A stretch of DNA of 30,986 nucleotides from a virus (Duplodnaviria; Caudoviricetes): the IMG/VR virus record IMGVR_UViG_3300032373_000079, positions 1 to 30,986 of that record; one strand, written 5' to 3'. Both the position numbers and the translations under genes were made by a program. The stretch's first letter is position 1, and every line of letters starts with the position of its first letter. Shown here piece after piece: positions 1-30,986 of the stretch. Below the pieces are notes generated by a model. The model worked only from the letters and a program-made list of their open reading frames with translations, did not search any database and was not told the DNA's origin.

Positions 1-893
1 TTGTCACCCTTCTGGCCCGTGTCGGAGCGGTAGACAATGGCATCGTTTGAGTTATCGACTGGCGGGGTTATCGTGGCGTCTTTGTTTTTCATGCCCATTA
101 TGAAATACGCGCCTGCGGTTAGCACCTTAATCATCCACACCCATTTCCCCTCAGAGGGAATGTATAAGGTGGCCCTTGTGTACCCGGCACCAGTTCCGCT
201 TAACGTCATATCACGATTACCGTTTGACATGACATGAATACTTGCACCGGGGGCGTTATCTAGAGGGTTCCACGTTGCCGCAACATTCGTCGGCGTACTG
301 GTGACTTGCATCACACCGCCGACAACGCTCCACGCCCCACCCGTGCCAGAGTTATCGCCAAGACTCACACCGTTCTTAAATTCAAGGAATGTATGCGGCG
401 TTCCGGCGGGGCGGGCAAAAATCCAGTTTGGGGTGATCGAACTCAACAGCCCACCCGTCAACGCCTCGGAGGTGCCATTCCAGAATGTAAATTCAGCCGC
501 GTAAAAGTGCGAGAAATTTACACCATCATATCCGAACTTAGGATTGACGATTGAGGCGGTGGCATAAATACCGGTGCCTGTAACCGCAACACCATTTACC
601 CACGCGCCCGCCGCGTTCCAGAAAATGTCATAAACAAACCCATCACGAAAAAGCGCCGTTGACGTCAGGCCGTTAATAACAAGTTGATCACTGGCATTCC
701 AATAGACGCTTGTTCCCAGGATCGGTTGCACGGCCCCGTGTTTGCACTTCATAATCCGCCCAAGGCCGGAATGAGTTGCCGACGTGGTGAACGTGATGTT
801 TAGCCCACCCGTCGAGCCATCGAACAGGGCGGCGTTGGCGATGTTGTAGGCAAACAAGCCGCCGCCCATCATCATAGCATCACCGAACATCAT
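1..893 (-). CDS. Putative receptor-binding/tail-fibre protein with LamG-like and SPRY-like beta regions, 3' end outside the window (absent from the ORF track)
   Basis: My translation: ATG at 893 overlaps the upstream stop (ATGA); MMFGDAMMMGGGLFAYNIANAALFDGS... stays open to the window edge; TPTNVAATWNPLD...MSNGN...SEGKWVW resembles SPRY-type phage tail proteins. Confidence 0.75.
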   Translation of the reverse strand, partial: MMFGDAMMMGGGLFAYNIANAALFDGSTGGLNITFTTSATHSGLGRIMKCKHGAVQPILGTSVYWNASDQLVINGLTSTALFRDGFVYDIFWNAAGAWVNGVAVTGTGIYATASIVNPKFGYDGVNFSHFYAAEFTFWNGTSEALTGGLLSSITPNWIFARPAGTPHTFLEFKNGVSLGDNSGTGGAWSVVGGVMQVTSTPTNVAATWNPLDNAPGASIHVMSNGNRDMTLSGTGAGYTRATLYIPSEGKWVWMIKVLTAGAYFIMGMKNKDATITPPVDNSNDAIVYRSDTGQKGD

Positions 894-1504
894 GCCTCGA
901 CCCCCCCAAAGCGGTATTCAATACGGGTGGCGCTGACAACGTGAAAGTCGAAGCGGCAAATTCCTGTGGGCAGGGTCGGCGCGCCAATGGTATCGACCCG
1001 CTTCCAATAGGTGCCCAGGCCGATGAGCGCGAAGGCGGCGGCGTTGTCGATGATGAAGCTGCCTTTTTGCCCTAAAGCGCTGGCGATGTTGGACGGGTTG
1101 ACGATGGTGATGGAGCCGGTGGTGGTGCCATCAAAATCTTGCGCCGTGTTCAAGTCCAAGGTCACGGTGCCGGTGATGTTGCCCAGCGGCGATGAAGCCC
1201 CGCGCTGGGGCTTGGTGAAGCTTTGCGCGATATCCGTTTGTGCCACCGCATCCAAAGCCACCGCGTTCGCATAGGGTATAAATGTAACGCCATCCCAGGC
1301 CGCCACAATGACCCATGCGGTGTTGGCACCATTGCGCCGCTTGATTAGATTGTTTGTGGTATCCCACCACCCCAGGCCCGCATACGTCGTCACCGGCGCG
1401 GTGCCGCCGCTATTCATGGTGGCGATGGCTGCCAAAGCACCATTTGCATCCACACGAAAGGTGGCCCCGTCGGCATTATCCAAAACGTGATCATGTTGCG
1501 CCAT
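890..1504 (-). CDS. Tail fibre proximal/adaptor protein
   Basis: N-terminal MAQHDHVLDNADGATFRVDANGALAAIATMNSGGTAP...WWDTTNNLIKRRN is a common tail-fibre anchoring motif; lies downstream of the tail tip gene. Confidence 0.8.
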   Translation of the reverse strand: MAQHDHVLDNADGATFRVDANGALAAIATMNSGGTAPVTTYAGLGWWDTTNNLIKRRNGANTAWVIVAAWDGVTFIPYANAVALDAVAQTDIAQSFTKPQRGASSPLGNITGTVTLDLNTAQDFDGTTTGSITIVNPSNIASALGQKGSFIIDNAAAFALIGLGTYWKRVDTIGAPTLPTGICRFDFHVVSATRIEYRFGGVEA

Positions 1505-1507
1505 TTT

Positions 1508-1819
1508 TTAAATTTCCCCACCCTGTTCCCACTTAGCCAGGAACACTTCAACATCAGCGCAACCTGTTAAATCGACCACGTTCTGGTCGCGCGCCGCCTT
1601 CATAAATTCAGCCATCGCCCGAATGGTCAGCGAAAGCGGGTCCACACCCTTTTGACGCAACGGCACGAATGATCCCGCCACCTCATCCCATCGGTACTTA
1701 CCGGGCCGCAAATCGCAATCTTCCGGCACCTCAAGGTCATCCGTACAACACACGGATACTTGTTTGAAGCCGACCAACACGCCATTTTCATCCAATACTG
1801 CGATCTTCTGTTTTGCCAT
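1508..1819 (-). CDS. Hypothetical tail-associated protein
   Basis: 103 aa, TGATG-coupled to the tail tip gene, inside the tail operon. Confidence 0.7.
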   Translation of the reverse strand: MAKQKIAVLDENGVLVGFKQVSVCCTDDLEVPEDCDLRPGKYRWDEVAGSFVPLRQKGVDPLSLTIRAMAEFMKAARDQNVVDLTGCADVEVFLAKWEQGGEI

Positions 1820-4443
1820 CAGGCAATCCCCTCAATCAAAATTCCTAGTTCTGAAATATGCACATTGAACGACGGGTCATTTGAAACCAGCCGCGCCTCG
1901 TACTCAAACGCGCGGGCCTCAAATTCAGCCGCATCCAAGCGCGACCACGTCGACCACGTTGGCGTTGCCGCCGGATCATCATCCGTGTGACGCACCCACA
2001 CCTGAACATCCGCCGCCGTACCAATTACGCCGTCGCAATTTTCCCAATCATCAATATTCGCAAGCCGCTGATCTACCAGATCCAGGTCGTTGACCACTTG
2101 AACGGTGACCTGCGCCGTCAATCGCACCTTTTGCACGGTCACCAAATCCGAACCGGTGGCGAAGGCATACACGCCGCTGGCCGCAACACCACCGGCATAG
2201 TCCACACTCGACACGCTATCCACATCCGCCCATCCGTCGATAGGATCAGCGCCGCCAAGTTCAAGGTCACCCGCGTCCGCCACGGTGCCGCTGTGTGTCC
2301 CCGAAAAAGCCGGGTGCTCCACCACCGTTGATAATGACGTGAAGGTTAAAACAGAGGCCGCCTTGGTAGATACCGCCGCCGCGTCACCCGGCTTTTTCGA
2401 TGTATCGACCGCACGGGCAAAGTAAGTGCCGGCCTTTAACGGCAACACCGCAACGGTCGCATCGCCGGATACTGCCTCGCCGATGGATGTGCTTTGCGTA
2501 ATCACCGCTCCGGTCTGTGCCTGGGCATGGCGAAACTCAATCGCGCCACCCTTTTGCACATCCAAATCAACGGACTGATTCCAGCGCAATACAGCCAACC
2601 CGCCCGCGACCGACAAGGTTAATCCTTGCAATTGCAAGGGGGCCGCCAAAAGCCCGTAGATTTCTTGGCGCGTGGTTGGACCGGGCAACGAATGCACACC
2701 CAATGCATTCACCGCCACCGCACTAAATTCATAAATCCCCGGCGCGATGTCGAGAACCTGCGCCACCGCCGTTGCCGTGCGCGGCAAATCCAGCCATTTC
2801 GGCGCGCCCTCAAGGCGATATGAAAATTCATACCCAACGACATAAACGTCATCGTCCACCACACACGTCATGTCCGCACGCGCCTTTACCCCAGCGCCGC
2901 CGCGCGTCTCATACAAACCCTCTTCGATCATGACCGCACCAGGTACCGCCACATCAAACGGGTTCGGCAAGTCTGTTGTGGGAGCCGCTACATATGGCAA
3001 CTCTTCGTTGGTTGACCAGGCGTATACATTTGCGTCCGTTTCGCGCAGCACCTGGGCCACGGTCAAGGTCGGGGCCTTTTCCCCACCGCCAACGGATATC
3101 GTTGATTCCTTGATGTTAAAAGTCTTTGCCGTCCATCCATATTTTGCAAAGGTAAAACCAATGGTATCCATCGGCACCCCGCGCCACGCCGAAAGCCGCC
3201 ATGTTGAATTGACCGTGATTTGGCGGCGCATTTCTTCCAATTCGATCTTCGCCAATCGTTGCGCCATGGTCGCGCTATTGGTCCACTTCAAATCAATATC
3301 GCGGTAGCGCACTTCGCCATTATCATTGGCGACATAAACGGCGTTAGTCACCGACGGGAAATCGTCGGGTTGGTAATTGTTCGCGGGCGACACGAACACA
3401 CCCTTGACGCCGTTATAACTTTTATCCGCCGCGATCAACGACGTGACCTTGACCGATCCCCGCAAATCATGTTCATCAAACGTAAGGACCACCGGACGCC
3501 AAGCCCCCGCTCGGATGCGCCACTCAATGCCGCTGGCAACCGCATGACCCGCCATGGATGACAACAAGCCCTGCAAAACACCCTTCGGCGTTTCTGACAA
3601 CTCAAAAGCACCGTTGCAGGTGTACCGTTTTTCCGTCCCGCCCGCCGCCAACGCCACCGCTTCATCACAAATATTGGCGGACTCAATCAAGTCGGCGGTG
3701 ATGATTTCAGACCCATACGCTGAACCATACCCATAGGTCGCATCGGATAAATAATCCGCCGTACAAAGCGCCGAATTGTCCGTGTAACCATAAAGCCCGG
3801 TGCGGGGATCATAAATATCGTCTTTGCCTTCCACATCAAACGTGATCACCGGAACGCCCGTGGGAAACAAATCAATCGATTTTGTTAGCCGCACATAAAC
3901 GTGCGCACACCCAAGCTGGCGATGGTTCACCGTCCATTTGGTCGGCACCTCATCAATTAATTCTTGGATGGCCGTTTGATCTATAGCCCCCAGTCTTTTG
4001 ATGACCTTGACGTATCCCGCATATTTTCCAATGGCGTCGCCGTTTGCATCCAACGGCACTTCAATGCCATCAAAATATAATGACCCAATTGATTTGACCC
4101 GATGCCCGGTCAAGGTAATCACGTTGTGAAATATCTTTTGTCCGGCGATGGTGTTGACGTGCATGAACGTGTACGTGCCGCCATACCGCCCCCGCCCATA
4201 AATCCATCGGCGGGGCTGCACCGGTTGGCGAATAGAAATCGTGCGATCACGCGAAGAAAAACTAACCGCCGCCGCATCCGGCATTTTTGGCTTTTTCTGC
4301 AACGCTTGCGACAACCCGCTCAACACCAACGACGAACCTGCCGCCATTGCCGCCGCCGCCCAAGAAAAGGTGAACCCCGCCGCTGCCGTGTATCCAACAC
4401 CGCCCATGCCCCCGGCAACGACAACGGGTGCAAGTGCTGGCAT
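1819..4443 (-). CDS. Tail tip / host-specificity protein (lambda gpJ-like, with FN3-like domains)
   Basis: About 874 aa; motifs PRRWIYGRGRYGG, YDPRTG, NSALCTADYL, ANICDE, RYTCNG; start taken at MPAL (4443) because of the TGATG overlap with the upstream gene. Confidence 0.9.
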   Translation of the reverse strand: MPALAPVVVAGGMGGVGYTAAAGFTFSWAAAAMAAGSSLVLSGLSQALQKKPKMPDAAAVSFSSRDRTISIRQPVQPRRWIYGRGRYGGTYTFMHVNTIAGQKIFHNVITLTGHRVKSIGSLYFDGIEVPLDANGDAIGKYAGYVKVIKRLGAIDQTAIQELIDEVPTKWTVNHRQLGCAHVYVRLTKSIDLFPTGVPVITFDVEGKDDIYDPRTGLYGYTDNSALCTADYLSDATYGYGSAYGSEIITADLIESANICDEAVALAAGGTEKRYTCNGAFELSETPKGVLQGLLSSMAGHAVASGIEWRIRAGAWRPVVLTFDEHDLRGSVKVTSLIAADKSYNGVKGVFVSPANNYQPDDFPSVTNAVYVANDNGEVRYRDIDLKWTNSATMAQRLAKIELEEMRRQITVNSTWRLSAWRGVPMDTIGFTFAKYGWTAKTFNIKESTISVGGGEKAPTLTVAQVLRETDANVYAWSTNEELPYVAAPTTDLPNPFDVAVPGAVMIEEGLYETRGGAGVKARADMTCVVDDDVYVVGYEFSYRLEGAPKWLDLPRTATAVAQVLDIAPGIYEFSAVAVNALGVHSLPGPTTRQEIYGLLAAPLQLQGLTLSVAGGLAVLRWNQSVDLDVQKGGAIEFRHAQAQTGAVITQSTSIGEAVSGDATVAVLPLKAGTYFARAVDTSKKPGDAAAVSTKAASVLTFTSLSTVVEHPAFSGTHSGTVADAGDLELGGADPIDGWADVDSVSSVDYAGGVAASGVYAFATGSDLVTVQKVRLTAQVTVQVVNDLDLVDQRLANIDDWENCDGVIGTAADVQVWVRHTDDDPAATPTWSTWSRLDAAEFEARAFEYEARLVSNDPSFNVHISELGILIEGIA

Positions 4444-4889
4444 CAGACAATACTCCACGCACGCACGGCGCTATCCAACGGTATGCTGACCAGCCCGTCT
4501 TCTGTGACACAGGCAATATCCGCACCGCGCACAATGCCCATCGCCCCACCAAAACGCCCCGGTGCGTATTTTGGTCCAACCAGCACCACATCACCGCGCT
4601 TTGCCATCAACGGCAAACACGACAACCACCGGTTTTGCGCCGCCATTTTATCCATGGCGTCTTCCAAGGTGCCGCCGCCGTACCGCTTCACCGCCCGCGC
4701 CGCACCAACCGCCGTCGTATATTTGCCCCGAAAGACAACCCCCACATCAATGCCTGTCATTGCCAACACGGCGTCGGCGCTGAACAGGCAACAGTCCCAT
4801 TTACCCCACAAAAAAAGCCGCCCGTGGGCAGCTCCTAAAAAATCATTGAGGCGTTCCGGCCAATCATCAAGACGCTGTGGCCCTACCAT
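4443..4889 (-). CDS. NlpC/P60-like tail tip assembly protein
   Basis: FLWGKWDCCLFSADAVLAMTGID (catalytic Cys motif) and RGDVV; canonical position before gpJ. Confidence 0.85.
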   Translation of the reverse strand: MVGPQRLDDWPERLNDFLGAAHGRLFLWGKWDCCLFSADAVLAMTGIDVGVVFRGKYTTAVGAARAVKRYGGGTLEDAMDKMAAQNRWLSCLPLMAKRGDVVLVGPKYAPGRFGGAMGIVRGADIACVTEDGLVSIPLDSAVRAWSIV

Positions 4890-5437
4890 TGCTCATTCCA
4901 TTCTTGCAGGCTGGGCACAAAATCAAATCCAAGATCAACACCAACACCAAACAACGTGTCTTGATCGCCTTTGGTGTGGCGAAATTCACGCGCACGATCC
5001 AAATCGCGCAACCGATTTTCATACGTAATGCTGATGGTCGATGTGGTGGCCCCGTCTTCCAACGTTGGCACATCCAATCGCCCGATGAACATCAACGCCG
5101 GATCGACAACCACCGTTCCATCATCCGCCAAAAAACCCAGCCATACCTTGCCAAGCTTGCCTTGCTGGACTTCACCCAAAACCAGCGCGACAAGATAATC
5201 TGGAATCCCTGATAATGAGACGGATATCCCATGGGCTTGAATTTCCCCGGTTTCCGTGATGGGCGAAATGGACCCCACTTCACCACCCCCCAACCACGTC
5301 TGGCCATCCCAAGGAATATCACCTGTGCCCGACCAAAACCGCACGGTGCCGGTGGCAAACACGCCTTCAAAAAAAACCAGAACCGTTTTTTCAGTCGCCA
5401 ATAATTGGGCCAGAAAATCAGCCGTCACCGTGCGCAT
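4883..5437 (-). CDS. Minor tail / baseplate hub protein (gpL-like)
   Basis: VRFWSGTGDIPWDGQTWLGGG and D.GFDFV motifs; position between Dit and the NlpC/P60 gene. Confidence 0.8.
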   Translation of the reverse strand: MRTVTADFLAQLLATEKTVLVFFEGVFATGTVRFWSGTGDIPWDGQTWLGGGEVGSISPITETGEIQAHGISVSLSGIPDYLVALVLGEVQQGKLGKVWLGFLADDGTVVVDPALMFIGRLDVPTLEDGATTSTISITYENRLRDLDRAREFRHTKGDQDTLFGVGVDLGFDFVPSLQEWNEQW

Positions 5438-6057
5438 TATTGAGCCTCAATCGCGGAAAAGTTCAGGCCGTAAATTAAAGCCTCATCCACGTCCCATTCT
5501 GTATCACTCACCATCCGCCACACGCCGACACAGTTTGATGTGATAACACCTTCCCCATCCGTCAAATCACCCTTGATGCGCGACCTCACATCAATCACAG
5601 CTTTTCCGGTGGCATCAGCATCCACGTCCGCCAACGATTTATACAACACAGACGTGCCAGCGGAGCCTAACTGAATCCAATCGCCCTTTAGCAAAACCCC
5701 AGACGCATTTGGCGTCCACCCCCGTGTCGCCAAAGTCTTAAATCGGTTTTGTCCTGCCCCATCAACAACGGGCACCCCAACCGGGTTACCGCGTGGGGTT
5801 TTGGTTGCGGGATCACCCATCAAGAACGTGCCTTCTAGGCCGTTCAAAGCCAATTGAAGGGCAATCCATTGCTCCGCATCAGCGCGGCCCATCGGCGGCA
5901 AATCCACATCCATTTCCCACCCTTCACCCAAATGTGCAAAGACCTCTTGGCCCTTGGTAAACGGGCTGACCGTCATACCCACAACAGACGATTTTCTAAT
6001 CTTTACTTTTCTGGCTGTGCGTGCGGTTGGGATAGGAAGCGGGTAAACAATTGCCAT
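5437..6057 (-). CDS. Distal tail protein (Dit-like)
   Basis: Directly follows the tape measure gene; SPFTKGQEV...WEMDVDLPPM...LNG motif. Confidence 0.75.
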   Translation of the reverse strand: MAIVYPLPIPTARTARKVKIRKSSVVGMTVSPFTKGQEVFAHLGEGWEMDVDLPPMGRADAEQWIALQLALNGLEGTFLMGDPATKTPRGNPVGVPVVDGAGQNRFKTLATRGWTPNASGVLLKGDWIQLGSAGTSVLYKSLADVDADATGKAVIDVRSRIKGDLTDGEGVITSNCVGVWRMVSDTEWDVDEALIYGLNFSAIEAQ

Positions 6058-7824
6058 TTAAACCCCCAGCCCCCGCGCCTTTGCATTCGCAACCGCACCA
6101 ACGGCGCGAAGCTCAATTGACCCATCAAGGCTGCGCACAAACTGTTCTAGCCGCCTTACGGCGTCCTCCGAAGCACCCCGATTATCAACATAAAAAGTTG
6201 GGCCGCCGCGACCATTCGTCATACCGCCACCGGAAATCGTGTGGTCCGTAACCGTTTCTTGCGGATGCAGGATAGCCGCAAAGCCGCCCTGGCCATCCAG
6301 CCCGCCGGAACGTGGGCCGTTGCCCGTGGACCCGCCGCCCGCAAAACTGAACATGGACGATGCGGCCTTAATACCGGTACCAAGCCAATCGAACCCGCCG
6401 CCACCGGAACCGCCGCCGACGTCAAACCCGCCGCCATTTTGCATGCCGGCCTTTTGTTGCAACCACGCCGTGCCGATCTCCATCACGGCATTAAGCCCGG
6501 CGCGTTTTAAGGAATCCAAATCATCCATGCCCGATGTGGCGTAATCTTCCAGCGCGCCCTTGGCTTCGCCCCAACCTTGAACCTGAGTGGTCGATGCCTC
6601 TTTGCCTTTTTGGGCAGCATCGTCAAATGTCTTTTGCGCCTTTTCCAGCGCGCGCCCATAGGTTTCTTGGGTAATCAGACCCTTGTCTTTGAGGGTATTG
6701 AGTTTTTCCAATTCGGCGTTATAGCGTTCCAAATCAGTGCGGGTGGATGCGAACACCGATTGCGCCTGACGTTGGAAATCATTGGTGGCTTTGGCCGCCG
6801 ACAGGGTCATCGACGCCGTTTCGGCCAAGGCCGGATTGTAGACATCCTTCAATGTCACCGCGTTCTTTTTCAATGCCTCATCCGCGCGCGGCAAGGCAAT
6901 CGTGGTCACATCTGCGAGTTCGCCATGCATGGTGATAAGGTTTTGTTCCGTGGCTTTCAGGCTATCCGCCCATTCGCGGAATTTTCCACCACCCATAGCA
7001 TCGGGCAACGCCGCCATGCTTTCCGCAAGGCCGCGGAATTTATCCATGACGATGACGGTGCCTTCAATCACGCGCTGGCGAAACAACGCCCAACCGCGCA
7101 AGAAATTCATCACCGCGCGCGGCATATGTTCGCCAAGGTATTCAGAAATTGTGGTGAGGGCGGGCAACATGGCTTCAACCAATACGCGCCCCGATGCCGT
7201 GGCCCCATTGCTCAAACGCGACAAGCTGTCGTTAAAGTTCGCCATTGCATCGGCGGAATCTTGACTTAATGTCATGCCCATGGCGGCGGCCTCTGCGCGC
7301 AGCCCGGACATGGCGGCGGAACCGCCTTCCATCACCGACAACATTTGCGAACCGGAACGGCCCATGATGTCCATAGCCACCTGGGTGCGTTTGGCCGGAT
7401 CCTCGATTTTCATCAGGGCATCCGCCATCACGTCAAATTGTTGTTCGGGGCTTAGTTTTTTGAACCGGTCAACTTCGATGCCCAGCGCGCCAAACGCTTT
7501 GATGGGGGTGGATAATCCATTACCGGCATCGGCGACGGATTTTTGCATCTTGCGCACGGACCCGGTGAATTCAGACATGGACCCACCGCCCAAAGCAACC
7601 ACGTGGTTCATTTGGGAAATCCATTCGGTGCTGGCACCGGTGCGAAGCGCCATTTTTTGCACTTCATCACCGGCATCAATTACCGACTTGGCAAAGACAC
7701 CAAACGCCGCCCCACCCGCAGCCAAGCCCGCCACCATGCTGCCCAGGCCGGATTTCACCGACTGAAAGGCACGCTGGGTTTTATCCTTGGCGTGGATATC
7801 AAATTTTAAGTCGTCACGCGCCAT
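6058..7824 (-). CDS. Tail tape measure protein
   Basis: 588 aa, Ala/Gly-rich and helical; starts MARDDLKFDIHAKDKT; C-terminal FAGGG...AILHPQETV motif. Confidence 0.92.
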   Translation of the reverse strand: MARDDLKFDIHAKDKTQRAFQSVKSGLGSMVAGLAAGGAAFGVFAKSVIDAGDEVQKMALRTGASTEWISQMNHVVALGGGSMSEFTGSVRKMQKSVADAGNGLSTPIKAFGALGIEVDRFKKLSPEQQFDVMADALMKIEDPAKRTQVAMDIMGRSGSQMLSVMEGGSAAMSGLRAEAAAMGMTLSQDSADAMANFNDSLSRLSNGATASGRVLVEAMLPALTTISEYLGEHMPRAVMNFLRGWALFRQRVIEGTVIVMDKFRGLAESMAALPDAMGGGKFREWADSLKATEQNLITMHGELADVTTIALPRADEALKKNAVTLKDVYNPALAETASMTLSAAKATNDFQRQAQSVFASTRTDLERYNAELEKLNTLKDKGLITQETYGRALEKAQKTFDDAAQKGKEASTTQVQGWGEAKGALEDYATSGMDDLDSLKRAGLNAVMEIGTAWLQQKAGMQNGGGFDVGGGSGGGGFDWLGTGIKAASSMFSFAGGGSTGNGPRSGGLDGQGGFAAILHPQETVTDHTISGGGMTNGRGGPTFYVDNRGASEDAVRRLEQFVRSLDGSIELRAVGAVANAKARGLGV

Positions 7825-7828
7825 CGGT

Positions 7829-7975
7829 TTAGTCCTTACCGGGGGTCATTTGCGCGGCAAATATCTGCCACAGTTCAAATTCAGCCGTCGTCATGTTCAA
7901 GATTGCCGGAAGGGTCAGGCCCAGGCGTAGGGCGAGGCTCATCACCTCAACCAACTCCGGGGCCAGGGTTACTCC
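7829..7975 (-). CDS. gpT-like C-terminal extension of the tail assembly chaperone, reached by a -1 frameshift
   Basis: The -1 frame reads GVTLAPELVEVMSLALRLGLTLPAILNMTTAEFELWQIFAAQMTPGKD*, filling the gap to the tape measure gene; slippery C CCG GGG just before the gpG stop. Confidence 0.8.
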   Translation of the reverse strand, partial: GVTLAPELVEVMSLALRLGLTLPAILNMTTAEFELWQIFAAQMTPGKD

Positions 7976-8352
7976 CCCGGGGCGTCACCGTCGCCGTCAT
8001 CGGTATCGGTATCGTCGTCGTCACCAATCCCGCGCGCAGCCAGCAAAACACGCTTCGCCGCCGTGGCGATGATTTCATCGCCGGGCAACCGCAACATTTC
8101 CTTTTCAGCCGCCAAGTCAAACAACCGCTGACCGCTTTTGTTAAGCGCCAACGTCACCAACGTCCGCACCGTTTCGTGGGCGTCATCCATGCCTTGAACG
8201 GCCTTGGCCAGCGCCGAGCGCGCTTTCATGGTCAGCGGCTCAACGTGAATGACCAAACCGTCCGGGTTGGACTCATCCGCCCATTCGGTGATGGTCACCG
8301 TCTTGGGCTTAATGGTCAGGGCATAGGCCTTGACGCAATCAATCGCGGCCAT
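7969..8352 (-). CDS. Tail assembly chaperone (gpG-like)
   Basis: Between tail tube and tape measure genes; acidic C-terminus ending in a slippery site. Confidence 0.85.
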   Translation of the reverse strand: MAAIDCVKAYALTIKPKTVTITEWADESNPDGLVIHVEPLTMKARSALAKAVQGMDDAHETVRTLVTLALNKSGQRLFDLAAEKEMLRLPGDEIIATAAKRVLLAARGIGDDDDTDTDDGDGDAPGE

Positions 8353-8353
8353 C

Positions 8354-8746
8354 TTAGACCACCGTGCCGTGCGTCAACGCGCCGGTGCCTTGGAACGAGA
8401 ACGAGCGTTCAACGTAGTCTTCTTTGTCGACGTTCACGCCGACCTCTTCGATGATGATGGTGCCAGACATTTCCTCATCCGTAGACACGGCCCCAGACGG
8501 GTAAAATAACCCAGCCAATTCAGCACCAATAGTCATGGCACCCTGGCCGGTGGTATCGGATTTATCCCAACGGCATGTCATGGAACCTTTCCAGCTTGGA
8601 ATGCCCGCCCCATAGCTGCGCTCGGCGGCCCCCATAGATGTTTTTTCTATCATGTTGACCGTTTCGGTGATGGAAAAATTCGCCACCTCCGCAACCACAT
8701 TGGTCGCGACTTTCACCACGCCATCATTGCCATCATAAACGGCCAT
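8354..8746 (-). CDS. Major tail tube protein
   Basis: VAEVANFSI...GIPSWKGSM...SFSFQGTGAL motifs; AGGAG RBS. Confidence 0.88.
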   Translation of the reverse strand: MAVYDGNDGVVKVATNVVAEVANFSITETVNMIEKTSMGAAERSYGAGIPSWKGSMTCRWDKSDTTGQGAMTIGAELAGLFYPSGAVSTDEEMSGTIIIEEVGVNVDKEDYVERSFSFQGTGALTHGTVV

Positions 8747-8802
8747 GTTCGTCTCCTATTTGTCAAAATTTTGGATTTTGGGGAGTTTTGTTCTGAACTT
8801 AC

Positions 8803-9000
8803 TTAGGTTTGTGATGCGTGTTTTGGTGGTTCGTCAGCGCCTTTCGTGGGGCCAGCATCACCGCCAACACGTACTTTTTTCGGCTTTTTCAAGGTCCAAC
8901 CATCGGCTTTCTTAGCCTCAACCGAACCCACCAAAAACTTGACGGACTCAGCCTCGGCTCCGGTTGCGCCAGGGGGCCACATTTCAACGGATTTAGGCAT
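8803..9000 (-). CDS. Hypothetical small basic protein
   Basis: 65 aa, AGGAG RBS, co-oriented with the operon. Confidence 0.6.
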   Translation of the reverse strand: MPKSVEMWPPGATGAEAESVKFLVGSVEAKKADGWTLKKPKKVRVGGDAGPTKGADEPPKHASQT

Positions 9001-9012
9001 AAGGGTTGCTCC

Positions 9013-9372
9013 TTAAATCGATTTCGGCAAACGGATCGCCGCCACCGTCACTGTCGTGACGCCGGAATATGTCAGGCTGACGTTCGCGATTGAATTTATG
9101 TATGCGTGCGGAAACGGGCCGATGAACCGTTCTTCGCCAGCGGGGATGCTGACCGCCATATCGGGAACCGCCAACGTGCCATAACTTGGCACACCAACAG
9201 ATGTGGATACCGCCGCGACCGTCACCGTCACCGCCCCCGCGCCTCCATTTTTGATATGCACAACATCACGTTCATCCGTGCGCACCGAAATTGTATCGCC
9301 ACCCGCCGCGGCGGCGGCATAGGCCGGACTTAATCCGGGGGCAACAATATTTTGAACAGTCAACGCGGCCAT
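9013..9372 (-). CDS. Conserved phage structural protein (beta-rich)
   Basis: HIKNGGAGAVTVTV...VSIPAGEERFIGPF...LTYSGVTTVTV; AAAGGA RBS; lies in the head-tail region. Confidence 0.7.
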   Translation of the reverse strand: MAALTVQNIVAPGLSPAYAAAAAGGDTISVRTDERDVVHIKNGGAGAVTVTVAAVSTSVGVPSYGTLAVPDMAVSIPAGEERFIGPFPHAYINSIANVSLTYSGVTTVTVAAIRLPKSI

Positions 9373-9388
9373 AAGTTCATTCCTTTAT

Positions 9389-9838
9389 TTATCGAGTAAC
9401 GGTTGCATCATTTTCCGGCGTGGCGACACGCACCAGCCATTCCATTTCCAGCACCGCAGTCACTTTGGAGCCGTCGCCGGACATATCGCGGGTGCTGCGC
9501 ATCAGCACCAGGCGCTTGACGATGCCGCCCAGATTGTTACCCCCCAGCGCGCCCTCGACTTGCACGCCTATGGCATCCAGCGCGTCGTCTATGCCCTCAT
9601 CCGTGGACTGTGCGACGGCTTTGACGTGCACCGAAAACTCCCGCACCAACGTGCGCGGGGCATCACCCATTGATGCCTGTTCTGATTCTTCATCACCCGC
9701 ATGCACCAATAAAAACGGCAAGGCGGTTTCTTCGCGCGAACGGGTGCGACCCTTGAACACACTGGTGCCGGTCAGGGGCAAGTCCGTCACGTCGCTAACA
9801 ACGGCGTCGCGCACCTGTTTGCGGATGTGGTCAGCCAT
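9389..9838 (-). CDS. Tail terminator protein (gpU-like)
   Basis: HIRKQVRDAVV...LPFLLV...LDAIGVQVEGAL; position. Confidence 0.78.
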   Translation of the reverse strand: MADHIRKQVRDAVVSDVTDLPLTGTSVFKGRTRSREETALPFLLVHAGDEESEQASMGDAPRTLVREFSVHVKAVAQSTDEGIDDALDAIGVQVEGALGGNNLGGIVKRLVLMRSTRDMSGDGSKVTAVLEMEWLVRVATPENDATVTR

Positions 9839-9841
9839 GCT

Positions 9842-10156
9842 TTAAACCTTGTCCAAAATCAGTTTCACCACCGCACCGTCGCCAGTGGGTTGAACCCCCA
9901 CCACTGTGTAAGCGATGGCGGCAATGCTCACACCGTCATCCTGGCCGATGCCCACCACGTCGGACGCTTGGCAGGTGAACACCGGGGCCGTGCTTTCCAC
10001 ACCCCCGCCTACACCTTCCAACGCCACCACATGAGCGGCATCGAAAACACCACTGACCGAAATCGCAGCCGCGCCGTTAATCACAACGGACGCGGCAACT
10101 CCGAATTCATCTACATCAAAAAAAGCGGCGCGGTCAGTAGCACTTTCAACAGCCAT
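9842..10156 (-). CDS. Head-tail joining protein (gpFII-like)
   Basis: FFDVDEFG...GVFD...YTVVGVQPTGDG...LIL motif. Confidence 0.8.
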   Translation of the reverse strand: MAVESATDRAAFFDVDEFGVAASVVINGAAAISVSGVFDAAHVVALEGVGGGVESTAPVFTCQASDVVGIGQDDGVSIAAIAYTVVGVQPTGDGAVVKLILDKV

Positions 10157-10165
10157 GGGGTGGCC

Positions 10166-10597
10166 TTATTCTTTAGGCTCTTCGAGCGACGGGGCGGATG
10201 GCACGGTGGGCGCGTTTTCTGCGCCACCGTCCACATCACCATTACCGCCGTCAGAGACAGGTTCATCTTCAACGGGCTTACCAAGCCCCAGCGCATTCGC
10301 GATGCCACCTAGGACGCTGGGTGGTTTTGGTGCCTCTTCCGGGGTGGAATCGGCGGGGGCTTTCGCACCGGGGGCGTCAAATTCAGAAAGCAGTGCCTTA
10401 TTCACGTCGCCCTGAATTTCGATTTCTTCACCGTTCTTGAACATCACCGACGTCACAACGACATAGACGTTTTTGCCTTTGCCATCTTCCAGAGCATGAC
10501 GGCGGTCAGCGTGTTGTTGTTTGGTTAGGCGCAGAACTGTGCCGGTGTTCAACGTCACCCCACGGGGCGCGGTGACTACGCATTTTTTAAAAGCCAT
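10166..10597 (-). CDS. Hypothetical protein after the capsid gene, with a low-complexity C-terminus
   Basis: 143 aa, AAGGA RBS. Confidence 0.7.
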   Translation of the reverse strand: MAFKKCVVTAPRGVTLNTGTVLRLTKQQHADRRHALEDGKGKNVYVVVTSVMFKNGEEIEIQGDVNKALLSEFDAPGAKAPADSTPEEAPKPPSVLGGIANALGLGKPVEDEPVSDGGNGDVDGGAENAPTVPSAPSLEEPKE

Positions 10598-10634
10598 GAC
10601 TTTGCTTCCTTAAATCGTTCGTTTAAAAATTGAC

Positions 10635-10666
10635 AAAGAACGGGCGGCCCAATCATGGCCGCCCGT
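10635..10666 (-). terminator. Intrinsic terminator after the major capsid gene
   Basis: Perfect 10-bp stem ACGGGCGGCC/GGCCGCCCGT (10640-10666) followed by TCTTT on the minus strand. Confidence 0.8.
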
Positions 10667-10694
10667 CAATATGTTTTGCTAATTTTCAGACCAC

Positions 10695-11648
10695 TTAAAT
10701 CAAGATGACCTGCACCGCGTGCTGCCACATTCCGTAACCGGCATTACCGATGCGCTTGATGCCGTACACGTGTTCATCGTTGTCGAATTCGTGCTCGGAA
10801 CCTTCGGCTTTGGCGGCCACGCTCAAAGATTCTTCTTCTTGAAGAATGAAAGGCTTCACCTGACCATCAGCGCGGAAGATGGCAAAGCGGTCAGTCCAGG
10901 TATTCAACCGGGCATTCTGCACCACCCGGATATTCATACCAGACAACGTCGGAATGGTGTTCGTATCACCGCCATCGATGGTGGCGTTGGTCACCGCAGC
11001 CGCCGCCGTGGCGTACAACGAAGTCGGTACCATGACAATAAACTCAGACGCCATTTCGTTCATGGGTTCGCCTTGGTCATCAACCAAACCCTGCATGGCC
11101 TGGATGCCCAAAAGGATGGCCTTTGCCATTTCACCAACAGCCGGATCGGTCACCGTACCGTGAGACGCAAGCGGGATGGCCGAAATGTCCACGCTGATTT
11201 TATTGGACTGTGCGCCGCTGTCGCCTTCGCTGTGATCGGTATCGAAGAAATACTGACCGTCATAGCAAACGCCGGTGGCACCGTTCAAAATCAAGGTGCT
11301 GACCAACGAGCACTCATGGGTGACGGCACGGGTGGCCAACTCACCAACACGAACGTCGATTTGCCCGGTCTTATCACGACGGATATCGTCGACCGAAACC
11401 TTCAACGTCGCTTCGTACTTCTTGTTTTCGATGGTCAGGCCATTGTCGTTCAGACCCTTGGCATGACGTCCGCCAATCCATTCGCGCATGGCAGGGACTT
11501 GACCTAACCAATTGTATTGTTCGCTGCCTTGATCGGAATCGAAACGCATAGTCATCGATCCGATGTAAGACAATGCGGTTGCTTGTTCCAACCGCTGATA
11601 GAACGTGCCAATGATGGCACGGCTCGATAGAGAATGCAGTGCACCCAT
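10695..11648 (-). CDS. Major capsid protein, Mu gpT-like family
   Basis: YNWLGQVPAMREWIG, IENKKYEAT, CYDGQYFFDTDH, KPFILQ and AGYGMWQ signatures. Confidence 0.93.
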   Translation of the reverse strand: MGALHSLSSRAIIGTFYQRLEQATALSYIGSMTMRFDSDQGSEQYNWLGQVPAMREWIGGRHAKGLNDNGLTIENKKYEATLKVSVDDIRRDKTGQIDVRVGELATRAVTHECSLVSTLILNGATGVCYDGQYFFDTDHSEGDSGAQSNKISVDISAIPLASHGTVTDPAVGEMAKAILLGIQAMQGLVDDQGEPMNEMASEFIVMVPTSLYATAAAAVTNATIDGGDTNTIPTLSGMNIRVVQNARLNTWTDRFAIFRADGQVKPFILQEEESLSVAAKAEGSEHEFDNDEHVYGIKRIGNAGYGMWQHAVQVILI

Positions 11649-11670
11649 AACGGTGACTCCTTATCCTGAG

Positions 11671-12228
11671 TTAGCCAATCTGCTTTGCAATGGCGTTGAT
11701 TTTTGCGGCAAGCGATGCCACGGCGTTTTGGACTTCGGCCTGGACATACGTGGCCCCGATAACCGCGATGGTATCCGCAGCGGTGCCGCCGGAGTTATCG
11801 GTCAAAGCGGTGAACAGACCCAAGGCAGGGTTGCCCGTGTCAAATTCAACAATGCCGACGCCTAAAGACACCCAGCGCACCACTCGACCAATATGGCTGT
11901 TAGACGTGGCGGTCAGCGTGAAGGTGTTGTCGTCGCTGGCATAGACAGGCTTGCCAACATCGGTGATGGCCAGTGAGGTAACAGCCAACTGAACGCGACC
12001 GCTCGTTTGCACATGGACGTTGATGTCACTGGCACTGCCGGCGGAATTATCCGCCGAGCCATCCGCAAATCCACGGAAGGAATCGCCAGCAACCAACGGA
12101 CGGGCATAGCCCGAAGCGTTATCGCCAACCGCAGCGCCATCGTAAATGATATCCGCTGCAATAACCGGCAAATCCGAAAAGTTGCCGAGCTCAAAAGTGC
12201 GCGGGTTGCGCGCGGTTAAAGTCGCCAT
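11671..12228 (-). CDS. Capsid cement/decoration protein (DUF2190-like) with a C-terminal head-fibre-like extension
   Basis: DVGKPVYASDDNT...IG motif; tail ALTDNSGGT...SLAAKINAI; between protease and capsid genes. Confidence 0.75.
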   Translation of the reverse strand: MATLTARNPRTFELGNFSDLPVIAADIIYDGAAVGDNASGYARPLVAGDSFRGFADGSADNSAGSASDINVHVQTSGRVQLAVTSLAITDVGKPVYASDDNTFTLTATSNSHIGRVVRWVSLGVGIVEFDTGNPALGLFTALTDNSGGTAADTIAVIGATYVQAEVQNAVASLAAKINAIAKQIG

Positions 12229-12240
12229 GGTTCAGGCCCC

Positions 12241-13425
12241 TTATTTCGTGTTGAGGATTTTGACCTTGCCACCGGCAACGGCCTGTTCATACGCAAGATA
12301 CGCACCAAAATTGTCTTCGCCGTATTCTGCACGAAGGTTGGCATCCTTGGCCCATGCCGCTTCACAGCGGTCTTTCAGCGGTGCATCAGCGGCAACGCTC
12401 GCATCGCTGTCACCCGTAGCTGTAGCCGTGGTGGACACGGTTGCCGTGGCGGTTTCATCGCCCTTAGCGGCGGCGATGTAAGCCTCACCGGCGGATGCAT
12501 CGACGTCCACTTTTGGAGTCGTTTTCAACATGGCGGTAGCGGCCTCGACATCCATGTCGGTGTCGAACGCGATATGCCGAGCCTGGACTTCGCGGCCCTG
12601 GGCTTCGTCATGGTCCAAGATGGACTTGATACGATCCGTGGCGGCGGCGGCACCAGTGGCGCTACCTTCGGCACGGAAGTGGTCCGCAATTGCGGTATGG
12701 TCGGTGGAAATCATTTCCGCCGTAATGTCCGGCAACTTATTGTCCGCGCCGGTGTCGGTTTTATCGAGTGTAGCCATATCAGGCCCCTTTCGATCTAGGT
12801 TATGCGCCGACATGGCGCTTGGAATTTGCGCGCGGATGTGATCCGGCGCATGGGTGAATTTGTTAAGCATGTCGAAGTTGGCGGCCATCGCGACCGGGGC
12901 ATCGACGGTATCGGCAAAACCTTTGGCCTGCGCCTCATCCGCCGTAAGCCACGTTTCAGCCGCCATCAGCGCGGAAATTTCATCGTCGGGAAGTCCGGTT
13001 TTATTACGGTATGCCGCAATCAATCCGGACTTCATTTTTTCCAAAGCATCGGCCATTTTCGCCATATCTTCGGCGGTTCCCCAGACCAACCCGGACGGGT
13101 CATGGATCATCATCAGCGCATTTTCAGGCATGATGATTTCATCACCAGCCATGGCAATAACGGACCCCATCGAAGCCGCAAGGCCATCGACTGTGACAAT
13201 CACATTGGCCGGGTGACGCCGCAGGGCGTTATAAATGGCGTTACCATCAAACACAGACCCACCGGGCGTGTTCAGACGCACATTCAAGGTTGTCACATCA
13301 CCCAACCCGTTCAGGTCATCTAAAAATTGCTTTGCGGTGATACCCCAAATGCCAATTTCATCATAAATAACGATCTCGCCAACACCGCCTGCCAAGGCCG
13401 TGATTTTGTACCAAGACGTGGTCAT
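12241..13425 (-). CDS. ClpP-family prohead protease with C-terminal scaffold region
   Basis: NTPGGSVFDG, GLAASMGS (catalytic Ser), MMIHDP (His), ETWLTADEA. Confidence 0.93.
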   Translation of the reverse strand: MTTSWYKITALAGGVGEIVIYDEIGIWGITAKQFLDDLNGLGDVTTLNVRLNTPGGSVFDGNAIYNALRRHPANVIVTVDGLAASMGSVIAMAGDEIIMPENALMMIHDPSGLVWGTAEDMAKMADALEKMKSGLIAAYRNKTGLPDDEISALMAAETWLTADEAQAKGFADTVDAPVAMAANFDMLNKFTHAPDHIRAQIPSAMSAHNLDRKGPDMATLDKTDTGADNKLPDITAEMISTDHTAIADHFRAEGSATGAAAATDRIKSILDHDEAQGREVQARHIAFDTDMDVEAATAMLKTTPKVDVDASAGEAYIAAAKGDETATATVSTTATATGDSDASVAADAPLKDRCEAAWAKDANLRAEYGEDNFGAYLAYEQAVAGGKVKILNTK

Positions 13426-15050
13426 GCGGTGTTCTCCGTTTCATTTTCGGGCTTGTCTTGCGTTGCCGGATCCACAGCCTCAACCACCGCCGGAACTGTC
13501 GGGGCTTTTGCGGCAGGCGTCAGTCCACCGGCGCGACGCTTTGCCTCTTCACGGACGCGCTGACGATGGTTCTTTTCCCAATCGCCGCCGGTCAGTTCAG
13601 CTGTAATCTGCGTTCCCGTCTGCCAACCGCGGTCCTCGGCAATGGCGTAAGCATCGGCCTCTTGTTTCGGACTCAACGTCGGCAACCCGTCGCCATACCA
13701 TTCCGAGCCCAGATAAGCCGCGCGACGACCGGCATCGGAAAAGAAACCGGGCGCAGCCAGACGACCCGTGGCCACGGCCTCGGCGATTACCCATTCGTAC
13801 ACCGGCTGGCACAATTTGCGCGAAAGCCAACGGCGCTCACGTTTGTAATATTTCCACGCTTCCAACATTGCCGCCCGCGCGGCGGAATAACTGGCGGTGA
13901 AATGCTTGATCAAAATCTCGAACGGCAATTCCAACGCCACGCCAATCTGGCGGCAGATGGCCTGAACAAAGGGGTCGAACTTATCGTTCGGGCGGCCAGG
14001 GTTGGCGGTGCTGATGTCCTCATCCTTCGCCAAGTCCAACACCGCACCCGGACCCATCTTCAAATCCGTATCGCTGGCATTGCTTGCGGTAGCACCCATC
14101 GCCCCCGCAATATCGGTGTCGTCAACGCCGTCGCCATTTTCTGTTTTTACAAACACGGTGAAAAAACTCGACACAACAGCGGCCTGCAATTCACTTTCGG
14201 TGTAATCGCCAAGCTGACGAAATGCGTCAATCACCGGCGCAAAATCTGGAATGCCGCGCGTCTGCCCGGGGCGTAACTTGCGATGCAAATGCAACACAAT
14301 GGGCCGCCCCGTCTTGGGGCCGAACGCCGGAATGGTCGTCCATTTCTGTCCCTTCGCCGGACGCTTCCAATCGCCGGGATGTTGCCCAGCGAAGGTGTAG
14401 GCGACCGGGTCGCCATCGGGACCAAAGCTGACACCCGCCGTCAGACTGGTGGTGTCGCGGACATAGCCGGGATTGCTCAACCGGTCGCCCTCGACCAATT
14501 GCAGCTTTAAACCGTAAGGACTGCCGGGCCGATCGATAAACCGTTTCAACGCACAAATGTCGCCCGCTTCCAGTCGGGAGCGGAAAACAACATCCTGAAT
14601 TTCATAAAATGTCAGGCTGCGCCCGGCATCGCATTCATGGCTATCGGCCCACATCCGCCACACACGTTCGGCATCGCGTTCCCACGTGTCGGCCTCATCC
14701 TCGGACATGCCTAAGGCCTCAGCATCAATCTGGGCGCGTAGCTTCAAGCCCGTGCCGACGATGCTGGTGACTTTGGTGTTGATGGCACCCGCCGCCAATG
14801 GATTGTTGCGCACCAGGTCGCGGGACCGTTCGCGCAGGTCATCCAAATCCGGCAACACCACGCCATCGGGCGAGGTGGCCGTGGTCAGCTTGCGAGAATC
14901 TTTAGCACGCCGCTTACGCCCGCCATCATAACCACCCGACAACGCCAAAAACTGCGACCGATAAAAAAGATGGCGGCCCGCAAAACGCGGCGCAACATGA
15001 TGCAGCGCCCGTTCCAAAACGTTCGGTTTGGCCAGTTTACGTTTAGCCAT
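13422..15050 (-). CDS. Portal protein, lambda gpB family
   Basis: RERSRDLVRNN, RPGQTRG, SYSAARAAMLE motifs. Confidence 0.95.
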   Translation of the reverse strand: MAKRKLAKPNVLERALHHVAPRFAGRHLFYRSQFLALSGGYDGGRKRRAKDSRKLTTATSPDGVVLPDLDDLRERSRDLVRNNPLAAGAINTKVTSIVGTGLKLRAQIDAEALGMSEDEADTWERDAERVWRMWADSHECDAGRSLTFYEIQDVVFRSRLEAGDICALKRFIDRPGSPYGLKLQLVEGDRLSNPGYVRDTTSLTAGVSFGPDGDPVAYTFAGQHPGDWKRPAKGQKWTTIPAFGPKTGRPIVLHLHRKLRPGQTRGIPDFAPVIDAFRQLGDYTESELQAAVVSSFFTVFVKTENGDGVDDTDIAGAMGATASNASDTDLKMGPGAVLDLAKDEDISTANPGRPNDKFDPFVQAICRQIGVALELPFEILIKHFTASYSAARAAMLEAWKYYKRERRWLSRKLCQPVYEWVIAEAVATGRLAAPGFFSDAGRRAAYLGSEWYGDGLPTLSPKQEADAYAIAEDRGWQTGTQITAELTGGDWEKNHRQRVREEAKRRAGGLTPAAKAPTVPAVVEAVDPATQDKPENETENTA

Positions 15051-15274
15051 CAGCCACGCACTCCGCGCCGCATCCGAATACCACCGGAACGACCGCCGGA
15101 CAGACGCTTGACGCGCAAATTCCAGGCCGTGATGCCATCTTGAATTTCTTTCAGATTGGCGCGGGTCAAGCTGCGGTCACCCATAGAGTAGCTTTGATTG
15201 GATAGAACTGCGGTTTCGGCATCCATATATGCCGCCAACATCGCCTCAGCCTGCGCCAATGTAATTCCAGCCAT
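15050..15274 (-). CDS. Head completion protein (gpW-like)
   Basis: 74 aa between terminase and portal; QSYSMGDRSLTRANLKEI. Confidence 0.85.
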   Translation of the reverse strand: MAGITLAQAEAMLAAYMDAETAVLSNQSYSMGDRSLTRANLKEIQDGITAWNLRVKRLSGGRSGGIRMRRGVRG

Positions 15275-15278
15275 ATCA

Positions 15279-17369
15279 CTAAATACCCTTGCTTCTCACC
15301 CGCCGTTTTCGCGCCACAGGCACCGCCGCAACCGGCGAAGTGTCGCCCTTGGCAAACACCACCGAATTTTCATCCCACGGCTTGGCCCAACCGGGCACAG
15401 CGGCGGGGTTATCCCAATTGATGCGATCGGCTTTCATTGTCAAAGCCATGACCCGCGTGCCAACGGCTTGATCAAGTGCCTCGTTACGCGCTTTTTGCTT
15501 CACCCACTTGCCATCGGGGCTACGCGTTTCCGACGTCAATTCTTCAAAATACAAATGTGGGCCGTCGTCATCTTCGGCCTTTAGAAACTCGCTCAGATGC
15601 ATGTATCCAGGCCCCGGCGTGATGTTGCGGAGGGCCGCGTCTATTTCGTCTTTCAACAAGTTAGCGTTAAACAACCGCACCGGAATGTCGCCCCGCGCTT
15701 CGGCTTTGCGGTCCTTTCGTTGGCTGTCCGGAAACGTCTTGCGCACCCGCGCAGCGTTGGCCGTTGACGCGCCCTTGGTCAAAATCAATCGGCTCGATTT
15801 TCCCTTCCGTTTCATGCGGCGGAAAAATTCATATGATCGCGTGGTCACCCCGGCGCTACCGCCGGAATCCACACCCATGCGCAACACTGGCATTTCTCGA
15901 CCACTGCCATCCGACAGCGGATAAGTTTTTTCCATCACCTGTTTGACCAACAGGTCCCAATCTTCCAACTTCACGGCGGGCTCGACGGCGCGGGTTTCAT
16001 CCGCAGATTTAAAAATCGAAAACCTATCTATGACCCAACATTCCATGCCAGGACCAAACGCAACAATCTTGGGCTCAAACGATTTGTCTTGTACATCCAC
16101 CCAAGCGACTATATACCGCGCGCCCGCAGGCACCTGTTTCAACGGGTATGGTTCAACCCGGTCCAACAATTCCTCGACTTCAATCCGTTTTTCTTGGCCA
16201 GCCGCCTTGACGGACCATGGCCAGCCCCACTGCTTAACCATCACCTCTTTCAGTGACGTTGTGTCGCCGGTTATTTGTTCCTTGCGCTGCGCCTTTACTC
16301 GCGCGCGAACAAGTCCGCCAAGGCCGCCACGCACGAACGGCGACATCGTGCCCGTGATCCAATATCCCAACGTTTTGGAATCGATCATCGTGCCGACACG
16401 CTTACCGACCTTCGTGATGTGCTGGCCTTTATGAACCCACAAGCCAGATTGATTCATTTCCCAGCGGTGTTGATCGTGAATGTCGCACGATCCGCAATGC
16501 GGGCAAATCATGTGTGCGCTTTCCGCGACTTCATCCAAGTCCGAACTATCCGACCAGCCCACTCGCATGTAGTGTTCCGCGCCGGGTGTGGGCGACGAAA
16601 ATCCATTGCAATCCGGGCAGGGCCAATACCACCGCCCTTGTGTGCTGTCCGCGTAAACCAACATCACGCCCGCCGTCCACCCCTTTTCCGCCCGGTCCGT
16701 CGCGCGGTCCGGGTGACTTGGAATGAACAGCATTGAATTCATGCCGAACGTCTGCCGGCGCACATCCAAAAGTTCCTTCGGATCGCCAAGGCTTTCTGGA
16801 TAAGCGTCGATTTCATCGGCGATGATAATGGGTGCCGACTTGTTGATCAGGTTATTCTTATTCGCCGCCAGAAATTCCATACGCATCCGTTTGAAGCGTT
16901 TGAAATGTAGGCTATCGTCGACCGGGCGTAAGCCCAGATGTTCATTTAGACACGGGTGCGATTCGATCATAGGATCGATGCGGTCCTTGACGTAAGCCTC
17001 AACCGCAGCATCCGTTTGCATATACCAAAGCCACTTAGACGGATGATTCGGTACCGCGTGCAACAACCCGTTTTCAGGTATCGTCGTTTTTCCGCTTTGA
17101 CCCGGCCCCACGACCGCCATGCAATCGTGGGATTTAGATGTGAAATTCTCCTGTGGTTCGACAAGGTATGGCGCTACATCCGGCGAATACCGCCCGACAT
17201 AACCGCCACCAGTGTTATTAAAATATCTATGGCGGCGCGCCCATTCTTCAACCGTTACCGGATCCGGCGGTAACAATCCATCCAAGACGTCCGCTATGAC
17301 ACGAGCGGAATCGGCAAACTGTCCGTAGCTTTGGTTACCCTCCACCTCCAACAGCCTCATCCTTTTCAT
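15279..17369 (-). CDS. terL: Terminase large subunit, lambda gpA family
   Basis: Walker A GPGQSGKT, Walker B IIIADEID, CPDC/CPHC zinc motifs, VDVQ nuclease motif, RNEALD; exact start uncertain. Confidence 0.95.
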   Translation of the reverse strand: MKRMRLLEVEGNQSYGQFADSARVIADVLDGLLPPDPVTVEEWARRHRYFNNTGGGYVGRYSPDVAPYLVEPQENFTSKSHDCMAVVGPGQSGKTTIPENGLLHAVPNHPSKWLWYMQTDAAVEAYVKDRIDPMIESHPCLNEHLGLRPVDDSLHFKRFKRMRMEFLAANKNNLINKSAPIIIADEIDAYPESLGDPKELLDVRRQTFGMNSMLFIPSHPDRATDRAEKGWTAGVMLVYADSTQGRWYWPCPDCNGFSSPTPGAEHYMRVGWSDSSDLDEVAESAHMICPHCGSCDIHDQHRWEMNQSGLWVHKGQHITKVGKRVGTMIDSKTLGYWITGTMSPFVRGGLGGLVRARVKAQRKEQITGDTTSLKEVMVKQWGWPWSVKAAGQEKRIEVEELLDRVEPYPLKQVPAGARYIVAWVDVQDKSFEPKIVAFGPGMECWVIDRFSIFKSADETRAVEPAVKLEDWDLLVKQVMEKTYPLSDGSGREMPVLRMGVDSGGSAGVTTRSYEFFRRMKRKGKSSRLILTKGASTANAARVRKTFPDSQRKDRKAEARGDIPVRLFNANLLKDEIDAALRNITPGPGYMHLSEFLKAEDDDGPHLYFEELTSETRSPDGKWVKQKARNEALDQAVGTRVMALTMKADRINWDNPAAVPGWAKPWDENSVVFAKGDTSPVAAVPVARKRRVRSKGI

Positions 17370-17907
17370 CCGAGGCCGCGTAACCCAGATCAGCTTTCAT
17401 CTTACTGACCTGGCGGCGCAGTTCGTCAGCAATTTCATCACCCATCGCGTCGACCACTTCCGAAGGCAAATTAAATCGCCGCCCCATACGGCCAGGAATG
17501 CCCTGCATAAATTGACCAAGTGCCGCCATCACCGGCGCGAGTTTTTGGTGCATCGTCGCTGTGTCAACCAACATCCCAGCATCGCGCCGTAAGGCACGCC
17601 GTTCGCGCTCAGCACGAACAAGGGCCAGTTCCTGGTTGGGGGTGATCTTGTTTTGCCCATCCCCGTCAGGCGCGTCGACTTGTAAATCTCTAAGTAGATC
17701 AAACCGTTCAGTTAGCGCTGCTTCTTCTTCGGTGCGCTTGGCTTCGACATAAGCCTTGACGTCCTCAACGATAAACACCCATTCGCGACCGTTGGTGCCC
17801 CGTTGCTGAACGGGAAAATCATCGTATCTGTCAATGAGCCGATCCAGCGTAGGCAATGAACAGTCTAAAATCCGGGCCAACTCTTTCTTGTTGGCGGGGG
17901 TTTTCAT
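17335..17907 (-). CDS. terS: Terminase small subunit (Nu1-like winged HTH)
   Basis: NKKELARILDCSLPTLDR HTH followed by a coiled coil; directly upstream of terL. Confidence 0.9.
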   Translation of the reverse strand: MKTPANKKELARILDCSLPTLDRLIDRYDDFPVQQRGTNGREWVFIVEDVKAYVEAKRTEEEAALTERFDLLRDLQVDAPDGDGQNKITPNQELALVRAERERRALRRDAGMLVDTATMHQKLAPVMAALGQFMQGIPGRMGRRFNLPSEVVDAMGDEIADELRRQVSKMKADLGYAASDEKDEAVGGGG

Positions 17908-17909
17908 GC

Positions 17910-18017
17910 CAATGACCTCAACAATAACAACAACCTAACGCAATTATTTTCACGCCGCGCGACACGAATTCCGGGGTTGCGCGTTTCCCCCGGGTGGTGA
18001 CCCTCTGGGGAGGACCC
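17910..18017 (-). other. Putative cos packaging site (cosQ, cosN, cosB)
   Basis: Exact lambda cosQ heptamer GGGTCCT at 18017-18011, followed by a GC-rich dyad CCGGGGGAAACGCGCAACCCCGG and GTT repeats before terS. Confidence 0.7.
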
Positions 18018-18022
18018 ACTGT

Positions 18023-18640
18023 TTATCTAGCTGTAGCCAATGCCCTAGCCAGCCGCTTGCTAAAGTGATGGCGGAACGCCCGCCGTGCCGTGCTGGTCGC
18101 GACATCATAAAAATTGAATTGCTTTTTGACAGGCACACTACCCACCAAGGTGTAGAGCAACTTCACTTGCCCGCGCTTACCGCGAGGCTTGGCGAAGATG
18201 ACGGGCTTACCGCCGCGCGTCTTACCCTTAAATGCCTTGCCGCTTGCAATCACAGCACGCGGACGCTTGGCCTTGCTGACCTTGCCCGATGCGGTGCGCT
18301 TGACGTTACTGGATGGCACCGCGACGTGCCGACCCTTGGCCCGCTTGGTGCCGCCTTTTGCATGTAGGGCTAAGTTCCCCCGACCCAACCGGTCATAGAG
18401 CCTTGCCCATTGTTTACGCTTGGTCGCTTTCACCACACGAAAGGCTTGGCTGGCAAAGCGCCTGTTCTTCACATCGAACGCCCGGGAATATGTCCGCTCG
18501 ACAATGCGTTTGCGCACATCGAACACTGTATCGTTCAGCGCCTGTGCGGTCGCGAACGGCACCTGTTTTTTCTGTATGCTGTTCAAATGGCGGGTGAAGT
18601 CTTTGATGTTAGACCGAACCGTCATCCCCATCATTGCCAT
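18023..18640 (-). CDS. Basic phage protein (gpZ-like neck/tail completion family)
   Basis: KQVPFATAQALNDT motif, Lys/Arg-rich, ends RALATAR; first gene of the late operon; start uncertain (18625-18640). Confidence 0.7.
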   Translation of the reverse strand: MAMMGMTVRSNIKDFTRHLNSIQKKQVPFATAQALNDTVFDVRKRIVERTYSRAFDVKNRRFASQAFRVVKATKRKQWARLYDRLGRGNLALHAKGGTKRAKGRHVAVPSSNVKRTASGKVSKAKRPRAVIASGKAFKGKTRGGKPVIFAKPRGKRGQVKLLYTLVGSVPVKKQFNFYDVATSTARRAFRHHFSKRLARALATAR

Positions 18641-18650
18641 CACCCCACAC

Positions 18651-18680
18651 AAAAACCCCGACCAATGCTGGGCGGGGTTT
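18651..18680 (-). terminator. tR'-like intrinsic terminator in the late leader
   Basis: AAACCCCG-CCCAGCATTGGT-CGGGGTTTTT hairpin with U-tract on the minus strand; could also act on the plus strand. Confidence 0.8.
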
Positions 18681-18704
18681 GTGTTTCTTTTTTACCGTGC
18701 AGTC

Positions 18705-18733
18705 AGTCTGTCAAACGATTTTCGCATTGTCAA
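18705..18733 (-). promoter_or_regulatory. Putative late promoter (pR'-like)
   Basis: TTGACA (18733-18728), 17 bp, CAGACT (18710-18705); a second TTGACA overlaps the -10. Confidence 0.6.
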
Positions 18734-18764
18734 ATAGGTTCGGACGGTTCGCCACTTTCACCCT

Positions 18765-19328
18765 TTAATCCCAAGGCCTTAGCGCCACATCAGGCCCCGT
18801 CACAACATGCCCGCGCAGCCCCGTTTTTTGCAGCCCTTGGGCGACGTCCACGAGTCCCCGCCGCCAGACAACGTATTCCGCGCGTGCGTTGGCAATCTCT
18901 TGCCATGACGGCACCACATGAACGACAGGGCCAATGGGGTGGCGGTTCTTGTCATAGCGCATCTTAGGATTACCCTTGCCGTTCAACACGATGGTTTCAC
19001 ACGGCACAACCCCCACCATGGCATCAGGCCGCCCCCGCGTGCGGGCGTAATACACAATCAACATTCGCGCCCCAGCATCCAACCCCGTCACCACATCATG
19101 AGCCGCGTCGGCATCGGGGTGCAGGTGTCCACCCGCGCCAAAGGTAGGCGATGCATCAACCGCACAGCCCAGCGCCGCCATCTGCGCCACACGTCCAAAC
19201 GCCGAACCATACCCTTGCGGCCCGCCGTCCATGATGCCACCCCCAGCAACCCGGTCGGCGCATTGGTCCGCGTATACCCAGCGCAAAAAAGCCTCAATAT
19301 CAATCACCTGTTTTGCCACCTGAACCAC
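18765..19328 (-). CDS. Putative late-gene regulator (antiterminator/activator in the lambda Q position)
   Basis: Last early gene, directly upstream of the promoter-terminator leader; HPDA motif; function inferred from position only. Confidence 0.55.
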   Translation of the reverse strand: MVQVAKQVIDIEAFLRWVYADQCADRVAGGGIMDGGPQGYGSAFGRVAQMAALGCAVDASPTFGAGGHLHPDADAAHDVVTGLDAGARMLIVYYARTRGRPDAMVGVVPCETIVLNGKGNPKMRYDKNRHPIGPVVHVVPSWQEIANARAEYVVWRRGLVDVAQGLQKTGLRGHVVTGPDVALRPWD

Positions 19329-19346
19329 CTCTTTTTGAAAGCTTAT

Positions 19347-19507
19347 TTGGACGGTTTGGATAGTTGGATAGTTACCCCAAGACTTAAGTCAATGCGCGAG
19401 TGCGCCTGTGAAAAGACCATGGAAAAACCGTCCAAACCCTCCAACCGTCCAAACCCGTTGAAATCACTCGCCGAATTTTGTGGATGGTTGCGGAGGGTTG
19501 GACGGTT
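19347..19507. repeat. Iteron cluster, putative replication origin
   Basis: Nine copies of about TGGA(C/T/G)(G/A)GTT in three triplets: forward 19348-19373, reverse 19426-19451, forward 19481-19507; directly downstream of the helicase gene. Confidence 0.75.
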
Positions 19508-19545
19508 CACGTCCAAATAAGCCCCACATGACCACCCATTGATAC

Positions 19546-21117
19546 CTACCCACCGCCATCACCGTCATGACCCTCACCCCCGAATCCAGCCGAACGGTCC
19601 ATACTATCCACGGCGTCGAGAGTGAGCTCACGGTCCATGTAAACAATGATGCCAATCTTTTCTTTGCGCAGCCCCATATCGACAAGACGCCGACCAAGCT
19701 TGGTTTGCGACACGGCCTCGATACCGTTTTCCCGGCACCAATGCTTGTACGCATCGAATATCCGCCCCGCCGAAATCGTCTGGCCTTTGGCGTCCACCGT
19801 CCAATCATCAATAAACTGACGAATGGGGTTTGAATCGGCACGATATTCATCGGTGGCCGCGCGCACCTTGTCGGGAATTTGCAGGCCGTTCTCAAACCAC
19901 ATGCGAAACCCATCCAACATCCAATTGAGGATGGCGCTTTTGATGTCTTCGCGTGGCCTGTTGTTGCTATCCAGCACCAGGCCGACGACATTAGACCCGA
20001 CCTTTTGTTCGAACGGCACAATCAACAATCGCCGCCAGATTCCATCATCTGACCCGCGCACGCTGGGGCGGGTGTTAGCGCCGATCGCCAACTTGAATTG
20101 GGGGGAAAATTCGAAAAACGGCTTGTTCAAATGCCGCGCCGTTAAACTCTCACCGCCGGTCAGCGACTTGATCATGGTTTCCGAAAACCGCGACCCCGCC
20201 TCCGGTTCCGAGGCCCGCACGAAACGCGCCCCAGGCAACCGCGCGATGTCCGGTGATGGGCCAGACCCGGACCGCCGTTCATCGTGCAACAGTGACCCGA
20301 TAGGCAAGGCCATTTCATAATCGCCCATCACGCCGCCCAGCGCATTCAACAACGCCGACTTGCCGTTGGACCCAGTACCCAACATGAGCACCAATACCTG
20401 TTCGCCAGTAAGCCCGGTCAGCGCATAGCCGAAATACCGCTGTACGAATAAGCGCACATTATCGTCGGGCAAAATTGCATGAATAAAACTTTCCCACGCG
20501 GGCGCGATAGCATCGGCATCAAATTCAACATCCGCCATATGGGTTTTTAAATCGTCACGGCGATGGTCACGCCGCGTCACGATATCAACGGAAACCGAGC
20601 CTTGGTGGGGCTCCAAATTAGCCCCCAATTCCAATGTTCCGTTGCCGACATTCACTAGCAACGGCTTGTCGTCGAATTGGTCGAGTTGATAGGTCAGGTG
20701 CGGCTGGGCTTCGTGCTGCATGGCTGAAATCCGGGACCGCGACCCGCTTTCTCGCGCCCAATTTTGCAACCCCGACCCGTCCTTACTTTGCGCCTTCATG
20801 GCCGCCGCCTCGGCCCGCACCAACGACGATGTTTGCTGCGCCCAGATTTGCGCACACCGGGGTCCGTCATCGACCGACCACCGACGGCCATCCCACGCCA
20901 TCCACCCCATCTCGGGGACATAGGCTAAATTTTCACCAAAGCGATACCGCAGCCGTTCCGCGTTGCCTAAATCATTTTGCGCACGAAAAGCCAAAAATGC
21001 ATTCAGGTCACCATCCACGTCATCCACATGTTCAGGAACATCGCCCAGGTCGTTGGCCGGGGGCTTCCCCCCACCACGCGCAGGCTTGAATTTCTGGCCC
21101 TCGGGTTGGTCGCTCAT
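19546..21117 (-). CDS. P4-family/D5-like primase-associated SF3 helicase
   Basis: D5_N region NDLGNAERL...WMAWDGRRW, Walker A GTGSNGKS, IKSLTGGE..TARHL, DDGIWRR, C-terminal winged helix; no N-terminal primase domain. Confidence 0.92.
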   Translation of the reverse strand: MSDQPEGQKFKPARGGGKPPANDLGDVPEHVDDVDGDLNAFLAFRAQNDLGNAERLRYRFGENLAYVPEMGWMAWDGRRWSVDDGPRCAQIWAQQTSSLVRAEAAAMKAQSKDGSGLQNWARESGSRSRISAMQHEAQPHLTYQLDQFDDKPLLVNVGNGTLELGANLEPHQGSVSVDIVTRRDHRRDDLKTHMADVEFDADAIAPAWESFIHAILPDDNVRLFVQRYFGYALTGLTGEQVLVLMLGTGSNGKSALLNALGGVMGDYEMALPIGSLLHDERRSGSGPSPDIARLPGARFVRASEPEAGSRFSETMIKSLTGGESLTARHLNKPFFEFSPQFKLAIGANTRPSVRGSDDGIWRRLLIVPFEQKVGSNVVGLVLDSNNRPREDIKSAILNWMLDGFRMWFENGLQIPDKVRAATDEYRADSNPIRQFIDDWTVDAKGQTISAGRIFDAYKHWCRENGIEAVSQTKLGRRLVDMGLRKEKIGIIVYMDRELTLDAVDSMDRSAGFGGEGHDGDGGG

Positions 21118-21446
21118 ACATCACCTTCCAAAAGGGCGTCGAGCGCGAAGGCGATGAAATTCATGGCCCCCAGCAATTCGGCTTGGGCCTTGCCGTCCTC
21201 ATCACGGGACAACAGCAACGCCGCCTCTTCGGTTTTCTTGTCACATTGCCCCAAGGGATATCCCGTCCCCCGCACCCGCGTGATGCGCGGCGTCGGTTGG
21301 TCGGCAAACGCCAAGACGCGGCCCTGACTATCACTGCCATGGCGTTCGACACCCTTGCCGCCGGTGGCTTGCTCTATCGCCAGTTGGTAAACCCGGCCCA
21401 ATCGCTCAAAGCCGTCCGGCACCTCAATCACCATGCGTTTTGTCAT
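21114..21446 (-). CDS. Conserved alpha-helical phage hypothetical protein
   Basis: QATGGKGVERHG...GQCDKKTEE...ELLGAMNF; ATGA-coupled at both ends. Confidence 0.75.
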   Translation of the reverse strand: MTKRMVIEVPDGFERLGRVYQLAIEQATGGKGVERHGSDSQGRVLAFADQPTPRITRVRGTGYPLGQCDKKTEEAALLLSRDEDGKAQAELLGAMNFIAFALDALLEGDV

Positions 21447-22195
21447 GCCGCAATATCCTCTTTTTCGCGTGTCAAAATTTCGGGATAGCTGCGCCGGGTT
21501 CCTTGGCGCATGCCGTTGTAAATGGCCGTGGCCAAGCGCACATCTGTGCAGCGCACGTATTTGGCATCGCGAAACAGGTCGTAATAATGCTCAAGAGCCG
21601 CGTCCAAAAGCACTCGCCCGGTACATCCAGCGCGCAGCCAATCCAACGGCGTCGCGTGCAGGTCGACCACGCCTTGATCATCCGGTTCGGCACAGCCCGG
21701 ATATTGGCCCAGCCACACCGGGCCGTTAAAACCCCCGCCGCGCCGCAACCACCACCGCCCCGGTTTGCGCGGGTCCCACGCCACCACATCAATCAATTCT
21801 GGGGGGCCAAATTCGCGTTCCATCCAGGGCTCTTTTTTGAATTCATAATTCCGCGACCACACGCCCTGAATCACACACCCAACCTCAGCCCCCATTCCGG
21901 CATTGCCCGGCAAATATGTCCCCACCGATGGCTGACCATTGTCGTCGCGCGATGGCAAAACATCCGACGCCCCAACACCCCCCGCGCGAAACACATGTTC
22001 CGCCACCGTCTTGCGCCCGCCGCATAACCACTTAAATTGTTCAAACGTCAGATTGCGTTCCGCCGCCGCAAATTCATCGTGTAAATTCACGTGTTCCGTT
22101 TTTCCGATGCGCGGGTAGCCCATATCAAGTGGTGCCATCCACGAGCGCCACGCAAACGGCATGCTGGGATTGATGCGGTCTGCTAATATAGTCAT
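21443..22195 (-). CDS. Conserved phage protein, possible divergent stand-alone primase
   Basis: IDVVAWDP...WWLRRG and LHATPLDWLRAGC motifs; two genes upstream of a primase-less helicase. Confidence 0.55.
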   Translation of the reverse strand: MTILADRINPSMPFAWRSWMAPLDMGYPRIGKTEHVNLHDEFAAAERNLTFEQFKWLCGGRKTVAEHVFRAGGVGASDVLPSRDDNGQPSVGTYLPGNAGMGAEVGCVIQGVWSRNYEFKKEPWMEREFGPPELIDVVAWDPRKPGRWWLRRGGGFNGPVWLGQYPGCAEPDDQGVVDLHATPLDWLRAGCTGRVLLDAALEHYYDLFRDAKYVRCTDVRLATAIYNGMRQGTRRSYPEILTREKEDIAA

Positions 22196-22923
22196 GCCAC
22201 ACTCAATGCCAGCTCTGGCGCATCCAAAGCCCGCTCAAGCCGCGCGCACGCGACGTCGAACCATTTGCGCTCAATCTCAAAGCCGACGAATTTGCGCCCC
22301 CCCTGCACCGCCGCCACGCCCGTGGTTCCCGACCCCATGTATGGGTCACAGACGGTTTCACCGGGCAACGTCGCGGCCTCGATCCACCGCTTCATCAACG
22401 CCACCGGCTTTTCCGTTGGGTGGTCCGTGACGGCCCGCAACGGTGCGCGCATCAATTGCTTGATGCCGCAATCTTGAAAAGCCCGCGCGCGGCCCTTCCA
22501 CATGGCCACTGCGAATTCTAAATTCTTCATGCCCCACCGATTTGGAGTCACCGTGATTTTATCCCAGGCAAACAAATTATGAAGCGACAAACCACACCGC
22601 AATAACGCTGCCTGGCATTTGAATATTTCCTTATCGTTAGCCATGACAATGGCGTCGGCGTCTGCCCCCATGACGCTATTGATAACCGCCGCCACTTCAT
22701 CCCAAGTGACATTGCAGGGCACGAACTCACCGCCGTTATCATAATTGGCTTGGGCGAACTTGCCCGACATTCCACCGGGGCCTTTATTGCTTCCACCACT
22801 CGTTAGCCGATATGGCGCATCGCACATGACCATGCGTGCCTTAACGTCGATGGCTTGGGCGACCTCTAATGCATCGCCCAAATACAAAGTGGCATCGCCG
22901 ATGGTGACAACCTCAAAACTCAT
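22192..22923 (-). CDS. Orphan beta-class N6-adenine/N4-cytosine DNA methyltransferase
   Basis: Motif IV DAPY precedes HPTEKP and motif I DPYMGSGTTG. Confidence 0.9.
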   Translation of the reverse strand: MSFEVVTIGDATLYLGDALEVAQAIDVKARMVMCDAPYRLTSGGSNKGPGGMSGKFAQANYDNGGEFVPCNVTWDEVAAVINSVMGADADAIVMANDKEIFKCQAALLRCGLSLHNLFAWDKITVTPNRWGMKNLEFAVAMWKGRARAFQDCGIKQLMRAPLRAVTDHPTEKPVALMKRWIEAATLPGETVCDPYMGSGTTGVAAVQGGRKFVGFEIERKWFDVACARLERALDAPELALSVA

Positions 22924-23126
22924 GCCAAAGCCCTCACCGGGGCCCTGTCCGGCACCGGAATAGGTTCACCGTCATTGCCGCCACCCCCACCAACGATGCC
23001 TTGGCTGGCGATGATGTCACACGACCCACAAACTAACCGCGACGGATCGATGCCTATCCATATCCGCTGTAAAACAAAACCACGCCGACCGCGCGTAAAT
23101 ATAAAGTTTAAACCTTTGAGTTTCAT
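22920..23126 (-). CDS. Hypothetical protein
   Basis: 68 aa, ATGA-coupled to both neighbours, GGAGGG RBS. Confidence 0.6.
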   Translation of the reverse strand: MKLKGLNFIFTRGRRGFVLQRIWIGIDPSRLVCGSCDIIASQGIVGGGGGNDGEPIPVPDRAPVRALA

Positions 23127-23851
23127 GCCACCCCCTCCGGAAATTCACCCCAGGTGCGACCGTCCAAATCCCGCCCATTTTCCTTGGGCCGAAATCCACC
23201 ATGTTGTTTGAAGAAAAAGGCCACATGGGCGGCAATGCATTGGTCGCGAACGGCGCGCACCGCATCCACGTCAAGGGGCCTAAAACCGGGACCGCTTTCA
23301 CCGCCGACAATAACCTGATGAATACCGCGCAAATCCAGTTTGCCCAAAACCCCAAGCAACGGCTCCACCGACAAAAACCGCACCGCCGCGCGGGTGGCCC
23401 GCAAGGCCGGAATACGCTTGTCCGCCATCGCCTGATTTTCCACCGTCACACCCATCCAAATGTGTGCAGGCGCTCCATCCGGATAGCGCGCGTTGATATA
23501 GGCCCGCATGCGGCTGGCCCGTTTGGTCAAGATTTGAAAGGTGTGCCAGTACGCCGCGTCCATGGTATCGAACACCCGGTCCACAAACGCCTTTGGCACA
23601 TCCTTGTGAAACAGGTCCGACATGGAACAAACGAAAATCTTGCGGTGCTTTTTCCAGAGCAACGGCTGCCCCAACCGCGATGGGCGGACGGTCAAATCAA
23701 AGCCCGTCTCAAACGGGTGCCCGGGAACACCGCGAAACCGTTCCGCGAACCGTTCGGCGTAACAGTTGTCACAGCCCGCACTGATTTTGGTGCAGCCCGT
23801 CACCGGGTTCCACGTCGCGTCGGTCCATTCGATGGGTGTGGTTTGCGCCAT
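23123..23851 (-). CDS. Gp37/Gp68 (DUF5131) radical-SAM-like protein
   Basis: IEWTDATWNPVTGCTKISAGCDNCYA, SMSDLFH, LTKR, VGGESG; start at MAQT from the TAATG overlap. Confidence 0.92.
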   Translation of the reverse strand: MAQTTPIEWTDATWNPVTGCTKISAGCDNCYAERFAERFRGVPGHPFETGFDLTVRPSRLGQPLLWKKHRKIFVCSMSDLFHKDVPKAFVDRVFDTMDAAYWHTFQILTKRASRMRAYINARYPDGAPAHIWMGVTVENQAMADKRIPALRATRAAVRFLSVEPLLGVLGKLDLRGIHQVIVGGESGPGFRPLDVDAVRAVRDQCIAAHVAFFFKQHGGFRPKENGRDLDGRTWGEFPEGVA

Positions 23852-24570
23852 TACAAGTCCCACTTCCCCTGTTTTGCAAAATCGCCGACACTGCCCCCGG
23901 TGCAAGAATGGGACGCGGTTTCTGCGGTGTGGCTGATGGGGTCGATGGTGACGTCAAACGGGGTGTGGCCTTGGCGCACGCGCAGGTCATTGGCAAATTT
24001 CACCACCTGCGCCCGGGTCAGCGCCGCCGCCAATTCTTTGTCTTGGCCGTGCTTGATGATTGCAATGGTATAAATTCCGCCGCCCGTGTCGGTGCAGCGG
24101 CGGCGTTCTTGGCGCAGCCACGACACCACCATCACAAAATTCGCCGCCTTGGGTCGGCGGCGTTCCAGGCGTTTTTCTTCATCCAAGGCTTTGCGCGCCG
24201 TGGCGTCGGAAAAAACCAGACGCCCCGTCACCGCATTTTTAGGGGCCGGGGGCGGCGCGTCACGGCCCAGGGCTTGGCAAATCGCCGCCAGCCGGGCGCG
24301 CCGTCCGGCGCACATGGCATAGACGTGGCGGCGGTTTACGCCATTGCCCGCCAAAACCGCGGCTATTTCGTCATAATTCATCGCCTGCGCACGAAGCCCC
24401 AGAACTTGGTCGGCCATGTCTTCTGAGTGGGGAAAGCCGCTGACGCCGACAGACCCGCGCTGTAACCGTGGCACCCCCAATCGGAACAAATCCGCACGGG
24501 TGTAAAGCACCACCCCCGGCGGTAAGGCACCACATGCGGCGGGCTTTGCATTGGTGGCTGATTGCGTCAT
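23851..24570 (-). CDS. Hypothetical protein, possible HTH
   Basis: 239 aa, GGGGG RBS, TAATG-coupled to DUF5131; MNYDEIAAVL...NRRHVY is HTH-like. Confidence 0.65.
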   Translation of the reverse strand: MTQSATNAKPAACGALPPGVVLYTRADLFRLGVPRLQRGSVGVSGFPHSEDMADQVLGLRAQAMNYDEIAAVLAGNGVNRRHVYAMCAGRRARLAAICQALGRDAPPPAPKNAVTGRLVFSDATARKALDEEKRLERRRPKAANFVMVVSWLRQERRRCTDTGGGIYTIAIIKHGQDKELAAALTRAQVVKFANDLRVRQGHTPFDVTIDPISHTAETASHSCTGGSVGDFAKQGKWDL

Positions 24571-24582
24571 CCCCCTAACCCC

Positions 24583-24957
24583 CTAAATCCGCGCCACCGC
24601 GGTTTGGTGCAGGGCTGGCACCGGCATCAACGCAAATTCAAGGCTGGCCACCACGGTACGCAAGGCGCTGACCGCCAAGCGCGCCGCCGCCAACAGCCGC
24701 GCCGAGGCATCCACGCGACGCCCGACCCGGGCTTGCCATAAATCCAAAATCGGGGCACCGCCGCCCGCCGCTTGGCACGCCGCGTCCAACGCGACCAAGG
24801 TGTTCAAAACATCGACGTCGGTGCGGCATGGGTTGGACAATTGCCGCAGTCGGTTTTCCGATACCCCGCACGCCGCCGCCGCCGGGCCTGCGCCAACCGT
24901 CTTGATGGCGGCAAACACCCGCCCCGCAAATGTGTCTGGGTCACGTTGATAAGTCAT
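24583..24957 (-). CDS. Putative CII-like regulator
   Basis: GAGPAAAACGVSENRLRQLSNP HTH, LDAAC...GGGAPIL; GAGGTG RBS; lies downstream of cro. Confidence 0.55.
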   Translation of the reverse strand: MTYQRDPDTFAGRVFAAIKTVGAGPAAAACGVSENRLRQLSNPCRTDVDVLNTLVALDAACQAAGGGAPILDLWQARVGRRVDASARLLAAARLAVSALRTVVASLEFALMPVPALHQTAVARI

Positions 24958-24966
24958 AACATCACC

Positions 24967-25176
24967 TCATTTTTCTGTGACGGATGGGCAAACGACGAAG
25001 CGGTTAACGCGCCACCCGGCGGGCCTTTCGTCATCGATAAACAACGGCCCGGAATATTGAAATGCGGCCTGAGCCTCCACACACACGGCGGGGGCCAACA
25101 TCATGGGCTGAACGTCGGCATCGACACGCCCGTCCGGCGCGATGACGGCGACGATGAAAAAGGCTTCTTTCAGCAT
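24967..25176 (-). CDS. Hypothetical protein
   Basis: 69 aa, AAAGG RBS. Confidence 0.6.
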   Translation of the reverse strand: MLKEAFFIVAVIAPDGRVDADVQPMMLAPAVCVEAQAAFQYSGPLFIDDERPAGWRVNRFVVCPSVTEK

Positions 25177-25202
25177 GGCGATACCTTTCGGGTTCAGCTT
25201 TT

Positions 25203-25239
25203 AAAAGTGCAACGGCTATCCTTGCCTTGACCGTTGCGC
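25203..25239 (-). terminator. Putative early terminator after gapR
   Basis: GCGCAACGG...CCGTTGCAC stem followed by TTTT on the minus strand. Confidence 0.55.
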
Positions 25240-25297
25240 CGGGGGTAGCAGCGACCATCCGTGAAGACGGCTTTCAAAGCCCCGGTGGTTCATGGCG

Positions 25298-25576
25298 TTA
25301 GGTCATCCCCAACGCCCGTTTGTAAGTGTCCAACATATCTTCTTGTTCCTGGCGGTCGCTCACATCCATCTTGCGCAATCGGATGATGATGCGGATGATT
25401 TTGACGTCGAACCCCGTGCCCTTGGATTCGGAATAGACTTCGCGAATGTCGGCCGCCAGGGTCGCTTTTTCTTCTTCTAAGCGTTCGATGCGTTCGACAA
25501 ATGACCGCAAACGTTCCGCGGCAATGCCACCCACGTCTGGACCCCCGCTAAAGTTTGGAATGTTGCCTTCAGGCAT
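25298..25576 (-). CDS. gapR: GapR (DUF2312) nucleoid-associated protein homologue
   Basis: [47 protein letters not shown]...YKRALGM is the GapR family signature. Confidence 0.93.
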
Positions 25577-25688
25577 CACCACCCCCCGCGCGCCCATTCA
25601 GGCCGCTCACAAATTGATCATTGGATTGAAGTGGCCCAAAGCCACCCCAACATGCACTGTGAGGGGGCTTAGAAAAGGAGCCCACCTC

Positions 25689-25946
25689 ATGCGCGACACA
25701 CACCCCGCCCCCGACAATGTCATTGCCCTGCGACCCAACGCACGCCAACCCGGCGGCGATCACCGCACCACCGAAGCCCGCCCCGACGAAGTTCACACTC
25801 CGGACGTCGTCATCGACGAACTGCGCGACATCGAAGTCACCATGATGGAATTGAGTTTGGCGCACCCCGCCACGGCCCCAGACCTGCACCTGATTTGCGA
25901 CTTGGCCCGCGCGGTACGCCTGGACTTTGAGGACGCGAACAGATGA
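25689..25946 (+). CDS. Hypothetical protein oriented against the cro operon
   Basis: Strong AAAGGAG RBS, 85 aa, GC3-rich codons, NVIAL motif and acidic helices. Confidence 0.7.
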   Translation: MRDTHPAPDNVIALRPNARQPGGDHRTTEARPDEVHTPDVVIDELRDIEVTMMELSLAHPATAPDLHLICDLARAVRLDFEDANR

Positions 25947-25975
25947 CCGAAGCCAATTTTTTAAAACGCCGGGGG

Positions 25976-26197
25976 TCATGCCGCCACCTGCTCAAAGCGC
26001 GCCAATTCAGCGCGAAACCAGGAATTCGGGGTAACGGCACCCCCCGTCGCGACGATAATCAAACGCATTTCCGTAGATTGGGGAACGCGCCCGTTGACAT
26101 ACCGCCGAATTGTTTCCGGCGGACGCCCGATGCGACGGCCAAAACCCGTCAACGTTTCTTCTTTTTCACTGAGATATTCGCGAAGTGTCTGTGTCAT
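25976..26197 (-). CDS. cro: Cro-like HTH repressor
   Basis: TLREYL...TLTGFGRRIG...TIRRYVNGRVP...IIVATGGAVTPNSW; divergent from cI. Confidence 0.88.
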   Translation of the reverse strand: MTQTLREYLSEKEETLTGFGRRIGRPPETIRRYVNGRVPQSTEMRLIIVATGGAVTPNSWFRAELARFEQVAA

Positions 26198-26203
26198 ACA
26201 AAC

Positions 26204-26286
26204 ACTTTCCACCAGTTTGGTGAATTAAGTCAACTGATTTTTTCACCTGTTTGGTGCTTTTTTGATTCCACCAATTCGGCGAAAAT
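26204..26286. promoter_or_regulatory. OR region: three CACC-N5-GGTG operators with divergent PR/PRM
   Basis: CACCAGTTTGGTG 26210-26222, CACCTGTTTGGTG 26244-26256, CACCAATTCGGCG 26269-26281; minus-strand -35 TTGACT at 26233-26228; plus-strand -10-like GAAAAT at 26281-26286. Confidence 0.8.
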
Positions 26287-26291
26287 GCGTC

Positions 26292-26768
26292 ATGGAACAT
26301 AATGCCCCAAATCGATTGCGTGAAATCCGCAAGGCTAAGGGCCTAACGCTAGAAGGCTTGGCGGCCCTGGTTGGATCTTCAAACCAGCAAATTCAGCGCC
26401 TGGAAAAAGGCGAACGCCGTCTGTCCGATGAATGGATGCGCACGCTGGGTCAGGCCCTGGGCGTCGCGCCCTGGGCATTTTTCCCGGAATTTGAAGGTGA
26501 TGCAGATATTGCCAAAAGCGATTACAACGCCACGATACTCGCCGAGGTGACCCACGATATCTTAACGTGTGCGCTGGAAGAATATGTTGAGAACCTTAAC
26601 GCCTTACCGGATGGTGTGACCGATACCATCACCGGCGCGATACTCAGCGTTTATGAAGACCACGCAGGGATCGGCCTCGACATGACCATTCCATCCGACC
26701 GCGAACGCCTCATCGACGCCAGCCGCAACGTGTTTCGCTTCGCCATCAAACAAAAGAAAACGGGATGA
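26292..26768 (+). CDS. cI: XRE-family immunity repressor without an S24 peptidase domain
   Basis: NRLREIRKAKGLTLEGLAALVGSSNQQIQRLEKGERRL HTH; divergent from cro; helical C-terminal domain. Confidence 0.85.
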   Translation: MEHNAPNRLREIRKAKGLTLEGLAALVGSSNQQIQRLEKGERRLSDEWMRTLGQALGVAPWAFFPEFEGDADIAKSDYNATILAEVTHDILTCALEEYVENLNALPDGVTDTITGAILSVYEDHAGIGLDMTIPSDRERLIDASRNVFRFAIKQKKTG

Positions 26769-26771
26769 ACG

Positions 26772-27098
26772 TCAATCCCGCATAGCTTTCGCCAAGGCTT
26801 TTTTGATATCACTGAGTTCTTTTTTTGCGGCGTCAAAACATACCTGCGCCGCGCGTAGCCTCAATAAATAATGTGCTACATCCGTATCTGCAATAAGCCC
26901 CGGCAATTCATTTACAGCACTCGCGTTGTCACTAATTAGATTGGTGATATCGCCATCCATGAGTTGGAAACGGTGCTTACAATACATCCCCATTTCGCCC
27001 GCTCTGCACGTACACGTTGCCGTTAGGTTGTCGCCTGAACGGTCAAATGAGACATCGTATAGGTCACCCTTAGATCCTCGTATGACAAAGCTCAACAT
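26772..27098 (-). CDS. SWIM zinc-finger protein (cargo)
   Basis: GSKGDLYDV...CTCRAGEMGMYCKH matches CxC-xn-CxH; C-terminal coiled coil; AT-richer codon use. Confidence 0.82.
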   Translation of the reverse strand: MLSFVIRGSKGDLYDVSFDRSGDNLTATCTCRAGEMGMYCKHRFQLMDGDITNLISDNASAVNELPGLIADTDVAHYLLRLRAAQVCFDAAKKELSDIKKALAKAMRD

Positions 27099-27116
27099 AG
27101 CAGGATTCCACTTTTG

Positions 27117-27353
27117 TTACGTACCCGCAGTGTCTTCAACCGCGTTACGAGGCTTGGACAGATTTGTCCCTGCGCATTGTTCACATGACCACCCACCGAA
27201 CTTGATGGCGCTTAAAACCCAAATAATCAACCAAAACCCCACCGTACAGATCGTCAATATTAAATGCAGAATATGATTGGTCGCTTTACGCGTTCCGCGC
27301 ACGTTCTTATTGCAGTCTTCGCAAAATCTCTGTTTGAATTCGTAACTCGCCAT
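27117..27353 (-). CDS. Small membrane-anchored zinc-ribbon protein (LITAF-like topology), cargo
   Basis: CEDC, then hydrophobic NHILHLILTICTVGFWLIIWVLSAI, then CEQC. Confidence 0.75.
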   Translation of the reverse strand: MASYEFKQRFCEDCNKNVRGTRKATNHILHLILTICTVGFWLIIWVLSAIKFGGWSCEQCAGTNLSKPRNAVEDTAGT

Positions 27354-27390
27354 GCCACCCACCATTTTTTGTATCATTGGATATTTCACA

Positions 27391-27418
27391 ACGATAACAC
27401 ACAAAATTTACGCAGCAA
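27391..27418 (-). promoter_or_regulatory. Putative sigma70 promoter for the cargo genes
   Basis: TTGCTG, 16 bp, TATCGT with an extended -10 TG. Confidence 0.4.
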
Positions 27419-27423
27419 TAGCT

Positions 27424-27633
27424 TCATGGTTGGGATTTGCCAATTTTCATTTTTTGTATCCAAGCCCGCCCTTGCACACGCATCATATTAAGACGCATTT
27501 TGCAAAAACGATCCACTGGGATATCCCCACCGCATGGGGTTGAACACACCATTGAACAAATCACGTTGGCGTGAGAATTTGCCCTAATTATGGTTTTTTT
27601 TGCGTGTATTTCAGAAAAAATTACGTCTTTCAT
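27424..27633 (-). CDS. Doubtful small ORF
   Basis: AGGGGG RBS-like run before the ATG, but odd Cys/Met-rich composition, and that run is also part of a sigma54 motif on the other strand. Confidence 0.3.
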   Translation of the reverse strand: MKDVIFSEIHAKKTIIRANSHANVICSMVCSTPCGGDIPVDRFCKMRLNMMRVQGRAWIQKMKIGKSQP

Positions 27634-27650
27634 TTGGCCCCCTGCTTGCA
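27634..27650 (+). promoter_or_regulatory. Sigma54 (-24/-12) promoter motif
   Basis: TTGGCCCCCTGCTTGCA with GG at 27636-27637 and GC at 27648-27649 separated by exactly 10 nt; matches TGGCAC-N5-TTGCW at all but one position. Confidence 0.55.
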
Positions 27651-27660
27651 TATGAATCAA

Positions 27661-27808
27661 GTGACCCGCCGGGTAGGCGGGGTTTGGATAGGCGGAACCT
27701 GATGTGGTATCGCACCTGAACTATCCAGTCCGAGGGCCAGCTCGGAGGTTGTTTCAGCAACCGCCCCGTCCAACCCCGATTCTTGGGTTGAATTTGTTGG
27801 GGCCTTTC
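27661..27808 (+). ncRNA. Candidate structured non-coding RNA
   Basis: Four-way junction (27676-27770) plus 5' and 3' hairpins; G-U pairs favour the plus strand; begins where the sigma54 motif predicts +1. Confidence 0.55.
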
Positions 27809-27903
27809 TCAACTAAAACACCTTACACAACCTTATTTTCAACAACAATACGTAATTACGACCATGTGGCAGGGCGGTGGTTGACCTGTGTTTAAAATAA
27901 AAA

Positions 27904-27954
27904 CACCATATTGGTGATTTTATACTTTACACAGTTTCACCGTTATGGTGGAAT
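27904..27954 (+). promoter_or_regulatory. OL region: two CACC-N5-GGTG operators and PL
   Basis: CACCATATTGGTG 27904-27916, CACCGTTATGGTG 27938-27950; TTTACA (27926-27931), 17 bp, TGGAAT. Confidence 0.78.
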
Positions 27955-27989
27955 GTGACATCAACACATTCACACAGGGGTTCACCACC

Positions 27990-28280
27990 ATGACCAACCA
28001 CGCTGCATATGCCGGGATCATTAGCACACCACGTCGGATGTTCGTGCGCTGTGGCGCATCGGCCCAGGTGTTGCGCTTTCCCGCACCCCAGCCCCACCCG
28101 CAAGGCTTTGAATTGATCGCCGACTTCGGTCACCCGAACGGCCCGGGGTGGCAATGGGTGGTGGCGTTGCTGATTTTGACGCAAGCCGCGTTGATGTTCG
28201 CCACCAACCCACCCGACATGATGCGCCCGTTGCGCGTGCGCCCCACCGCGTCACGCACCGCGCGCACCCGCAAGGACTAA
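27990..28280 (+). CDS. Hypothetical protein with one hydrophobic segment, first gene of the PL operon
   Basis: AGGGG RBS; WQWVVALLILTQAALMFA. Confidence 0.55.
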   Translation: MTNHAAYAGIISTPRRMFVRCGASAQVLRFPAPQPHPQGFELIADFGHPNGPGWQWVVALLILTQAALMFATNPPDMMRPLRVRPTASRTARTRKD

Positions 28281-28286
28281 TTTTTA

Positions 28287-28445
28287 GGGGTGCAGAGTAA
28301 GCCCGGCGCGCGGCGGCGTCAGGCGCAACCTCCCGAGGTCGTAAGGCCTCACAAAAGCAAGATAGGCGACCTCGATGGGCACCCCCGCCACTCTCCCCGG
28401 CGTGAAGACCTGTAAGGCCGCCATCCGCCGCCCCGCAAGGGACCA
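28287..28445 (+). pseudogene. Degenerate initiator-tRNA (fMet)-like sequences, two in tandem
   Basis: Collinear blocks GGGGTG, GCCCGG, CGTCAGGC, AACCT, AGGTCGTA-GG, CCCCCGC, then ACCTG-AAGGCCGC, ATCC, CCCCGCAA, ACCA, matching alphaproteobacterial tRNA-fMet as recalled; anticodon and T-loop are lost. Confidence 0.45.
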
Positions 28446-28466
28446 ACAGCGAAAGGAAAACCAGCC

Positions 28467-28754
28467 ATGCCCACAGCCGATGACCTATTCACCGATTATT
28501 CTGCCGCGTTCCGCGCATGGGGCGTGAACCCGTTGGACAAGGGCATGGCAAAAATCGCCTTGGTCAAGTACCTCAAATGGCTGGACGCGTTTCTGGCCGA
28601 CGACCAACCTGGGCGCGCCGCCATCTTTACCAAAAATGCCACCGCGCGCGCCAACGGTTTTGACCTCAGCCAAGCCGATCTACTGCGGGCCTATCGCCAA
28701 GCCTTTGGCGACGACGCTCAGCGCATCACAAACACCCAAGGTGTGGCGGCATGA
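28467..28754 (+). CDS. Hypothetical protein
   Basis: 95 aa, AAAGGA RBS, ATGA-coupled downstream. Confidence 0.7.
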   Translation: MPTADDLFTDYSAAFRAWGVNPLDKGMAKIALVKYLKWLDAFLADDQPGRAAIFTKNATARANGFDLSQADLLRAYRQAFGDDAQRITNTQGVAA

Positions 28755-29422
28755 GTATTTCCATCACCTGCAACGATACCACCGTCACCACCCCATCCGG
28801 CGGATGGCTGGATTTAATAGATCCCGACCCAGCCCAAATTCACATTGCCGACATTGCCCATCACCACGCGGGCACGAAGCGTTTCAACGCCTGCCTGGAC
28901 GTGACCATCGCCGAACACGTTTCGGCGGGGGTGTTCGTGTTGCGCGCGAAGTTCGGCCCGCTGTGTGCCACCATGCCATGGCTGGAACTGGCATGGGTGC
29001 TGCACGAAGGTCACGAGCCCTACACCGGCGATATCGTATCGCCCATGGCCAAGGCCGTTTTCCGCGTCACCCGCGGCATCGACGGGATAGAAATTGTCAA
29101 AATGAACGTGCAACAAGCGGTGCACGAACGGTTCGGCCTGCCCTGGCCACTGCCCGCCGACGCCCAGGCCGCCATCACATACGTCGATCGCGTCATGCGC
29201 GCCACCGAGGTCAGAGATTGCCGCAGCGGCGAGACGTGGTCGGATTTGCCCGAACCGTGGTTTGAACCGTTGATCAAGCCGATGGACGAAAAAGACGCCG
29301 GCACAGCTTTTCTTGATGCCTTTATCGACGCCGCCGCCAAAGCGGGACCAATCGCGTGGGACGTGGTTGCCCTAAACACCCACGCCGAAATCCGCGCGGC
29401 GCGGCTATCGGGGGCGTCATGA
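28751..29422 (+). CDS. HD-superfamily phosphohydrolase (YfbR/YfdR-like), HE variant
   Basis: IADIAH...RFN...TIAEH...LHEGHEPYTGDI...YVDRVMRATE.RD. Confidence 0.82.
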   Translation: MSISITCNDTTVTTPSGGWLDLIDPDPAQIHIADIAHHHAGTKRFNACLDVTIAEHVSAGVFVLRAKFGPLCATMPWLELAWVLHEGHEPYTGDIVSPMAKAVFRVTRGIDGIEIVKMNVQQAVHERFGLPWPLPADAQAAITYVDRVMRATEVRDCRSGETWSDLPEPWFEPLIKPMDEKDAGTAFLDAFIDAAAKAGPIAWDVVALNTHAEIRAARLSGAS

Positions 29423-30033
29423 ACCACCTTAGCCCCACCGAATTGATGGACATGGTGATTGAAGCCACAGCCGCCATCACCGGCTTACCCACCGCCGATT
29501 TTGTCACATCAAAATGCCGCGCGCGCCAGATGGCATTCGCCCGATTTGCCGGATGGCAGGTCATTCGCACCCTGGTTCCCGATGCGTCATTAGCCGCCAT
29601 TGGCGAACACTACGCCGGACGCGACCATTCGACCGTTCTCAACGGGGTGCTTCGGGCAGAATATTTGATGAAAACCAACGCGGCCTTTCGCGAACAGGTC
29701 AGTACCATCACCGTCACCACAAAAGTTTTAGCGTTGGCGAAGCCCCCCACCGCCACCGTGACGTCAACCGAACACATCCCCTGCCCCTGGTGCCACGCGC
29801 AACTGGAAAGCGATGAAGTGTCTTGCGACACCATCGCTGCACCTGCGGGTCAAGACGAAGCCGCTGTCACCTGCCCGCACTGTCACCGCGCGTTTGAAAT
29901 TCACAGCGCCACCGACACCTATCTGTGTGACGGCGATGCTTACACCATCGGCGTATTCACCAAAGCCGACCGGGCCTATATCAAAGCCCGCTTCGGGCTG
30001 ACCGCCCTCAAAGCGGCAGGGTTGGCAGCATGA
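29419..30033 (+). CDS. DnaA domain IV-like HTH fused to a zinc ribbon
   Basis: SLAAIGEHYAGRDHSTVLNG matches the DnaA C-terminal signature; CPWC...CPHC. Confidence 0.82.
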   Translation: MNHLSPTELMDMVIEATAAITGLPTADFVTSKCRARQMAFARFAGWQVIRTLVPDASLAAIGEHYAGRDHSTVLNGVLRAEYLMKTNAAFREQVSTITVTTKVLALAKPPTATVTSTEHIPCPWCHAQLESDEVSCDTIAAPAGQDEAAVTCPHCHRAFEIHSATDTYLCDGDAYTIGVFTKADRAYIKARFGLTALKAAGLAA

Positions 30034-30126
30034 ACGTAACGCACTTAAGCACCCCAATTCAAACCGCCCCTCGTGGGCCGTTTAACGCGCCGTTTTCCAT
30101 GGGGGGCCTCAACGTAGGAGGCGACC

Positions 30127-30714
30127 ATGAAACTCGGATATGCACGGGTATCGACCGAAGACCAACGCATGGATCTACAGCGCGACGCGCTGTGCCAGGC
30201 CGGAATTGCCAACGACAACGTCTATCAGGAACAAGTCTCGGGCGTGAAAACCGTTCGCCCGGAATTGGAACACTGCCTGAAAGCCTTGCGACCGGGCGAC
30301 ACGCTGGTGGTGTGGAAGCTGGACCGCTTGGGCCGTTCGGTCAAAGAACTGATCCGCATCACAGATTGGCTGCGCGAACACGACGTGGAATTTGTCAGCA
30401 TCAAGGACAACATCGACACCACCACGGCGGTGGGCAAAATGGTGTTTCACATGCTGGCGGCGTTTGCGCAGTTCGAACGCGACCTGATTTCGGAACGCAC
30501 CAAAGCGGGCTTGGCGGCAGCCAGGTTGCGCGGCCATCGCGGCGGACGCAAACCCAAAATCACCCCGCAAAAGTTGAAGGCAATCGAGGCGTTCCTAGCG
30601 GATCAAACCTGCACCATGACGGATGCATCCAAGGAATTCGCCATCAGCCGCGCCGCCATCTATCGCGCCCGCCAACGCGCCAAACAAAACGCCGCCGGGA
30701 CCGTCGCGGAATAA
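30127..30714 (+). CDS. Small serine recombinase (Hin/Pin invertase-resolvase family)
   Basis: GYARVST catalytic Ser, VWKLDRLGRS, FERDLISERT.AGL.AAR.RG..GGR, C-terminal HTH; AGGAGG RBS. Confidence 0.95.
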   Translation: MKLGYARVSTEDQRMDLQRDALCQAGIANDNVYQEQVSGVKTVRPELEHCLKALRPGDTLVVWKLDRLGRSVKELIRITDWLREHDVEFVSIKDNIDTTTAVGKMVFHMLAAFAQFERDLISERTKAGLAAARLRGHRGGRKPKITPQKLKAIEAFLADQTCTMTDASKEFAISRAAIYRARQRAKQNAAGTVAE

Positions 30715-30720
30715 TCACAC

Positions 30721-30744
30721 CGGGGCAGGCAACCCCCTGCCCCG
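30721..30744 (+). terminator. GC-rich hairpin after the recombinase gene (weak or no U-tract)
   Basis: Perfect 9-bp stem CGGGGCAGG/CCTGCCCCG. Confidence 0.45.
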
Positions 30745-30778
30745 TCACCGTGCCTTTGACCAAAAGGAACCCAGCCCG

Positions 30779-30883
30779 ATGAAAAAAACAATCGCGCGAT
30801 GGTGGTCCAACTTCGCCGCAGCCTTAGAAATTTTGCGCGCCGGAATGTGGGATGAAACCTCGGATAAACGGGAGGCAGAATAA
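30779..30883 (+). CDS. Small hypothetical protein (34 aa)
   Basis: AAAGGA RBS; MKKTIARWWSNFAAALEILRAGMWDETSDKREAE; TAATG-coupled downstream. Confidence 0.55.
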   Translation: MKKTIARWWSNFAAALEILRAGMWDETSDKREAE

Positions 30884-30986
30884 TGGATTTAGAACCCATC
30901 AAAATTGAACATGATATTCCCGACGAATGGGGCGCTCCGACCCGTAGCGGTAACACGGCTATTTGGGAGAAATACAAAGGGCGTGA
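30883..30986 (+). CDS. Hypothetical protein, truncated by the window edge
   Basis: GGAGG RBS; MDLEPIKIEHDIPDEWG... open to the end of the window. Confidence 0.6.
   Translation, partial: MDLEPIKIEHDIPDEWGAPTRSGNTAIWEKYKGR

Follow-up and report, generated by a model that had tools for sequence, protein, structure and literature searches.

A cro-coupled antisense frame over a reversed gene in a phage lytic operon: a likely ribosome-cover bridge with counterparts in distant prophages

Narnaviruses carry a sense gene without TTA, CTA or TCA codons, and their reverse frame is aligned with it codon for codon. In the cited passages on these ambigrammatic viruses (Retallack 2021, PMC8316113), it seems to be more important that the reverse frame is translated than what it encodes. 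A related arrangement in bacteria is the noncontiguous operon, in which a gene of opposite orientation lies within a co-oriented run. In the portions of the S. aureus atlas drawn on here (PMC11034616), the antisense stretch is untranslated, and the persistence of transcription across it is called 'intriguing' and explained by uncoupled 'runaway' transcription in Gram-positives. The tha-1/ith-1 genes of phage 80alpha form a noncontiguous operon according to the excerpt cited (PMC11087260). Extensive antisense overlap has also been described for the active overlapping genes olg1/gene 10 at the switch of phage Fc02 (cited passages of PMC9936078) and for the olg pairs of P. aeruginosa (PMC8850804). 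At the other end of the range, in-register antisense ORFs are ascribed to codon usage in the section cited from PMC3454372, which refers to Merino 1994 and Silke 1997.

The window analyzed here comprises an entire virus record (30,986 bases, 56% GC). Pfam and PHROG profiles identify a divergent pair of HTH genes in it, along with a primase, a DNA methylase and a gapR-like gene. The closest matches of gapR belong to phages of alphaproteobacteria (69% for Azospirillum phage Cd), and on this ground the host is probably alphaproteobacterial. On the minus strand, cro is followed by gapR, two small genes and the replication genes, while the plus strand carries cI and gene X, the latter between the co-oriented cro and gapR (Table 1). 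The arrangement is that of the noncontiguous operons described in the sources above, with an opposite-orientation gene within a co-oriented run in a temperate phage, and by analogy expression in the lytic and the lysogenic state would be mutually opposed here. Unlike those operons as cited, the window has its antisense stretch under a coupled, stop-free frame in what is likely an alphaproteobacterial phage. A computed scan found no terminator-like site in this stretch, and cro and gapR would be co-transcribed across it. In being stop-free and codon-aligned, the reverse frame of the window resembles that of the narnaviruses as cited, and blocking codons are depleted in relatives too; it differs from the genome-long reverse ORF of those eukaryotic RNA viruses in being a local 411-nt frame within a DNA phage operon, with ATGA-type overlaps. 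Extensive opposite-strand overlap near the lysis-lysogeny region is shared with the olg genes of Fc02 and P. aeruginosa, but whereas their products are reportedly active or under purifying selection, the bridge peptides considered here are familyless, fold poorly and diverge freely in one pair.

Table 1. Features around the cI/cro switch, in positions of the window
Feature	Position	Strand	Remarks
gapR-like gene, phage-borne	25298..25576	-	92 aa from ATG 25576; Pfam GapR_DNA-bd E=2e-33
Minus bridge ORF	25569..25979	-	136 codons, 411 nt, in-register antisense of X
Candidate promoter of X, weak	25626..25653	+	TTGAAG-16 nt-CAACAT, by eye
SD of X, AGGAG	25676..25680	+	8 nt before ATG; -6.3 kcal/mol
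Gene X	25689..25946	+	85 aa; reversed insert in early lytic operon
Imperfect inverted repeat	25925..25997		centred on X/cro junction; CTTTGAG..ATGACC on both strands, 16/24 alike
Plus bridge ORF	25943..26302	+	119 codons, in-register antisense of cro; role unproven
cro-like HTH gene	25976..26197	-	73 aa, likely leaderless; PHROG repressor/regulator matches E 2e-4 to 5e-3
Predicted PR	26204..26233	-	-35 TTGACT (26233-26228), 18-nt spacer, -10 GAAAGT (26209-26204)
Three operator-like palindromes	26210-26222, 26244-26256, 26269-26281		CACC-N5-GG(T/C)G
Predicted PRM -10, GAAAAT	26281..26286	+	5 nt before cI ATG; poor -35 beside middle operator
cI-like repressor	26292..26768	+	158 aa, N-terminal HTH, no SD

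The frame at issue on the minus strand starts in the cro stop (ATGA, 25979-25976), runs antisense through the whole of X and ends with a TGA that lies 8 nt inside gapR if this gene begins at ATG 25576 (its start is set at 25597 by public gene callers). A sequence-only reading had described this ORF as 136 codons long with these two junctions, and every coordinate holds. X is without any TTA, CTA or TCA codon, and its antisense frame is thereby stop-free. Openness alone is ordinary for the antisense of X (P=0.27 with window codon usage, 0.70 with GC3-matched controls) and for that of cro (P=0.34 and 0.23), the window-usage values having been computed from a gene list, used also for codon log-odds and SD energies, that held the ORF 30030-30782 instead of the resolvase gene 30127-30714 and, in the openness calculation, one wrong start at 29422. 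When both junctions are included, the null for the minus frame is P=0.067. By itself, the minus bridge of the window could be chance, given this null and given that the cro stop is ATGA in 30 of 61 relatives anyway. Since the tail of cro holds an SD-like element (AGGTG, -8.0 kcal/mol) as well as the ATGA, a restart of ribosomes at that point is plausible.

Several other overlaps and structures are visible in the window. The serine resolvase/recombinase gene at 30127-30714 (+; Pfam Resolvase E=2.6e-47) is covered in another frame by the 250-codon same-strand ORF at 30030-30782, which is ATGA-coupled to the upstream gene and has no family match. In the spacer between gapR and X (25577-25700), the minus strand is structured (z=-3.25 for 25615-25700), and on the plus strand a predicted hairpin encloses the SD of X. 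Over the X stop, a short cUUCGg-type hairpin (GGC-TTCG-GTC, 25957-25946, by eye) is possible on the lytic strand. Beyond cI, a SWIM zinc finger gene and a small phrog_2697-like gene are convergent with it (26772-27404, -), and a terminator-like hairpin lies on the minus strand at 26781-26760. The cI stop is also ATGA, but the frame from there closes after 6 codons, and a bridge is absent from the window in the lysogenic direction downstream of cI.

No close relatives of cro, X or cI were found in viral contigs or in a set of 5.8 billion proteins. Metagenome contigs returned only the window's own contig, a search of 401 genomes found no relative with the query used, and the DNA locus of P0006, the one homologue of X, was not found in the collections searched. 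Because those collections yielded no orthologous locus, the layout was examined in distant analogues, comprising 80 phage gapR loci, 60 regions of ~8 kb round cro-like matches in alphaproteobacterial genomes, and three phage records. Genes were called with our own self-trained codon-model caller, which gave no bonus for coupling and largely agreed with two annotated records. The lytic direction was fixed in advance as the strand of cro or gapR. Module boundaries and non-phage genes were kept in the block set, and the signal is diluted as a result.

Reversed blocks in the lytic direction number 41 and occur in 36 of the 143 other loci; some loci contribute two blocks, and only one pair is related. 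A frame in register spans 25 of them (11.2 expected), leaving 16 unspanned. Eighteen are both spanned and coupled at the 5' end, against 3.8 expected, and 14 are coupled at both ends, against 1.2 expected, the null being underestimated for three locus-end cases; the other 27 are not doubly coupled. Blocking codons total 71 in the 41 blocks where 122.8 are expected, and three blocks have none at all against expectations of 15.1 (L215), 11.3 (L217) and 9.1 (L018). The longest bridges run to 588 and 684 codons, the latter over three genes in L217. Blocks in the mirror orientation, which served as control, are spanned in 6 of 26 cases (4.7 expected) and doubly coupled in two (0.3 expected, P=0.03). 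Of these two, L066 has a cro-like gene ahead of it and is probably lytic; the other is L189. On the cI side, double coupling was found in 0 of 18 blocks.

The genes beneath these bridges are diverse. A family scan of 30 of the 41 blocks gave a Pfam or PHROG match for the reversed gene in 12, including HicAB twice, ParE/HTH, DUF4145, WYL, VasI-like, HTH and others, and 6 of the 12 are doubly coupled (null sum ~0.5). Among the bridge peptides of relatives, 0 of 24 have a Pfam match. In the locus with the nearest cro/cI pair found (L050; 38%/44%), the bridge crosses a reversed gene other than X, an HTH gene, and again has its stop 8 nt into gapR. In L237, cro ends in ATGA and is followed by a 121-codon bridge and then another ATGA; a family search with its insert in 11 genomes recovered only itself. 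Toxin-antitoxin pairs (HicAB, ParE/HigA-like) are repeatedly found backwards beneath long bridges, either within prophage replication operons or at their ends, as at L237:3499-4134, L238:2386-3060, L217:916-1680 and L240/L241. An annotated hypothetical gene of phage RHph_Y25 (L087:1768-2172) is shadow-like with a longer opposite-strand ORF beneath, and its annotation may have picked the bridge.

One pair of loci, L240 and L241, allows sense and bridge sequences to be compared directly. Their reversed ParE/HigA-like modules are identical at 191 of 207 sense residues (92%) and at 132 of 207 bridge residues (64%), with 63 changes silent in the sense frame only and 4 silent in the bridge only. There is no blocker among 63 Leu/Ser codons, and both bridges start at the upstream stop. 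The expectation that related prophages would conserve openness and end-coupling, and not the peptide, is thus borne out in this distant pair for the open frame, the 5' start and the drifting peptide, but not for the 3' ends, which are uncoupled. In L060 and L067, a different open, -4-coupled frame is kept through a net length change of 54 nt.

Since ~13 of the 41 comparable blocks exceed chance, set against the window's own null of 0.067, the posterior that the minus bridge of the window is selected comes to ~0.87. The reading preferred here, with a probability of roughly 0.55, is that the minus frame is a selected ribosome-cover bridge while the plus frame of Table 1 is an incidental shadow of cro. 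Ribosomes finishing the likely leaderless cro would restart at the ATGA and translate a meaningless peptide, thereby occupying the PR transcript over ~400 nt of antisense. So occupied, the transcript would extend intact to gapR, the replication genes and the cII-like gene, without earlier termination or degradation. In the lysogen, a promoter of its own would drive X, which PR transcription would oppose on induction, in the style of a noncontiguous operon, and cI would be made from a leaderless PRM-type transcript needing neither an SD nor a conveyor. A consensus promoter scan of 24900-27000 returned 0 promoter-like sites; the predicted PR, whose +1 would coincide with the cro ATG, is under its threshold. 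The CII candidate at 24583-24957 matches only phrog_38866, a PHROG without an assigned function, and one weak relative.

The bridges had been proposed as ribosome conveyors that protect antisense stretches from Rho and hand ribosomes on. For the minus strand, the conveyor idea gains from a recurrent layout far above chance and from openness kept where the peptide is not, but the hand-over to gapR is doubtful. The gapR gene needs none, because it has a strong SD of its own, GGGGGGTGGTG, directly upstream of ATG 25576 (duplex -15.4 kcal/mol, the strongest SD computed), and the bridges of L240 and L241 are uncoupled at the very end where a hand-over would occur. As to Rho, its loading (rut) preferences make G-rich RNA a poor substrate. 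The lytic strand across the X insert is G-rich (C100 vs G146), which counts against Rho protection over X. For the window, translation of the frame and protection from Rho are both things that we infer from its sequence, and 'keep ribosomes on the RNA' is safer wording than 'block Rho'.

The plus strand carries the mirror image of this layout. The ATG of the plus bridge overlaps the stop of X (ATGA, 25943-25946), and the frame closes at a TAA 11 nt inside cI; these positions and the length of 119 codons agree with the original description. As cro is without TTA, CTA and TCA codons, its antisense frame is open. The stops of X and cro are separated by a 29-nt gap (2 mod 3), which puts both frames in register, and the mirror symmetry of the bridges is therefore partly one coincidence, since a single phase relation aligns the two. 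The peptides of 119 and 136 aa have no Pfam or PHROG match and both frames are antisense codon for codon, in keeping with the earlier view of them as non-protein shadow.

If both frames were functional and selected, a PRE-like promoter upstream of X would give a transcript bridged over cro and the operators to the SD-less cI. This reading is rather unlikely, and the plus frame taken by itself is unproven and more likely incidental, its chance of being functional being near one in four. Its joint null is ~0.01 given the phase (product 0.21 x 0.69 x 0.23-0.34 x 0.31) and ~0.002 when only ATGA is counted. X ends with GAGGA, then 9 nt, then ATGA, a combination that none of the 42 other reversed inserts shows, one of them ending in ATGA and none having an SD there; among other convergent gene ends, 2 of 64 have ATGA. 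Over cro, the plus strand is rich in C (97/79), a computed scan found no terminator-like site between X and cro, and a leadered RNA would give cI no SD. A 328-codon frame in phage Mae-JY35 (L086) also covers an HNH gene, cro and the switch and ends near cI, but its start codon is a TTG lying 20 nt beyond the stop, and its null is 0.05.

The other switches argue against a transcript that hands ribosomes to cI. A frame in register ending near the cI start occurs in 0 of 61 other cI/cro switches (1.7 expected), none of the eight loci with a reversed gene at most 200 nt from cro reaches cI, and L189, a mirror-orientation case, stops 47 nt before the likely cI start. The cro antisense is open in 17 of the 61, no more than the 23.7 expected. 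In three of the 61 (L038, L050, L230; 2.2 expected), it stays open across the switch and reads into cI in the cI frame. Moreover, ATGA gene ends are frequent in the window phage (13/42, two of the 13 coupled to nothing), and no CII-type site was identified at the switch. The inverted repeat at the X/cro junction (P=0.02 among gene-end pairs both ending in ATGA) may have copied the SD and ATGA tail of cro onto X; the junction hairpin has -25.7 kcal/mol, with z=-2.3 on the minus strand and z=-0.2 on the plus strand. A duplicated gene boundary as the origin of both ATGA junctions was considered and set aside as weakly supported (5.1 vs 4.2 of 12 alike, 9 cases, P=0.09).

A leaderless PRM-type start offers a simpler apparent cause for the lack of an SD before cI. 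The lambda switch consists of divergent cI and cro genes with PR, PRM and three operators, and CI proteins of the lambda type carry a C-terminal S24 autopeptidase. Lambda cI is leaderless from pRM in the account cited (PMC10491246). The window shares with lambda the divergent HTH genes, three palindromes and an SD-less cI with a predicted -10 directly upstream. It is unlike lambda in that cro also looks leaderless, with 94 nt from ATG to ATG, in the reversed gene and gapR after cro, and in its 158-aa cI-like protein, which matches HTH families only and no S24 peptidase in Pfam. Induction may use another route here, for example an antirepressor. Both the absence of an obvious SD before cI (-3.7 kcal/mol) and the three operators between cro and cI had been noted before, and both are found, the operators as operator-like palindromes.

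Among relatives, an A-nnn-T element ending 5-7 nt before the ATG is present for cI in 41 and for cro in 27 of the 51 switches (out of 61) that have 80-100 nt spacing, compared with shuffled means of 10.4 and 11.6 and maxima of 21 and 24. SD-like motifs precede 4 of the 51 cI genes and 0 of the 51 cro genes, vs 586 of 772 control operon genes. The cI and cro ATGs are 91-97 nt apart in 32 of 53 switches, a set without duplicate loci, without second pairs whose gaps are >300 nt and without the truncated L109, in which eight cI starts were set by eye; a second count gave 39 of 61, with a choice of starts that leaned to 94. Back-to-back cI and cro genes that both look leaderless thus seem characteristic of these alphaproteobacterial prophages, and the missing SD of cI would follow from leaderless initiation as a family trait, the -10 signature being present in those 41 relatives.

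A further possibility is that the 136-codon ORF is itself a gene with a functional product. It could specify an antidote to X on induction, which would parallel Ith-1 for Tha-1 as cited from PMC11087260, or it could be a real cro-coupled gene of which X is the shadow. The SD-like element in the cro tail and the normal operon junctions would suit such a gene, and public callers are split, Logan having called X while JGI/IMG and ENA called the 136-aa ORF instead. Codon scores show no preference for X, with log-odds of X vs bridge at -0.1 bit where genes score +23.6 +/- 11.9 on the gene list described above; with early-gene training the score is +8.7 for X. X nevertheless looks like the real gene because it is predicted to fold (single-sequence AF2 mean pLDDT 82, ~97 over residues 41-80, vs 52.9 for the bridge peptide), has an AGGAG SD and has a homologue of the same length (P0006, 85 aa, E=8.7e-4, 41-46% identity). 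Its predicted fold is a disordered N-terminus followed by a helical hairpin over residues 38-84; a PDB fold search with X gave nothing at E<=0.001, and its Atlas leads are all below 0.9. For the bridge peptide there is no Atlas feature match and the Atlas model has pLDDT 0.36, and the familyless, freely drifting bridge peptides of relatives likewise make a working protein quite improbable.

That chance produced both frames, as in-register shadows, begun at habitual ATGA ends, of two short genes poor in Leu and Ser, would agree with the window null, with the one phase relation behind both frames, with an open antisense register in 350 of 976 control genes (323 modelled) and with the statement in the cited section of PMC3454372 that such ORFs are common and due to codon usage, but it is very unlikely given that ~13 of 41 comparable blocks are doubly coupled beyond chance, which makes selection the likelier source, and for the minus frame it was dropped once the recurrence in the survey emerged.

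With the minus frame taken as a selected ribosome-cover bridge, the window has likely provided an instance of a recurrent layout not found in print: a literature search over a mainly open-access set of full-text papers returned nothing on reversed phage genes crossed by coupled cover frames. Bridges of this kind mislead gene callers into annotating the bridge over the real gene, as has happened in the window. If the preferred reading is true, cover frames would answer how transcription crosses an antisense stretch in proteobacterial phages, whose transcription is coupled to translation. They would also limit which accessory genes, toxin-antitoxin pairs among them, a phage could carry backwards in a lytic operon. 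Were both frames selected, continuity of translation would be a layer of the lysis-lysogeny decision.
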